64,000 nucleotides of DNA from an uncultured virus (IMG/VR IMGVR_UViG_3300036793_000098). Its lineage: Duplodnaviria; Heunggongvirae; Uroviricota; Caudoviricetes. A program made the translations under genes and the position numbers. The stretch lies in IMG/VR virus record IMGVR_UViG_3300036793_000098; one strand, given 5' to 3'. Within the stretch, counting starts at the first letter, position 1. The number at the start of each line of letters is the position of its first letter. The notes beneath the pieces were generated by a model. The model was given only the letters and a program-made list of their open reading frames with translations. It had not been told where the DNA came from and did no database searches. Shown here piece after piece: positions 1-64,000 of the stretch.

Positions 1-144
1 GGCCTGGGTCATGATCGTTTGAACTTTTCGATCAACGTCGCGTGTAAGGACGCTGGTCAGGGGCCTGCCGAGCTCGCCGGCGTGGAGCTCGAGCCTGCGC
101 CGGCGAAAGGATGGATGGTCGGGAGGGTGAGGGGGGCACTGAGC

Positions 145-230
145 GACCGGTCTTAAGAGACCGGTGACCGGTCATCAGTGACCGGTCTTAAGAGACCATG
201 AGATCAGTGATCAGTGACCGGTCATCAGTG
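145..230. repeat. Cluster of palindromic direct repeats near the probable genome end
   Basis: GACCGGTCTTAAGAGACC at 145-162 and 180-197; TGACCGGTCATCAGTG at 165-180 and 215-230; the cores are palindromic. Confidence 0.8.
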
Positions 231-289
231 CATGCATGTGTGTGCATGGGTGTTGTGCATAAGGATGGATAGATGGTAAGCTACTGTGC

Positions 290-760
290 ATGCAGATAAG
301 GGGAATAGCCAGCACCATCGCCATCAGTGCGGTAGGTGTAGCGATGTGCATGAGTGCGGGTCAGCACCACGGCGTGGTGAGCGCACAGCCAGTGCACGTG
401 GCATGCGTGAGTGGCTACCAGGGGCAGCCAGGGGAAGACCCCACCGTGGTGTGGTGTGGAGACCCCAGTCAGGTGCCGGCGTACACACCGGATACACCCT
501 CCACCTACCTGGGCGAGAACGACCCGATCGTGCCCCTGACCTGTGGCGTGAACCTGAACTGCAGTGACGTGGACCGGATGGCGGCAGCGCAAGCGAAACC
601 GAAGAGCTCGAGGACGGTACGCACCTCGCACAGCAGCACCGGTGCAACCAGTACCTCGGTCACCACCAAGTCGCCGGCCGGGTCGACCACCGTGCGCACC
701 AGCCGCAGCGCCAAGGGTGTCACCACCACCACGTCGACCAGCACCACGGTTAAGAAGTAG
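290..760 (+). CDS. Secreted/exported protein with Ser/Thr-rich tail
   Basis: N-terminal hydrophobic signal-like segment, T/S-rich C-terminus, leaderless promoter motif directly upstream, hairpin downstream. Confidence 0.6.
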   Translation: MQIRGIASTIAISAVGVAMCMSAGQHHGVVSAQPVHVACVSGYQGQPGEDPTVVWCGDPSQVPAYTPDTPSTYLGENDPIVPLTCGVNLNCSDVDRMAAAQAKPKSSRTVRTSHSSTGATSTSVTTKSPAGSTTVRTSRSAKGVTTTTSTSTTVKK

Positions 761-770
761 CACCGAGCTC

Positions 771-814
771 AGAGCCGCCTTGCCTGGTCCATGCAGGTGA
801 GGCGGCTCTTCTCT
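771..814 (+). terminator. Intrinsic terminator-like hairpin
   Basis: AGAGCCGCCT...AGGCGGCTCT inverted repeat followed by TCTCT. Confidence 0.55.
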
Positions 815-825
815 GTGCACAGCTA

Positions 826-863
826 TTGACAGTCACGCATCTGTGAGTAAGCTTCTGTGCATG
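826..863 (+). promoter_or_regulatory. SigA-type leaderless promoter
   Basis: TTGACA(826-831)-N16-TAAGCT(848-853)-N7-ATG(861). Confidence 0.7.
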
Positions 864-1073
864 ACCACCGCATACAACCCGCAGCCCACCTGGACGCTCG
901 AAGACCGCATCCGCACCCTGATCGCTGAGTTCGAATGGTTCAACACCGAGATCAGCAAAGAGTGCGTCGCCTTCAGTGATGGATGCGGTGAGCGCATCGG
1001 ACAGCTGCAGCTGCGCAAGGCATCGGTGGCCGCTCAGATCGTCGCCGCGACCGCCATCCTTCTCACGCGGTGA
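861..1073 (+). CDS. Small hypothetical protein
   Basis: ATG 7 nt after the -10 box; GTGA overlap with the RuvB-like gene. Confidence 0.6.
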   Translation: MTTAYNPQPTWTLEDRIRTLIAEFEWFNTEISKECVAFSDGCGERIGQLQLRKASVAAQIVAATAILLTR

Positions 1074-2302
1074 CCATCTACATCCAGGACGGCCTAGCCG
1101 GTGAGGACGTGCACATCGTCCTCGCCGGCAAAGTCGTCACTGTCCCTGGCTCCGGCAAGTACGCCGTCTACCCGAACCGTGTCCAGCCGCTCAGCGGCGC
1201 GAAGGAGAAAGCCACCGTGACCGATTTCAGCGAGTTCGCCGCGCGCATGGGCGTCAAGGTGCAGCCACCGAAGCCCGTGGTGGTGCGTGAGGCCTCGACG
1301 CCGGCGGCCAGGTCCAAGGCGACGCGCCCGACCGATATGGCCACGATGGTCGGTCAGGACCGGTTACGGGTGGAGCTCACGGTGCACATCAGCGCGTCCA
1401 AGACGCTGGGCAACCCGATCGGGCACATCCTGCTTCAGGGCCCGCCCGGACTGGGCAAGACGAGCATTGCGATGCTGGTGGCCGAGCAGTCCGGCGGCGA
1501 GCTCGTACTCGCCTCAGGTGATGCACTCAAGACGCCCGAGACGCTGGTGAACGAGCTCGGTGAGCTACAGGACGGTGACGTCTACTTCGTGGACGAGATC
1601 CACGGCCTGCCCGAGCGGGTGAAGCGCACGCTGCTCACCGCGATGGAGGACGGCCGCGTCGACGTTGCGGTCGGCACCGGTTCGCGTGCGGCGGTCGAAT
1701 CCAAGATGCTGCACGACTTCATCCTCGTGGGCGCGACCACCGAGCCGGGCCGACTGCCGCAGCCGCTGCTCGATCGGTTCGCGCTGCGCGGCACGCTGGA
1801 GTACTACACGGCCGAGCAGCTGACCGAGATCCTGCTCGCGGCGGCTGAGCGCAAGCACATCAAGATCGAAGAGGATGCCGCGACCGAACTGGCGCACCGC
1901 AGCCGTTGCACGCCCAGAATCGCTCTCAACCTGTTGAGCTCGGCCCACATGTTCGCTGTGGCTGCCGCGGACAGTGCCGATGTGCCGGTGACCATGATTG
2001 ACGTCAACAGGGCGCTCGAGATGAAGGACATTGACCACAACGGCCTGACCAAGTCCGACCGAGCTGTGCTCTGGACGCTGTGCAAGGTTCACAAAGGCGG
2101 CCCGGTCGGCATGGAGCGGTTGGCCATGGGTGCGGACATCGACAACCGCACGCTCGAGTCGATCGAGTCCTACCTGGTCCGCGCGAAGCTGCTCATCGGC
2201 TCACGTCAAGGCCGCGTAGCGACCAACTGGGGATTCGAGGCGGTTGGGCTCGAGGCTCCGGTGACGGCGCCGTGCGCTGAGGATCTGGAGATGGAGAGCT
2301 AG
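1070..2302 (+). CDS. ruvB: RuvB-like Holliday junction branch-migration AAA+ ATPase with ~85-aa N-terminal extension
   Basis: GPPGLGKT, YFVDEIH, GATT, DRF, LEYY, SRCTPRIA, GGPVG and ESYL motifs, collinear with RuvB. Confidence 0.9.
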   Translation: MTIYIQDGLAGEDVHIVLAGKVVTVPGSGKYAVYPNRVQPLSGAKEKATVTDFSEFAARMGVKVQPPKPVVVREASTPAARSKATRPTDMATMVGQDRLRVELTVHISASKTLGNPIGHILLQGPPGLGKTSIAMLVAEQSGGELVLASGDALKTPETLVNELGELQDGDVYFVDEIHGLPERVKRTLLTAMEDGRVDVAVGTGSRAAVESKMLHDFILVGATTEPGRLPQPLLDRFALRGTLEYYTAEQLTEILLAAAERKHIKIEEDAATELAHRSRCTPRIALNLLSSAHMFAVAAADSADVPVTMIDVNRALEMKDIDHNGLTKSDRAVLWTLCKVHKGGPVGMERLAMGADIDNRTLESIESYLVRAKLLIGSRQGRVATNWGFEAVGLEAPVTAPCAEDLEMES

Positions 2303-2652
2303 TCGAGTCGATCATTCTTATGGCTATTACATGATCGACATAAAACTCGAAGGTTGCTCGGCTCATGCATGAGCTCGGGTTGCACGGACCGAGGCACGAT
2401 GTGGTCGGCGGTCAGCTGATCCGCTCCGGTAGCGAACGGCGTCACCGGATGCGCCGGGCGATCCTTCCACCCTGGGCACACCCAGCCGTAGCGGGCGATC
2501 CAGTCGCCGATCAGCTGATGCGCCATCTTCTGGTGGATTCGCCCTAGCCCCTTGGACGTGGCCGACGCTCGGTAGCTGGGCGTTCCGCACTTGCCGCCGC
2601 AGCGTGAGCCGCGGGTGGGCTGTCCGCACGCGAGGCATGGTTTGAGCGCCAT
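2299..2652 (-). CDS. HNH endonuclease (terminase-associated, HK97 gp74-like by position)
   Basis: MALKPCLACG Zn motif, TADHIVP...NLRVLCRSCNSHK; near the genome end. Confidence 0.85.
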   Translation of the reverse strand: MALKPCLACGQPTRGSRCGGKCGTPSYRASATSKGLGRIHQKMAHQLIGDWIARYGWVCPGWKDRPAHPVTPFATGADQLTADHIVPRSVQPELMHEPSNLRVLCRSCNSHKNDRLD

Positions 2653-2717
2653 CCCAGCACCTCGCGTCGTAGCTGGTGGCCGGCGCAATCGCACCGCTTG
2701 AACAGGCGCATAGTTCC

Positions 2718-2756
2718 TTGACATCTCTACGCAGTGCGAGTAAGTTACTGGGCATG
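2718..2756 (+). promoter_or_regulatory. SigA-type leaderless promoter
   Basis: TTGACA(2718-2723)-N17-TAAGTT(2741-2746)-N7-ATG(2754). Confidence 0.75.
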
Positions 2757-3122
2757 ACAACGAGCCTGGCCTACAAGGTCCTCGGCACCACCGACGACGT
2801 CACCGAGTGCGAGCACTGCGGCCGGACCGAACTGAAGGGCACCATCCGTCTCGGCGCCCTGGACGCTGACGGCAACGTCGAAGACGTGACCTACTTCGGT
2901 GCGGTGTGCGGGGCACGCGCCGCCGGCTGGACCACCAAGGACATCCGCAAGGCCGCTACCGCCGCTGATCGGGCCGCCCAGGAGGCCGCTCGAGTCGAGC
3001 GTGAACGCCTCGACGGCATCGAGTACACCCGGGTCCGCGCACTGGACGGTACGGCCGATTGCTACATGGTGCCGAGCGTCTGTCGACGCACCCTCAAGGG
3101 CGCTTGCGTAGCGCACGCCTGA
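2754..3122 (+). CDS. Zn-binding hypothetical phage protein
   Basis: CEHCGRTELK...YFGAVC motif; leaderless start. Confidence 0.65.
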   Translation: MTTSLAYKVLGTTDDVTECEHCGRTELKGTIRLGALDADGNVEDVTYFGAVCGARAAGWTTKDIRKAATAADRAAQEAARVERERLDGIEYTRVRALDGTADCYMVPSVCRRTLKGACVAHA

Positions 3123-3149
3123 TCCGACCCATCAACCCGAGGAGCAACC

Positions 3150-3935
3150 ATGTTCGCAAAAGCCACCTGGACCGGCACCATCAGCTTCGGCCTGGTCTCA
3201 GTGCCGGTCAAGCTGTACGGCGCCACCGAAGAGCACGGCCTCGAGATGCACGAAGCGCACCCGGCCGACGGGGGTCGGGTGGGCTATCGGCGCTACTGCA
3301 AGGACTGTGGCAAGGATCTGGACTTCAGCGACATCGGCCGCTCACACGTGGACACCGACGGGCACGCGCACGTGTTCACCAAGTCCGAGCTCGACGGCCT
3401 GACCGACGCGAAGGATCACGCGATCCACCTGGACTCGTTCTGCGATCCGGACCAGATCGACCCGCTATACCTGGGCAAGACCTACTACGTGCGCCCGGAC
3501 TTCCTGATCAAGAAGCGGGGCGACGCACCGCGCGCGAACAAGCCGTTCGCCCTGTTCGCCGAGGCGCTCACCATCTCGGGCAAGGCCGCGATCGGGACTG
3601 TGGTCATGCGGTCGCGCGAGTCGCTCGTGGCCATCACCATGCGCGAGGACGTGATGATCCTGCGCGTGGTCATGTGGGCCGACGAGCTGCGCGCACCGAC
3701 CTTCCAGGAGCCGGACGCGCCGGCGGTCGAGATCTCGCACGAGGAGACCACGATGGCACTCGAGCTGATCGGCGCACTGTCCACCAAGTTCGACATCAAC
3801 TCACACGTGGACCGCCGCGAGCTCGCCCTGTCCGACCTGATCGCGTCCCGCCGCCAGCCCGTGCAGACGAACGAGAGCAACGTCGTGGACCTGTTGGCCC
3901 GGTTGCCGAAACCGGCCGCCGCGCATGCCGTGTGA
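3150..3935 (+). CDS. ku: Ku-like DNA end-binding protein
   Basis: WTGTISFGLVSVPVKLY, IDPLYLGKTYY and DELR motifs of prokaryotic Ku; RBS GAGGAG. Confidence 0.92.
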   Translation: MFAKATWTGTISFGLVSVPVKLYGATEEHGLEMHEAHPADGGRVGYRRYCKDCGKDLDFSDIGRSHVDTDGHAHVFTKSELDGLTDAKDHAIHLDSFCDPDQIDPLYLGKTYYVRPDFLIKKRGDAPRANKPFALFAEALTISGKAAIGTVVMRSRESLVAITMREDVMILRVVMWADELRAPTFQEPDAPAVEISHEETTMALELIGALSTKFDINSHVDRRELALSDLIASRRQPVQTNESNVVDLLARLPKPAAAHAV

Positions 3936-4005
3936 TGCCCAATAACTGGACGTGCCCACCCCGGGAGGTGTAAACACTGTGCGTAGCGAACTACGGACGG
4001 GGTGT

Positions 4006-4278
4006 GTGGTGGCACGAGCATCAGCAGTCAAGCTGGCCGAGCAGATCGAACGACTCCAGGCCCAGTACGACGAGGCGGTAACACACCAGCACGATGATCT
4101 GCTCGGCGCTATCGCCACGGTCGCCGGCGTGCTGCGCCACGCCACCGAGCTAAAGATCAAGCTGGTGCGTGAAGCCCTCGCGCAACACCAGGCCGGCAAC
4201 GGACCGGAGCGCCAACAGATCGCCGCGGCGGCGGAGATGTCCCGTAACGCGCTGTACTACCCGCCGTACAAGGACTAG
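4006..4278 (+). CDS. Small HTH-containing protein
   Basis: Coiled N-terminus and RQQIAAAAEMSRNALY HTH-like C-terminus; start uncertain. Confidence 0.5.
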   Translation: MVARASAVKLAEQIERLQAQYDEAVTHQHDDLLGAIATVAGVLRHATELKIKLVREALAQHQAGNGPERQQIAAAAEMSRNALYYPPYKD

Positions 4279-4565
4279 CTCGCCTGAACCGCCATCGCCA
4301 TCAGATACACCCGACGCTCGAGCAGGAGATCCCGGTCGGCGGTCAGCGTCTCGACCAGGTCCGGGAACTTACCCGCCTCGATCCACGTGCGCATGCGACC
4401 GGTGAGGGCGGAGATGTGCCGGTCCACGTGCTCGATAGTGGGGCACAGATATCGGGCGTTCTGTACGCCCACGTCGTAGTCGGCGCCTACCTGGTCGTCT
4501 GGCGTGGTTAGGCGACTCACGAACACCTCCGACTGCAGCCGTTGAAGGTCAACGTCTAGTCCCAC
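4275..4565 (-). CDS. Hypothetical protein
   Basis: ORF divergent from hicA, sharing a CTAG stop overlap with the convergent gene. Confidence 0.5.
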   Translation of the reverse strand: MGLDVDLQRLQSEVFVSRLTTPDDQVGADYDVGVQNARYLCPTIEHVDRHISALTGRMRTWIEAGKFPDLVETLTADRDLLLERRVYLMAMAVQAS

Positions 4566-4600
4566 TTGATTGACCAGTCTATCCGGGGTAGACTAACCTC
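4566..4600 (+). promoter_or_regulatory. hicAB promoter with overlapping palindromic operator
   Basis: TTGATT-N17-TAGACT-N6-GTG; inverted repeat AGTCTA(4576-4581)/TAGACT(4589-4594). Confidence 0.7.
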
Positions 4601-4810
4601 GTGGCCAAGGCGATGAAGCGACGAGACGTCGAGCAGGCACTCAAGAACCACAACTGCTCGATCAAGTCGACACGGGGGATCCACGACAAATGGGTCTGCT
4701 CGGACGGTCGACACTCGGCGAACATCCCCCGGCACACCATCGTCTCGCCGGGCGTGGTGCGCGACATCATCCACCGGCTCGAATGCCTAGAAACGGGGTG
4801 GCTGCAGTGA
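4601..4810 (+). CDS. hicA: HicA family toxin
   Basis: 69 aa, MKRRDVEQAL...RGIHDKW...IPRH..SPGVVRDI. Confidence 0.85.
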   Translation: MAKAMKRRDVEQALKNHNCSIKSTRGIHDKWVCSDGRHSANIPRHTIVSPGVVRDIIHRLECLETGWLQ

Positions 4811-5181
4811 CCACATTCAAGGTGACCGCGAAGCGTTGGGCGTTCGGCTGGGAGCTCCACGTCGAGGGCGTCGGTGTCACCCAGTCCCGCACACTGCTCT
4901 CAGCGGAAGACATGGCCCGCGAGTACATCGCCCTTGATCTCGACATCGACGACGAAGACAGCTTCGACGTCGAGATCACACCCGAGCTAGACGGAAGCCT
5001 CATCGCTGAAGCTGAAGCGGCACGGTTGGCGGTGCGTGAGGCTGAGCAGCGGCAACGCGAAGCCGCTGCGCTGTCCCGCCTCGCGTCCCGGCATCTCAAA
5101 GAGTCAGGATTGAAGGGCGAAGACATCGCCGCGATCCTGCACGTGTCCAAGCAACGCGTATCTCAGCTGCTCAACAGCTAG
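4807..5181 (+). CDS. hicB: HicB family antitoxin with C-terminal HTH
   Basis: WELHVEGVGVTQSRTL..AEDMAREYIAL, DIAAILHVSKQRVSQL; GTGA overlap with hicA. Confidence 0.85.
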   Translation: MTTFKVTAKRWAFGWELHVEGVGVTQSRTLLSAEDMAREYIALDLDIDDEDSFDVEITPELDGSLIAEAEAARLAVREAEQRQREAAALSRLASRHLKESGLKGEDIAAILHVSKQRVSQLLNS

Positions 5182-5864
5182 TTACCGCTCGTCGCGACGT
5201 GACACCCGGACGCATCCGCGATCGGGCCAACGTGTCCGACCGGCTTGCCGGCTGGCGGATTCAAGATCACCGAAGTGGTCCTGGTGACCTTGTCCATGCA
5301 GGCGGAGGCCGAACTCAGCCCGCGACCATCTATCCAGATGTCGAATCGGCGCAAGGTCTCTGGCGACGCGCCGCTGTCCTCTACGACGAAGTACGCGGCA
5401 AGCGCAGGTATGTAGAGGCGCGTACCGGCTGGTGTCTGCATCCCGCTGCCGCCGGACCCGGGAACCGCGACAGTAATCGGGTCAGCGAAGGTGCCGGTGC
5501 CACCGGCGGTCTTGTGGAGCACACCGCAACAGATCGTGGCGTTGTCGCCACCCTGATTATCGTGATCATCGTAGGCGGTCAGCTGCGCCTGGATGCTCTG
5601 CTGAGTCCCCGTCTTCACCGTGCCCCCGAGCGAGCTCTGTACGCCCGCCTGCGGCGTTGTCACGTCCGGCGCGGTGTCCGTGGTGCCGTCGCTCGAGTTC
5701 GAGTCGTCAGAGCTATCTGAGTCGCCCTGGTCATCACCACGCTCAGCCGACCAGCTCGCCATGGTGTGGTGTCGAGAGTTGTGGTGGTGCCGGGGCGACG
5801 CGAGAGCCGGCGCGGCGGTCACGAGCGTGGCGACCAGGGCGCACAGCAGGGCACGACGGAACAT
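5178..5864 (-). CDS. Secreted protein with 3D/DPBB-like (lytic-transglycosylase-like) domain
   Basis: Signal peptide; TAY..DN, GGTGTFADPITVA, GTRLYIP..YFVVEDSG and FDIWI motifs. Confidence 0.55.
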   Translation of the reverse strand: MFRRALLCALVATLVTAAPALASPRHHHNSRHHTMASWSAERGDDQGDSDSSDDSNSSDGTTDTAPDVTTPQAGVQSSLGGTVKTGTQQSIQAQLTAYDDHDNQGGDNATICCGVLHKTAGGTGTFADPITVAVPGSGGSGMQTPAGTRLYIPALAAYFVVEDSGASPETLRRFDIWIDGRGLSSASACMDKVTRTTSVILNPPAGKPVGHVGPIADASGCHVATSGN

Positions 5865-5884
5865 GGAGGCTCCGCTCGGTGGGC

Positions 5885-5919
5885 AAGAAAAAGCCCCGCC
5901 GATCCGCGACCGACGGGGC
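5885..5919 (-). terminator. Intrinsic terminator
   Basis: GCCCCG...CGGGGC stem followed by TTTTTCTT on the minus strand. Confidence 0.75.
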
Positions 5920-5995
5920 GACGCCAGGAGCGATTGGCTCAGCTACAACTGGCGTGTGTATCAGAATGATGCGTTGAGATCTTGCGAAAAGCAAG

Positions 5996-6802
5996 TCAAC
6001 AGGCTAAGGGCCGTTTCCGGGCCTGCCGCTCGGCTTCCTCGTTGCAGATGTCGATCACGTCTTTGACGCTGTACAGCGGGTCGTTCGGCCTGTTCTGCAG
6101 CGGAGGATGCTTGACGATGCGCCCCTGGTGTGCCCACGCACGGATCATGCTCGCGGTCAGGGGGCGTTGCAGCAACTCCGGCAACGCTCTAGACAGCTCC
6201 GCCGCCGTCCGAAGCTGGTCTTCGGCTTTTCCCAGCAACCACCGCCGCCGCGCCTCGATGGGGTAGATCGCGCCGCAGTCCGGGGTGCGGCACTCGACCT
6301 CGGCTGCCCGTGGGTGTGCGTACAGATCCTTGTCGCAGTCTTCGCACGGTCCGACGTACACGCGGGGTGCGGGTTTGTCGATCGCGCGCATCGCCATGCC
6401 TTTGGCATACCCGATCTCGTCCGCGATCTGCCCGGCGGCCGGGTCGGTAAGAATCGTGCCCAGGTGATCGAGCAGGTAGTTCGCCAGGCGCGGTTCGTTC
6501 CACCCGGACCCGGTCAGCCCGTCGAGGCGACCGGCGATGTGCATAGCCCACCCGGCCAATGTTGCGTTCAGGTCACGGCGCGCCTCCATCGCGTTGATGC
6601 GTATCGGGAGCGGTCGTTCGTCACCGGAGCGCCCGGTCGGGTCGGACAGTTTGTCCTGCCGCGTGATGGTGATTTCCAGGTCGTCGAGCAGCCACGGCAT
6701 CGCGGCCAGGTCGCCGCGCAAGGTGTCGACGCAGTTTCGGCAGAGGAACCCGTTGTGAGCTGGGAACTCACAGTTCGGACAAGCGCAGAGCGTACCGGTC
6801 AC
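5996..6802 (-). CDS. Zn-finger/HTH transcriptional regulator (putative late-gene activator or antiterminator)
   Basis: Several CxxC pairs, C-terminal TASMIRAWAHQGRI...LYSVKDV HTH; last gene of the early operon; RBS GGAAGG. Confidence 0.6.
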   Translation of the reverse strand: MTGTLCACPNCEFPAHNGFLCRNCVDTLRGDLAAMPWLLDDLEITITRQDKLSDPTGRSGDERPLPIRINAMEARRDLNATLAGWAMHIAGRLDGLTGSGWNEPRLANYLLDHLGTILTDPAAGQIADEIGYAKGMAMRAIDKPAPRVYVGPCEDCDKDLYAHPRAAEVECRTPDCGAIYPIEARRRWLLGKAEDQLRTAAELSRALPELLQRPLTASMIRAWAHQGRIVKHPPLQNRPNDPLYSVKDVIDICNEEAERQARKRPLAC

Positions 6803-7229
6803 GGGTAGGCCAACCTTCCGGTTTAGACTTCGCGGCGGTCGCTCCCCTTGACGTTGGGCGGCTGTTCGGATGCGGGTGTGTTGGCAAGGTTCCGGTTCAA
6901 CTTCCTCGGGTTGAACCGGAACGCCCACTGAGAGCTATTCCTCGGACCACCGGCGCGACGCGTGCCGGTCCCGCTCAAACAGCCACGCACGCATTGCCGA
7001 GTTGTCTGAGTTGCGCACCAGGTAGTAGCCGAGCGGCGCGAGCAGTCGCCACCAGCGATATCGGGCGTATCGGATGGCTTTCACGGGCTCTCCTCGCTCA
7101 ACGGAAATCTCGGGAACGGGTGCGGCGGAATGGCTGCTGACCAGCGCATAGCTCGCAGTGGCATTTCCCAGACGGGTTGCTTGCACCAGCACTTGTCGAC
7201 GTCGCAGGTGTCGGTGTCGGTGGGCGCGC

Positions 7230-7784
7230 TCACCACGCAACCCCATGCCCGCGCAACAGGTCCCGCGCGTTCCGCAGCTGCTCGCACGCGACACAGGTCC
7301 GCCGCCCGTTGGCGTGCACGTGCACGTTGTCCCCGATCTTGTGGTGAATCCGCCGCGCGCACCGGGGTATCGGCACCCCGCTACGGCTGACCGGGGCCGC
7401 TTCGACGGTCGGTTCGGCGGCGAGCAGCGCACGGGCGCGGGCGATCGCATCGGCGGTGCGCTTCTCGTTCGCCCACGTCGGTGGTCCCTGGCGGTGCAGC
7501 GGTAGGTCAGGACGGCGCAAAACGGGGGCTGAGCGCAACGCTGGCGGCTCAGCGGGGGTCGGTGGGGGTTCCGGGACCAGCCGCAGGTGCACGGACGGCT
7601 GACGGCGCGCTGAGAGCAACGCCTCGGCGGTGTCGGTCAAGCCCAGGACGTCGAGCATGTCCCACATCGCGGGGCCGCCGGTGAAGCGGCGCATCACGGC
7701 CAGGGCGGCGACGTGCTGCTCCTCGGGCATCAGCTTGCACCGGTGCGTTTCGGTGGGGCCACCGTGGAACGGGTCGACGGTCAT
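7230..7784 (-). CDS. Hypothetical protein with C-terminal Zn-binding domain like those appended to HNH nucleases
   Basis: CARRIH...NGRRTCVAC. Confidence 0.5.
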   Translation of the reverse strand: MTVDPFHGGPTETHRCKLMPEEQHVAALAVMRRFTGGPAMWDMLDVLGLTDTAEALLSARRQPSVHLRLVPEPPPTPAEPPALRSAPVLRRPDLPLHRQGPPTWANEKRTADAIARARALLAAEPTVEAAPVSRSGVPIPRCARRIHHKIGDNVHVHANGRRTCVACEQLRNARDLLRGHGVAW

Positions 7785-7844
7785 GCGGATCCTCCCCGGC
7801 GTTCGACCGTCGCCTCACTTTGCGGACCCCCGCAAAGTTGCTGG

Positions 7845-8057
7845 TCAGCCGGAGTAATGCTCATCGTCGTACTCCTTCCATGCCTTGCGGACGTCTCGGA
7901 CCACCAGTACGACGGCAACAACCGTGAGACCAGTGGCGGCAGCGCAGGCGTGGCTCAGACCGAACAGGGCCTCGAATCCGAGGGCGGCCCAGAAGCCGAT
8001 CACCTCGCCAACGAAGATCAAGTTCTTCAGGAAAGCCTTCGCGCGGACGTCCTTCAT
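7845..8057 (-). CDS. Small membrane protein
   Basis: Two hydrophobic helices; ATGA overlap with the RuvC-like gene. Confidence 0.55.
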   Translation of the reverse strand: MKDVRAKAFLKNLIFVGEVIGFWAALGFEALFGLSHACAAATGLTVVAVVLVVRDVRKAWKEYDDEHYSG

Positions 8058-8605
8058 GCGACCTCCAGTGTTGGTGACGAAATCGGCCACTCGGCCTTGC
8101 AGGTCTTGTGCCGCTCGAGCGTCGGCACGTCCATGCCCAGCCACACCGCGCCCAGGTGCGCCAGCCCCGCGGCGTCGGACACATCGGAACTGGTCACGTC
8201 GGTGTCAGGCCACAAACGGACCATGGCGGCAGCCACGGCGGCTTTGTCGCAGTTGCCCTTGCCCGTGATGGCGAGCTTCAGCGAAGTGGGCACGATCGCC
8301 GCCACCGGAACCTCGCGGCGGATCAGGCCACCCACCACGAACCACCAGAGCGCGTGCCGATCCACCGGACTGCCCCCCAAGCGCGAGAATGCCGGTACCT
8401 CGATCACGGCCAGGTCGCATACGCCGGCGTGATGCAGGATCGCGTTGCCAAGCTCGGTCAGCCTGGCGTGCCGGTCGACCAAGCTCGCGGCACGCTTGCC
8501 CTTGCTGGTCACGGTGTCCGTGATCATCTTCGTGCCACGCGACGTCTCGATGCACAGCGCGATGCCAGTGCAGGTCAAGCTCAGGTCGATGCCCGCGACC
8601 TTCAC
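8054..8605 (-). CDS. ruvC: RuvC-like Holliday junction resolvase
   Basis: GIDLSLTCTG, AVIE, PTSLKLAITGKGNCDK, DVSDA. Confidence 0.85.
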   Translation of the reverse strand: MKVAGIDLSLTCTGIALCIETSRGTKMITDTVTSKGKRAASLVDRHARLTELGNAILHHAGVCDLAVIEVPAFSRLGGSPVDRHALWWFVVGGLIRREVPVAAIVPTSLKLAITGKGNCDKAAVAAAMVRLWPDTDVTSSDVSDAAGLAHLGAVWLGMDVPTLERHKTCKAEWPISSPTLEVA

Positions 8606-9717
8606 CCGGTCACCTGCTCGTCGGCAACCAGTTCACGCTTGCGCTTGCCAAAGCGGGCCTTGAGCATGTCGTTCCACTGCCCGGCCGCCACAGCGCGCTG
8701 GTAGGCCGAGTTCAGGTCAAAGACCGACGTCGCGTACTCGCACGTGATCGTGAAGTCCTCGATCACCGAGCCCTTCGTGATCGAGGCCTTGCCGCGGCTG
8801 TTGCGCCACTCGTAACAAATTCTGGCCTGCTCAGCCGCCTCCGCGTACTCCCGCAGGTTCACCCAGTGCAGCGCGGCCTTCCCCGATCCGGACGCGACAT
8901 GGAAGATCACGGCCCAGTCGTGGCTAGGCGGCCGGTGGTCCCACGGCGTGCGCTTCTTCGTAATCGGGTCATACGGCGTGGCCGTCGCGTAGACGAAACA
9001 TTGCACTCCGAATTTCGCCCCGGCGAAGTCCATCTTCTGCGCGGTCTTGACGTCCCCAACGACGACCTCACCCGCCGGCAGTACTTCGAGCACCGTGCCG
9101 TGCTTGTCCGTGACCGACATCGGCACGAGCAGCTCCACGACACGGTCGTAGGTGCCGCCGACCTGGTGGTCGTCCTGCACCACGATCTCTTCGGCGGACA
9201 GCACGCGGAAGCTCTTGGTCAGCGCCAGGTACGCGCCCACGTCCGGGCGCCACTGCTCGGGCACATGTCCGGGATCGCGCTGCATGTCGATGAGCTCGAA
9301 CACGTGGTGCAGGCTCGTGCCGATCGAAGCCTTCTCCCCCGAGCCGACCGCGTCCATCGCGTCAGAGGCCAGCTCGTCCAACTTCTTCTTCGCGGCCTTG
9401 TGCGCGTCCGGCTCGGTGTCCAGACCGATCTCCGCTCGAGTGACCGCCAGAGCGAGGTCTGGTCGGCGAGCGATTCCACGGGCAACCTGCCGCAGCTTCC
9501 AGTCGGTCAGGTTCGATTCGTTCTCTAGCGGCGAGCCGTAGGACGACGCCCGGCGATAGCCGGTCTCCTTGCTGCCGTCGGGAAGCATCACCTTCGGCCG
9601 GCCCCACTGGTCTCGGTTGTTCTCCCAGGCCTGTTGCCGGGCGAACTTGCGGGCGGCCTCCGGGTCGTCCGGGACCGCGGCTGTGTTCGTTGCTTCGCTC
9701 GCGCCCTTGATCACCAT
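8602..9717 (-). CDS. PD-(D/E)xK exonuclease (phage recombination nuclease-like)
   Basis: IGTSLH, GGTYDR and VGDVKT motifs. Confidence 0.75.
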   Translation of the reverse strand: MVIKGASEATNTAAVPDDPEAARKFARQQAWENNRDQWGRPKVMLPDGSKETGYRRASSYGSPLENESNLTDWKLRQVARGIARRPDLALAVTRAEIGLDTEPDAHKAAKKKLDELASDAMDAVGSGEKASIGTSLHHVFELIDMQRDPGHVPEQWRPDVGAYLALTKSFRVLSAEEIVVQDDHQVGGTYDRVVELLVPMSVTDKHGTVLEVLPAGEVVVGDVKTAQKMDFAGAKFGVQCFVYATATPYDPITKKRTPWDHRPPSHDWAVIFHVASGSGKAALHWVNLREYAEAAEQARICYEWRNSRGKASITKGSVIEDFTITCEYATSVFDLNSAYQRAVAAGQWNDMLKARFGKRKRELVADEQVTG

Positions 9718-9824
9718 CTGGGTTCCTTAGTTTGATCTTTAACTTCCCCGTTTTCCTGCTTGCGCGACCCTTTGCGCGCTGCGGGGCCTACGGCCCCCCC
9801 GCACAGCACGCGGACGATCTAGGG

Positions 9825-10022
9825 CAAGATCACGCAAATCGCACGCAAACCGCACGCAAACCGCGCAAGTGCTGGTCAGAGCATGTGCCAAGATCACGCA
9901 AACGCACGCAAACCTCCCCGCGTACGCACGCAAATAGGTCACGCAAACCGCACGCAAAGATCTTGAAAATCCCGGAAACCCACGCAAGTCCTGGTCAGGG
10001 GGGGTGTCAAGATCACGCAAAC
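9825..10022. repeat. Iteron cluster, putative replication origin
   Basis: CACGCAAA x9 plus CACGCAAG; CAAGATCACGCAAA x3; intergenic, directly downstream of the helicase. Confidence 0.8.
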
Positions 10023-10091
10023 CTGGATCAATTCGGATCACAGCAGGTAGACGGCCTGACTCATGATCTCGTTTGACGCGCATTATCTGGA

Positions 10092-11102
10092 TCATGGAAT
10101 GTTCCAGTAACTGGGCCCAGAACGCTTCTGATTCGGGGTCGGATCCTCGTGCACCGACTCCAGATAGCCCTTCTCCGTGAGCCAGTCCCACGCCCGTCGG
10201 ATGCCGTCGCGGCACGCAGGCAAACTGCGGCCGATGTCCTTGCCTCGGACGATCTTGAGAGCGTTGAATGTGTCGGCGCGACTGACCCCGTTCTGGCCGG
10301 CGGTCATCCGTGCGTAGCGTGCAAGGGCGCGTACGTCGTCGTGCTGCAACTTCCCGAGCTCGGCTTGCTCGATCCCGATCGGTAGTGCGCGATCGTCGGT
10401 CGACCAGTCCGGTGGCCCGACGACCGGACCGGAACCGTCAGGAACGTCGGTCGGCACCAGCACCGCCGCGGGGTGCTCGGGCACCAGTCGCCATGCCAGC
10501 GTGTGACCGGCCTCAGCGGCCTTGTCCCGGGTCACTTCCGCCGTGACCAGGGCCGGGCGCTCGTCGTCCTTGGTCACCCGGATCTCGGTATCCATAGCCG
10601 CGGTACCCGCTGACGACCCACGAGCACGGTTGCCCTCGTAACCGGTGTGATCGACCAGCAGGACGCAGCACCCGGCCGCCTTGCGGATCAGGTCCAGTGC
10701 GCGGCGCATCACCGCGAAGTCGCTGGCCGAGTTCTCCTCGCCGACCATCATCGCGTTCTTGGTGTCCAGCACGACCAGGGCCGGCTGGTTCTCCGTCACC
10801 CAGTCGACCAGCTGCTTGACGCCGATCTCGGTCAGCATCACCGCGTCGGGCACCGCGAAGAACTGTCCGTCGAGCACGTCCAGCGACACATTGTTCTTGG
10901 ACATCCACGCTTCCATGCGATCGCCGTTGACCGCCTGTCCCTCGGCCATCACGTAGATCACGCGCTGCGCCTTCAGCCGCCGGCCCCCCCAGAACCGGCC
11001 GGCGGCCATCGACAGCGCGAGATCGAGGGCGACGAACGACTTGCCGCTGCCTGGAGCCCCGTACATCCGGGAGAGCGAGTCCCGGTAGATCATGTAGCTC
11101 AT
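10092..11102 (-). CDS. RepA/AAA_25-type replicative helicase
   Basis: GAPGSGKS Walker A, YVMAEG, LVVLDT, DHTG..RARGSSA. Confidence 0.85.
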   Translation of the reverse strand: MSYMIYRDSLSRMYGAPGSGKSFVALDLALSMAAGRFWGGRRLKAQRVIYVMAEGQAVNGDRMEAWMSKNNVSLDVLDGQFFAVPDAVMLTEIGVKQLVDWVTENQPALVVLDTKNAMMVGEENSASDFAVMRRALDLIRKAAGCCVLLVDHTGYEGNRARGSSAGTAAMDTEIRVTKDDERPALVTAEVTRDKAAEAGHTLAWRLVPEHPAAVLVPTDVPDGSGPVVGPPDWSTDDRALPIGIEQAELGKLQHDDVRALARYARMTAGQNGVSRADTFNALKIVRGKDIGRSLPACRDGIRRAWDWLTEKGYLESVHEDPTPNQKRSGPSYWNIP

Positions 11103-12535
11103 GCCATTCCCTCCGGCCGTGGTGCGTTGATCAGCGGTCCCGATCCGAAGACACGCAGCGGTGCGGTGTCCCGCGCGGCCACCCGCTGCTGGGCCGTCAG
11201 ACGGACTAGCTCGTGCTCAACCTCGCGCCGGACCCGGCGCTCGAACTCCATCTCCGGAGTGAATTTGGGCAGCTCCGAAGGCGCGTCGTCCTCGTCCTCT
11301 TCGAGCTCGTCGTCCTCGGTGTCGTCATCCACGTCCGGCTCGTCCTCAACGTCCGAGCTCGTTGGCTGGTCCGGGTCCTCGACCCATGTGCCGAAAGGGC
11401 CGCGTATCACCGTGGGCCCTGGCATCTGCACGCCGAGGTGATCGAGCATCCGACCCATCCGCCCCTCACCCTCGGTGAAGGTCAGGATCTGGATCTTGGT
11501 CAACGTTCGGGATCCGTACTGCGCGACAGCCGCCGCGACCGCTTCCGAGGGGTAGTCGGTCCAGATGTGCAGCGGTCCGTGTCCGCGTTCGCAGATGTAG
11601 ACCGAGCAGCCGGGCTCGTGCGCCGTGGCTGACTTGGGCGAGCCGTGGTCACCAGGCGCGGTGTAGATGGGGCAGCCGCAGGTGTCGACGAGCCCGGTCT
11701 CGATCCAGCCGTCCGGGGCGAGGATGGTCGCCCAGCTGGTCGCGGCGGACCAGTCGTCGATCTCGCTCGGCCCGGTCAGCGCGCGCCTACGGACCGACTC
11801 CTCGCGCCGCAGCTGCTTCGCTGCGGTCTCGGTCTTGATGACGCTGCGCAGCCAATCTGGCATCGGGTGGATCGACCCGACCAGCACGTACGGGCCTTCC
11901 TCCCGCGCCGACGGTGGGACGAGTACCTGGTGCTCGCCCCACACCGCCGTCCAGCCCGCGGTGTCGGTGTAGATGCCCTCAGTGGTCGGCATCTCGATCT
12001 CGTCGGGCACGTCGAACCAGATGTGTCCGCCGTCCTTGTGCACCCAGTTGCCGGTCTTGTCCCGTTGGCCGGGGCTGCGGACGGTCAGCGACGGCCGATC
12101 TTGGCCGCAGCGCAGCGCGAACTCGGCGGCTTGCCGCGCGGTGTCCAGGTCGACGATGCACACCCGGGACGCCCGGGGCTCGATCCCGATGTTGAACCGC
12201 TCGCGCCGAGACACCCGGGTCAGGACCCGGGTCGCGGTCTTGAGATCAGTGATCGCGTGTGTGAGCCCGCACGCGTGGGTGCGCCGGTCCCAGATCGGAT
12301 CGTGCGCGGCGACCGCGGCGTCCCGGGCGGCTTGGTCGGCCCGCTTGCGTTCAACCGCTGTCAGTGTGCAGAGCGGGATCTTCGTGCCGGCCCGGTTGAG
12401 CACGATCGCCAGTCCTTGCGCCACCATCGCCTCGCCGGCGCGGATCAACTGCTTGCGGGATAGCTCGTCATCGCCGAGTACAGCTGTGGAGTCCAGCGTG
12501 CCCAGTGCGACGGCCAGTCGGTGTTCAGCGTGCAT
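11099..12535 (-). CDS. Bifunctional primase-polymerase (prim-pol) domain protein
   Basis: NIGIE..CIVDLD, TVRSPG, GGHIWF, VLVPPS. Confidence 0.8.
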   Translation of the reverse strand: MHAEHRLAVALGTLDSTAVLGDDELSRKQLIRAGEAMVAQGLAIVLNRAGTKIPLCTLTAVERKRADQAARDAAVAAHDPIWDRRTHACGLTHAITDLKTATRVLTRVSRRERFNIGIEPRASRVCIVDLDTARQAAEFALRCGQDRPSLTVRSPGQRDKTGNWVHKDGGHIWFDVPDEIEMPTTEGIYTDTAGWTAVWGEHQVLVPPSAREEGPYVLVGSIHPMPDWLRSVIKTETAAKQLRREESVRRRALTGPSEIDDWSAATSWATILAPDGWIETGLVDTCGCPIYTAPGDHGSPKSATAHEPGCSVYICERGHGPLHIWTDYPSEAVAAAVAQYGSRTLTKIQILTFTEGEGRMGRMLDHLGVQMPGPTVIRGPFGTWVEDPDQPTSSDVEDEPDVDDDTEDDELEEDEDDAPSELPKFTPEMEFERRVRREVEHELVRLTAQQRVAARDTAPLRVFGSGPLINAPRPEGMA

Positions 12536-14392
12536 CTAGGCCACCGCCCAGCGAATACCCAGGTCAAGCCGGTCAGTCCGTAGCACGGGGACGCGTTCGG
12601 CGAACTCGCACAGCCGGTCCGGTGGCGTCTCCATGATCTTGCGTATGTCCGAGGCAGCCGCGGTGCTGACGATCAGTTCGTCGTGCATGCTCAGGTAGAC
12701 CGCGTCGCCGAGTCCGGCGTCCTCGATCGAGACCAGCGTTTCGGCCAACAGGTCGTAGGCCGAACCTTGAACGGTGTAGTTGATCCCCTTGTGCGTCTGG
12801 ACGCTGGTGCGACCCTCATAGGTACCGACCGGGATCGGCAGGATGCGCCCGGACAACGTGATGACCTTCATGTGTTGCTCGGCCTCACGGCGAAGCTGAC
12901 GGGTGAATGCGGCCACCCGAGGCATCGCGTCGAACACCGAGTCGCGGATCGCGTGCGCCTCGTCCACGGTGCAATCCAGCTGCCCGGACAGCTTCCCCAC
13001 GCCGAGCCCGTACAGCACACCGAGCAGTACCGTCTTGGCCTGCTTGCGGGAGATGCCGGCCTTCTCCGCGACCGGTAGGTACAGGTCCGCCGCCACGGTC
13101 GCGTCCTCGTACCGAGAGACGATGTCCTTCTCGCCGGCGAGGTTGGCCACGATCAGCGGCTCGATCTGTGACCAGTCGATCGAGGTTCCCTCGTCGCCCT
13201 CGTCGAACATCACGATCCCCCGCGCCGGCTCGGGGAACTGCTGCAGCGGCGGAGTTCCGTACGAGGTACGTCCGGTGGTCGCCTTCAGCAGGCCGATGTC
13301 GGGGTGGATGCGACCGGACGAGCTCGCCAGCTCGACGACCTTGGCCAGGTAGTCCTCGTCGTTCTTGACCAGCTTCTTACGTCGAACGAAGGACTGCGCT
13401 AGCGGGTGGTCCAGGTTCTCCAGGTGTGTCGCGGTCGCGGACAGCTTGCCGGTCTTGGTGCGCGGGTGGTCGTCCGGCACGGCGCCGAGCGACTCGAGGA
13501 CCGGGAACAACGTGTTCGCGTTCGTGACCTTGATGCCGGCTGCCTCGAGCACAGCGGTGTCGGCGTTGATCGCGGCCATGTTCTCGTCGCGGTAGGCATC
13601 CAGGTACTCGAGGTCGACGCGCAGCCCTTTGACCGAGCGACGCAACAGCATGCGGTTGATCCGCTGCTCGCGGTCGACGAGCTGCCAGGCCGCTGGGCCA
13701 CTTACTCCGTCGTCTCCGTACGGGTGCCCGGAAGTCAGCCGGCGGTACGCGGCGTCGCGCGTGACCGGCACCAGCCGGGCGGTACGGACCACGTCCAGCG
13801 CGGCGGCGTGCACGAACACCGGCATATGCAGATCGACAGTCCGGAATCCCTCGCGCTGGTTCGCCACTCCCATCACGCGGAACATGGCCTTGTTACCGTT
13901 GGTGGCCTTGCTCGTGTCGCCGGAGCCCAGGTATCGCTCCCAGGTATCGGTCAGCGACTTGCGGACGAGCTCGTCCGGTTCAGCGAGGCGGGCGTAGATA
14001 ACGCCGTCCGTGACCTTCGCGCAGAACTCGGTGCCGAGCAGTCCGTTGCGCGCCAGGTTCGGTACGTCGTACGCCGAGTTCCAGAACAGCAGCTCGCGGG
14101 CGAACTCCAGAGACTTGACGATCAGATCGCGCTGCAGGTCGTCGCGCGGGTCGCAGATCACCGCGCTGGTCGTGGTGCCGAACGTGACCGACTTCAGGTT
14201 CAGCGCGGCGGAGCCGAGCCCCTCGGTTTCGATGTCCACCGCGATCGGCGCGCGGGACATCAGGATCGTCCGGAGCGCGTCCTTGATGTGGTCGCGGCCG
14301 ATCGTGTAAGTGAACCGAGCATCGCCAGCGTCGATGGTCTCGGTACCGCAGAACTGGGGCCGCGCTGGTTCACGGCCGGGTGAAGGATCCAT
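12536..14392 (-). CDS. polA: Family A DNA polymerase with 3'-5' exonuclease
   Basis: DIET ExoI, TTGRTS, DWSQIE (A), RKQAKTVLLGVLYG (B), VQGSAYD, HDEL (C). Confidence 0.92.
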   Translation of the reverse strand: MDPSPGREPARPQFCGTETIDAGDARFTYTIGRDHIKDALRTILMSRAPIAVDIETEGLGSAALNLKSVTFGTTTSAVICDPRDDLQRDLIVKSLEFARELLFWNSAYDVPNLARNGLLGTEFCAKVTDGVIYARLAEPDELVRKSLTDTWERYLGSGDTSKATNGNKAMFRVMGVANQREGFRTVDLHMPVFVHAAALDVVRTARLVPVTRDAAYRRLTSGHPYGDDGVSGPAAWQLVDREQRINRMLLRRSVKGLRVDLEYLDAYRDENMAAINADTAVLEAAGIKVTNANTLFPVLESLGAVPDDHPRTKTGKLSATATHLENLDHPLAQSFVRRKKLVKNDEDYLAKVVELASSSGRIHPDIGLLKATTGRTSYGTPPLQQFPEPARGIVMFDEGDEGTSIDWSQIEPLIVANLAGEKDIVSRYEDATVAADLYLPVAEKAGISRKQAKTVLLGVLYGLGVGKLSGQLDCTVDEAHAIRDSVFDAMPRVAAFTRQLRREAEQHMKVITLSGRILPIPVGTYEGRTSVQTHKGINYTVQGSAYDLLAETLVSIEDAGLGDAVYLSMHDELIVSTAAASDIRKIMETPPDRLCEFAERVPVLRTDRLDLGIRWAVA

Positions 14393-14526
14393 CAGGCAGC
14401 CCTCAGGGCGCGCGGACCAGCATCGGGGCGCTGGTTTGATAGCGATGACACGGGAGGTCCGCCTTCGGTGTCGGGTCGTCGTCCGGTGTTGGCGCACTGG
14501 GTGACTGATCAGTAGGGAAGGAGGCG

Positions 14527-14565
14527 GCCGGTAGGGGCTTCCGTGGGTTGCGGTCCCCTACCGGC
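14527..14565 (-). terminator. Hairpin between the SSB-like gene and polA
   Basis: GCCGGTAGGGG / CCCCTACCGGC inverted repeat. Confidence 0.5.
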
Positions 14566-14603
14566 ACGCCGCGTCGTGCTAACTACTTAGACGTGCAGGA
14601 AGA

Positions 14604-15023
14604 TCAGAAAGGAGGCTCTTCCTCGTCCTTCTTCGCGCCACCCTGCGCCGGCACCGAACCGCCGGCGCTGTACTTCGCCAGCGCGGCCTGTGCCAGTTCC
14701 ACATCGCCCGCGTGCTCGGCCTGCAGGCCTACGGCCTTGCGTGTGCCGTACACGTCCAACCGACCAACGACGTCGTCGCCGACCTCCTGCAACTTGTTGC
14801 GGATCCCTGCTTTCAAGATCCTTTCGTCCGCGTACACCGTGCCGGCCAGCGAACCGGTCAGGACGATGACGCGGGCCCTGACGGCGGCCACCTCACCGTT
14901 GCCGTAGTCCTTGGCCGGCAAGATCTCCTTGACCGTGCAGACAACGGCGGCGTTCTCCGCTGCCAACGCCGCCCAGTCGATGTAGTCCGAGTCGACGGTT
15001 GTACTGGCTCCCCGTAGTGCCAT
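14604..15023 (-). CDS. Putative ssDNA-binding protein
   Basis: Acidic C-terminal DEEEPPF tail; next to polA; strong RBS. Confidence 0.55.
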   Translation of the reverse strand: MALRGASTTVDSDYIDWAALAAENAAVVCTVKEILPAKDYGNGEVAAVRARVIVLTGSLAGTVYADERILKAGIRNKLQEVGDDVVGRLDVYGTRKAVGLQAEHAGDVELAQAALAKYSAGGSVPAQGGAKKDEEEPPF

Positions 15024-15101
15024 TTCCTTCTCCTTGTGTCTCTTCACTACCCGTGCCGGACGGTTGCCCGGTCGGGGTGTCTGTGGGTTAGATCCGCGAG
15101 C

Positions 15102-15305
15102 TCACTTCACAACCCCCGCCCGCATCGCCAGCAGCACCGCGTGCGCCCGGTCGTTGGCCCCGGTCAACCGGTAGAACTCCTTCAGGTGCGTGTTGACGGT
15201 GTGGTGCGACAGGTGCAGCTCCGTGCCGATCTGTTCGTTGGTCATGCCCTCGGCGACCAGGGCGAGGATCTCGACGTGCCGTTTGGTGATCGGGAGGTCG
15301 TTCAC
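15102..15305 (-). CDS. Stand-alone LuxR/GerE HTH regulator
   Basis: ITKRHVEILALVAEGMTNEQIGTELHLSHHTVNTHL...DRAHAV. Confidence 0.85.
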   Translation of the reverse strand: MNDLPITKRHVEILALVAEGMTNEQIGTELHLSHHTVNTHLKEFYRLTGANDRAHAVLLAMRAGVVK

Positions 15306-15486
15306 GCCGCACCCGCCTTCGCGCACCCGGCGCACGCGAACCGCACGTCCCCGGACGCGACCAACGACCGGGGCCAGTCGATGCCGTCCGGGCAGCGCTC
15401 GAGGCAATCGCGGTGGAAGTAGCCCAGGTCAGGCAGGTACACGATCTCGCTGCGGTCGGACAGTGCGCCGGCGCATTCGTCGCATC

Positions 15487-15828
15487 TCATGCGGCCACCC
15501 CGTCCGCGTCCTGGGCTAGCAGTACCGCCAGCTCCCGTCCGGACCGGGTCAGGTGCCACACGATCGCCGGCCGCCCGCCGCCCTGGTGTCCCGCGCCGGA
15601 CAGTTCCTCGACGACCTCGATCAGGCCGAACAGGCGTAGCTTCGCCAGCCACCGGGCGGTGTTGCCCTGGTCCTGTCTGGCCTCGCACGCGATCTCCGAC
15701 CCGTACGCGGAGCCGAGCTGCCACAGCGTGGTGAGCACGCAGGCGATGCCGGCCGAGGGTGTGCGGCGGTCTTTGAACTCGCCGTGTCGGTTGCGGGCGG
15801 TGGTCCAGAGGCGCTCGATGTCGTTCAC
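15487..15828 (-). CDS. PadR-like winged-helix protein
   Basis: AYGSEIA...WLAKLRLFGLIE...GRPAIVWHLTRSGRE. Confidence 0.65.
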   Translation of the reverse strand: MNDIERLWTTARNRHGEFKDRRTPSAGIACVLTTLWQLGSAYGSEIACEARQDQGNTARWLAKLRLFGLIEVVEELSGAGHQGGGRPAIVWHLTRSGRELAVLLAQDADGVAA

Positions 15829-16992
15829 GCCGCCGCCTCCCACTTGGCCGCGTCCGCGCGCACCCCGTTGATCAGCGCGACGAGCTTGGTCCTGTCGCCG
15901 ATCCACGTGTGCGACCCCATGAACGACAGCGCTTCGGCGACCACCCCGGCGACGGCCGCGTCGTAGATCTTCCGGGCGAGGATGCCGGCGCGGGTCGCTT
16001 CACCGGACAGGGCGTTGCTGGGGGTGGCGGCCTGGTACGGGCCGGAGTAGTAGGTCATCGGCGTCGCTCCATGACCAGGACCATCAACTGGCAGAGGCCG
16101 AAGCCGGCGCAGGCGCCGCAGCACAGCCAGCTGAACCACGCGCTCGAAGGGCTAGCGATCAGCGCCATGGGGACGTTCACTGCCGCCATGAGGAACGCGA
16201 TGACGATGGGGATCATGCGGCGGCCCTCAGGCCCGCCACGTTAGGCAGGTGGACGCGCACGGACTCTTCGGCCAGGTAGTAGTTCTGGCCCTTGATCTCG
16301 ACGATGACACCGGACGTGGTGTAGTTCGAGTAGCGACCCCGCATCACTCCCATGCCGAACTTGGTCGTCACGAAGTCGCCGATGCGAACCGGGATTTTGA
16401 AATCAACGGCCATGGTGTCCTCCGTGCGAATGTGAGCCCTGGTGGTGACCACCTACGTGCCCGTCCGAGCGGTGGTGTCGTCCGCCGGTATGACCGTGGT
16501 GTGCGTGTCCCCGGTCGGGAGAATGTCCGTCCAGGTGATGGTGTGATCCGGGTCGATCGTGATGTCCACCGTGAACCCAGTGACCTTCTCGTAGGCCTCG
16601 ATCGCGGCGAGTGCGTACTTCGACAGTGCGATGCCGTCCGACATAGGTATCTCCGTCGTCGTGGTGGTGGGGCTGGTGCTCGCGCCCCCGATTAACGCGA
16701 GCACCAGTCCCACGGTCGGGATGCGGGAGCCGCGGGAACAGCTCACGCGCATCCGAGGTCAGTACGTGCGGGATCCGCACCAGCTCCAAGCCCGAGCCCA
16801 TGCCCGGCAGCACGTCCAGGGGCTTCGTGGGCACCGGGGCGAGGGCGGCGGGCGGGGAGGACAGGTCGCGGGTCAACGTCGCGGGCAGCGGCGACAACAA
16901 CAGCCCCGCCAGGCCCAACGTGCCGAACGCGAGGCCGTTGACGGTGAGCAGGATCGCCGCCCCGGATCGGGTGTCGCGGTTGATTCGATGCT

Positions 16993-17808
16993 TCATTTGG
17001 ACACCGGGGCCTTAATCATCTCCGCGTAGAGCTCGATCGCGGATTCCTGAAGGCGGGTGACCGTGGGCTGTAGAACGTCCCCGGCAGCGGCCCTGGCAGC
17101 GTCCCCGGCAGCGTCCCAGGCAGCGGCCCTGGCAGCGTCCCAGGCAGCGTCCCCGGCAGCGTCCCAGGCAGCGTCCCCGGCAGCGTCCCCGGCAGCGTCC
17201 CTGGCAGCGTCCCAGGCAGCGTCCCAGGCAGCGTCCCAGGCAGCGTCCCAGGCAGCGTCCCTGGCAGCGTCCCAGGCAGCGTCCCTGGCAGCGGCCCTGG
17301 CAGCGTCCCAGGCAGCGTCCCTGGCAGCGTCCCAGGCAGCGTCCCTGGCAGCGGCCCTGGCAGCGGCCGCGTTCTTCTGGCCCCCGCGAACCACCGGGCC
17401 GGCCCGCTCGGCGGACACCAGATCCACGATCCGACCCAGCTCACGGATCTTGCGGGCGTCTTCACGGCACGCCGGCACCAGGTCCAACCAGGTCGGCAGC
17501 CAAGTGCGGATCAGCCAGTCCAACGCCATGTAGCCGCGGGTTTCGTCCGCGCCATCATCGGCAGTTCCCAGCAACGCGGGGATCAGTGGCACCAGATACT
17601 GCCGCAGGTCATCCGGCAACACATCGTTCAGGTTTCGCCCGAACGTCCCCAAAATCGGGGACACACACTTCGGGCGATCCGAGTGCTGCTCGTTCGCCAG
17701 ATACGCTGCCGCCTCCATCAGGCACATGCCCTGATCCGGAGAGTTATGCGCACCCGACTTCAGGGTGATGTTGGTGTAACGACTCGGGTCGATCGTAATC
17801 TCAGACAT
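16993..17808 (-). CDS. Phage protein with tandem AA(W/R/G)D repeats
   Basis: N-terminal [19 protein letters not shown] domain followed by repeats. Confidence 0.75.
17076..17368. repeat. 12-bp tandem repeat (~24 units) encoding [12 protein letters not shown]
   Basis: GCAGCG(T/G)CCC(A/C/T)G repeated in tandem. Confidence 0.9.
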
Positions 17809-19057
17809 TCGAGGTCTCCTTCGGTTGGGCTGCGGCGTTCACGTCAGCCCCAAGCCAGATAGCGGAGGTTGGACCCGACCAGCGAGGTCAGGCCCCCGTT
17901 GCTTTCCAGGTACTCGACGTAGGTGAGGACCGCTGCCAACCTGCGTTCGAGGTGCTTGACCTCGTCGACCAGCTCCGTGACCTCGTCAGTGGCGTGTTCA
18001 GTCATCGCGGGCGCCGCCGTCCAACATCGCCGCCGCCTGCAACATCCCGTTGCGCCACTCCGGCAACGGGGACCGGATCGCTTCCGCGCGGATCGCCTCC
18101 GCGAGCTCCCGGATCACCACGTTCGGTGTCACGGACCGGACCGCGGCGCGCAGGCGGGTGTTCTCTTCCTGCAGTTGCTCACGTGTTCGCATTGGAGACC
18201 TCGATCCGACCGTGGTTGTTGACAAGCACCTGCCGCCCGCCCGCCCACCACTCGCCAACACGGGAGCCGACCATCACCGCGCCGACCAGCCACAGCACCG
18301 CGCAGATGAGTCCAATGACGGCGGCGCCGACTGTGGCAACACCGCGGCGTGCGTAGTACCCACGACTAATTGACATCGGCTTCAATCCGTTCCAGCTCGC
18401 ACATCAGGCACGGCTCGTCCCGCCGGGCGCCGGCGATGAACGCGCCGACGATCGGGGCGACGAGCACCGCGACGCACAGCCACGCCATCCCCCAGGCGGC
18501 GGCTTCGAGCGCGACGCGGATCATCGGTTCTGCTCCCGGTCGCGGCGCAGCTGCTCGAAGAACTGCCAGCCCCGCACCGCCGAATCCACGCCGAGCCACA
18601 CCACGACGCCGACGCCGGCGAGTAGGAGCGCGATCAGCAGCCAGGCGGCGAGCGCGATCACCATGACCCCTCCTTCGTGATGACCTCAGCCATCAGCACG
18701 GTCGCTTCGGTGCGCGGGGAGATGCGGCCTTCGTCCAGGTCCACGAATGCGGACGCGATCTGGTCGCGCTGGGTGGCAGCCTCGATCGAGGTGTCAAAGG
18801 CCAGGTGGGACTGGGCCTTGACGAGGATGTCCCAGTAGGAGGACTTCGATGCGGCGTTCATGCGGCACCGGCCAGGAACGTCTCAGCGTCGGCCAGCACC
18901 TCGAACACGTGCTCAGCCACGTCGTGGCCCGTGCAGTAGTCCGCGAACACCTTCCAACAGGCGCACTCGAGGACAGCGCCACCTGGGCGCACGTGCAGCT
19001 GACTGGCCAGCTCCATGAGCCGGAGCTCGGTCATCTTCCGTAGCGCCGACGCCGCGT

Positions 19058-19882
19058 TCATGCCGCGCTCCCTGGGTCGTCGTCGTCCAACATGGCGCAA
19101 CCGCAGGCGCCCCAGTCGTTGTCATCGGCTGGCGCCGACTCGGCGTCCCGACCCGCACGGAACACTCGCAGCGGGAGCGGCCTGCGCGGCCCACCACCCC
19201 GGCGGTCGGTCAGGATCGACACATCCCGGCCGAGCATTGTGCGGGTCTTCTCCTCCTCGGCTTCCCACTCCAAGAAGCGGGAGCGGTTCGTACGCAGCAG
19301 TAGCCCCCAGGCCGCGTGACCGCCACGCACGCACGCACCTCCGCAGTTCGCGTGCGGGAAGCCCTGGGCGTACAGCCTCGGTGGCTCGATGCCTCGTTCC
19401 CGGAAGCCGTCGAGGATCGCGTCCTTCCACAGCAGGGGCGGATCCATCATCGGGGCGATGACTGTCCACGGCGCCCAGTGCGGCTTGGCTTTCTCGATCC
19501 GGTGCGGCTCGGTCCAGTCGTAGCCGAGCACGATCACCGACGATTCGGGCGCGTAGTGCTGGTCGATGTGCTTTCGCAGCAACTGGCGCTTAAGGATCTT
19601 TGAGCACACCGCCATCCGGTCACTCGGCACTACCCGCTCGTCCCGGCCGACCTCCATGGGGGTACGACCGTCGGCGATCACGTCCCAGCGTGGTGAGCCG
19701 AGAGCCGCCACGACTTCGCGGGCGAACCGCCAGTTGTCCTTGTCCTCGACCAGTGTGTCGGCCGTGAGTAGGTGCACCTGATCGACGCCGTGCTTCTCGA
19801 CCATGCGCCAGGCGACCTCGGCCGAACCGGCACCTGTGCTGAACTGGACCACATAAATCGGCACTGCGGCTTGGGTAGTCAT
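19058..19882 (-). CDS. PAPS-reductase-like (adenine nucleotide alpha hydrolase) protein
   Basis: QFSTGAGS PP-loop-like motif, CSKILK, GYDWTE, GFPHANCGGAC, C-terminal CGC. Confidence 0.7.
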   Translation of the reverse strand: MTTQAAVPIYVVQFSTGAGSAEVAWRMVEKHGVDQVHLLTADTLVEDKDNWRFAREVVAALGSPRWDVIADGRTPMEVGRDERVVPSDRMAVCSKILKRQLLRKHIDQHYAPESSVIVLGYDWTEPHRIEKAKPHWAPWTVIAPMMDPPLLWKDAILDGFRERGIEPPRLYAQGFPHANCGGACVRGGHAAWGLLLRTNRSRFLEWEAEEEKTRTMLGRDVSILTDRRGGGPRRPLPLRVFRAGRDAESAPADDNDWGACGCAMLDDDDPGSAA

Positions 19883-20413
19883 GCCGGCACCGCCTCAGTG
19901 GTCAGGTGCGCCCAGCAGAACCGGCAGGTGCGTCCGAGCAGGTAGCCCGACGACAGCGGCAGTACCTCGTCGCTCGACTCGATGTGCAGGCCGCACGCGA
20001 CCACGTAGCAGGACTCCTGCGCCGACAGCTGGATGACGTAGCGGACCCGGTGGATCGACTGCCAGCCCGCGTTCGTGTCCTTGATGGCGAGTTCGCTGCC
20101 CGGGTGCACCGCCACCACGTGGTGAGCCACCTCCGGGGCGGTCACTTGGTCACCTCGGCGTCCTCGGCCGTGTGCTGCTGCCGCAACAGGTCCAGCAACT
20201 CCGGCGTGGCCAGACACTCCTGAGCCAGCTCCCATCCCACCTGCGGATGAGTCGCGTACCGGTCCCAGGTGCGGTCCAGGAACGTGACCAGACGGTCACG
20301 TCCACGCTTACGGGCCGGCGTGGGCGCGTTGTCCGCTACGCCGAGCAGTCGCTCGGAGGGGGTCTTCTGCGTGGTAGCCGTGGGCTTGGGTCGCGGCCGG
20401 GGCGAGGGGCGGT

Positions 20414-20605
20414 TCATGCGTGCACCTGGGCCCGGTGCTTGCCGCCGGCGGTTACCGCCGAACGAGCAACGAGAGTGGTGTGGCCGGTGCCTATGGAGCC
20501 GCCGGTGCGCGAGCGGGTTGCCCTGTGGTGACCGTGTGACACCATCTGGGCGATTTGGGTCACCAACCGTAGAACTTTCGGTGACTGGGCCGTTACGGTG
20601 GTCAT
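20414..20605 (-). CDS. Small hypothetical protein
   Basis: ATG with upstream GGAAGG/GGAG; ATGA overlap with the next ORF. Confidence 0.45.
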   Translation of the reverse strand: MTTVTAQSPKVLRLVTQIAQMVSHGHHRATRSRTGGSIGTGHTTLVARSAVTAGGKHRAQVHA

Positions 20606-20708
20606 TAGCGGGCTCCGTACCTTCCGAGGTTGTGTGTTCGTTACCGAGGATCGAAGGCGCCGTTTCTGCTGCCAGGCGGACGGCGCCTTCTTCGTGCGTT
20701 TCCTTGAC

Positions 20709-21896
20709 TTACGTAGGGCCTCCGTCGGCGCCAAGCGGCTGGGTATCGGCAGCCTCATGGCCGACGGAGGAGTTAGAGACCCCAGCGACGGGGCGACCAT
20801 GGGTACCGCCAACGGCCTGGTCGCTGGGGAGTTCATGTAGGCGCTTTGCCTCGCGCCAGAGGTCACGCAGAACTTCCTTACACACGGCCCGCAGCGCCCG
20901 ACCGTGCTGATGGCCCAGTGACAGCCCGCTACCGGGCTGAGCCGGCTTGCCAGACGGGCCGCACCGCTTGCACTCAGTGGCGTGCACCGCGCCGTCGTAC
21001 TTCTCCCGCGCCGCGTCGTACACCTCGCGGTACGGGCCGCCGGCCTTGACGATGGACTTCGCTACCAGGTGTGCGCGCTTCTTGGCATCGTCGGACCAGT
21101 TCGACTTGACGCCACGTTGCCGAACCTGCCGGGCGGCGTCCCCGTATCCGCAGTAGGACCAGAGCTCGGACACCAGGCGTGGACGTTCGTGCAGGTCGTT
21201 CCAGTACGGGTCACCGATCGTGGCCAGTAGCCGGGCCGCTTGCTTCTCTCCTACCCCGTGCGCCTGCTTCACCCAGGGTCCGAGCGGGTGCTTGCGCAGC
21301 TGACGCTTCAGGTTGAGTTCGGCCTGGTGCTCGGCGTCTGCGAGTGCCTTGACCAGCGCGGCCAGTCGGGCAACGTCCGGGTGGTCCTCCGTCAGGCCGA
21401 ACCCGCGCTCTTCGCCGTCCGAGTCTTCCTCGGTTCGGGTCAGCTGACGCAGCCGGTTCTCGTTGGCGATCCGGACTCGCTCCAGGTCGTCGAGCACGTC
21501 GGCGGCCAGGGCGAGGAAGGGATCCGCCAGCACCGGCGCCGTGTCACTGGTTGCCGGTGGCAGATTGGCCGGTGCTGGCGGAGTTGGGGCGTCACCGACG
21601 CGCCCTGAATGGGCATCGATCCTTTGCTGGTCGATGACGCTGCTTGAGATCCCCGACGGCGCGAATCCGTTGAGCGCTGCGCGTCCTATGGCCGCCGGGG
21701 AAGTAAGAGCCTCGTCGACGTTCATTGCATGGGTGCAGGTACCCCTTTGGTCGACGAGGAGATGGGGGCCAGTAGCAACGGCGGAATCATGGTTGTCGCC
21801 TACTACCTGGTTGCTACTGGCTGCTTGGGCCGCACCGACGGCCTTCAGATGGGTGTCGCCGCTGAGGTGGTCGGTGCGGGGTTCAGTGGTGGTCAC
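20709..21896 (-). CDS. tasA: IS110-Tnp/Nop-domain protein lacking RuvC (TasA-like RNA-binding effector); N- and C-terminal extensions run through guide-like units
   Basis: Coiled coil LDDLERVRIANENRL, GVGEKQAARLLATIGDP, LWSYCGY, RQRGVKSNW, YREVYD, HQHGRALRAVCKEVLRDLW; no DEDD domain; alternative start GTG at 21533. Confidence 0.72.
   Translation of the reverse strand: MTTTEPRTDHLSGDTHLKAVGAAQAASSNQVVGDNHDSAVATGPHLLVDQRGTCTHAMNVDEALTSPAAIGRAALNGFAPSGISSSVIDQQRIDAHSGRVGDAPTPPAPANLPPATSDTAPVLADPFLALAADVLDDLERVRIANENRLRQLTRTEEDSDGEERGFGLTEDHPDVARLAALVKALADAEHQAELNLKRQLRKHPLGPWVKQAHGVGEKQAARLLATIGDPYWNDLHERPRLVSELWSYCGYGDAARQVRQRGVKSNWSDDAKKRAHLVAKSIVKAGGPYREVYDAAREKYDGAVHATECKRCGPSGKPAQPGSGLSLGHQHGRALRAVCKEVLRDLWREAKRLHELPSDQAVGGTHGRPVAGVSNSSVGHEAADTQPLGADGGPT
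20719..20829 (-). ncRNA. TIGR-like stem-loop guide units (2), downstream of the Nop domain
   Basis: ccccagcga-CCA-ggccgttgg-CGGTACCCA-tggtcgccc-CG-tcgctgggg (20780-20829); cctccgtcgg-CCA-tgaggctgc-CGATACCCA-gccgcttgg-CG-ccgacggagg (20719-20770). Confidence 0.8.
21589..21879 (-). ncRNA. TIGR-like stem-loop guide array (5 units, ~60-nt period)
   Basis: Units at 21830-21879, 21768-21821, 21710-21759, 21651-21700 and 21589-21640; each is a 9-11-bp stem around CCA-N9-(CGAYACCCA-like)-N9-CG. Confidence 0.85.
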
Positions 21897-22411
21897 GCGG
21901 CATCACCCAGCGCGTCGCTCAGGATCGAGTCCGGCAGTTCGCGAACCATGGCTACGCCGTTCCTGCGGAGCAGGTCAGCGACGGTGTGCAGCCGGAAGGC
22001 CGCCTGAGCATTCTGCTGCGCGTGGGCTTCGCGTACGGACGCAGCAGCAGTCAAGTCGTCGAACGTGCAGTCTCCGAAGAACTTGTAGCTCTTCGGCCCG
22101 ACGCATATTCGTTCGCGGAGCTGGGCGGCCCACGCGGACCTAATCTCCTGGACCTTGCGGGAGCGGTTAGGCACGGAACCCCCGGCGGCGGTTCTCATAT
22201 GGGTGTCGTCAGGGCCGTGACCGCCGGGGGAGATCAGTGGTGTGCGCGTCATCATCGCCCGCACCAACGTCGGCAACGCCTGCTCGAGCGCTGCACGTAC
22301 GTGGTTCTTCCCGATTCGACTGGCGACTTCTTTGGCCAACAGCTCGGGGTCGGCGATGGTGGAGTTGTCGGCCACCTCGTGGACGAGGGCTCGCAGGTTG
22401 AAGTCGCTCAT
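21893..22411 (-). CDS. Hypothetical protein coupled to the TasA-like gene; contains one guide-like unit
   Basis: GTGA overlap with the downstream gene; KFFGDCTFDDL motif. Confidence 0.7.
   Translation of the reverse strand: MSDFNLRALVHEVADNSTIADPELLAKEVASRIGKNHVRAALEQALPTLVRAMMTRTPLISPGGHGPDDTHMRTAAGGSVPNRSRKVQEIRSAWAAQLRERICVGPKSYKFFGDCTFDDLTAAASVREAHAQQNAQAAFRLHTVADLLRRNGVAMVRELPDSILSDALGDAA
22179..22230 (-). ncRNA. Single TIGR-like stem-loop guide unit inside the upstream CDS
   Basis: cccccggcgg-TCA-cggccctga-CGACACCCA-tatgagaac-CG-ccgccggggg. Confidence 0.75.
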
Positions 22412-22617
22412 CACGCGGTCTTCCGTTCTCCGCGCACCCAGGCGGTCACGGCGTCGCGGTGGATGCGCCAGAGTCGGCCCTTGCCGCGCTGGTGACCTTC
22501 GAGCTCGCCGGTTTGCAGCGCGGCGTAGACCTCGGTGCGGCCGTATTTGGTGAGTTTCTGGACCTGGGTTGGGGTGAGCCAGACCTGTTCCAGCTCGGCG
22601 TGGTCACTGTCAGCCAT
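22411..22617 (-). CDS. Excisionase/Cro-like HTH_17 protein
   Basis: WLTPTQV..GRTEVYAALQTGELEG..LWRIHRDAVTAW; divergent from the repressor. Confidence 0.8.
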   Translation of the reverse strand: MADSDHAELEQVWLTPTQVQKLTKYGRTEVYAALQTGELEGHQRGKGRLWRIHRDAVTAWVRGERKTA

Positions 22618-22667
22618 CAAGCCCTGCCTATTTCGGACCGATTCGGGGTTCCTGAGATCCCCTTGGA

Positions 22668-22820
22668 CATGCCGAACAGTACCGAACTGTGCTGAAGAGT
22701 GTCAAGCTGTTTTGTCAAACTGTGCTGAGCGGACACTAGCACTTCGCGACAGTGATCTTGACATCGTTCGACTTAGTTCACTTGCGGTCGACATCTGTGC
22801 AGGTCAGGCTGTCCCGCATG
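22668..22820. promoter_or_regulatory. Immunity region: divergent promoters and operator repeats
   Basis: Minus strand TTGACA(22705-22700)-N18-TACTGT; AACTGTGCTGA at 22685 and 22718; plus strand TTGCGG-N17-CAGGCT-N7-ATG(22818). Confidence 0.65.
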
Positions 22821-23276
22821 GGCATGCACGGGGACCTGCTGAAAGCCGCGCGGGAACGTGCTGGGCTCACTCAGGAGGAGTTGGCCGACCTGGTCGGCGC
22901 GCACCGAGCTTCGGTCGGGAACTGGGAAAAGGGCACTCCACCACGCAACCGCCTCGGCAAGATCCGAGACGTACTCGGCCTAGATGAGCACCTGAAACCG
23001 GTCGGCTCGGCCGATGCGCAAGACTTCCAAAGTATGGACAACCGTGAATTAGTGGCACGAATGAACGTCCTGGTCTCCCAGATGAACCAGCTGGCCGCCG
23101 AGATCACCCGCCGACTGCAGCTCCAAGAGTTCGACATCGACGCGCATTCGGGCACTTCGCGGCGCAACTACACAGGGCAACCGATCAACGGAACCTATGA
23201 AATGTCTGTGGACGACGTCGAGCTAGACCCTAAAGAGCCTGGTGGGGACGTGTACGGTGACGCGTCGCCAGGATGA
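22818..23276 (+). CDS. XRE-family immunity repressor
   Basis: LKAARERAGLTQEELADLVGAHRASVGNWEKG. Confidence 0.85.
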   Translation: MGMHGDLLKAARERAGLTQEELADLVGAHRASVGNWEKGTPPRNRLGKIRDVLGLDEHLKPVGSADAQDFQSMDNRELVARMNVLVSQMNQLAAEITRRLQLQEFDIDAHSGTSRRNYTGQPINGTYEMSVDDVELDPKEPGGDVYGDASPG

Positions 23277-23393
23277 GTGTCATCAATTCTGATGAACCGT
23301 AGGCTGACTACCCGTTCAGCCTATAGTTGCGCGCTCAAATGGGTGAGAGGTTAACGCCCTGTTCACACCATCTACGGTAGGAGCATCCCCACG

Positions 23394-23720
23394 GTGCCCT
23401 CACACGCGCCCTACAAGTCGACAGCCGCCCAATGGCTCACAGAGGCAGCCATCTACCACACCGGTTACACCGTTCACATCAACGACAACATCACCGCCGA
23501 CGCGTCCGTTGATCGCGAGCGTGGATGCATCGAGATCCGCCCCGGCCTGAGTCTGCCCCGCTTCCACATCGCCCTCGGCCGCTCGGTCCTGTTCGCCGTG
23601 TTCGACCAGTCCATCGTGCCGGAGTTCCATCAGGCCGTCCGGGAGCTACCCTCCGGTGTCCTAGCCTTCCCCCCGCCCCCGCGAAGGCTCGACCAGTACG
23701 GACTACCCCTGAGCAGCTAA
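23394..23720 (+). CDS. Hypothetical protein in the ImmA/IrrE position, no HExxH
   Basis: Between repressor and integrase; RBS AGGAG. Confidence 0.55.
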   Translation: MPSHAPYKSTAAQWLTEAAIYHTGYTVHINDNITADASVDRERGCIEIRPGLSLPRFHIALGRSVLFAVFDQSIVPEFHQAVRELPSGVLAFPPPPRRLDQYGLPLSS

Positions 23721-23729
23721 GGCGACACC

Positions 23730-24974
23730 GTGGCCTGGACCGAGGAACTCCCGCCCAACAAGAACGCCGTCACCCGCCACCGCGGGTGCTACCGCAACGC
23801 CGACGGGAAGATCCGACGTCGCACGTTCGACCACAAGAAAGCCGCCCTGAAATGGGCCTACTCCGAAGAGCAGAAAGTCGCCGAAGGCTCCCGCCGAGAC
23901 CCCGCGAGAGGGCGCATGACCTGGGGGACGTGGTGCTCTATCTGGTGGCCAACGCGCCGCATGGAGTCGGGCACCGCGTCCTCGCAGGTCACCCTGCGAG
24001 ACAACTACGTGCTGCCCCGCTGGAAAGACGTGCCGATGAACAAGATCGAGCACGACGACATGCAGGTGTGGGCCAACGACCTCGCCAAGCAGCTGTCCGC
24101 GTCCTCGGTGCGGCTGTGCTACTACCAGCTGTCGGCGTCGATGCGCGCGGCGGTGCCGAAGGTGCTGGACTACACCCCGTGCTACGGCATCAAGCTGCCC
24201 ACCCTGCCGGTTGCTCCCGAGCGGTACCTGACCTTCGATGAGGTCGACGCGCTGGTCTACCGATTCGACTCCGTGTATCGACTACTGGTCGAAACCCTGC
24301 TCGAGACCGGCATGCGGATCGGCGAGGCCGTGGCGCTGCATCGACACCGTATCGACTTCGACCAGCGGACCATCGACATCGTGGAACGCTGGGACCGCTA
24401 CGGCAAACTCGTCAAGGCCTACCCCAAGGGCAAGCGCCGGCGCACCGTGCCGCTCACGGACAAACTAGCGACCCTCCTGCGCGCCTGGTTCGAGATGCAT
24501 CCGTCGACCGCCCGTAACTGCGGGGTCGAGCACGACCGGGGCTCTGTGTGCCACTCAGCCCTCGTGCACCCCTCCCCCGGCAACGGCCGAGTCATCTGTC
24601 CGCAGGATTTCTCGCTGCGCGTGTGGCGGGATGCGCTCGAGCGGGCGGAGATCGGACACGCCCGAATCCACGACCTCCGCCACACCTACGCGTCACGCAT
24701 CGTAACCAGCGGCGTGAGCCTGTCCGTGTTGCAGAAGCTGCTCGGCCACACCTCGATCAAAACGACCGAGCGCTACGCCCACCTGTTGACCGATAGCCAC
24801 GACGAAGTACGGGACGCGCTGGCCCGGCGGCCAAAGGGAGCAGATGAGGGAGCAAATAGCCTGACCCTCCTCGACACAGTCCGGCACAAAAAGATGCAGC
24901 GGAACCTGTCCCGACCAGCCAAAACGCTACGTACCAACACAGCCCGACAGCCGGCGGCACAACTCGAAACCTAA
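23730..24974 (+). CDS. int: Tyrosine integrase
   Basis: TGMRIGE, HDLRHTYAS, LLGH, TERYAH. Confidence 0.95.
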   Translation: MAWTEELPPNKNAVTRHRGCYRNADGKIRRRTFDHKKAALKWAYSEEQKVAEGSRRDPARGRMTWGTWCSIWWPTRRMESGTASSQVTLRDNYVLPRWKDVPMNKIEHDDMQVWANDLAKQLSASSVRLCYYQLSASMRAAVPKVLDYTPCYGIKLPTLPVAPERYLTFDEVDALVYRFDSVYRLLVETLLETGMRIGEAVALHRHRIDFDQRTIDIVERWDRYGKLVKAYPKGKRRRTVPLTDKLATLLRAWFEMHPSTARNCGVEHDRGSVCHSALVHPSPGNGRVICPQDFSLRVWRDALERAEIGHARIHDLRHTYASRIVTSGVSLSVLQKLLGHTSIKTTERYAHLLTDSHDEVRDALARRPKGADEGANSLTLLDTVRHKKMQRNLSRPAKTLRTNTARQPAAQLET

Positions 24975-25114
24975 TTTCCTATTAAGCATAGTTCGGGCAC
25001 TCCGGGGTTTGGTCCCTGGTTCTGGATGGCTCCTGACCTGCTGGATCTGAGTTTCCGACCTACTTGCGGAACGGCCCGCGATAGTCGCGGGGAGCAACGA
25101 GGGAGCAGGGAGCT
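24835..25114. other. Putative intact attP with arm-type repeats
   Basis: (A/G)GGGAGCA pairs at 24835/24847 and 25089/25100 flanking an AT-rich stretch near 24972-24990. Confidence 0.6.
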
Positions 25115-25614
25115 CAGGTGCGTCCAGCGATCTGGGAGCGCAGGTCATCGAGATTCCAGCGGAGACGACCGGACGGACTTGTGAAGGCTGGCGTGACGAT
25201 CCCTTTGTCTGCCCATCGTCTGAGCGTAAGTGCACAGACGCCCACCCGCCGAGCGGCGGTCGCTGTCGGTAGGGATTCCGGGTGCCAAACCACGCGCTCG
25301 CGCCGCACTGGCGGCTCGGTGGGAGGATTCGACGAGGGTTCGTACACCTGCTCGTTGAGTCGAGGTTTGTGGTCCCGGATCGCGACGCGCTCAGCGTTGA
25401 ACATCTCCGCGTACTCACGGAAGAACTCCAGGCTGTACGCGCCCACCTCGGGCCACCAGGGCCAATTGCTGTGCGTAGCAAGCCGCTGCATCGCGTTGTT
25501 CGTCCGGCCGATGTATAGCGGCTCCAAATCATGATCAAACAGATAGTAGACCACGTACGGATAATCATCGCGCGTGAGACGCGCTCCGGGTGCCGGCTCC
25601 CACATGCCTTGCAT
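25114..25614 (-). CDS. GIY-YIG nuclease fused to a MerR/BldC-like HTH
   Basis: VVYYL..LYIGRT..RL..H..AE..AI..PRLN; TAARRVGVCALTLRRWADKG..GRLRW. Confidence 0.75.
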   Translation of the reverse strand: MQGMWEPAPGARLTRDDYPYVVYYLFDHDLEPLYIGRTNNAMQRLATHSNWPWWPEVGAYSLEFFREYAEMFNAERVAIRDHKPRLNEQVYEPSSNPPTEPPVRRERVVWHPESLPTATAARRVGVCALTLRRWADKGIVTPAFTSPSGRLRWNLDDLRSQIAGRT

Positions 25615-25616
25615 CT

Positions 25617-25634
25617 TATCTCACGCATGAGATA
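25617..25634. promoter_or_regulatory. Palindromic operator between divergent genes
   Basis: TATCTCA-CGCA-TGAGATA. Confidence 0.6.
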
Positions 25635-25658
25635 GCCTCTGCCTTATGATGCCTGCTC

Positions 25659-25892
25659 ATGGCGCAGGGCGACCTCTCGGAGGTTCCGACGGAAGAGTTG
25701 GTCCGCCTCGCCAAGCGGGTAACCGAATCGCGTCGCAAACAGGAGCAAGAGGCCGAAGCGGCGACGAAACGGCAAGGTGCGGTCATCGCCGAGCTCGTCC
25801 GTCGGCCTGGTTGGACCTACGCAAAGGTCGCGGAACTCCTCGGGATCGACGACTCGACGGCGCACCGATTGGTACGTCGAGCACAGGAGTAG
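25659..25892 (+). CDS. Small HTH protein
   Basis: WTYAKVAELLGIDDSTAHRLV. Confidence 0.7.
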   Translation: MAQGDLSEVPTEELVRLAKRVTESRRKQEQEAEAATKRQGAVIAELVRRPGWTYAKVAELLGIDDSTAHRLVRRAQE

Positions 25893-26820
25893 CGCGGCGT
25901 CTTGCAGGCATCTCCGATCCAGACCGGGGAGCCGAGCAGTGACCACCATGGAGTACGAGACCTTTCACGTCGACGCGACCAACGTCCAGCCAGTCGACCG
26001 CGATCCGAAGCGCGCCCTGCGCCGCATGCGCGACCTCCTCGAACACACCGAGCTCGGTCCGCAGCTCGCCGACGAGATCCGCGAACACCACCAGTCCCTC
26101 ACCGAGGAAGAGGCCGACGCCCGCGGCATCCAGAAGCGCCGCCTGGGCAACCGCCGCCACATCGTCGGACTGTTGCTGGCCGCCCTGGACGAGTTCCACG
26201 GGATCGAGGCCGAGTGATGGGCTGGCTCACGAAGGGCCGCAGCACCGTAGGCAAGTCGCTGCCGCAGCGGCCGAACCCGAAGATCCCCACCACCGGCGGC
26301 AAGGGCCACGGCTGCACCTCGGCCAGCGAGCGCCGGAATAAGAAGCGCTGACATGTGCAGGGATGAAAACAAGCAGAAGTGTCAGACCTGCGACGGAACC
26401 GGCCTGCGATCGCGCGATCAGCGAGGGTGGTTCCCGGACGAATCACCCTGCCTGGACTGCGATGGGACCGGCAACACGCCTCCTCGGCGCGGTGAGCGCT
26501 GACATGTGCGTCGATGGGCTGGTCACGGTCTATGACAGCGACGGTGAGCGCTGGGCGTACGCGTGCGAGGGGTGCGAGCGATGCCGGCGCTGAAGCTCAA
26601 GCCGGTCCTGATGTGGGCGTGCTTCGCCGTGATGTGGCTGTGCGCCCTGGGTGTCGCCCTACAGATCGGCGAGCTCGGCCTGGGCATGTGGATGGCCAAG
26701 TGGGTGGTCATCGGGCTGACCGCGGGCGTGTCCATGCACTTCTGTCACGACATCTACATGGACGACCGCATGCCGAAGGTTCCGGTGTCATCGGATTCGT
26801 CTGACTGGGAATAGGCGGAA

Positions 26821-27261
26821 GTGATGGACCGGCCGCCGAGTGCGCATTCCGGCCCGTACGAAAGTTCGGACCCGAACAAGCCGCCTGAGGTTGTGGACAC
26901 TGAGGCGGCGTTGGCGTACGCGCGGTTGCTACGGCGTGAGGCGCCGAACGATATTGCGAAGGATTTGTGCATCTCGAGGGCTACTTTCTACCGTCGCATC
27001 GAAATGTTGATGTTGAGACATGACCGTCCTTCTCGGACGTTGATGCAGGTCATAGCCCATGACGAGCTTGATCAACTAACTCGGATGACCTTCGAGCGGC
27101 TCGGCGAAGACTGCTCCAACGCCGACTTCGCCCGCCTCGCCGGCGAGGTTCGGCAACAGAACGCGGCCCGGTTGAAGCTCTATGATGATGCTCCCGCCGC
27201 CGATTCCGATAACGAATCGGACGAGGACTGGGACGATTGGGAAGCCGGCGAATCGGCATGA
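26821..27261 (+). CDS. Terminase small subunit-like HTH protein
   Basis: DIAKDLCISRATFYRRI, helical middle, acidic tail; ATGA overlap with the TerL-like gene. Confidence 0.55.
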   Translation: MMDRPPSAHSGPYESSDPNKPPEVVDTEAALAYARLLRREAPNDIAKDLCISRATFYRRIEMLMLRHDRPSRTLMQVIAHDELDQLTRMTFERLGEDCSNADFARLAGEVRQQNAARLKLYDDAPAADSDNESDEDWDDWEAGESA

Positions 27262-28784
27262 CCGCGCCCGTTAAGCGGCGCCTAGTCGGACCGCCCGGCT
27301 TCAACCTCACTCCGTACCTGGCCCGGTTGTCTAGCCCCTCGTTCAACGCCAGTGCGGCGTACCGGCGCCAGCAGTGCCACAGCTCGCCGATCCTGTTCGC
27401 GCTCTACTACCTCGCTGAACGACACCTAGCCCTGCCCGCCCGGGGTGGCGTGGTACTGCACGCCCTTTCGGATCTGCACATTGAGATGGCGATGGCGGCC
27501 AAGCAGTGGATGCGCAGCGACCTGGCCGCGAAGGAGTGCCGACACGCGTGGGTGGCGCCGCGCTTCGCGGCCAAGACAACGTGGTCGTTCCTGATCCTGC
27601 CATTGTGGGCGATGGCGTTCGGACACCGCAAGTACCTCGCGGTGTGGTCCGACATCGAGGGCCAGGCCAAGCTGCACCTCAAGACCTTGCGCGCTGACCT
27701 GCGCGACAACGAGCGATTGATGCGTGACTTTCCCCAGCTGTGTGCGCCGGCGAAGGACAGCGGCCGGGCGATCTGGGACAACGCAGAGGGGTTCCTGGCC
27801 GCCAGTGGTGCGCTGATTCAGGTGAAGGGCATGAACTCTGCCGCACTCGGGGCGAAGTTCCGGGAGCGCCGACCGGACGCGCTACTGCTGGACGAGATCG
27901 AGCCCAAGGAAGGCAGCTACTCGATCGAGCAGAAGGACAAGCGCCTGATCGACCTGATCGATGCGATCTTCCCGTGCAACGACGCCGCGGCTGTGACCAT
28001 CACCGGTACGACCGTGATGCACGGCTCGATCATTCACGACTTGATCGAGGGTAAGGACTGGGCGGACGCGGAGCGCATCAAGGTGCACCACTTCCCGGGC
28101 ATCATCGAGGACCCGGTGACCGGCGAGGAGCGCTCGTTGTGGCCTGCCAAGTGGACGCTGGAGTACTTGCGCAACGAGCGCAAGGAGAGCCCACGCAGCT
28201 ATGCCAAGAACTTCGAGAACCGCCCGGTCGCGCCTGGCGGCACGTTCTGGGACGACAACGACATCACTTACACGGACAAGTATCTGAAGTGGACCACCGA
28301 ACGGATCCTGATCCTGGACCCGGCCGCGAAGTCGAAGAAGACCAACGACGAGACCGGCATCGCGCTGCTGTCGTACTCGCAGAACGCGCGCAAGACGACG
28401 GTGGAGCGGGTGACGGGGGTGCGGGAGAAGCCGACGCAGCTGCGCGAGCTGGTGCACCGAGTGGCCATGAAGAACGGGATCCGGCTGATCCTGGTCGACG
28501 TGACCAACGGCGGGGACCACGTGCTGAACACCCTGATGCCGCTGCCTCGCGGGGTGAAGATCCTGCCTGTCCATATAGCGAAGCGCTCGAAAGACGACCG
28601 GTTCTCCGACCTGCACGACCTTTATCAGCGCGGCGCGGTGGTGCACGCGAAGCTGATCCCTGAGCTCGAGGCGCAGATGAAGGCGTACCCGCGCACGCTG
28701 CACGACGACCGCATTGATGCCGTAGCCATCGGTGTGGAGTACTTCGTTAAGGGCTTCCCCGGCGCTGCGGCAGTAGCTTCCTGA
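27258..28784 (+). CDS. terL: Terminase large subunit-like ATPase-nuclease
   Basis: APRFAAKTT Walker A, RPDALLLDEIE Walker B, ITGT, LWP, ILDPAA..DETG, HDDRIDA. Confidence 0.82.
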   Translation: MTAPVKRRLVGPPGFNLTPYLARLSSPSFNASAAYRRQQCHSSPILFALYYLAERHLALPARGGVVLHALSDLHIEMAMAAKQWMRSDLAAKECRHAWVAPRFAAKTTWSFLILPLWAMAFGHRKYLAVWSDIEGQAKLHLKTLRADLRDNERLMRDFPQLCAPAKDSGRAIWDNAEGFLAASGALIQVKGMNSAALGAKFRERRPDALLLDEIEPKEGSYSIEQKDKRLIDLIDAIFPCNDAAAVTITGTTVMHGSIIHDLIEGKDWADAERIKVHHFPGIIEDPVTGEERSLWPAKWTLEYLRNERKESPRSYAKNFENRPVAPGGTFWDDNDITYTDKYLKWTTERILILDPAAKSKKTNDETGIALLSYSQNARKTTVERVTGVREKPTQLRELVHRVAMKNGIRLILVDVTNGGDHVLNTLMPLPRGVKILPVHIAKRSKDDRFSDLHDLYQRGAVVHAKLIPELEAQMKAYPRTLHDDRIDAVAIGVEYFVKGFPGAAAVAS

Positions 28785-28831
28785 CCTGCACCAACTTGCA
28801 TAAGTAACCCGCTTGCGATACACTTCAAGGC

Positions 28832-29011
28832 ATGCAAGAGCCCCTCATGACGGTCCAGGAGATCGCCGATTACCTGGGCATCAAGCCGGATTCGGTGCGC
28901 GCCCTGATGCGCCGGCGCGGGATTACTCGCACGGCCGGCTACCCGCGCTCTGAGGTGGAAGCGATCGAGCGCACCCAGGGCCGCCGTACCGACCTCGAGA
29001 ACAAGGACTGA
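28832..29011 (+). CDS. Small HTH protein (59 aa; below ORF-track cutoff) with leaderless promoter
   Basis: MQEPLMTVQEIADYLGIKPDSVR...QGRRTDL; TTGCAT(28796)-N17-TACACT-N7-ATG. Confidence 0.7.
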   Translation: MQEPLMTVQEIADYLGIKPDSVRALMRRRGITRTAGYPRSEVEAIERTQGRRTDLENKD

Positions 29012-29440
29012 GCTCATGCAGTGGACCCAGCACTTCATCAATATCACCTTGTCGCTCGCGGTGGTCGCCCAGGGATTCCAGGTTCGCAGCCTGGGCCGCC
29101 GGCTAGAGCGGTGGGAGACGGGGCGCAGACCATGACCTCCTACTACAAAGGTCTGATCGCCGAGACCGACGCCCGCGAGGCAATCCACCGCGCGGCCCAG
29201 CGCGCCCGCGACGCGGAGACGTTCTGCCACCACGGCCGCAACATGCTCGAGCAGTGCACCGCGTGCGCGGACGAGGAAGACAACCGATGAGCGGATTCGA
29301 CCGGGCGCAGGCGCAGTACGACGCGATGCTCCCGCCCTCGTACTGGGCCGACGACGAGGACGAGGCAGACGAGCCCGCCTGCGCTTGCGGCAACCCGCTC
29401 GAAGCCCCCGGGGACGACCACTGCGAGGAGTGCGACTGAC

Positions 29441-30328
29441 ATGTTCGCGTGGCTCTCCCCCGTTTGGCAGGCCCTCACCACCGCTGCCCGCGCAACGGCC
29501 GCTGTAGCGAAGCGTGCCGCCGCCGCCATCCGTAGAGGTGCGATCACAGCGGCGAAGTGGGCGAAGGCCACCGCACAGAAAGCAGCCCACGCGGCCCGAA
29601 CCACAGCCGGCCGGATCAAGGACTGGGCGTCGGACATGCGCAGCCCACAGTTGAGGCAGGCCCGCTGGTACGCCCGGGGCGCGCAGAAGTCCCTGGCGAG
29701 GGCGGACCTGGAGTTTGCCCAGGGCAACGCCGGGAACAGCGTTTTTGAACTGGAGCATGCGGCGATGGAGCAGGCGAACATAGCCAAACTCCGCGCCGGT
29801 ACGTATCCGCAACAGAGGCTTGACGCGTTCTGGGATGCGAAGAACGCGTTCATGACGAAGCCCGACGGTGATGACACCGAGAGCTGCGGTTCCTGCCACG
29901 GCGAAGGTTGCCCCGAGTGTCGGGGTTGGGGTTGGAATCTGAAGCCCGGCTATTGCGACATCCCGACGACTGGCCGGTGTAGTTGCTCCGGGCAGAAGGG
30001 GTGCAAAGAGTTGACTACCAAAGGGAGTTCCACGATGTCTCTCGACCTACCCACCCTGTCCACGGACACGGCCACCGGTCACACCCTGGCCAAGGCCCTG
30101 CGGGAGACCTCGCAGGCGGCCCGGCGGGGTGCGGCGGAAGCCACAGCCCGCGCGGAAGCCCTCCGGGCGCAGGCCGCGTCGATGGGCGACAAACCGGACA
30201 TGCAGGACGCGGCGGCTGCCCTGTTGGCGGAGGCGGCGATGTGGCAGGAGAAAGCGGAGCAGCGCCTCGGTATGGCGGCAGCGTACGAGGAGGCAGCGGC
30301 GGGCGCTGAGGCGGAGGAGGGGAAGTGA
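29441..30328 (+). CDS. Hypothetical protein: amphipathic N-terminus, CxxCxGxG Zn motifs, Ala-rich coiled coil
   Basis: ORF composition; possible internal start near 30035 with GGGAG RBS. Confidence 0.5.
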   Translation: MFAWLSPVWQALTTAARATAAVAKRAAAAIRRGAITAAKWAKATAQKAAHAARTTAGRIKDWASDMRSPQLRQARWYARGAQKSLARADLEFAQGNAGNSVFELEHAAMEQANIAKLRAGTYPQQRLDAFWDAKNAFMTKPDGDDTESCGSCHGEGCPECRGWGWNLKPGYCDIPTTGRCSCSGQKGCKELTTKGSSTMSLDLPTLSTDTATGHTLAKALRETSQAARRGAAEATARAEALRAQAASMGDKPDMQDAAAALLAEAAMWQEKAEQRLGMAAAYEEAAAGAEAEEGK

Positions 30329-30776
30329 GCGACGAGATGCCCGGCATGATTTGCCGCGACGGTGGTCACGCATGGGACACCCCCGAGGGGCACCACCGCC
30401 CGGTCGAGGGGCAGACATGTCAGTGCGGGGAACGAACCTATGTTGAGGACCCGTGGTTGGCGGGACGCCCGACGGCCGGGGTTCTCGACCTGCGTAAGCC
30501 GTCGGAGGAGGGGAAGTGACGGGCGGCGATACGGGCGACAAGCCGTACGTGTCACTACTTACCGGCCGGTTCGATTGCGGCCACTACGCGCAGCTTGCCT
30601 GTCGTAAGGACGGTTTGTACGAGGTGACTGGGTGCGCGCAGTGTGTGACACGCTGCCCGAATTGCGGAGCGTCGACGGGGCGCCAGTGCATCACTCAGAG
30701 CGGGTTCGGCACCCGGACTCATCGGGAGCGCATCAAGGCCGCCGGTTTCGACTACGCCCGGGTAGAGGGTCTGTAA

Positions 30777-32213
30777 ATGACCCCCCTCCTGTACCTCCTC
30801 GGCGCGGTCATCGCCGGCGCGTACGGTCTGATCGCCTACCACCGCACGCACCGCCCCCAACCCGCACCGGTGAAGCCCCGCCCGGTCAAGGTCACGTCCG
30901 CCGAACCGGACCTCCTCGAACCCCTGCGCAAAGCGTTGAAGCGGGTCGGCCACGGCGAGCTGGAGATCACCGCCTGGGCCCAGATCCCGGCCGGTGTGCG
31001 GGCACGGCTGCGGGTCCCGTCCAAGGTCATGTGTCGCACGACGAGCCAGCAGGGTTTGTCCGGCTGGGATGCGGAGAAGATCGCCGTCGGCCTGGCCGAA
31101 GTGACCGGGAGCGAGATCTGCTCGGGCTGGGTGCAGCTGGAGAAAACCCCATCGGCCGGCACGTTCGAGCTGACCGTGGTGAGCGAGGACGTGATGGCAA
31201 AGACCATCCCGTACGTGGATCAGCCGGGTTGGGCGGACGTGGACGAGCCCCGCGTTGTCGGTTACCGGCTGGATGGTGAGCCGCACCGGATGCGCCTGAA
31301 CCAGCACGGTCAGACCGCCGGCGCGACCGGCGCCGGCAAGACAGGGTTCGTGCACGTGGAGCTCGCGGAGGAAACCCGCACCCACAACTGTGTGCCGTGG
31401 GTGGCCGGTACGTGGAAGTTGTACGACTTGGTCGCCGGTTGGGTGGAGCCTTTCGCGGACACCGACCTGGGTTTGCCGCTGGATTGGGTGGCGTCGGGGC
31501 AGCGGGACACGGTGGACATGTTGGTGACGGCGTTGCGGGTGGCGCAGTGGCGCCAGTGCCAGCCGATGGCGGATCGTGACCAGTTCACCACGATCATCAT
31601 CCACCTTGACGAGGCGTCGTACCCGTTGCGGAACCGGGTCACCAAGGGCATGTGGCAGGGGGTGGAGCACACCGCGTCGCAGCTGGCGGCGAAGATCGCC
31701 CAGGGTGCCGGCTCCGCCCGGGTGTGGATCAAGTTCGCGTCCCAGCGCGGCGTGTCCGACCACTTGGGCGATCAGGGCGCGGACTCGAGGGCCAACGCCG
31801 GCTACACCGCCGCGTTCCGCACGCGCGACCCGGACGACATCGGACGGTTGACCGGCGACCACAAACTGTTGGTCCCCCGCCACCCGGGCGAGTTCCTGCT
31901 CTCCGCCGACAGTGCCCCGGTGCGACTCAAGGTTCCCTATCTACAGAGCATCGACCCCAACCAACCCCGCCTGCACGAAGGCTTGACCGTGTCCGATGTG
32001 GCGTGGTCGAGACGGCACTTCACCCGCCACCTCGACGCCGGCTCAGCGTTGGCGGCGGGTGCGGAGTACGCCGCCCGGCACGTGCGCATGAACGCGGCGA
32101 TGCGGGCGTATTTGACCGGTACCGAGGTGGAGCGAGTGGCCCCGTCGGCGGCACACCGCGCCGGATATGAGGCCGTGATGGCGGAGCTGAACAACGTGAA
32201 GGTGGGTGCGTGA
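30777..32213 (+). CDS. TraB/FtsK-SpoIIIE-like membrane-anchored ATPase
   Basis: N-terminal TM segment, HGQTAGATGAGKT, IIIHLDEAS, FASQR. Confidence 0.75.
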   Translation: MTPLLYLLGAVIAGAYGLIAYHRTHRPQPAPVKPRPVKVTSAEPDLLEPLRKALKRVGHGELEITAWAQIPAGVRARLRVPSKVMCRTTSQQGLSGWDAEKIAVGLAEVTGSEICSGWVQLEKTPSAGTFELTVVSEDVMAKTIPYVDQPGWADVDEPRVVGYRLDGEPHRMRLNQHGQTAGATGAGKTGFVHVELAEETRTHNCVPWVAGTWKLYDLVAGWVEPFADTDLGLPLDWVASGQRDTVDMLVTALRVAQWRQCQPMADRDQFTTIIIHLDEASYPLRNRVTKGMWQGVEHTASQLAAKIAQGAGSARVWIKFASQRGVSDHLGDQGADSRANAGYTAAFRTRDPDDIGRLTGDHKLLVPRHPGEFLLSADSAPVRLKVPYLQSIDPNQPRLHEGLTVSDVAWSRRHFTRHLDAGSALAAGAEYAARHVRMNAAMRAYLTGTEVERVAPSAAHRAGYEAVMAELNNVKVGA

Positions 32214-32661
32214 TGGCGCTTGATGGGAGCGGGCGGTTCAGGACATGTTCGAGTTGATCCACCCGACTATGACGCTGAATTGTCCGTGTGGGTTCAACGC
32301 TGTCGGCCCAGCGCACGAGGTGAGCTGGGCCGGCACTTGCCACCACTGCGAGAAAACCGACCGCAGTTGGGGGCAGAAGTACGAGCCCTCGATCTACCGG
32401 TGAGGAGACCTTGATGCAAGGACGTTCAGAAGCTTTCGACGAACTGATCAGGGTTGGTTTCATCGGCCCACTCACGAAGAAAGACCAGGACTTTTCTGAC
32501 CTGCTCAACGCGTTCACGCTGTTCGACGACAATGGGCTGATCGACCCCGAGGAGACGACGTGATCGACTTCTCCCGCTCGACGCACCCGATCCTCAACCA
32601 GGCTGGCCGGGACTGGGCGATGGGCAAACGCAAGAGCCACTTCCCGCCGAAGGAGAACGAT

Positions 32662-32901
32662 GTGAACACCAGAACCCTGTCCGGCTTCGTGTCCGCGCGC
32701 ATCAACGAGCACACCGACCCGGACGAGACCGAAGCCCTGCGTGAGTTGTGGAACATGGCCCACGACCAGATCGACGTCACCCCACCGTACTACCCGGTCG
32801 CCCGCCATTACGTGCCCGGCGAGGTGAAGAACGAGCGGGCGCTACGGGAGCTGGCCCGCCAGTGGCGGGATCACCCGGACTACCGGCAGGAGTGGGCGTG
32901 A
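32662..32901 (+). CDS. DUF6221-like small protein
   Basis: FVSARINE...LRELARQWRDHPDYRQEW; RBS AAGGAG. Confidence 0.6.
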   Translation: MNTRTLSGFVSARINEHTDPDETEALRELWNMAHDQIDVTPPYYPVARHYVPGEVKNERALRELARQWRDHPDYRQEWA

Positions 32902-34479
32902 GCGGGCAGCCTTCCGACGAGGAGATCGTGAACCACCTCACCGGCCGCGCAGAGAGTCAACGCGTCACGGAGCTGATCCAGCTTGCCGCCAAGCCCGCCC
33001 GCGTGGAACTCGTCCAGGACCCTGACACCGGGGAGCAACGTTGGAAGCTCACCGACGCCGAGTGGGATCTGATCGGCCTGGTGTGTGATCGGATCGACGA
33101 GGCCAACCCCGACCTGCCCATCGAACAATGCCAGCGCATCGCCCGGGACATCATCCAGCTGGTGAGGGGAGCGGACGTGAGTGAACACAAGTACGAAGCG
33201 TCACCCAAAGAACCCGTTGGCCCCGGCGACAAGCCCGCCGACCGGGCCGCGTGGTGGAACTCCGACAACCTCGAACACCTGTGGTTCGTCGGCCCCGATG
33301 ACCGGTTCGTGCCGGTGGATAGGAGGTTGGAGGTGCGCGGCGAACTGAAGGCTGGCATCGGCGGCCGGGAGGCGTTGCTGTTGCGGGCGTGGGCTGAGGC
33401 GATCCTGCGGGAGCTGACGTGAGCGACGGGGGGTGGGGCACCCCGTGACCGGCTACGTCGACATGACCCCGTTCGGTCACTGCGGCCCGTGCCCCCAGTG
33501 CGGCTCAACGTTCGTGTGCCGGCGCCTCCGAGACGTGCCGGGCTCACCGCGGCATTACTACCACTGCGACGACTGCTCGGCCGAGTGGGTTGAGCCGACG
33601 GAAGCCCAGCTCGCCGGTGACGCGTGGCGAGAGCAGCGGATCAGAGAGTTTGAGATGCGGACAAATCCGAGGGGGCTGACGTGACCGAGTTCAGCAGCGC
33701 GTGGACCGGATGAAAACCCTCCTCGTTCTGCTCGCCGCCGCTGTTGTGATCACCGGCTTGGCTCTGGCCCCACGCATCGCGCCGGGCCTATCGTGTTACC
33801 TGGTCGAGTGACCCCGAAGATGGAGCTGGTCCGATGAGGTTGTGGCTGTCGGTGCGGTTGCCGTTCACCCCGCTGCGGGTCGGCACATCGGTCGGCGGCC
33901 GCCGGCGCCGCCCGGTCGACGGGTCGCCGATCGCCGGGTACGTGGTGCTGTGCGGCCTGGGCCTACTGCTGGTCGGCGCGGTGGCACACAGCTGGGCGCA
34001 GGTGTGGCCGTGGCTGATCGCCGGCGTGCTCGTGTTCGTTGGCCATCACCTACTCAAGGCGCACCGCAACCCGCAACCCCTATCCAACACGGTCGAAGAC
34101 CGGGCGGCGAAGGTCAAAGCCTGCCCGCCGTGCCGAGATGCGATCGCCCGCGCCCGCACGTCCGGCACCTGGGAGCGGTGTACGAAGTGCCGCACCCCGT
34201 GGCGGATCCGCACCCCGAACCAGGCCGCGGTGTCCGATCGGAGGTAGCATCTTCGGCCGTGGAGCCGTGGTCCTACGCCGAGCCGTCGCGCATCGACACG
34301 CACCTCGCGGCGTTGGACGTGTTGCGGGCGCGGATCCGGGCGCTGATGGTCACCATGACCGGCCCGTGCGGCAGCCCCGGCAACCCGCACATGTGGGTGA
34401 TGGTCACGAACCGGGACAACGTGCCGCGCACCGTGTGCGCGAAGTGCGGGGCCAGCGGGTAATAAGCTAAAGTAGTCCT

Positions 34480-35292
34480 ATGGCATACGGGGATGTTGTG
34501 CAGCCTGTATCCGAGTGGATATCCACCGGTCAAGCTGCTGCCATATTGAATATTTCACGGGAGACCGTTCATAGTCGCCTCCAATCTGGAGAGATCGCCT
34601 TCAGGAGGCCAAAGGTCCACTACCAAGTCAACTTTGCCTCAGTACTTGAGTACCGTGATCGCCACTTACGCGCAGTAGATTTTACCGATTACACCGAGGA
34701 AAGATGGCTACCGGTTGTAGGCTACGAAGACCTATATCACGTCAGCGACAAGGGTCGAGTGCGGAACTGCAAGCCATCGCGGAGAATCTTGCGCAACAAG
34801 ATCGAAAAAACTGGCTATCACCGACTGGCACTATGTCGGCCTGGAAGTCCTCGCAGACTTGCCCGCGTCCACCGACTAGTTCTTGAGGCTTTCGTCGGCC
34901 CCTGCCCTCCCGGCATGGAGGCATGCCACGAGGACTGCGATGCGGGGAACAACACCCTGGCCAACCTGCGCTGGGACACTCATGAAGCTAACTTGATGGA
35001 CTCCGCTCGACGCAGGAGCAGCCAGGCGGGTGGATCAAGCAAGCCATTGTGTGCCGCACCGTACCGTACGCCAACCAAAACGCACTGCAGTCGAAGACAT
35101 CCTCACTCGGAGTGGAACACTGCGATCCGATTCAGGGGTTCAGGGTGTCATCGGTGCATAGCCTGTGAGCGCGCCCGCGCCATCGTAAATGAGACACGCC
35201 GCAGGACTGGACGCGTGCTAGACGTTGACGTGGTGGCCGAACAGCAGTTCGGGAGACTTCAAGCTGAGCACGAAAGCCGACAGGTCGCATAA
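34480..35292 (+). CDS. HTH + NUMOD4 + HNH homing endonuclease
   Basis: ISTGQAAAIL HTH, ERWLPVVGYEDLYHVSDKGRVR, VHRLVLEAF..EACH..NLRW; lower GC. Confidence 0.85.
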   Translation: MAYGDVVQPVSEWISTGQAAAILNISRETVHSRLQSGEIAFRRPKVHYQVNFASVLEYRDRHLRAVDFTDYTEERWLPVVGYEDLYHVSDKGRVRNCKPSRRILRNKIEKTGYHRLALCRPGSPRRLARVHRLVLEAFVGPCPPGMEACHEDCDAGNNTLANLRWDTHEANLMDSARRRSSQAGGSSKPLCAAPYRTPTKTHCSRRHPHSEWNTAIRFRGSGCHRCIACERARAIVNETRRRTGRVLDVDVVAEQQFGRLQAEHESRQVA

Positions 35293-35337
35293 AAAAGAAG
35301 CCCCGCTAACCACCTAAGGAGGCAGTTAGCAGGGCTT
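35291..35337 (-). terminator. Terminator of the late (minus-strand) operon
   Basis: AAGCCC-GCTAAC...GTTAGC-GGGCTT stem with a plus-strand A tract. Confidence 0.65.
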
Positions 35338-35624
35338 ACGGATATCGCCCTCGATCCAGGGAGCCACGGGGATTGGCTACGACCTGGATCGAGGGCTTTT
35401 ACGTCCCCGCCGCGGACGAGCGAGCCCGGCGGGAACGGCTCAGGGGCGGGTTTGCAGATACTGGTAGCGACACGTCCTCTCGTGCTCCTGGCGCTGCGTA
35501 CGGGCCCGCATCTCACCGCCGGGCAGCCAGCGGGCCACCCAGGTGCAGCCGAAGCGCATGTACGAGCAGATGAGGTAGGAACCTGTTGCCTCGGGGTCGC
35601 GGCTGGTGGTCATGGGCCTGCTTT

Positions 35625-38600
35625 CTAGTCCAAAGCCTGTGGAGCGCCGACCCGAACGGTCGCCGGAACCGTCTGACCACCGGTCGACGACACGGACGCG
35701 TTCTCCACGCCCTCGCCGGCGTGAACACCCGCCAGGGCTTGCGCCGTGATCGCCCCGGTTGAGCTCAGCATGACCGGCCCCAACGCGTGCACCGCGGGCA
35801 GCATCGCCGGATCACCGACGTCCGGTTCCCAGCTGGGGTGACCAGCGATCGCGCTGACCGAGGTGGTCGCACCCAACGTTGCGGTGCTGAACGCGGTCCA
35901 GTGCACCACCGCAACCACGGACGTGCCGGCGGACAACAACGCGGTCGCCTGCTGCCCGAGCACGGCCTGCGCGGTCAGCACGGTGACCGCCTGCAGCGAC
36001 GCGACGGCCGGCACCGATCCAGTCGCGGCCGAGTTCACCGACGATGTTGCCGACAGCGTTGCGGTCGCCGGCTGGATAACCGTGCCGGCGGCGGCGACGG
36101 AGCTGGACGCGGACAGGGTCGCGGACGCAACCCCCACGACCAGGGCGTTCGCGGTGACCGTTGTGGTTGCGCCCAGGGTGGCGTCGGCGTTCGACGAACC
36201 AGCCGTGACCGCCGTGACCGTGCTGGCTGCGCTGAGCGTGGCTGTTGCTGCCTGCTCAAGCACGCCGGCGGCAGTGACGCTGGTGGCCGCCGTCAGTGCC
36301 GCTGTCGCGGGTCGTTCGCGCACGCCCGCCGCGCTGACCGAGGTCGAGGCCGACAGGGCGACGGTCGCTACCGCGGTGACATCGCCCGCAGCCGTGACCG
36401 TGGTCGCCGCGCTGAGGGCGGCATCGGCGGCGGTCGACCCGGCCGTCGTTGCGGATACGGACGTGATCGCGGCCAGTGTTGCCGCACCGGTGGTGATGAC
36501 GAACCCGGACGCGGTGACCGACGTGGCCGCCGCGAGGGCCGCCGAGCTCGATTGTTCGCGGACCGCGGCGGCCGATACCGAGGTCGTGGCCGTGAGCCCG
36601 GCCGTGGTGAACAGCCCGGCCGTGGCTCCGGCGGTGACCGCGGTCGTGGCGACCAGCGCCGCTGTACCGGAGACCAGGTCGATCGCGTTGGCCGTGACCG
36701 ATGTCGTGGCCGCGAGGGTGGCCGTCGCTGAGGTGCCGCCGGCGGTGTCGGCCGTGACCACGGTCGAAGCGGACAGGGCCGCCGTACCGCTCGTGGTGGC
36801 GAACGCGGTCGCGGTGACCGTACTGCTTGCGGCCAGCAAAGCGGCACCGGGCGCGATGTCGATCGCGCCAGCAGTGACCGACGTGGCGGCGGCGAGAGGC
36901 GCGGTAGCGAAGTACCCGGCGGTCGGCGTCGCGGTCACCGACGTAGTCGCGGCCAGCGTGCCCGTACCCGGAGCGATGTCGATCGCACCGGCGGTCACGG
37001 AGGTGACGGCGGTCAGTGCCGCTGTGCCGGTGGTTGCCGCCGTAGCCGCCGCTGTGACCGTGCTGGCGCTGGTCAGGGCCGCGGTCGCGGGCTGCACGCG
37101 GACGGCGTTAGCCGCGACCGTGCTGGCCGCTGTGAGCGTCGCTGAGCCGCTGGTTTGACCGACCCCGGTAGCGGTGACCGCCGTGGACGCGGACAACGCC
37201 GCCGAACCGGTCGTTGAGATGAAGCCAGCCGCCGTGACCGACGTGGTAGCGCTCAGCGTGCCCGCCGCGGGCTGGACGCGAACTCCCGTTGCCGATACTG
37301 ACGTGGCGGCCGACAGAGCCGCGGTGCCGGTGGTCGTGGCGGACGCGGCGGCGGTGACGCTGGTTGTACTGGCCAGTGCGCCCGCGCCCGTGGTGCTGGT
37401 GAACCCGCTCGCGGCCACCGTCGAGCTCGCGGCCAGGGTGGCGGTCGCGGGCTGTTCGCGTACGCCGGTAGCCGATACCGAGCTCGTGGCCGAGAGCGTG
37501 GCCGTGGCCTGGTTGGTGGCGGTTGCAGCCGAGGTGACCGTGGTGCTCGCGGACAGCGACGCGGCGACCGGTTGCTCGCGGACCCCCGTAGTGGTGACCG
37601 ACGTCGTTGCGCTTAGCGTCGCCGTGCCGGACTGGACGATCGCCCCGGTCGCGGACACCGACGAGGTCGCGGCCAGTGCGGCGGTCGCGGTGTTGACGAT
37701 CGCGGTCGGGGTCGGCCACGTGGTGTGCCAGTGCTGCAGGTTGGTCAGCTCGACGGTGTTGTAGTTGGTCGCCGCGTCGAACGTTTCGTTGCTGTTGGAG
37801 TAGCAGCCGGCCTTGGAGTAGTACTCAGCGAGCCCGGAGAAGGTGAACGTGCCACCCGCGGTCGCGTACGCGGTCGACGTCCATACCGGGGTGGCGAAGT
37901 CGTTGTAGTAGATCGACCAGGCGCCGTTGTTGATGTACAGCATCCAGTCGAACCAGGTGCCGAGCACATAGTTGTTGTCCAGGTGCGGCTGCCCGGTGCC
38001 GGTGCCTCCCACCGCGATCCGCAGCTCCGGCACGAACGTGGAGCTGTTCTCCTGTACGTAGATCTTCAGGACGTCGCTGTTCAGGGTGGTGCCGTCGTGG
38101 ATCTGGCAGACGACGATGCGCTTGCGGAAGTTCGGCGACGGAGAAGACCCCAGGTCGGTGATCTTCGTGCGGCCCCGGATGTAGTGCACCCCCGAGGTAG
38201 CGTCGAACGCCATGTCCGTGACGCCGTCGGTGGACTCTTCCCGCAGCTCCGTACGTGGGAACGAGGTGCCGCTGGTGGTCGGCGCGTCCATCCGGACGGA
38301 GAACTTCACCGCCCCGTCGGCGGAGACGTTCACGAACTGCGGGTCGGTGTTCCAGCCGGCGATCAACTCGGACTGCAACAGCTCGCTGATCGCGGTGTAA
38401 CCGGAGAACGCGGTCTGCAGCTTGAAGTGGTTCTTACCCGAGCCGGAGCCGATGTTCAGGGCGGTGGCGGCGGAGGTGTCCGGATTGGTGGCGTAGACCA
38501 GGAGGCCGATAGCGTCGGATACCCCGGTCGTGCCCTGCTTGCCGACCGGAGACTGGGACGTGGACACCGACAGGTTTGATATCCACTGGTTGCCGGTACT

Positions 38601-39149
38601 TGCTTCGATGGTCCCGGTGTAGCCGGCCGTGATCCCGGTGTTGGTGGCCGAGTTGACCGGGTCGCCGTAGCCGATGTAAGCGCGCCCGGCCGCCGCCGGC
38701 ACCAGCGTGGGCATCGTGATGCTCGTGGAACTCGCGGTGTTCAGGGAGCTACCTGAGGACTCCACCACCCAGGACGTGCCGGCGGCCATGCCAGTGGTGC
38801 TGAGGGTCTGCCAGTCGAAAGAGCCGCTGACGCTGGATAGCGACGCCGAGCCGGTCGCGGTGACCGTTTGCGCGGAGCCGAAGCTGGTGACCCGGCCAAC
38901 GAACACCGAGAAGATCTGCGCGGGCAGTGACCCGTTGACCGCGAACGGGAAAACCCCGACTCGGCCCCACTCGGTGACGCCGCCACCGGACAGCGACGCG
39001 ATGCTGACCGTGGTACTGCGAGTGATGCATACGACCACCACGAGGGCGCCGTTCGCGGTCGTGGTCAGCGAGAACGCGGTGTTGTTGGTGGAGAACGCCT
39101 CGGTGTTCGTGGTACTGGTCGTGATCGCACTGATCGTCGCAACAGCCAC
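35625..39149 (-). CDS. Tail fibre/spike with PL7 (alginate-lyase-like) domain and long Ala/Thr repeat stalk
   Basis: FPRTELRE, VCQIHD, YSKAGCY; ~20-aa repeats such as ATAALAATSSVSATG. Confidence 0.75.
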   Translation of the reverse strand: MAVATISAITTSTTNTEAFSTNNTAFSLTTTANGALVVVVCITRSTTVSIASLSGGGVTEWGRVGVFPFAVNGSLPAQIFSVFVGRVTSFGSAQTVTATGSASLSSVSGSFDWQTLSTTGMAAGTSWVVESSGSSLNTASSTSITMPTLVPAAAGRAYIGYGDPVNSATNTGITAGYTGTIEASTGNQWISNLSVSTSQSPVGKQGTTGVSDAIGLLVYATNPDTSAATALNIGSGSGKNHFKLQTAFSGYTAISELLQSELIAGWNTDPQFVNVSADGAVKFSVRMDAPTTSGTSFPRTELREESTDGVTDMAFDATSGVHYIRGRTKITDLGSSPSPNFRKRIVVCQIHDGTTLNSDVLKIYVQENSSTFVPELRIAVGGTGTGQPHLDNNYVLGTWFDWMLYINNGAWSIYYNDFATPVWTSTAYATAGGTFTFSGLAEYYSKAGCYSNSNETFDAATNYNTVELTNLQHWHTTWPTPTAIVNTATAALAATSSVSATGAIVQSGTATLSATTSVTTTGVREQPVAASLSASTTVTSAATATNQATATLSATSSVSATGVREQPATATLAASSTVAASGFTSTTGAGALASTTSVTAAASATTTGTAALSAATSVSATGVRVQPAAGTLSATTSVTAAGFISTTGSAALSASTAVTATGVGQTSGSATLTAASTVAANAVRVQPATAALTSASTVTAAATAATTGTAALTAVTSVTAGAIDIAPGTGTLAATTSVTATPTAGYFATAPLAAATSVTAGAIDIAPGAALLAASSTVTATAFATTSGTAALSASTVVTADTAGGTSATATLAATTSVTANAIDLVSGTAALVATTAVTAGATAGLFTTAGLTATTSVSAAAVREQSSSAALAAATSVTASGFVITTGAATLAAITSVSATTAGSTAADAALSAATTVTAAGDVTAVATVALSASTSVSAAGVRERPATAALTAATSVTAAGVLEQAATATLSAASTVTAVTAGSSNADATLGATTTVTANALVVGVASATLSASSSVAAAGTVIQPATATLSATSSVNSAATGSVPAVASLQAVTVLTAQAVLGQQATALLSAGTSVVAVVHWTAFSTATLGATTSVSAIAGHPSWEPDVGDPAMLPAVHALGPVMLSSTGAITAQALAGVHAGEGVENASVSSTGGQTVPATVRVGAPQALD

Positions 39150-39151
39150 CG

Positions 39152-40069
39152 CTACACCAGCACCGGCTCGCCGGCGTGCACCGTCGCCACCACGGTCGGT
39201 TCACCGATGCGTGGCACCCAGTTGGTGCGCACTGGGATCACATCCCCGCTGGCAGTGACTGACGTGGCGGCGGCCAGCGATACGCCGGCCGGCAACTCGC
39301 GCATCCCGCTGGCTGAAATGGAGGTAGTGGCGACCAGCGTCGCCGTCGCCCCGGTACCGATGGTCGCGGTACCGGTCACGGACGTAGCCGCGGTAAGGGC
39401 CGCGGTGGCCGCGATCGGGAACGGCCCAGCCTCGGTGGTGACCGCCGTGGGGCCCTCGGTCGCATCCGCGACCAACGTGCGCCCGTTCCCCGAGTGATCG
39501 GTCAGATCCGACGCGGACTCTAGCGGCCACGCCGCCCACAGTCCCGTGACGGACACTGGGACGGTCGATGACCACTCGGTTTCGATCTCGGTCTGTGACA
39601 GCTCTCGGGACCACACTCGCACATAGGCGAGGCGCCCGTTGAACCATTCGTTCGCCTCGGCCGGGGTTCGGCCGGCAAGAGTGACGCCGATCGGGTCTGG
39701 AATTGATCCAATCGCCCCGGAGCTGACCTGGGTCACCCCGACCTGCGTCGCCGCGTAGTTCTTCGCGGTGCCTGAGCTGTTTCGGGTGACGGCCAGCTTC
39801 CGCCACGCGCCCACGGCCATGCCTAGGCTGCCGTTCACGATGCCGGAGGTGGAGAAGTACTGCGGCCCAGTCAGTCCGTCGCTGTCGGTGTCGAACGTGA
39901 CCGGCACGTTTGAGTCTGACCCGGTCCACAATCGGACCAGCGTTGAATAGTCGCCACGCGACACTGACACATAAGCCCACAGTGTGATCGTGAACCCGGA
40001 GTTCGGAGTGGGCGGGCTTGACGCCGAATAGGACAGGCGGTCGGATGCCGCATCAAAACGAACAGCCAT
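39152..40069 (-). CDS. LamG/concanavalin-like tail protein
   Basis: FTITLW, FNGRLAYVRVWSRELSQTEI, DHSGNG. Confidence 0.7.
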   Translation of the reverse strand: MAVRFDAASDRLSYSASSPPTPNSGFTITLWAYVSVSRGDYSTLVRLWTGSDSNVPVTFDTDSDGLTGPQYFSTSGIVNGSLGMAVGAWRKLAVTRNSSGTAKNYAATQVGVTQVSSGAIGSIPDPIGVTLAGRTPAEANEWFNGRLAYVRVWSRELSQTEIETEWSSTVPVSVTGLWAAWPLESASDLTDHSGNGRTLVADATEGPTAVTTEAGPFPIAATAALTAATSVTGTATIGTGATATLVATTSISASGMRELPAGVSLAAATSVTASGDVIPVRTNWVPRIGEPTVVATVHAGEPVLV

Positions 40070-40146
40070 TTAGCCCCGGCCACCTTCCTCATCAACCAAC
40101 AGCGACCGGGGCATACGTCAGGCTTAGGTCATTCCGGGACCATCAA

Positions 40147-40554
40147 TCACGTCATCGATATTGAGATCGCACCTGAAGCGAACGAAAGTGTATCCCCCAG
40201 CCCCAGGGTCTTACTGGCACCCAGAGTCCCCCACCAACGGCGCACGGGAGTACCAGCGCTGTCCCACAACTCAATGCCAGTGACCGTGATGGCCGGCATG
40301 TTCGTGAAGCTGATAACGGCGTTCGTAGCGATTGCGCCGCTAGCAGCGGTGGCCCACTTACCAGTGGTGGCAGCACGAGCATAGGTCGAGCCGCCAGCGT
40401 TGGTGCACTCCGTCCCCGCCGTGGTCGCACTCGACGCCGTGCCGGTGACGATCAGCGCAAGGTTGATTGCGCCAGTGGCTGCGGTGTACGAAGCCCCTGT
40501 CACGCTGGAAGTGAGCAGTGCGTTAGCCTCGACCTGAACGACTCCGCTGGTCAT
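40147..40554 (-). CDS. Minor tail protein
   Basis: YARAA..W, ISFT, LWDS, GDTLSFASGAISI motifs typical of small tail-fibre-associated proteins. Confidence 0.65.
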   Translation of the reverse strand: MTSGVVQVEANALLTSSVTGASYTAATGAINLALIVTGTASSATTAGTECTNAGGSTYARAATTGKWATAASGAIATNAVISFTNMPAITVTGIELWDSAGTPVRRWWGTLGASKTLGLGDTLSFASGAISISMT

Positions 40555-40556
40555 GA

Positions 40557-40766
40557 TCAGCCCTTCTCGATGATGTAGGCCCGGAGGTAGTCCCCGGTCT
40601 TGTCCTTTGCGCCCTTGACAAGTAGTGCGCAGTCCTCACACCCGGTAATCCGAGCATGACAGTCCGGATGCCAGTTAGAGCTGTGGACGCCGTCGAGATC
40701 GATGACATGACGGGGGTGATCGTCTTCAACGGCACATCCGAGGCACTTACGTACAGGGTTGCTCAT
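40557..40766 (-). CDS. Small Cys/His-rich protein
   Basis: CLGC..DDHPRH..HPDC..CEDC. Confidence 0.5.
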   Translation of the reverse strand: MSNPVRKCLGCAVEDDHPRHVIDLDGVHSSNWHPDCHARITGCEDCALLVKGAKDKTGDYLRAYIIEKG

Positions 40767-40872
40767 GAGATCAATTTCTCCTGTGTCAGTTATTCGGTAG
40801 AATGAGAACAGCAAAAACCCCGCGACGGAGTGGAGTCCGCCCGGGGCTGTGGCCGACTAATGAGGAGTCGAC

Positions 40873-41340
40873 GTGACCAAGCCTACTAGGCTGATTCTGT
40901 GCCCGACATGTAACCGCGTAGCCCCAGTGCACGCCCGTGAGCTTTGCCATAACTGCTACGTACGACTGCACCGCAGGCATGGATCGACAGGAGTGGCTGA
41001 GTACGCACGCCGGACTAAGACTCCGGACGAGTGGCTAGACATGCTCGACATGTCAGACCCGAGTGCTTGTTGGGTCTGGCCAGGACCACGCTTCCAGGAT
41101 GGCTACAGCCAGGTAGCGAACAACTCGGCACACCGGTGGATCTGGGAACGATTCATCGGACCGATCCCGGCAGGCATGGAGATCGATCACACGTGCCACA
41201 GCTCCGACCCGGAGTGCGTTAGCTCGCCGGCGTGCCCGCACCGACCGTGCGTGAACTACGTGCACCATCTGGAGTTGGTCACGCCACTGCAGAACCAGAA
41301 ACGCAAGTGGGAACGGATCTACGCGCAACGAGCGATCTAG
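40873..41340 (+). CDS. HNH endonuclease
   Basis: CWVW..DGY..AHR..IDHTC..CVN..HLELVT..N. Confidence 0.85.
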   Translation: MTKPTRLILCPTCNRVAPVHARELCHNCYVRLHRRHGSTGVAEYARRTKTPDEWLDMLDMSDPSACWVWPGPRFQDGYSQVANNSAHRWIWERFIGPIPAGMEIDHTCHSSDPECVSSPACPHRPCVNYVHHLELVTPLQNQKRKWERIYAQRAI

Positions 41341-41708
41341 CGGGTCACTTCCAGATCGAGGAATACCGCGCCGTCAGCGATACGGAACGTTCGCTGTCCC
41401 ACGGGCGCGGCGGGGTTGGTCAGATAGATGTCGTAGCGGCCGGTGTTCCAGTCCCACGTGGTGGACTCGGCGCCAAGCACTCGGATCGTCAATGTGTTGC
41501 CGGCCAGGGTGATCAGGCCTTCCCCGGTGGCCGGCGAAGTGGACCAGGTGAACAGGGCCGGGTCGGAGTTCTGCACCCGGCGGATCTGCCCCCGCGCGGT
41601 GCACCCGGTCAGGTCGTAGGGGGAGCCTTCGGTGTCGAAGATGGGGAACGCCAACCCCGGCCAGTCCGCGCCCTGCTCGATCGTCAGGTCGACGTGAACA
41701 GCGGCCAT
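41337..41708 (-). CDS. Ig-like/BppU-like tail-associated protein
   Basis: LTIEQGADW..YDLTGCTARGQIR..GRYDI. Confidence 0.65.
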   Translation of the reverse strand: MAAVHVDLTIEQGADWPGLAFPIFDTEGSPYDLTGCTARGQIRRVQNSDPALFTWSTSPATGEGLITLAGNTLTIRVLGAESTTWDWNTGRYDIYLTNPAAPVGQRTFRIADGAVFLDLEVTR

Positions 41709-41839
41709 TACACGATCACAGCTATAGCGAGCAGGATGACCGCGATGACCAGCAGCGGGTAGCCCTGCGCGAGCGGCAGTAGCGAGAAGATCGCCAGCAG
41801 CAACGCGAGGATGGCCAGCACCAGAGAGATCGACAGCAT
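41708..41839 (-). CDS. Small two-TM membrane protein of the lysis cassette
   Basis: 43 aa, almost fully hydrophobic. Confidence 0.55.
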   Translation of the reverse strand: MLSISLVLAILALLLAIFSLLPLAQGYPLLVIAVILLAIAVIV

Positions 41840-41841
41840 GG

Positions 41842-42939
41842 CTACTTTCCCTTCAAGAACGACGGCGTACTCTTGTCGCCGACCTGCGACGCGACCAACG
41901 ACGTGAGCAGCGAGGCCACGGCGGCTCCGGCGGAGATGCTCAGGTCGGTCGTCCACGGCACATGCACGATGTCGATGACCCCGGCGCCGAGCAGCGACAG
42001 CATCGACACCGCGAACGCCCGGACGACCCGCTCCCCGGTGGCCTTCCAGAACGACACGGTGGTGAGCTCGTCGGTGGCCAGGGCTTGGATCGCCGGGTGG
42101 GCGGCGACCGTGGCGGCGATCTCGTTGACGTCCGAGCGGAGCATGCCCGGCGGTTTCGCCTGCGCCCGCTTGAGCAGCTGCTGCAGCATCAAGGTCGCCT
42201 GATTGGTGCTGACCGAGACCCTGAGCAGGTGCTGCAGCATGTTGTACGGGGTGTTCTTGTCGTCGGTGATGCCACCGGGCCACGCCGGCAGCACGCCGAG
42301 CAGCTGCTGATGGATCTCGTCGATCTGCTGGTTCGGGTCCACGGGCACTCCTGCGCCTTGCGCCAGAGAGATCACGACATCCCACGGGAACCCGGGGCCC
42401 GGGTCGGTGTGGGTTCCGTCCTTCATGCCGACTGTCCAGTCGACGTGTCCGCATACCCCCGGGTGACCGGCGGCGACCTGCGCCGGAGTCAGCTTCACCA
42501 CGGGGATATTGCGGGCGGTGCACCGAGCGGCAACCCACGACGCGGCATTGCGCAGCATCGGCATGTGGTCGCTGAGCCACTGCTCCCGCGTCCACGCGGC
42601 GAACCCGCAGAGCTCGGCGTTATCCGAAATGGGGTTCGCCGAGCGGGTGGTCCACGCCTCGCGGTCATAGTCCACGTACTGCTCGAGGCCGTCGTCGTCG
42701 ATCCCCACGTGCGAGCTGACCTGCACCGAGGCCGCGGCGAAGTAGTTACCCAGCTCCGCCACCGTCCGTGCGCCCTCGGCGGTGTGCAGAATGACCAGAC
42801 GGACCGGAGCCGCTCCGCGAGGGGAAGAATTCGGGGACGTCTTCTCCGGGATCGCCAGGCGACTGGTTTCCGGCTCCGGCTCGTCCGACCAGCCGTTACC
42901 GGTCTGAGCCTTCAGCTCATCGGAATACCGCCAGGCCAT
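41842..42939 (-). CDS. Endolysin (Amidase_2) fused to an r1t-like holin domain
   Basis: ILHTAEG, SSHVGID, AELCG, GHVDW, HTDPGPGFPW; C-terminal FWKATGERVVRAFA..AAVASLLTSL..TPSF. Confidence 0.8.
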   Translation of the reverse strand: MAWRYSDELKAQTGNGWSDEPEPETSRLAIPEKTSPNSSPRGAAPVRLVILHTAEGARTVAELGNYFAAASVQVSSHVGIDDDGLEQYVDYDREAWTTRSANPISDNAELCGFAAWTREQWLSDHMPMLRNAASWVAARCTARNIPVVKLTPAQVAAGHPGVCGHVDWTVGMKDGTHTDPGPGFPWDVVISLAQGAGVPVDPNQQIDEIHQQLLGVLPAWPGGITDDKNTPYNMLQHLLRVSVSTNQATLMLQQLLKRAQAKPPGMLRSDVNEIAATVAAHPAIQALATDELTTVSFWKATGERVVRAFAVSMLSLLGAGVIDIVHVPWTTDLSISAGAAVASLLTSLVASQVGDKSTPSFLKGK

Positions 42940-42941
42940 GG

Positions 42942-43865
42942 CTAGTGGCCGTGGTGATGCGGATCTTGCGCTGCGAAGAACGCCGCAACCTCAGCCTGAA
43001 TGCTGGTCAGCACCGCGACCGCATCTCCAGCTGGCGGCGGGTTCACCGGCGGCGGGTTCACCGGCGGCGGGGTGACCGGACCGGTGGAGACGAACGGCCC
43101 AGGCTTGCCGGTGACCTGCAGGTACGCCGCGTTAGCGGCGGCCACGTCGAGACCCTCAGGGGTCAGATTGTTCTTGATCCACTCCTGTGATGCGACAGCA
43201 TAGGGCTCATCCACCCACGCGGTCCACGCCGCCTCGGTCATCTCGAAATAGCCGCCCCAGGTACTGCCCTTGATGGTGCCGCCCTTGGTGATCTGATGAA
43301 CGGCCACACAGTGCCCACCGAGCGGGCGGTCGCGGCGCACGACGTCGAACACGGTGCCCTTGTCGAACGCGGTCTCGAAGCCCTGGGTGCAGGTGAACCC
43401 GATGTAGAGGTTCCCGAACAGGTAGAGCGCGGCGCGCATCTCGTCGAAGTCTTTGGGGTCGACCGCGAAGTAGGCGGCGATCTTGTGGCCGGCGATGCCG
43501 GTCTGGTTCCAGTACTTCAGGACGGTGGCCATGTCGCCGCCCTGGTCGGTGTTCGGCTTACCCGGGACGTAGCCGGTGCTGCCGGAGTAGAACTTGATCA
43601 CGTCGTTCAGGGCCGGCACAACGGGAGCGCCCTGACCGAACTGGGACAGGGCGGTCTCAACGTGGGCGGCGCCGGCCGCGGTGCAATCCCCGAGAGTGTC
43701 GTTACCGTCCATGGGGAGGTTCGAGGTATCCGGCACGTAGGCCACCACGTCCGGCACAGTCCCGGTGTAACCGGCCTTCAGGACGCTCTTCAGCGGGATG
43801 CTGCGCACCAGGTCCCGGGGCGCGCTGGGGAGCCGGCCGAGACACTTGCTGACCTTCTTAGCCAC
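42942..43865 (-). CDS. Papain-like (C1) cysteine peptidase
   Basis: GNDTLGDCTAAG, GGHCV, STWG. Confidence 0.7.
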   Translation of the reverse strand: MAKKVSKCLGRLPSAPRDLVRSIPLKSVLKAGYTGTVPDVVAYVPDTSNLPMDGNDTLGDCTAAGAAHVETALSQFGQGAPVVPALNDVIKFYSGSTGYVPGKPNTDQGGDMATVLKYWNQTGIAGHKIAAYFAVDPKDFDEMRAALYLFGNLYIGFTCTQGFETAFDKGTVFDVVRRDRPLGGHCVAVHQITKGGTIKGSTWGGYFEMTEAAWTAWVDEPYAVASQEWIKNNLTPEGLDVAAANAAYLQVTGKPGPFVSTGPVTPPPVNPPPVNPPPAGDAVAVLTSIQAEVAAFFAAQDPHHHGH

Positions 43866-43958
43866 GTGAGTCTCCTGGTTATGGGGCCGCCGAGCCCGTA
43901 CGCCCAGGAGTAAGCGCACGGACTCGGCGGGGTTTCGGGGGTGGGCAGGTAGAACTAC

Positions 43959-44189
43959 TCAGCCGGCGGCCGGCGGGTTCAGTACCGCCTGGGCGATCGC
44001 GTCGGCGGCGTCCACCTTGGACTGATTGTCCGCGTCGTCGGCCTGAACGGCGGCGGCCACGGCGGCGGCCTGGTTGGCGTCAGCCGCGTTCAGCGCGTCC
44101 TGTAGCGCCACGATCTGCGCGGCCTGTGCCTGGTAGCCGGCGGCGAGGGTATTGAGGTCGGCGTCGAGCTGGTCGAAATCGGCGGCCAT
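43959..44189 (-). CDS. Small Ala/Asp-rich coiled-coil protein
   Basis: MAADFDQLDADL...; start may lie further upstream. Confidence 0.45.
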   Translation of the reverse strand: MAADFDQLDADLNTLAAGYQAQAAQIVALQDALNAADANQAAAVAAAVQADDADNQSKVDAADAIAQAVLNPPAAG

Positions 44190-44566
44190 TGATTCTTCCA
44201 ATCTGGTCTGGTTCTCCTCGATGGCCAGGAGGTGACCATCGATGCCTGTGAGGGTGTTCTCGAGCCGCGTCATGCGGCGGTCGAACTCGTCGTAGGTGAC
44301 CGGTTGGCAACAGGGCCGTGGGCAGCTCATGGGGAAGCTCGTCTCTGGAGCGGGATTTGACGTGCCATGCACTCGTCGGCGAGCTGCAGCACGATGCACG
44401 GCCACGGCGTGGGAGCCGTTTGGGTGTTGCAGCCGAGACAGGAGCCGTCCTCGGCTTGGACGTGCTTCTGCTGCAGGTAGAGCGCCCTGCCGAGGTCGCG
44501 GGCCAGGAAGCCGATCACAGCCGAGCAGGCACGGTCCCCCGGCGTCACAGCTACGGCTCTATTGGT

Positions 44567-45217
44567 TTAATTGCGCTCTGCGCGGAGACGTGCCCTGCGC
44601 TTCCTGTCCCACTCACGTAAGTACTCCCGGCGCTTCTCGGTCTTACCAAAGCGTGCCGATGCGGCGTTCGCGCACTTCTTGCATACCCGCGCACCGTTTG
44701 ACTCGTACCGGGTATTTTCCGGCGTGTATTCGTGACCTTTGCCGCAGCAGTTGCGTGGACTGTTCCGATGATGATGCCTAGCTTTATTTATCAACGGATC
44801 AACAGGTTCGAGGTGTGCTGGGTTGACACATCTTCGATGTGGGCAATCCGAACCTTTGTAGCACTCCGGATCATTACTGTGGCAGAGATGGTCCAGGTCG
44901 GCCCCTGCGGGAATCGGTCCAACCAGAGTCTCGTACGCGAACCTGTACGCCGCCCCCTGGGCGGGGGTCTGACCGTACCCGGATGGTCCGATGAATCCGA
45001 CCCATGGCCAACAATCGTCTGGGCCGCGCTTCGAGGCATTCAGATGTCGAAGGGCTGCATCGCCGCCCTTCGCTCGCATCGAGGGAGGAAGTGGCCCGCC
45101 AGCGTTCCTGAGCCGCTGATAGCAGCTGCCACACAAGTGGCGACGAGTGGCAGGCCTATCACAGGTCGCGACGGAGCACGTACGATCAGGCACATCGACT
45201 CCAAGCCAGTCGGTCAT
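44567..45217 (-). CDS. HNH endonuclease
   Basis: CWPW..GYG..DLDHLC..CVNPAHLE..N, CGKGHEYTPENT; lower GC. Confidence 0.85.
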   Translation of the reverse strand: MTDWLGVDVPDRTCSVATCDRPATRRHLCGSCYQRLRNAGGPLPPSMRAKGGDAALRHLNASKRGPDDCWPWVGFIGPSGYGQTPAQGAAYRFAYETLVGPIPAGADLDHLCHSNDPECYKGSDCPHRRCVNPAHLEPVDPLINKARHHHRNSPRNCCGKGHEYTPENTRYESNGARVCKKCANAASARFGKTEKRREYLREWDRKRRARLRAERN

Positions 45218-45306
45218 GCCCCGGGGAGTGCTCTAACACTTCGCCGGGGTGCTTACTTAAGATCTTACGCGGATTTGACCTTGATCGCGAACGCCGTGAC
45301 CTGCAG

Positions 45307-45936
45307 TTATGGATTCGTCGGCTTGAGCGAAATAAGCTTGGCGAACAAGATTGTTTGCTGCAGGTAGTTATGTGTGGCCGTGTCCAAGTCCCCGGGGCCG
45401 CAGGTGATGGCGACGAGCTCCGGACCGTTCGCCCCGCCGTACACGTCCTTGGTCGGGAACTTCGCCTTGGCGACGATCAGCACCTTGGAGACTTTGAACG
45501 TCGCCGTCTGCCCGTCAGTTCTCGAGGCCGCGATCTCCGCGCCGACCTTCACCTTGGCCAGGTCAGCGAAAGCTCCTTGCACATGATTTGCATTAATGTG
45601 CCCGACCACGACGGCCCGTTCGACGCAGTCGGGGTACTTGCAGGTGGCCGCGTCGCCGGGCACCGGACTGCGGCGGTACCAGCCCAGCATCCGCGGCGCG
45701 GTCAATGGCGGCACGCCGAGAGAGCCGTCGTCGTTCTTGTCCACCTGCATGGTGAGGTTGTCATCCAGTCCGATGGACGGGATCCTCACCGCGGACATGC
45801 CCACGTCCGGACTGGTCGGTGTCGGCTGCGTTGAGCTCGGCGGAGACGTCTCGTTAGGTGGCGACAGTTGCGCCGACGGGTGCGAGCACGCCGCCAGGAA
45901 CGTCAGGAGGGCGACGAGGCCCACTGGGGCCCGCAT
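45307..45936 (-). CDS. Class F sortase (lipoprotein signal)
   Basis: LAAC lipobox, VRIPSIG, GWY..PG, VVVGH, GAF..L, FPT..VYG, LVAITC, HNY. Confidence 0.85.
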   Translation of the reverse strand: MRAPVGLVALLTFLAACSHPSAQLSPPNETSPPSSTQPTPTSPDVGMSAVRIPSIGLDDNLTMQVDKNDDGSLGVPPLTAPRMLGWYRRSPVPGDAATCKYPDCVERAVVVGHINANHVQGAFADLAKVKVGAEIAASRTDGQTATFKVSKVLIVAKAKFPTKDVYGGANGPELVAITCGPGDLDTATHNYLQQTILFAKLISLKPTNP

Positions 45937-46113
45937 GCGTCGCGTCTGGCGACGATGAGAGCGGTAACGAGGGACTGGACGGCCTCCGGCGATAACAGTA
46001 CTGACGGGCCATCGTCGGAGTGGGGCGCGCGAATGGTTACTAGCACGAGTCCATCCGCGCGCCCCACCGACAGTGAACCGTTGCCGCCGTCGCGGGTCGG
46101 CATTGGTCACAGC

Positions 46114-47088
46114 TCAGACAGCCCGCGCGTGCGCCAGCACCCACGCGGCGCTGTCGCCACCGGTCTGCACCGGCCCGGACGGGACGGCGCTGTTGGTTAA
46201 CGGCTTCGACGCACCGTCGTCACCGGAGGCCGGAGCCGGGTCAGCCGGTGTGGTATCGCTGATCGGCGCGACCTGCTGAATGATGGTCACCGGCGGGGTC
46301 GGGTCGCTACACACCGTGCGCAGCTGGGAGTAGACCCGGTTGTAGTTGTTGAACCGGGCCCGGTCGAGGCTGGAGAACCGGTTCCAGTCGTTGCGCTCGG
46401 ACAGCGACAGCACGTTCAGGTCGGATCCGTTCCAACCCCGGTGCGAGGACAGCAGACGCAGGCGCAGCCCGGACCAGTCGCGGCGGTTGGCGTTGAGCTC
46501 GTTGCCGTAACGCACAGCGTCAGTCCGGTAGGTCACACACTGTCCGTCGTTGCTGACGCTGACCTGGTTGGTACAGGACGAGCTGTGCAGCTGCATCCAG
46601 CGGGCGTTGGGGTTGCCGCCGAGGAGGCGGAGGAACCCGTCACGGTGGGAGAGGTTGCGGTTGTACCAGCCGCCGTAGGTGCTGTCAGAACACACGTCCA
46701 GGGACAGGTTCTGGTCCAGCCACAGGTAACGGCCGTCGATACGCGGGCCGCCCCAAGTGCCGGGGTAGTGGCCACCGCGCGGACCGCCGTAGATGGGGCC
46801 GGAGCTCTGGCAACCCGGCACGCGCGGATTGTGGTCCACGGTGCAGGTCGGGTCACCGACCGGGTTCGCCACACAGGCGGTGCCGTTCCAATGGGTACCA
46901 GCGAGGCATCCGTGATCGACGCGGCGGAAGTCGCTCTTGTCCGAGTCGGCACACTTGACGTCGCTCGATGCAACGTTGATGCATCCGAGGCCACCGACGG
47001 ACGGATCGGCCGAAGCCACCCCCGTGGATACTACGAGACCTAGCACTACCGCCAGAGCGGCAAAGCCGGCGACTAGCAGTCGACGCAT
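46114..47088 (-). CDS. Secreted Cys-rich protein, probable sortase F substrate
   Basis: Signal peptide (..GVASA), Pro-rich linker, C-terminal VPSGPVQTGG motif. Confidence 0.65.
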   Translation of the reverse strand: MRRLLVAGFAALAVVLGLVVSTGVASADPSVGGLGCINVASSDVKCADSDKSDFRRVDHGCLAGTHWNGTACVANPVGDPTCTVDHNPRVPGCQSSGPIYGGPRGGHYPGTWGGPRIDGRYLWLDQNLSLDVCSDSTYGGWYNRNLSHRDGFLRLLGGNPNARWMQLHSSSCTNQVSVSNDGQCVTYRTDAVRYGNELNANRRDWSGLRLRLLSSHRGWNGSDLNVLSLSERNDWNRFSSLDRARFNNYNRVYSQLRTVCSDPTPPVTIIQQVAPISDTTPADPAPASGDDGASKPLTNSAVPSGPVQTGGDSAAWVLAHARAV

Positions 47089-47199
47089 GATCTTTTACCT
47101 CCTGTGAGCGAACACCCCGAAATCTGAGTGTTCGAGGCCCAACCCCAGTGAGGGGACGGGAGAATGAGGCCCGCTACGGGCATCTCAGAGCCGCCTGTA

Positions 47200-47802
47200 T
47201 CAGCGCGGAGCGCGCCGACCACCGCCGGACCACTGCGACTGGGGCCACGCCGGATAACCGCCGCTGAAGCCACCCAGCCCCGGCATCTGGTACTGCGGCA
47301 CGACCGGCTGCGGTACGGGCTGCGGGTGCGCGCGCATGTAGGTGTTCACCGCCGCCTGGATCTGCGCGGCGGTCGGCGCCGGCGCCTTGAACAGCGTCGG
47401 GTTCGCCGCGATGAACGACTGCACGGCTGCCGCGAGCTGCGCGGTCGTCGGGGCGACCGGTTGCGGTAACGGCCGCTTCGCCAGCTCTGACTTGACCAGG
47501 GACTGCACCTCGTCCGGGGTGAGTCCGGACGGGGCCGGGTCGTCGTGCGGGGCGTTCTTCACCCCCGCCGCGGCGGAGCACAGCCCGGCGTCGGACAGTC
47601 GTTGCGCCACGTCGCCGCCCTGGGCGCACAGCGCGAGGATCGGGTCGGCGATGCCGTTGGCCTGGGCGACCGCGGCGTGTTTCTCGTCGTCCTGCTTGTG
47701 CGCGACGGAGATGCCGATCCATGTGGTCGCGGCGACCGCGATGGCCACGAGGACGACGAACACGCCGAGCCGCGCGGGACGGCCCGCCCGGTGGTCGCCC
47801 AT
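47200..47802 (-). CDS. Membrane-anchored Pro-rich protein
   Basis: One TM segment followed by PTxAQ repeats. Confidence 0.55.
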   Translation of the reverse strand: MGDHRAGRPARLGVFVVLVAIAVAATTWIGISVAHKQDDEKHAAVAQANGIADPILALCAQGGDVAQRLSDAGLCSAAAGVKNAPHDDPAPSGLTPDEVQSLVKSELAKRPLPQPVAPTTAQLAAAVQSFIAANPTLFKAPAPTAAQIQAAVNTYMRAHPQPVPQPVVPQYQMPGLGGFSGGYPAWPQSQWSGGGRRAPR

Positions 47803-47803
47803 G

Positions 47804-48235
47804 TCAGTTGGACGGCGGCGGTTGGGTCGGAGTGGTGGTCGGCGTCGGCTTCGGCACCAACGGGGTGGTGCAGCCCAGATACTGGTAGCTCGAGCGCAGC
47901 TGCGCGAAGATGTTCTCGTAGGTGGACCGGTCCGCGCCCGGTGCGCGGCTGTTCGGGTTGTAGCTGCCCAGGAAGCTCGAGTACATCGGACAGAGCACCT
48001 GCGACTTGGTGTCATCCAGGGCGGCGGTCGTCTCCGTCTGCGAGTGCCACAGGAACAGCAGCCCCACGGTCAAGGACAGGTCCAGGACGACGGCGAGCAC
48101 GATACCGAAGATGCGCCGCTCGGAGCGCTCAGCCCGCTTGACCAGTGCATCCACGGATACGCGGAGTCCGTCAACCACGAGAGTGAGCGACGTTGCAGCC
48201 GTCAATAGCTCACGGTTGCTGTCTGGTTCGCTCAC
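47804..48235 (-). CDS. Membrane protein
   Basis: Coiled N-terminus, one TM segment, Cys pair. Confidence 0.55.
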   Translation of the reverse strand: MSEPDSNRELLTAATSLTLVVDGLRVSVDALVKRAERSERRIFGIVLAVVLDLSLTVGLLFLWHSQTETTAALDDTKSQVLCPMYSSFLGSYNPNSRAPGADRSTYENIFAQLRSSYQYLGCTTPLVPKPTPTTTPTQPPPSN

Positions 48236-48398
48236 TGGGACTCCCCCGGTTCCTGCTCTTGTGCGATCTGTTCGGCCCGCTCGTTGATCAGGTCCGCGAC
48301 CCGGTCTAGCTCCTTCACCGCCGACAGCAACTGCAGCTGCAGGTCTTTCGAGCGGGCCAGCTCTCGGTCCAGCTTCGGCGTCGGCCGCCACAGCGGGC

Positions 48399-48683
48399 TC
48401 ACGGGTCATCACCGCCGCGACGGGTGGCGCGCAGGAACGACGCCAACGCATCGGTCACCCGAGTCAGGACCGGAATGACCTGCTGCTGGAACATCTCGTT
48501 CTGCTTGCGCAGCTCACCCTCGAGTGCGTCGTTGCGTTCCCGCTCGCGCTTCAAGTTGTCGCGGGCGTCCTTGTACATCACCCACGCCCACCACAGCGCC
48601 ACCGCCGCGAGCGCGCCGCCGGGGCCGTACTGCAGGAGGACGGAGCCGGGGTCGGTGCCGTCGGCCAGGAGCACTACTGGCAT
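48399..48683 (-). CDS. Membrane protein (holin-like/coiled coil)
   Basis: LLQYGPGGALAAVALWW then a charged coil. Confidence 0.55.
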   Translation of the reverse strand: MPVVLLADGTDPGSVLLQYGPGGALAAVALWWAWVMYKDARDNLKRERERNDALEGELRKQNEMFQQQVIPVLTRVTDALASFLRATRRGGDDP

Positions 48684-48949
48684 CTGACCAGCACTTGCGG
48701 AGACCTGCCGATGAACAGCACCCAGCAGGTGTGTCCGATGGCGGGCTGGTAGTGATCCGACCAGGCGGCGGTGAACGGGGTGGACGAGTTCGCCAGCAGC
48801 ACACTGCAGGTATGGCCGCTGACGTTGACCGACTGCACCACCGCTTGGCGGGCGCCCAACTTCATCGAGTCAGCGGGCACCCGGACCTGCGCGCGGTTGC
48901 GGCGAGCCAGTGCCCGCGCCGACCGGTTGATCGCCCCATAGATGGACAC
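48674..48949 (-). CDS. Minor tail protein
   Basis: YQPAIGHTCWVL OB-like motif, downstream of the tail tip gene. Confidence 0.55.
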   Translation of the reverse strand: MSIYGAINRSARALARRNRAQVRVPADSMKLGARQAVVQSVNVSGHTCSVLLANSSTPFTAAWSDHYQPAIGHTCWVLFIGRSPQVLVRCQ

Positions 48950-48957
48950 AGCGCCCC

Positions 48958-50968
48958 CTAGCTGGTTTGGCGGTACACGGTCAACGTCTGCGCCTCGGCG
49001 GCCGACAGTGGGGTTTGCACGTCGTTGACCATGAACGTGCCGGTGATCTTCAGCTCGCCGATGGTCACCGTGATGACGTCCCCCGGCTCGATCGCCGGAT
49101 TGGGCACGACGCTGAGTTCTACGTTCTCGGCGTTGCCGATGGACAGGTTCAACAGGGCATCCGCCGCCGCCTGCGCCTGCTCAACGGTGGTGATCTCCGG
49201 CGAGGAAGCTGGTCGGGACCTTCCCGTACGCCCCCAGGTAGTACGTGGGCGAGTTCGGGTTGTCATCAAAGGCCACCGCCGACACCGGGACCGCGTTGTC
49301 CACCGACTCGCCGTAAGCGACGATGTAGTTGAACACCGTCTGATCCGTCAACGACCGGGTCGCCGACGCGATCGTCGGGTTGGCCGAGTCGGAGAACGTC
49401 CACACCGGCTGACCCGTCCCCGGGTCCGGGACGTCGCGCAGTGTGCACACGCCTTGGGCGTCGAAGAACAGTTCCATGCCGATCGCCGTGGCCAGGTCTT
49501 GGGCGTCCTGCCACGGGTCGGAGTCCATCGACATCCCGAAGATCAGCTTCGGGGTGGTGTGCGTGGTCGAGGCGAAGTTGTACTGAGTGTTCGGGAGCCG
49601 GTCTTCGATGATGTCGTGGATCGCGTCGGCGTAGTTGGTGCCGGAGTCGACGAAATACACGTCCTCCCAGCTGTTCCGCGACACCGACCGGGACAGGTCC
49701 ACCCCGGAGATCTCGATGGACAACCCGCCGCCGGTGTTGCCGCCACCGGAGCCGGTGACCCCGTTCCCGCCGCCACCGGACCCGGACGAGCCGCCGGTGG
49801 TTCCGCCGGTGACGGTGATGTTCGTGTTGTTGATCGAGAACAGGCCCAGCGACACGAGTTCGGCGTTGGAGGCGTTAGTAGCGACCCGCACCTCGAGGTT
49901 GGACACGCTCGGCGTGGGGTCGGTGACGTGCAGCCGGGTCAGCGTGACCCGGGTCTGCACGGTCTGCCACACGCTCGTACCCGGCAACAACCGGGCGACG
50001 GGCTGGTCGTTGAAGGCCGGCTGCCACGTCAGACCGCCGTCGACGCTGGTCTCCACCGTCACCGTCGAACCCACGGCCGGCGTCGCCTGATCCCAGTGAA
50101 TCACCGAGTTGGTGATCGGAGACTGCGGGATGGCCAGCGGCGGGCTGATCCGGAACCCGGTCAGCTGGGTGAACACCTGCGGGGCCGCGTCGATCTCGTT
50201 GGGCGACGTGCTCATCGTGAAGTGCGTTTGCGTGTTCGGGATGCTGGAGGTCGCTACGACGCCCGCGTCGGTCTCGTTCGGGGACGCGGTCATCGCCACG
50301 GTGACGTCGGGGTTTTGGGCGAGGAACAGTGACGTTGCGGCCCAAGTCGCATTACTCGCTGCCGGCGGACTGAAGGGAGCACTAAGAGTGCCACTGGTGC
50401 CTGATGATAGAAAGGTTTCGCCCGCCGCGAGTACCGCCGCGAAACCGGTCGTAAGGTCGCTGCTGTATCCGATCTGAGTCATTCCGGACGCTGGTGACAG
50501 GGTCGTGGCAACAGCCGCACCGACTAGCAGCATGGAGAATGTCACGACCGCACCACCGGCGGTCACCGATACGCTCGGGGCGGGCACCGTAGACGCAGAC
50601 ACGGCGCTTGCGGAGGCACTTGAGGGGGCCCACGTCTGTGCGAGATTAGGATTCCGCACCGTGAAGGACAGCATCCCCGCCGCCACTCCTTGACTAAAAG
50701 TCAATACACCGTCCACAGAGGAAGGTGTCAGCGTCTGCGTGAAAATGGCGATTGTCCAGTTGCCGCCAATGACGGTGGTCTGGTAGCGCTTAGTCCATCC
50801 AGGAAATGAGGAGATCGTGGCGACACTGCTGGTGAAGCCAATGACGTAGATGACGCGCAGATCATTAGTCTGGAAACTGGAACCGACCGTCAGGGGGTAC
50901 GTGGCCGACAGAGCATGAAGACCAGTTGCGTCGGATACCGTGTCCAGGAACAACAGTGGGTACGGCAT
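48958..50968 (-). CDS. Tail tip/hub protein (DUF5047-like), frameshifted near 49205
   Basis: Frame 1 ...GAYGKVPTSF; the expected continuation SPEITTVEQAQAAA..VPNPAIEPGD is in the +1 frame (ORF 48958-49269). Confidence 0.65.
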
Positions 50969-50971
50969 GAC

Positions 50972-51427
50972 TCAGGACGCCGTCGCGTATACGCCGGAGG
51001 CGAACTGGGCAATCAGGTCGCTTCCGGTGGTGGTGGCGGTGAAGTCGTACGCCGTCATCGGAATGCACGCCGAGTCCGGTGAGCTGGACAACGGCCGGTA
51101 CGCGGTGACCAGCTTCCCCAGCACGTCATTCGACGCGCCACCGGCGGCGAACCAGGTCTGGTTGCCCACCGCCACCGTGTTCACATTGGTGGTGAAGTTC
51201 TGCGAGATGGTCAATCCGCTGGTCAGCACCTTGCGCCCGTAGTTGGTGAACGTGGCCTCGGTGTTCGACGCGAGCATCGTGGACAGCGTGGTGTAGTCCT
51301 GCAGCGTGGCGTCGACCTGCAGGCCGGAGGACTTGAGCAGGAGGACCAGGACGGCGTCGGACCCGGTCGCCAACGATGCTTGCTGAATGAACCGACCTTT
51401 AGCAATGGTAAAGATAAAGTTACTAAT
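50972..51427 (-). CDS. Minor tail protein, probable ATT start
   Basis: (M)SNFIFTIAKGR..EATFTNYGRK; GGGAG 6 nt upstream of ATT; in-frame stop just upstream. Confidence 0.55.
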   Translation of the reverse strand: MSNFIFTIAKGRFIQQASLATGSDAVLVLLLKSSGLQVDATLQDYTTLSTMLASNTEATFTNYGRKVLTSGLTISQNFTTNVNTVAVGNQTWFAAGGASNDVLGKLVTAYRPLSSSPDSACIPMTAYDFTATTTGSDLIAQFASGVYATAS

Positions 51428-51482
51428 GGCTAACTCCCGGTGCTACATTCGGCAAATCGAGCCAGTACGGGTCAGAGGAAGA

Positions 51483-51863
51483 TCAGGTCCAGCCCAAAAT
51501 GAGCGAGCCGGAAACCGGGTCGCCGATCGTTCCGTTGTTGGTGCCCTGGTTGAATGTGGCCGCGCTGTTGTCCAAGTCCTGGACCGCATCAACCTCGGTG
51601 ATCAGTACCCCGCGCCACAGCTGCGCCCGAGTGCCGAACGGCGCCAACACCGCCGACATATCCGCCGGCGTCAGCGAACCGTCCGGATCGGCGAGGGTGG
51701 CGTCGAATTGCCGCATCTGTGCCGCCGTGCGGTCCGCGGTCACGTTGCCGGCCACGATCGGCAGCTGCATGACGACGGTGCCGTTCTGGATGATGTCGCA
51801 CCGCGACACCGCTTGATGTGATCCTTGAATGGCGGCCTGGAAGGCCGATGAAGTGGGTTGCAC
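51483..51863 (-). CDS. N-terminal DUF5047-like tail module
   Basis: FQAAIQGSH..LPIVAGNVTAD..LAPFG..LWRGV. Confidence 0.6.
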   Translation of the reverse strand: MQPTSSAFQAAIQGSHQAVSRCDIIQNGTVVMQLPIVAGNVTADRTAAQMRQFDATLADPDGSLTPADMSAVLAPFGTRAQLWRGVLITEVDAVQDLDNSAATFNQGTNNGTIGDPVSGSLILGWT

Positions 51864-51875
51864 AATGACCGCCCC

Positions 51876-53474
51876 TCAGGACGTAATCGGCGGAGCGGCC
51901 GTACTGGTGTACGAGACGGAAACCTTGTGATAGTTCGGTACGAGCTCCCAGTCATAACTCATGTCGCTGCCCGCCGCGCCCGGTCCGAACAGCACGTAGA
52001 GCTGTTCACCGTTCGGGTACTGCACCAGCAGAATGTGTCCGGACTGGTCCAGCTGCTTGAACGCTGACCAGTAGTCCGCCGGCTGGTCTTTGTAGAAGTT
52101 CAGCGTGTACGTGCCTTCGGGGCCGTACTGCGGACCGTTCACGACGATCTTGTCGACCAGTAGCTCACCGGAGATGACTTCGAACGTGCCCTGCACCCGC
52201 CGCACCGTGCGCGCGTCGCCCTGATACGCGATCGGGAACGGGGTGTTCACCGTCGGGTCGAGCACGTCCTTCAACCATGGAACGTCGACCTGCGGGGTGA
52301 CGGTGACAACGTTCGAGTACCCGGCGGCGGCGAACAGCAACGACCCGGTCTGCCCATAGGCCAGCACCCGGTACTTCGACGGAATGTTCAGCGGCGCCTC
52401 GTAGTCGTACACCGTCATCGTGCCGCCCGTGTTGGTCAGCAGCAGGGCGTTGCGCACCGGCCCGTAGGTCACACCGTTGTCCTGCGACGACTGGACCGCG
52501 TACGCCACCGTGGCCGGCGTGGGGCCGCCGGTGGTGATGTCCAGACGAACCCGGTTATAGACACTGTCGAACAGCGAGTTGGAGATCACCGCGTTCGGGG
52601 CGCCGGAGATGGATTGGGTCCAGGTGATCGACGCGATCCCGGACGGGAAGTCGTTCGACCCCGGCCAGGTCTGATTGACCTGCACATAGGCCGAGTAGCC
52701 ACCGTTAACGATGTCCGTGTTCAACGTCCACTGCAGATCTTCCCCGAAGGTCAACCCCGAGGTTTGGACCGGTGGGGTGACGAACGGGACGAAGCCACCG
52801 GCCGCGACCTGCGCGGCGGTGTAGATGGCCACGTTGTACGCGGCCTGCGGGTTGCTGTCCGGGGACGTGTAGGTCCAGGTGACCGTCGGCCGACACGTCG
52901 TGGTGATCGTCCCGGTGGGGGCGGTGACGGTGATGACCGCCTGCTGGGTGTAGGTGATATCCACATACACCTCGGAGATCCGCAACGGGTTCCCTGAGAC
53001 GTCATCGCGCCCGAGATGCACCTCGAACTGGTTGAACGAGGCCAACGTCCACGGGTTGCCGTCCGGGTCCGACGTCAAGTTCTCCAGCTGCTGCTCCACC
53101 CACACGACCGTGGGTTGTCGTGGGCAGCGCCACCCGAACAGCAACAGCAGGATGAAGTCGATGATGACCGTGATGATGTTCGGCGGGCGGTGGCAGCGGA
53201 ACCAGCCCAAACAGATCGGCTGCGGCGCCGGCCACACCACCGTTTGGATGCGGATCCGCACCCCGACCGAGCTGATCTGAGCCCCGGTCGGGATGGTGAT
53301 CGTCGGCAGCCCGAGCCGCAGCCGCTGGGTGTCCAGGCGGCACCGGGGGGTGAGCTGCACATAGGTGGTGTCGGTGTTGTCGGACAGGGCGGTGTGTGCG
53401 TTCGCCGCGCCGACCACCGACCAGGAGCCGAGCTGGACGGTGGAGTTCGGTCGGACCGTGGTGACCGCGCTCAT
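51876..53474 (-). CDS. Distal/minor tail protein
   Basis: Directly after the tape measure; DYEAPLN, WLKD..P motifs. Confidence 0.7.
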   Translation of the reverse strand: MSAVTTVRPNSTVQLGSWSVVGAANAHTALSDNTDTTYVQLTPRCRLDTQRLRLGLPTITIPTGAQISSVGVRIRIQTVVWPAPQPICLGWFRCHRPPNIITVIIDFILLLLFGWRCPRQPTVVWVEQQLENLTSDPDGNPWTLASFNQFEVHLGRDDVSGNPLRISEVYVDITYTQQAVITVTAPTGTITTTCRPTVTWTYTSPDSNPQAAYNVAIYTAAQVAAGGFVPFVTPPVQTSGLTFGEDLQWTLNTDIVNGGYSAYVQVNQTWPGSNDFPSGIASITWTQSISGAPNAVISNSLFDSVYNRVRLDITTGGPTPATVAYAVQSSQDNGVTYGPVRNALLLTNTGGTMTVYDYEAPLNIPSKYRVLAYGQTGSLLFAAAGYSNVVTVTPQVDVPWLKDVLDPTVNTPFPIAYQGDARTVRRVQGTFEVISGELLVDKIVVNGPQYGPEGTYTLNFYKDQPADYWSAFKQLDQSGHILLVQYPNGEQLYVLFGPGAAGSDMSYDWELVPNYHKVSVSYTSTAAPPITS

Positions 53475-56400
53475 CGCTTCTGCCCCTGCGACACCGAGGT
53501 CAGCTTGTCGATGACCCGCTCGATCCTGTGGTCAGTACGAATGTCGATCTCCCGGCCGTCGATGTAGAGCCGGTGCTCATGCACGCAGTGCTTGCTCTGT
53601 CCGCCCTGCTGCGCCTGCCCCGAGGCGATCGAGATCGGCGCGTTCTGCGGCTGCATCGACGCACCGGAGCCGGCAAGACCGAGCAGGCCCATGCGCCCGA
53701 GTGCGGCCGTGGCCTCACCGGTCGCGGCCGAGGCCAGCCCGAGCGCGGCGGCCTTCACCGTGCCCAAGGACTGGGTGATGCCCTTGGCCAAGTTGATCCC
53801 GAACAGCTGACCCACGTTCTGGGCGTCCACCGTCGCGGTCGCGTGCAGTACCTCGATAACAGTGATCCCGGTGTCATGGGCGGCCTTGCGGCACCAGCGC
53901 TCCTCCTCGCGGATGCCGCGCCAGAACCCTTCGCCGAACCAACGCCCGATCTCGTGCAGCAACCGGGACGGGGACGACGTTTCCAGGGCGGAGTTGACCG
54001 CGTCCACCGAGCCCTGCGCCATCGAGGTGGCGGCGGCAGCCACGCCGGTCTGGGTGCCGACGATGCCGTTGACGAAGCCCTGGTTGAAGTCCTCTCCCAC
54101 GGCTTCCATGACCTTCGACGGGGACGCCGACCCGATCGCGCCCTGCGCACCGGCCACCGCGGCGCTACCGACCGACGCACCGGCCGAAGCCGCACCGCCG
54201 GTGCCGCCACCGCCTCCGGAAGAGCCGCCGCCGGACAGCCCGGCTTCCTTCATCAACGAGATCAGCTTCTGCAGGTCTTCGATCAGCTTCTTCACTTCTT
54301 CGTCGAGCTTCTTCGCGGCCTTGGCGCCGTCCTCGAACGCCCGCTCCATGGCCTGGCCGGCTTCCGGGGCGATCTGGGTGATCTCGTCGAAGTCCTGGAT
54401 GAGCGACGCGACGTCCTGCTCCAGATCCAGCACCGACTGGTCCACGTAGATGATCTGCTGCTGCAACTGGTACAGCTGCTCCACCGTGGTGCCCAGGTCG
54501 GTTTCCCACTGGTTCGTCACCGCGTCGGCGGCCGCGATCGACTGGGTGAACTGCTGCACCGAGGAGTTCAGTTGCTGCAGCGTCTGCTGGAACTGCTTGA
54601 GCACCTGCAGGCCCTGGGTGACGGCTTGCACGAACTGCTGCATCGACTTGACCAGCTGGGTGAACTGCTGCACCGCTTGGCGCAGCTGCGCGACGAACTG
54701 GGTGAATGACTTCACGAACGACGTCCACAGCGGGGTCACCGCCTTGAGCTGGGCGTCGAAGGTGGTGAACGACTTCACGAACGTCGTCCAGGTCGCGTTC
54801 GCCGCCTTCACCTGCGCGGTGAATGTCGAGAACGACTTCACGAACGCGGTCCACAACGGACCGACGGCCTTGAGCTGCGCGTCGAAGGTGGTGAAGTTCT
54901 TCACGAACGTCGCCCAGATCGGCCCCACGGCCTTGATCTGTGCGTCGAACGTCGTGGTGTCCTTCACGAACGTCGCCCACGGGGCGGTCGCGGCCTTGAC
55001 CTGCGCGGCGAAGGAGGTGAAGTCCTTCACGAACGTCGCCCACGTCGGACCGGCGGACTTCAGCTGCGCCCCGAACGTGGTCACGTCCTTGACGAAGGTG
55101 GCGAACGGGCCCGCCACCTCCTTGACCGCCGGGCCCAGCTTCTGCATGTCCGCGACCACCGGGTCCATCCCGGCCTGCACAGCCTTGAACGCCGGGCCCA
55201 GGTTGGTCGCGGCGGTGTTCAGGTCGGTCAGCGGCTGCTTCGCGTCCGAGGCCTGCTTCGCCAGGGACTGCACATCGGTGCCGACCTGCTTCGTCGGATC
55301 CGACAGACCCTCCACGGAGGACTTCGCGTCGTCCAGCGGCGGCTTGATGTCTTTGACCGAGGAGCCGAGGTCGTCGACCGGCTTCTTCGCCTGGTCGAGC
55401 TTGTCGCCGGTGTCCTTCGCGGCGTTACCCAGATCGTTGGTCGGGGCCACCGCGCCCTTGTTCGCGTCCGCCAAGTCCTTAGCCTTGTCGCCGGTGGCCG
55501 CCATCACGACACCCTGGTTCTGCACCGGGGGTGCGGCGTCGTTGCTGGCCGCGATCAGGTCCCGCTCGGACTGGGTGGTCGTACCGAGGGCCTCGTCCAT
55601 GTGCGCGATCGCCAGCTTGCACTTGTCGAAGAAGTCGACGACCTTCGCGCCCAACCCGATCAGATCAGAGATCGCGGTGAACAGACCGGTGACGATGTCG
55701 ATAACACCCTTGATCACCGAGGTGATCGCCGGCCCGTTCTGGGCGATGGAGTCCTTCAGGGCGCTGAACGCGGGCTCGCACTGCTTGATCGCGTTCATGA
55801 AATCGGTGCCCAGATCGGTGACGATCTGGATGATGTCCTGGATTTCCTTGCCGATCTCCCCCGATGCGGACGACACCGACCCGGAGAACTTGTTCATCTG
55901 GGCGGTGCTGTCCCCGATCGCCTTCATCACCGCGACACCGAGATTGGTGAAGGCGTCCATGGCCGGCTTCATCGCCGGCTGCACCTTCTCCGCCATCGAC
56001 TTGAACGAGTCGCTGAGCCGGCCCACGTCCTGGATCAGTGGGGTGATCTCCTTCGACCCGATCGTGATCAACGCGGCGCCCAAATCGCCCAGCTTCCCGA
56101 TCAACTTCTCGGCAGCCGGCACCGCCGCGTCCCACGCCCCAGACGCGTTATGGAACGCGGTCGCCATGTGCTCCACGGCCAGAATGCCGGCCTGCATCAG
56201 GCCGGGCAGCGCGTTGAAGAACTGCCGGAACTGCGGCGCCAACGTCTGCGTGATCACGTTGAACCCGTTCGCCAGCTCCTTCAGCGACGCCACGACCTTC
56301 GGGATGGCCTGCTGCGCGACGGAGGCGATCGTCCGGAACGCCGCCTTGAGCGGCTCCGCGATCTGCGGCAACGCCTGGCGCACCGCCTGGATCATCTGCT

Positions 56401-57547
56401 GCAGCACTTGACCGAACGGCTTCGTGATGTCGGCGAAGTCCTTCTTGATCTCGGTCGCCAAGTCCTTGAACTGCTTCTTCACTTCCTTGTTGCCCGACTC
56501 GGCCGCGACCACCAACCCGGTGATCGCCGCGCCGGCGGCGAGCATCGCTATCCCGAAGCCGGCGAACGCGGCCACCGCCACCACGGCCAGCGCGGCAACA
56601 GCCGCGACCAGGGCGGCGGCGGCCACGGCGGCGATCGCGGCGGCGGCGGCGAACACGCCCATCGCCATCGCGGCCATCGGGATGACCCCGGCCAGTGTCT
56701 CCATGGCTGCGGCGAACCCGGACGCGGCGCCCGTCGCCAACCCCTGCATCGACCCGGTGACGGTGCCGATCACCTGGTCCAGGTTGTTCATCGCGCCGAC
56801 CACGAGTCCGACACCCTGCTCCACGTCGGTGAAGCCGCCCTCGATGACCTGGAACGCGCCGGTGACGTCGTTCAGCGCGGTCTCGAAGGTGATAAAGCCC
56901 TGCTCAGCGGCGGTCACCCCTGACTCCAGGGCGGTCATCCCACCCTCGAGCGCGGTGACCCCTCCCTCCGCTGCCTGTGCGGCGCCCTCGATGGCGGTCA
57001 ATCCGCCCTCCAGGGCCTGCACGCCGCCCTCCAGGGCGGTAGCGCCCTGCTCAGCGGTGGTGAGGCCGGACTCAAGGGCCGTGACGCCCTGCTCGGCGGA
57101 CTGTGCGGCCCCCTCGACGGCGGTAAGGGCGGACGTCATCCCCTGAGCGTCCGTAGCGAACGTCGCCACTACCTGCTCAGTAGTGGTCACCGCCCCCTCC
57201 AGGGCGACAAAGCCCTGCTCGGCCTCTTTGATCTGGCTCGAGTCCACGTCGATCTTGATGGTGTCGTTGTCGAGGGCATCCGCCTCGGCCTTCAGCGCCG
57301 CGAGCTCCGCCTCGGCCTCCGCTACCCCTGAGGTGTCCACGTCGATCTTGATGGTGTCGCCGGCGTCGGTCAGTGCCGCCTTCAGCGCCTCAACCTCGGC
57401 GATCGCGTCCGTGACTTGGGAGAAATCGACCTCGATGGCGATCTTCGAGTCCTTGAAGGACTCGAGGAGTGCCTTGAACTCTTCGACCTGCGCCTTGGCC
57501 TCTTCGGCCTCGGCGTTGAACCGGATAGTGAGCTCAGAATCGGCCAT
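53471..57547 (-). CDS. Tape measure protein
   Basis: ~1360 aa, Ala-rich, 14- and 18-aa amphipathic repeats, SPSK/SPSR motifs. Confidence 0.9.
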   Translation of the reverse strand: MADSELTIRFNAEAEEAKAQVEEFKALLESFKDSKIAIEVDFSQVTDAIAEVEALKAALTDAGDTIKIDVDTSGVAEAEAELAALKAEADALDNDTIKIDVDSSQIKEAEQGFVALEGAVTTTEQVVATFATDAQGMTSALTAVEGAAQSAEQGVTALESGLTTAEQGATALEGGVQALEGGLTAIEGAAQAAEGGVTALEGGMTALESGVTAAEQGFITFETALNDVTGAFQVIEGGFTDVEQGVGLVVGAMNNLDQVIGTVTGSMQGLATGAASGFAAAMETLAGVIPMAAMAMGVFAAAAAIAAVAAAALVAAVAALAVVAVAAFAGFGIAMLAAGAAITGLVVAAESGNKEVKKQFKDLATEIKKDFADITKPFGQVLQQMIQAVRQALPQIAEPLKAAFRTIASVAQQAIPKVVASLKELANGFNVITQTLAPQFRQFFNALPGLMQAGILAVEHMATAFHNASGAWDAAVPAAEKLIGKLGDLGAALITIGSKEITPLIQDVGRLSDSFKSMAEKVQPAMKPAMDAFTNLGVAVMKAIGDSTAQMNKFSGSVSSASGEIGKEIQDIIQIVTDLGTDFMNAIKQCEPAFSALKDSIAQNGPAITSVIKGVIDIVTGLFTAISDLIGLGAKVVDFFDKCKLAIAHMDEALGTTTQSERDLIAASNDAAPPVQNQGVVMAATGDKAKDLADANKGAVAPTNDLGNAAKDTGDKLDQAKKPVDDLGSSVKDIKPPLDDAKSSVEGLSDPTKQVGTDVQSLAKQASDAKQPLTDLNTAATNLGPAFKAVQAGMDPVVADMQKLGPAVKEVAGPFATFVKDVTTFGAQLKSAGPTWATFVKDFTSFAAQVKAATAPWATFVKDTTTFDAQIKAVGPIWATFVKNFTTFDAQLKAVGPLWTAFVKSFSTFTAQVKAANATWTTFVKSFTTFDAQLKAVTPLWTSFVKSFTQFVAQLRQAVQQFTQLVKSMQQFVQAVTQGLQVLKQFQQTLQQLNSSVQQFTQSIAAADAVTNQWETDLGTTVEQLYQLQQQIIYVDQSVLDLEQDVASLIQDFDEITQIAPEAGQAMERAFEDGAKAAKKLDEEVKKLIEDLQKLISLMKEAGLSGGGSSGGGGGTGGAASAGASVGSAAVAGAQGAIGSASPSKVMEAVGEDFNQGFVNGIVGTQTGVAAAATSMAQGSVDAVNSALETSSPSRLLHEIGRWFGEGFWRGIREEERWCRKAAHDTGITVIEVLHATATVDAQNVGQLFGINLAKGITQSLGTVKAAALGLASAATGEATAALGRMGLLGLAGSGASMQPQNAPISIASGQAQQGGQSKHCVHEHRLYIDGREIDIRTDHRIERVIDKLTSVSQGQKR

Positions 57548-58219
57548 CGAACCCACGCCCCCTATCCGGTTGTCCGTACTTCAGCTCGAACTGGTCCAAC
57601 TCCAGGTCACCCGGGTCTTCCGCGCCCTGAGCGAACTGGGCGCCCCGCAAACTGGCGAAGGCTTGACGCGCGTCGTCGCGTTCCTGGCCGAACGGGCCCC
57701 GGATCGCCATCCACGCGTCCCACTCCGCCAAATCCGTGGCGGTACCGCAGGCCCTCAGGAATGCGCGGCGGGAGGCGAACTTGAGATGGGCCGCGAGGTC
57801 GAGCTGGCGGAGGATGTCCGGGCGGCTCCGGATTTTCCCTCAAGCGCCTTCTTCGAGTCCTTCGTCATGTGCGACAACTTCCGGGCCAGATCCGCGATCC
57901 GCTCACACCCGGCCGAACCGAGCGAGTTCACCACCGCGATACCGCGACCGGTGTCCGGCCAAATGCGGGCACCGGATGCCTGCCGGGCCGCGAACACGAC
58001 CAGGCGGGAAGTGTTGTTCGACATGTTCAGCTCGTAGTCGGAGCCATCAATCTCGAACATCGGTGCCCGGTACTCGTCCATCTCCGCGGCGGTCAGCTCC
58101 TGCACCCACACCGAGCACTTCCACTCGGGAACGTCGATGCGCTGGCGGGCGGCCTCCCACTTGATGCCGCCGGAGTCGACCAGCTCGGGGAACTCGAAGT
58201 CGTCGTCAAACTCGCTCAT
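57534..58219 (-). CDS. Tail assembly chaperones G/GT with programmed -1 frameshift
   Basis: G GGA AAA slippery site at 57839-57833; the -1 frame reads IRSRPDIL...LAEWDAW into ORF 57534-57731. Confidence 0.85.
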
Positions 58220-58267
58220 TCTCATGTCTCCTGTTTTGTGATGCACGAACAACCCCCAACGTGAGGG

Positions 58268-58696
58268 TCAGATTTCGATCGCGGCGCTAACCGCTTCCTC
58301 AGTCGCCGCGACGGCGGGTCCACGGCCGGCCTCGAACCCCACCGCGACGTAATGGGTGGCGGGCACGTGCACGTGGTGGGCGAAGATGGTGCGTGCGTCG
58401 ATCTGGAACACCATCAGCGGGTTGCCGTAGTTGTCCCCGCCGGAGTTCTGGATGTTGTTGTAAACCGTGTTACCAGTGATCATCCAGCCTTCGCCGTCAT
58501 CGTGTTTGTCGATGGAATCCCGCAACCGACCGGTTTTCACTGGGGCCGCGTCCTTCATCGACTGCACGAACGCATCCGCGCCGGGCGAGAGCACTTCGGT
58601 GAGGCCGGGGGGCTCGAGGACGTACTCGACACGCTTCAACATGTCCTGCACGTCGCCGAGCCCGTCCCACTCCGCCTCAATGCGGATTTCCGCCAC
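58268..58696 (-). CDS. HK97 gp10-like tail completion protein
   Basis: APVKTGRLRDSI motif. Confidence 0.75.
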   Translation of the reverse strand: MAEIRIEAEWDGLGDVQDMLKRVEYVLEPPGLTEVLSPGADAFVQSMKDAAPVKTGRLRDSIDKHDDGEGWMITGNTVYNNIQNSGGDNYGNPLMVFQIDARTIFAHHVHVPATHYVAVGFEAGRGPAVAATEEAVSAAIEI

Positions 58697-59454
58697 TAGC
58701 TGTAGACAACGCCGCGCGCGAAACCGACCAGGGCCAGGAACGACGGGGTGGTACCCGAGATCGTCCAGTTGGCCCGCACCTGCGCCGGGATCGTCTGCTG
58801 CTTGGGCAGCACGATCCGCTGCGCCGACGCCGTGGTCGCCGCGGTGAACGCCATCCCAGGGATGTCGGTCCAGGTGGTGCCGTCCGGGGAGCCCTGGAAC
58901 TTCAGCGTCATCGACGGAGTGGTGCCCGTGACAGAGAAGACGTGCAGCTGCGCGTTCGCGCCGGCGACGGTCGCCCCACCGTTCGGGGTGTTGTCCAACG
59001 CCGCGGACATGCCGGTCGTGGTGGTGAACGCGTTCGGGGACAGCAGGATGTAGCCGTCATCGACGTAACCACGGGCCATCATGGTGCAGTCGATGGTGAC
59101 CGCACCCTTCAGCTTCGCGTCGATGTCGTACTTGGTGATGACCGACGGCTGCATGACCATCGGGCCACCCAGGGGCCACCCGAGGGCGCCGTAGGCGGCG
59201 AGCACGTCGGAGTCCTGACCGAACCGCTGGTTCACGATCCCGTCGATGTTGTTGTACCCGGGGGTGTAGAAGCCCTTGAGTTCGATCGAAGCCTTCTGGA
59301 TACCGGCCAGGTCGTAGGAGAACCGGTCACCGAACACCGTCGCGTCGATCGTCGCGGCGTCCCGCTTGGCCTTCAGCTCGTTACCGTTACCGGACATGTC
59401 GTACTGGTCAAACGCGACCGCGACATTCCGGCCGACATACACCTGAGCGGTCAT
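58696..59454 (-). CDS. Major tail tube protein
   Basis: DMSG..IDATVFGD..LAG; C-terminal accessory domain; position in tail operon. Confidence 0.7.
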   Translation of the reverse strand: MTAQVYVGRNVAVAFDQYDMSGNGNELKAKRDAATIDATVFGDRFSYDLAGIQKASIELKGFYTPGYNNIDGIVNQRFGQDSDVLAAYGALGWPLGGPMVMQPSVITKYDIDAKLKGAVTIDCTMMARGYVDDGYILLSPNAFTTTTGMSAALDNTPNGGATVAGANAQLHVFSVTGTTPSMTLKFQGSPDGTTWTDIPGMAFTAATTASAQRIVLPKQQTIPAQVRANWTISGTTPSFLALVGFARGVVYS

Positions 59455-59667
59455 TTAGCCGCACTCCCATCGTTGTTGCCAGGTTGGCTAGACCCGGCGG
59501 GGGCCGGGACGATTAGCTGCCACTCGAGATATGTCTCGGTGTCTGGGTGATCGGCCGGCCAGCTCTGCGGCGGCTCGTAATGCGTGTGCTTGCCGTTGTC
59601 ATCTCGATCGAACGGCTGATTTACGACATAGCTCGGCGCCGTAGCCTTGCTGGCCATTGGTTTTCTC

Positions 59668-60084
59668 CTAAGCCCACAACTGCAAAGACAGTTGGATGCC
59701 TAAATAGTTGGTGCCGCCGACCTTGTACGACCCGTACCGGGAGGCGGCGAGCACTTGGACCGAGTTACTGGTCAGCGCGGACAGGGCGTCGGTGACGGTG
59801 TCGTCCTGCAGCCGGGTCACGAACGGGCCGTCCGGGTCGATGTACTCGTCCAGGAAGTCCTGCGCCGACTCGATGTCGATGCGGTTCGTGATGATCTCGA
59901 TCAGGAAATTCCACTGACCGACCGCACCCCGGAACACCTGCTGGTAATCCACCAGCGGCCGATCTGGCACCACCCACGCGCACGGCACATTCGCCGTGTC
60001 CGTGATCCGCGGGTAGATGGTGAAGTCGTCGATGTTGCCCAACCGCTCGGCGATCGCCTCACGCAGCGCGGAGAGCCGGTTCAT
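59668..60084 (-). CDS. Tail terminator protein
   Basis: LREAIAERL..P.AWV..AQDFLDEY; position. Confidence 0.6.
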   Translation of the reverse strand: MNRLSALREAIAERLGNIDDFTIYPRITDTANVPCAWVVPDRPLVDYQQVFRGAVGQWNFLIEIITNRIDIESAQDFLDEYIDPDGPFVTRLQDDTVTDALSALTSNSVQVLAASRYGSYKVGGTNYLGIQLSLQLWA

Positions 60085-60818
60085 GCGACGACCACGTCAC
60101 GCAGCCCCCGCAACAGCGAACACGCCAGGGGGTTGATCCCGGAGTGCAGCTGAATGCCCTTCTGGCCACCGAACACGCCGGTGGATAGCCCAGTGGTGCC
60201 GGCGGACCCGTTGGTGAAGTCCTTCGACTTGTAGTAGTCGATGGCCAGGATTTGGCAGGCCTGCTTCACCTGGGCCGGTACCGCCGGCCAACCCCACTGC
60301 GCGGTGACCTGCACCCGTGCCCGCTGCGACGGGCCGAACAGGGTTTGCCCGTAATAGCCGGCGCCGGCCCACCCGTAACCACCGGCGTAGCCGTAGCCGT
60401 AACCGTTGTACGGGTAGGAGATGAAAGGCTGGTTCCGGGCACCCGGGAAGAACCGGGCCCCCACCGCCACGATCCGACTGGACGGAAAACCGTACAGCGG
60501 GGAGAGCGGCTCGGCCTGCCAGTCCGTGACGCCCCAGGTCGTTTCGAAAACACCGTCGTTGTCGTCGTCGGTCTTCACGAGCAACCCGGCGGCGGTGGCG
60601 AACGAACCGGTGAACGCCGTGCCGGGCTGATCGGGGGCCAGTACCCGGGCGGTTACCACACCGGGGTCGGTCCAGAACTGGTCACGGCAATGCTCTTCGA
60701 TCCGCCGCGACGCCGCGCTGATCGCCACCGCCAACAGATCGTCGTTCGAGTCATTCTTGATCTGCAGCGCGGACTTCAGCTGGTCGACGGTGATGTAGTC
60801 CGTGACCGGAGCGGTCAT
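60081..60818 (-). CDS. Head-tail connector (gp6-like) with Tyr/Gly-rich insert
   Basis: YITVDQLK..AASRRIEEHC..VTAQWGWPAVPAQVKQAC. Confidence 0.8.
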   Translation of the reverse strand: MTAPVTDYITVDQLKSALQIKNDSNDDLLAVAISAASRRIEEHCRDQFWTDPGVVTARVLAPDQPGTAFTGSFATAAGLLVKTDDDNDGVFETTWGVTDWQAEPLSPLYGFPSSRIVAVGARFFPGARNQPFISYPYNGYGYGYAGGYGWAGAGYYGQTLFGPSQRARVQVTAQWGWPAVPAQVKQACQILAIDYYKSKDFTNGSAGTTGLSTGVFGGQKGIQLHSGINPLACSLLRGLRDVVVA

Positions 60819-60820
60819 GG

Positions 60821-61180
60821 CTAGACGAGTTCCCCACCGGTCACCGAGAACGTCAGCGACGGAGTGGTGCCCGCGATCGTCCAGGTCAGCCGGACGAACC
60901 GGTCCAGCCCGGCGAACGACTTACGCTCGCTGGACACACCGGTCTTCTGCGCGAACGAGCCGACCGTGTACCAGGTGGAGTTATCCGCACTGGTCTCCAG
61001 CTTCAGGTCCAGCGTCGGTGAACCAGACACGGCGGTGACGTTCAGGAACAGGCTGCGCAGCCCGCTCCGGGCACCGACCTCAACGGCCGGGGCCGACGCG
61101 GTAGTGGTCCGGGCGGCGGACGCGACGGCCGGGAACAACTCGGTGTGGACGTACGTTCCGTCCGTCTTCTGGTAGGGCAC
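60821..61180 (-). CDS. Small virion/decoration protein
   Basis: LNVTAVSG.PTLD..S.D..TW..F..RFVR; resembles the C-terminal domain of the tube protein. Confidence 0.55.
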   Translation of the reverse strand: MPYQKTDGTYVHTELFPAVASAARTTTASAPAVEVGARSGLRSLFLNVTAVSGSPTLDLKLETSADNSTWYTVGSFAQKTGVSSERKSFAGLDRFVRLTWTIAGTTPSLTFSVTGGELV

Positions 61181-61198
61181 GACTGCTCCTAAACGGGG

Positions 61199-61414
61199 TT
61201 AGCGGGGGTACTTGCGGGGGCGACCCGGGCCGCGACGAACCTCTGGAGCACCGGCACTGCGCTCGGGGGTCAGCACGTCCTCACGGGTCACGTACTCGGC
61301 GACGCCATCCCGAACCCACGCCTGCGCCTGTTCAGGACTCAGCTGCACTTCCTCGCCGGTTTCCCAGCTATTGCGAGAGTTGGCGATCGAGGTGAGCATC
61401 CGAACCCGAGGCAT
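61199..61414 (-). CDS. Small head-region protein
   Basis: RRGPGRPRK C-terminus; position after the capsid gene. Confidence 0.5.
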   Translation of the reverse strand: MPRVRMLTSIANSRNSWETGEEVQLSPEQAQAWVRDGVAEYVTREDVLTPERSAGAPEVRRGPGRPRKYPR

Positions 61415-61668
61415 CAGCGGGTCCGGTGGACGTAGACAATCGGCTGGTCAGCCGGCGGCAATTCGCCGTTGAGGTTCCACGCGGCCGCCAGTTCGGCATC
61501 CGACGGATCCTCTTCGACCATCAGAACGAACGGGTCGCTCTGCATGGGGCTGCCGTCCAGATTGCGAGTCACGGAAGCGACACGGTCAGCGTTATCGAGG
61601 ATCTCAACAGTCTTCGGCGCCTTCGGTGCGGGCTCCGACTTCGCGGCTGGCGCCTTCCTGACAGCCAT
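61414..61668 (-). CDS. Small head-region protein
   Basis: RBS AAGGAG; coupled to the next gene. Confidence 0.5.
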   Translation of the reverse strand: MAVRKAPAAKSEPAPKAPKTVEILDNADRVASVTRNLDGSPMQSDPFVLMVEEDPSDAELAAAWNLNGELPPADQPIVYVHRTR

Positions 61669-61693
61669 GACAGCTCCTTATTCGAGGTGGAAA

Positions 61694-61734
61694 CACCACA
61701 CGGCCCCGCCGGGGAGCTACGGGGCCGTGTGGTG
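61694..61734 (-). terminator. Post-capsid terminator
   Basis: CACCACACGGCCCCG / CGGGGCCGTGTGGTG stem, then TTT. Confidence 0.7.
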
Positions 61735-61749
61735 GGTATTCGGGACGGA

Positions 61750-63021
61750 TCAGGCGTGGTGCTGGAACGCGCGGATGGCCGAGGGGTCATCCGGACGGGC
61801 GTCGAGACGCAGGAACGCCAAGTAGGCGACCTGGAGTTCCGTCATGAACCGCTCGCCGAAGCGGACCATCTGCATGTCGAGCACCTGGCGGACGATGTAG
61901 CCGGCGTTGAAGTCGCCGAACAGAATCGACTTGTTCGACGCGCCCGGAACGGACATGCCCTGGTCGATCGTGTAGGGCAGGCCGTTGATGGTCGCCGGGA
62001 AGCCGGGGGTCGGCACGGGCAGCCAGATCGGGCGGCCCATGGTGTCCTTCAGCTTCCGCAGCGTCGCCAGGGTCTGGTCCGCCATCAGGAAACGGCACGC
62101 CGCCGCCCGGTACGCCGGATCCAAGCTGTGCTCGAGGTCGATCAGGTTGTCGTAGGTGATCGACGTCTGGTCGGCGCCAGTCACCGCGACGGTCGCGTTG
62201 GTGGCAGCACCCTCAGGCTGGCCGGAACCAGAACCGGAAACCAGGTGCGTGGCAACGATGCGGCCGAGGCGCACACCGAGCTTCTGCGGCAGCCACACGT
62301 CCAAGTTGAACGCGGAGTCCTGCAGGATCTGCAGCGACGCCTTCACCAGGTTCGAGGTGTACATGTACGCCCCGATAGTGCGGGTGCCGAACGTGGTGTC
62401 GAGCTCGGAAGCGGTAGAACCTTCGGCGAGGATCGCACCGACGTTGGCGGTGTCATCGTTGGTCGGCCACTGCAGCGGGTTACCAGTGCTGGTGGTGATG
62501 ACGTTGGCGTGGTTCAGCAGGCCGCCGTACGCCTTCATTGTCTCGACCAGCACGGTGCGGTAGCCCGGCGGGATCAGGTAGCCACCGGCCGCACCGGAGG
62601 TGGTGGCCTGCGCGGCGCGGGTGTCCATCTCGGAGCTGTTGGAGATGAGCAGCTGGCGCTGTTCGATGTTCAGACCTTCGAGGCCACGGCGCATGTACTG
62701 GCTGAACGCCCGGTTGTACTCGGCGCTCTGCTTCTCCGCGCGAGCCTCGGGGGTCTCCACGTCGCCACCCGCGCGGGTGTCCACGACCTGACCGAGGTCC
62801 ACCGAGTCCAGGTCGGCGACCTTGCGGGCGCGCTTGGCCTGGTTCTGCAGGCGCTCGATGTCGGCCTCGATGACGTTGATGTCCTCGTTGGCCTTGTCCC
62901 AGTTGGTGCGCTCTTCGGCGGTCCAGTCGCGGCCCTCTTCCTCGGCGCGCTCCTGGATGTCCTGCATCCGCTGGTAGATCTTGTTGTACTGCTCGGTCTT
63001 CTTCCGGAGCTCGTCGCTCAT
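61750..63021 (-). CDS. HK97-fold major capsid protein
   Basis: Coiled-coil delta domain, GGYLIP, SLQILQDS, LRKLKDTMGR, ILFGDF. Confidence 0.95.
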   Translation of the reverse strand: MSDELRKKTEQYNKIYQRMQDIQERAEEEGRDWTAEERTNWDKANEDINVIEADIERLQNQAKRARKVADLDSVDLGQVVDTRAGGDVETPEARAEKQSAEYNRAFSQYMRRGLEGLNIEQRQLLISNSSEMDTRAAQATTSGAAGGYLIPPGYRTVLVETMKAYGGLLNHANVITTSTGNPLQWPTNDDTANVGAILAEGSTASELDTTFGTRTIGAYMYTSNLVKASLQILQDSAFNLDVWLPQKLGVRLGRIVATHLVSGSGSGQPEGAATNATVAVTGADQTSITYDNLIDLEHSLDPAYRAAACRFLMADQTLATLRKLKDTMGRPIWLPVPTPGFPATINGLPYTIDQGMSVPGASNKSILFGDFNAGYIVRQVLDMQMVRFGERFMTELQVAYLAFLRLDARPDDPSAIRAFQHHA

Positions 63022-63095
63022 GGCTCGCGTCCTTTCACGGGCACGCCAAACACCCCCGAACGCGACGCGTTGGGGGTGCGGAGGTGGTTAGTGGG

Positions 63096-63920
63096 TTAGG
63101 CGGCTAGACGGCTCTTGCGGAACTTCAGATCCCGCAACTTCGCCTTGGCCAGTTCGCTCTGAGACGGGGCATACCGAGTGGACGCGGCCGGCTCGGTTTC
63201 CGGGACCTCAGCTGGTTCTACTTCAGGGTCGGCGCCATGAGTGGTCTCAGCCGGCTCATCACGAACGACGTCGTCCAGCAGCTCAGCGAGCTCTGGGCGG
63301 AACTTGGTGCGCCGGGCGATCGCTTCCGGATCGCCACGGTGGCGCAGTGCGGTGGTGATGGAGTCCCGCACGCCGGCGTCGGTGGACTCGTAGGCAGGGA
63401 AGGTCACCGGAGACACCTCGATGAGCTTCGCCTCACGAATTACCCGCACCTCAACCTCTGAGGTGCCGCCGTCGGCACCGCGGACCTCTTCGGTGGTCCA
63501 GTCGTCCTTGACGACCTGGAAACCGAAGCTCATCCCGGTGATGTTGCCGTTACGCAGGTTCGCCACCAGGTCATTGACGTAGGACAGGCTGGTGTCGAGC
63601 TCCGAATCCACGGCTAGGCCGCGCAGGTCTTGGGACAGCCGCAGCGTGCCGGCCGACACCCGGGACACCACGTGCGCGGAGTCGTGGTCGATCAGCATCC
63701 GGGCGTCGCCCTCGGCGATCGTCTTGGAGAACGCGCCGGGGGCGATCTCCTCGAAGAACCCGAACGTCTGCGGGTTCCCGATCGCCGTCCTTGAGTTGAA
63801 CACCGCGGCGTGACCACCGAAGCGGGGGCCGACGTTCTCACTGCCGGCATCAACGGACACGGACGCGTCGGACAGAGTGAGACTGCGACGCTCTTCACCA
63901 CTCGGCAGGCTGCGAAGCAT
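63096..63920 (-). CDS. HK97-family prohead protease
   Basis: GHAAVFN, EEIAPGAF, GMSFGF, LIEVSPVTFPAY. Confidence 0.93.
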   Translation of the reverse strand: MLRSLPSGEERRSLTLSDASVSVDAGSENVGPRFGGHAAVFNSRTAIGNPQTFGFFEEIAPGAFSKTIAEGDARMLIDHDSAHVVSRVSAGTLRLSQDLRGLAVDSELDTSLSYVNDLVANLRNGNITGMSFGFQVVKDDWTTEEVRGADGGTSEVEVRVIREAKLIEVSPVTFPAYESTDAGVRDSITTALRHRGDPEAIARRTKFRPELAELLDDVVRDEPAETTHGADPEVEPAEVPETEPAASTRYAPSQSELAKAKLRDLKFRKSRLAA

Positions 63921-64000
63921 CGCCGATCCCTTCACTAGTCGAGGTACGGCACGAGCTCGGTGGTGCCCGTGGTCCGATCGACGAAAACTCCGCCCGGGAA

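Follow-up and report, generated by a model that had tools for sequence, protein, structure and literature searches.

Can a guide RNA array and the coding sequence of its effector share the same bases? The question is raised by a minus-strand open reading frame at 20709..21896 of the 64,000-nucleotide stretch analysed here (the window), DNA of a soil phage of the temperate actinophage type. A preliminary description made from the sequence alone had seen guide units on both sides of a Nop-domain effector and had proposed that this array overlaps protein-coding sequence. We identify the units as those of a stem-loop TIGR array and the effector as TasA.

The tasA reading frame and its probable operon

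The frame is open, as first described, from a GTG that overlaps the stop codon of the upstream gene. The tasA ORF of 395 residues starts in a 4-nt overlap with that gene's TGA (CGCGTGACC) and ends at a TAA at 20711-20709. The upstream gene, hereafter the companion gene (21893..22414, minus strand, 173 residues, phrog_4604), has a homologue directly 5' of tasA in 23 of 38 loci, and its product gave no fold match in the PDB at E ≤ 0.001. The minus-strand gene order is a xis-like HTH gene, the companion gene and tasA, with 4-nt overlaps between these three. A hairpin on the same strand (20653..20690; perfect 11-bp stem, 16-nt loop, no U-run) lies 19 nt past the tasA stop and may be the end of the transcription unit. 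The overlaps and this hairpin suggest a single operon transcript. A promoter scan of 20000-23400 returned no sigma-70-like site, a scan that is weak for actinobacteria, and a terminator scan, uninformative for these bacteria, returned one plus-strand terminator-like site inside the gene. No Rfam family matched 20300-22700 at E ≤ 1. Two soil-metagenome DNA runs, and no listed RNA run, carry the stretch; wherever long contigs from these two overlap the window they show no difference from it, and hence offer no variation to analyse.

The TasA core (20817..21536, minus strand, approximately residues 121-360) comprises coiled-coil helices and a Nop-like RNA-binding domain, and these 240 residues match the solved structures of TasR and TasH. 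The phmmer matches to the PDB were 9mty_A (E 1.6e-13) and TasH 21kl_A (E 2.5e-6), and the former alignment starts at residue 145 of 9mty, past its RuvC part. Foldseek ranked TasR 9mty first (E 1.2e-8) and next to it eight chains drawn from five TasH entries (TasR and TasH together spanning E 1e-8 to 2e-6), and the match to the Nop5 fold was weak (E 0.6). The core also matches phrog_4285 (E 1e-106). A Pfam search of the tasA ORF gave no domain above the cut-off, and a nuclease domain, RuvC and HNH included, was not found. Since the core matches TasR and TasH and lacks a nuclease domain, we assign the array to the stem-loop TIGR type and its effector to TasA.

The AF2 prediction separates this core from its surroundings. 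Every ten-residue block of residues 121-360 has a pLDDT above 85; the tails are predicted to be devoid of secondary structure, except for a short helix at residues 358-364, with pLDDT below 50 for residues 1-96 and near 50 for residues 361-395. The sequence N-terminal of the coiled coil is entirely array-encoded, with pLDDT below 50.

Guide units within tasA and its neighbour

Each unit is a hairpin with a stem of 10-15 bp and a 30-nt loop, CA-N9-CGAnaCCCA-N9. In the window the motif takes the form of a stem arm ending in GAC, the loop CA-N9-CGAcACCCAT-N9 and a second arm opening with GTC. The preliminary description counted seven units, five of them upstream of the core. The tasA ORF in fact holds eight, six upstream and two downstream, and a ninth (U0) lies in the companion gene. 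Thus, the window displays the TIGR-Tas hallmark of tandem hairpins, nine in number, with variable palindromic stems and paired spacers flanked by box C/D-like nucleotides, the 9-nt spacers falling within the 8-12 nt typical of such units.

All units lie on the minus strand. Upstream of the core, four are read in phase 0: U1 (21830..21879; 10-bp stem, 30-nt loop; DHLSGDTH; folding z -5.07), U2 (21768..21821; 12-bp stem; NQVVGDNH; z -4.11), U3 (21710..21759; 10-bp stem; DQRGTCTH; z -3.74) and U4 (21589..21640; 11-bp stem; DQQRIDAH; z -3.60). After the core and before the first stop, U6 (20780..20829; 10-bp stem; DQAVGGTH; z -3.08) and U7 (20719..20770; 11-bp stem; GHEAADTQ; z -4.96) are also in phase 0, and U7 ends 8 nt before the TAA. 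The six recurring peptides noted previously are thus all present in the translation, and are the frame-0 reading of the conserved RNA motif. Phase 2 occurs only in the two units with degenerate centres, U3b (21650..21701; 11-bp stem with one G-U pair; centre GCAGCGCTCAAC; z -1.36, the weakest unit) and U5 (21523..21582; perfect 15-bp stem; centre GGCAACCAG; -38.7 kcal/mol, z -5.57). The 3' arm of U5, which holds an alternative GTG at 21533-21531, codes for the first conserved core residues, A-P-V-L-A-D. Loop starts are spaced by 60, 60, 59, 61 and 62 nt upstream and by 60 nt from U6 to U7. This agrees with the earlier reading of a period near 60 nt in which a 1-nt shift is compensated, the -1 shift at U3b being offset by the next linker.

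U0 (22179..22230; 11-bp stem) is in phase 0 of the companion frame, where it encodes GHGPDDTH. It occupies residues 62-79, in a disordered linker of the companion protein (AF2 pLDDT below 50 for residues 60-76), and one other locus (L011) has a unit at the equivalent position.

The units at the locus are more than chance. All 90 of 90 stem cells pair, both sides are changed in 7 of 10 pairs, and none of 500 shuffles reached the covariation score. Across the 64 kb the unit detector found eight units at the locus, one elsewhere on the minus strand and one weak plus-strand match. Taken by itself, the GAYRCCCAK motif does not reach significance in the window (11 matches against 5.75 expected, a count reached in 2 of 100 shuffles). 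A hairpin at 35347-35396 was weighed as a possible remote unit but not retained. We also scanned the window for spacer targets in either arrangement with gaps of 0-2 and found no match with two or fewer mismatches; the sole matches were one chance match with three mismatches and U6 matching itself.

Open frame and codon phase across the family

An open frame through the array is unremarkable when this locus is taken alone: 19% of the window's 125-codon stretches contain no stop, and an antisense ORF (21463..22143, plus strand) likewise spans the array. The significance of the open frame thus comes from the family comparison and not from the window by itself. We assembled 38 non-redundant loci (41 fetched, less four duplicates, plus the window). 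Over 199 kb the detector found 200 units on the tas strand and two on the opposite strand, and these 200 units have the consensus loop CA-N9-CGAnaCCCA-N9-C between stem arms ending in GGC and opening with GCC, in which CCA-N9-CG occurs twice.

Among the 27 loci with at least two units, the upstream array is wholly open in the tas frame in 22, compared with 8 and 4 for the other two frames, and in 30 of the 38 loci the longest upstream open frame is that of tas. Upstream units inside the ORF fall in phases 0, 1 and 2 in the ratio 66/4/41, and those outside in the ratio 15/18/10 (chi-square p 3e-9 with the strict detector). Within ORFs, 47 of 83 unit pairs are spaced by a multiple of three (p 2e-5); outside, 7 of 22 are. 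All 31 core-internal units are in phase 0, although all sit at one insertion site and a single event may lie behind them, and related loci are not independent. We take these internal units as a certainly translated reference for loop codons. Hydrophobic codons make up 13.9% of their loops and 13.6% of those of upstream phase-0 units, as against 20.6% in units outside ORFs (Fisher p 0.0017). Downstream units lie within the ORF in only 5 of 15 cases.

The preliminary description had looked to homologues for preservation of the frame. This stood with respect to stop codons, which interrupt the frame in only 5 of the 27 arrays (L009, L010, L013, L016 and L032), but not with respect to a single phase, since units switch between phases 0 and 2 within the ORFs. 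Judged from these genomic sequences, the family comparison shows selection for an open frame, for particular codon phases and for a coupled start. The proposed overlap of array and coding sequence is therefore upheld as a feature kept by selection across the family, visible in the open frame, the phase, the loop codons and the coupled start.

Could the same frame compatibility be a by-product of RNA geometry? Half-sites of 18 nt, loops of 30 nt and periods near 60 nt, set in stop-poor GC-rich sequence, might keep a frame open with no translational selection, and the tails would then be noise. Half-site and loop lengths are indeed multiples of three, for which there are both RNA and protein reasons, and the spacers have no GC3 bias. 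Geometry gives no reason why phase 1 should be shunned within ORFs (4 of 111 units) and not outside them (18 of 43), or why the tas frame should be open so much more often than the other two. Nor does it explain that, of 18 overlapping starts, 16 are in the tas frame, or that hydrophobic codons are depleted only in units of the translated phase. We regard this account as very improbable.

Start of tasA translation

In 16 of the 23 loci with a companion gene, an ATGA or GTGA start overlaps the companion stop, shares the tas frame and meets no stop before the core. From this coupled start to the core the distance varies from 6 to 726 nt, with 0-9 units between. In 10 of 28 loci there is no ATG, GTG or TTG between at least one whole unit and the conserved core. 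Gordonia phage BENtherdunthat gp59 is annotated in the long form by GenBank curators, and its annotated coding sequence takes in 3 upstream and 2 internal units.

The open tas frame, the phase of the internal units, the coupled start and the loci that offer no later start, taken over the 38 loci, together make translation of tasA from GTG 21896 likely. The competing possibility is that tasA starts at GTG 21533, so that the six upstream units form an untranslated leader array whose frame is open by chance or by descent from translating relatives. The preliminary description had named this codon as the alternative start. A GTG is present there, exactly at the first conserved residue of the core, and the starts of Bethlehem gp71, of Omega gp21 and of several metagenomic loci lie here or close by. 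The frequency of open 125-codon stretches in the window is compatible with a chance opening, and so is codon composition: GC content at the three codon positions is 0.765/0.457/0.817 in the core, 0.696/0.568/0.672 in the upstream array and 0.80/0.625/0.70 in the downstream array, and the array segments therefore do not carry the GC3 signature of coding DNA. If translated, they would be shaped by RNA constraints rather than by codon usage. Against this, GTG 21533 is buried in the perfect stem of U5 and no Shine-Dalgarno-like sequence precedes it. Just 4 of the 38 loci have a start codon at the homologous position and most have I, L, F, W or another non-start there, whereas the GTGA overlap is the conserved start of the family. 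The window also shares the N-terminus MTTTEP with a locus that has no unit before the core (L026). We consider the short form improbable, and it would in any case leave U6 and U7 unaffected, as both precede the first stop whichever tasA start is used.

Guide function itself does not need translation, as shown by the arrays with in-frame stops and by the Bethlehem array, which has no usable upstream start. It is a further question whether guides and message are one RNA. The DNA may encode both products while the tigRNAs arise from their own promoters or from transcripts that are never translated, in which case maturation would neither consume tasA mRNA nor feed back on it. Xu et al. (bioRxiv, September 2026, 10.64898/2026.09.09.750476) state in their text that co-transcription and embedded promoters are indistinguishable from genomic sequence, and arrays outside ORFs work in relatives (PlTasA, as described in Faure 2025, PMC12045711). 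The compact three-gene arrangement ending in a hairpin speaks for one transcript instead, as does, with the weakness noted above, the promoter scan. Separate RNAs are possible, though we doubt them.

A model for an array read twice

We return to the reading in which array and tasA are translated together. Each tigRNA unit is a hairpin whose 30-nt loop carries two half-sites, CCA-N9-CG, and hence two 9-nt spacers. The units are interleaved with coding sequence, six after the tasA start and ahead of the Nop core, two past the core but before the stop, and one in the companion linker. The real coding sequence is most likely the long form, its start at GTG 21896 being coupled translationally to the companion stop, and ribosomes would translate the hairpins into disordered tails at the N- and C-termini of the protein. 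By analogy with relatives, the units may mature into tigRNAs that are taken up by a TasA dimer, which would bind DNA via 9+9 nt without cutting it. Processing and translation might compete for one transcript, giving feedback, and cutting out U6 and U7 would deprive the tasA message of its stop codon. Taken as a whole, this explanation, in which the early operon of a temperate actinophage carries a TIGR-TasA system of the stem-loop kind, is fairly probable.

An extension of this model is speculative and, with all its parts taken jointly, rather unlikely. In it, the arrays of this phage clade grow within translated sequence, between the coupled start and the Nop core, so that each new or duplicated unit would be admitted only in phase 0 or 2, free of stops and with few hydrophobic residues, a filter on both frame and peptide. 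Units might also colonise disordered linkers of other genes, as in the companion gene. Because U6 and U7 precede the stop, ribosome rescue of the non-stop mRNA that their excision would leave could lower TasA output and so balance guide and protein.

Comparison with known systems

Tandem guide units adjoining an effector gene also characterise CRISPR arrays, which are processed to short guide RNAs, as the phage units presumably are. CRISPR arrays differ in being non-coding, with identical repeats and one spacer per unit; the phage array has variable stems, two 9-nt spacers per unit and a position within an ORF. In box C/D snoRNAs, a Nop-domain protein binds a short two-guide RNA that is cut from a longer transcript serving a protein-coding gene. 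The snoRNAs are intronic and untranslated and guide RNA modification, in contrast to the phage units, which are exonic, predicted to be translated and putative DNA-binding guides.

The stem-loop tigRNA described in the text of Faure 2025 (PMC12045711) fits our 200-unit consensus. A close described relative is PlTasA from a Peromyscus leucopus gut contig (PMC12045711; Guan et al., bioRxiv 10.64898/2026.08.11.744272), similarly a TasA that lacks a nuclease and whose tandem hairpin units carry two spacers apiece, flanked by box C/D-like nucleotides. According to these accounts, processing of the PlTasA units takes place at the linkers, and a TasA dimer binds them. Its 13 units form three subarrays with an intergenic region of about 450 nt between, whereas the phage units lie inside ORFs.

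At the phage locus, guide RNA genes and protein-coding sequence share bases under both constraints, so array finders and gene callers must allow such overlaps. The locus, of approximately 2 kb and easily cloned, offers a concrete test bed for the coupling of tigRNA maturation to TasA translation, and it draws attention to the conserved companion protein.

The preliminary description had expected array finders restricted to non-coding sequence to miss such an array; that gap is now closed, as the TIGRFinder of the Xu et al. preprint (10.64898/2026.09.09.750476), with its 2,559 stem-loop arrays, already reports units inside tas coding sequences. As its text describes, in-frame intragenic tigRNAs are known, and small-RNA sequencing places those of BlTasA (Bifidobacterium longum) within the coding sequence. 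As at the phage locus, stem-loop units in that survey occur at the 5' end, the 3' end or inside tas with the frame intact and map to disordered regions; a possible link of tigRNA maturation to Tas translation is raised, together with the caveat that intragenic tigRNAs could equally arise from separate promoters. The phage locus differs in having no internal (wedge-loop) unit and in its arrangement of six N-terminal units, two C-terminal units and one in a different gene. Since the principle is already in the preprint, the value of our analysis is confirmatory. The preprint text considered here (its figures, supplementary table and TIGRSafari aside) makes no mention of units in neighbouring genes, a fixed codon phase or a coupled start, and what the phage family adds is quantitative: a codon-phase rule, a coupled start and one unit that sits in another gene.

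An array of hairpin units runs through the tasA candidate

The tasA candidate at 20709..21896 (-) forms an uninterrupted ORF of 395 codons, confirming the earlier claim that it is open from a GTG overlapping the upstream stop. The TG of this GTG and the next A make up the TGA stop of the companion gene (21893..22414 (-)), which itself overlaps the preceding ORF (22411..22620) by 4 nt. A scan for 30-nt loops revealed nine outstanding hairpins on the minus strand, the putative guide units. U0 (22230-22179) lies within the companion gene. U1 (21879-21830), U2 (21821-21768), U3 (21759-21710), U3b (21701-21650), U4 (21640-21589) and U5 (21582-21523) precede the core, namely the coiled coil and Nop-like domain of the protein, while U6 (20829-20780) and U7 (20770-20719) follow it. 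The seven units described in the preliminary description all exist, but it overlooked one hairpin inside the ORF and U0 in the neighbouring gene.

The stems have 10-15 pairs, nearly all Watson-Crick, and the loops start with CA around a centre of cGAcACCCAT, which is degenerate in U3b and U5. Every unit folds as predicted, with energies of -20.7 to -38.7 kcal/mol and z-scores of -2.8 to -5.6 in eight units and -1.4 in U3b. When the nine units are aligned without gaps, 90 of 90 stem cells pair and both sides have changed in 7 of 10 pairs, with a covariation score reached by 0 of 500 shuffles. Rfam returned no family for the array region. Two further hairpins with 30-nt loops were seen elsewhere on this strand. 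The first (35347-35396 (-), 10-bp stem) has a CA start, a CCCCG centre instead of CCCA, and loop ends that pair further (CAGG...CCTG); we considered it as a distant guide unit, but it is more likely a terminator, since convergent genes end on either side of it. The second (46019-46068 (-)) has a GC-rich 10-bp stem and an AACCAT centre, lacks the CA start and was missed by the unit detector used on the related loci.

Loop starts are spaced by 60, 60, 59, 61 and 62 nt upstream and by 60 nt downstream of the core. Taking phase 0 as the CA of the loop at codon position 1, U1, U2, U3, U4, U6 and U7 are in phase 0, and U3b and U5 in phase 2; in the frame of the companion gene, U0 too is in phase 0. 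The six recurring peptides reported before are exactly the phase-0 translations of those six units, and the 1-nt shift is indeed compensated by the next linker (59 then 61 nt).

The window is a temperate actinophage or prophage, its DNA found in two soil-metagenome runs. It encodes a major head protein, tape measure, endolysin, terminase, integrase, cI-like repressor, DNA polymerase, primase and exonuclease, together with a clamp-loader-like ATPase (992-2299) and a Ku-like DNA end-binding protein (3123-3932 (+), phrog_4873, E 9e-53). A perfect 11-bp hairpin without a U-run (20653-20690 (-)), 19 nt past the tasA stop, may mark the end of the transcription unit.

The encoded protein is TasA

Pfam gave no domain above threshold in the long-ORF protein, and residues 115-361 correspond to phrog_4285, labelled 'transposase' in PHROGs. 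By sequence, the 234-residue core matched residues 145-295 of PDB 9mty_A (E 1.6e-13) and TasH 21kl_A (E 2.5e-6). We built an AlphaFold2 model on a 32-sequence alignment. Mean pLDDT exceeds 85 in each ten-residue block from residue 121 to 360, falls below 50 without secondary structure at residues 1-96, and is about 50 at residues 361-395. Foldseek ranked TasR 9mty first (E 1.2e-8; entitled TIGR-TasR with tigRNA and target DNA), followed by eight TasH chains and IS621/IS110 recombinases (about 3e-3), with Nop5 a weak match (0.6). The protein has no nuclease domain. We therefore identify it as TasA and the hairpins as a stem-loop TIGR array of the kind reported in Faure et al. 2025 (PMC12045711).

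Related loci support translation through the array

Judged on the window alone, the open frame across the array carries no significance. Of the window's 125-codon stretches, 19% are stop-free, and the array is crossed by an antisense ORF as well. GC at codon positions 1/2/3 is 0.765/0.457/0.817 in the core, a pattern missing from both the upstream (0.696/0.568/0.672) and downstream (0.80/0.625/0.70) array segments. Therefore, we compared the relatives.

A tblastn search with the core found 91 phage records (83 Mycobacterium, 5 Gordonia, and 1 each from Rhodococcus, Arthrobacter and Microcystis). We fetched 6 genomic loci, 31 viral contigs and 4 annotated phage regions; with duplicates L015, L018, L031 and L038 left out, 37 loci and the window (38) were analysed. 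Across 199 kb, the unit detector, permitting one stem mismatch, found 200 units on the tas strand and 2 on the other. Their consensus, GGC|CA-N9-CGAnaCCCA-N9-C|GCC, comprises two CCA-N9-CG half-sites 18 nt apart. In a Pseudonocardiaceae contig (L001:715-1056), two stem types take turns along the upstream array, with a double period of 141 nt, and one of them (TCCGTCAGCACCGGC) is almost the same as that of U5; conservation of some stems thus extends across distant loci whose spacers differ. In a Nocardia suismassiliense contig, the core of tasA is interrupted in frame by a 1.2-kb intein that contains a LAGLIDADG homing endonuclease (L005:3382-4572; Pfam Intein_splicing 9.5e-12, Hint, LAGLIDADG_3), just ahead of two internal guide units.

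Codon phase distinguishes units inside and outside ORFs. Phases 0/1/2 are used by 66/4/41 upstream units inside the ORF, 31/0/0 units inside the core, at a wedge-loop site where translation is certain, and 15/18/10 upstream units outside any tas ORF (chi-square p 3e-9, strict detector). These and the other family counts are inflated relative to independent events, as the loci are related and the internal units all occupy a single insertion site. Phase 1 is nearly absent inside ORFs (4/111 units, 38 loci), though no richer in stop codons. Within ORFs, 47/83 unit pairs are spaced by a multiple of three (binomial p 2e-5), versus 7/22 outside. Hydrophobic residues account for 13.6% of loop codons in upstream phase-0 units and 13.9% in internal units, against 20.6% in outside-ORF units read in that phase (Fisher p 0.0017 and 0.016); phase-2 units showed no such difference. 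Downstream units lie inside the ORF in 5/15 cases, two of them in the window.

The longest open upstream frame is the tas frame in 30/38 loci. Frame preservation, raised in the preliminary description, holds for most homologues: of the 27 loci that have two or more contiguous upstream units, 22 keep the tas frame open across the entire array, and the other frames are open in 8 and 4, but in-frame stops interrupt five arrays (L009, L010, L013, L016 and L032). The Bethlehem array is open but lacks a start. Evidently, guides work even when untranslated.

The start of tasA and its coupling to the companion gene

A shorter protein starting at GTG 21533 would leave the six upstream units as an untranslated leader. 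This codon, within the 15-bp stem of U5, encodes the first conserved core residue, and curated annotations vary: Bethlehem gp71 and Omega gp21 are short, Morrissey gp42 takes in one unit and BENtherdunthat gp59 is long (425 aa). The alignment column of this GTG holds a start codon in only 4/38 loci. Among the 28 loci whose stop-to-stop ORF contains units, 10 have at least one whole unit after which no ATG, GTG or TTG occurs before the conserved core is reached (24/105 units), and 18 have at least part of one without a later start. The companion gene, phrog_4604, lies directly upstream of tas in 23/38 loci, and in 18/23 its stop lies in a 4-nt overlap with an ATG or GTG; in 16/23 the tas frame contains this start and runs open from it to the core, over 6 to 726 nt and 0 to 9 units. 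The N-terminus MTTTEP of the long ORF is shared with L026, a locus without a unit before the core. The long ORF is most likely the real CDS, and we consider translation from 21896 likely.

The companion gene carries a unit of its own. U0 encodes residues 62-79 of the 173-residue protein, whose model shows a pair of confidently predicted domains with a linker between them (residues 60-76, pLDDT below 50); this linker is where indels concentrate in the family alignment. The L011 homologue (49% identical) has a unit at the same position with other spacers, also in phase 0; no unit was found in the remaining 21 homologues. The protein matched no PDB fold. It may be a companion of TasA.

Implications and comparison with known systems

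Judging from PlTasA and BlTasA, each unit probably matures into a single-hairpin tigRNA, to be carried by a TasA dimer that binds DNA but does not cut it. As the preliminary description proposed, tigRNA processing and translation could compete on one transcript. With no stop ahead of them, U6 and U7 would, from the sequence itself, be translated along with the core, and at this locus their removal would yield a tasA message lacking a stop codon.

In the available text of Xu et al. (bioRxiv 10.64898/2026.09.09.750476), we found no units in a non-tas gene, codon-phase rule or coupled start. The same text raises competition between processing and translation, while noting that the tigRNAs may instead have separate promoters, and describes TasA as a transcriptional repressor. 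Small-RNA sequencing of PlTasA and BlTasA pull-downs recovered processed units (Faure et al. 2025, PMC12045711; Xu et al., bioRxiv 10.64898/2026.09.09.750476), which for BlTasA include units embedded in coding sequence (Xu et al.).
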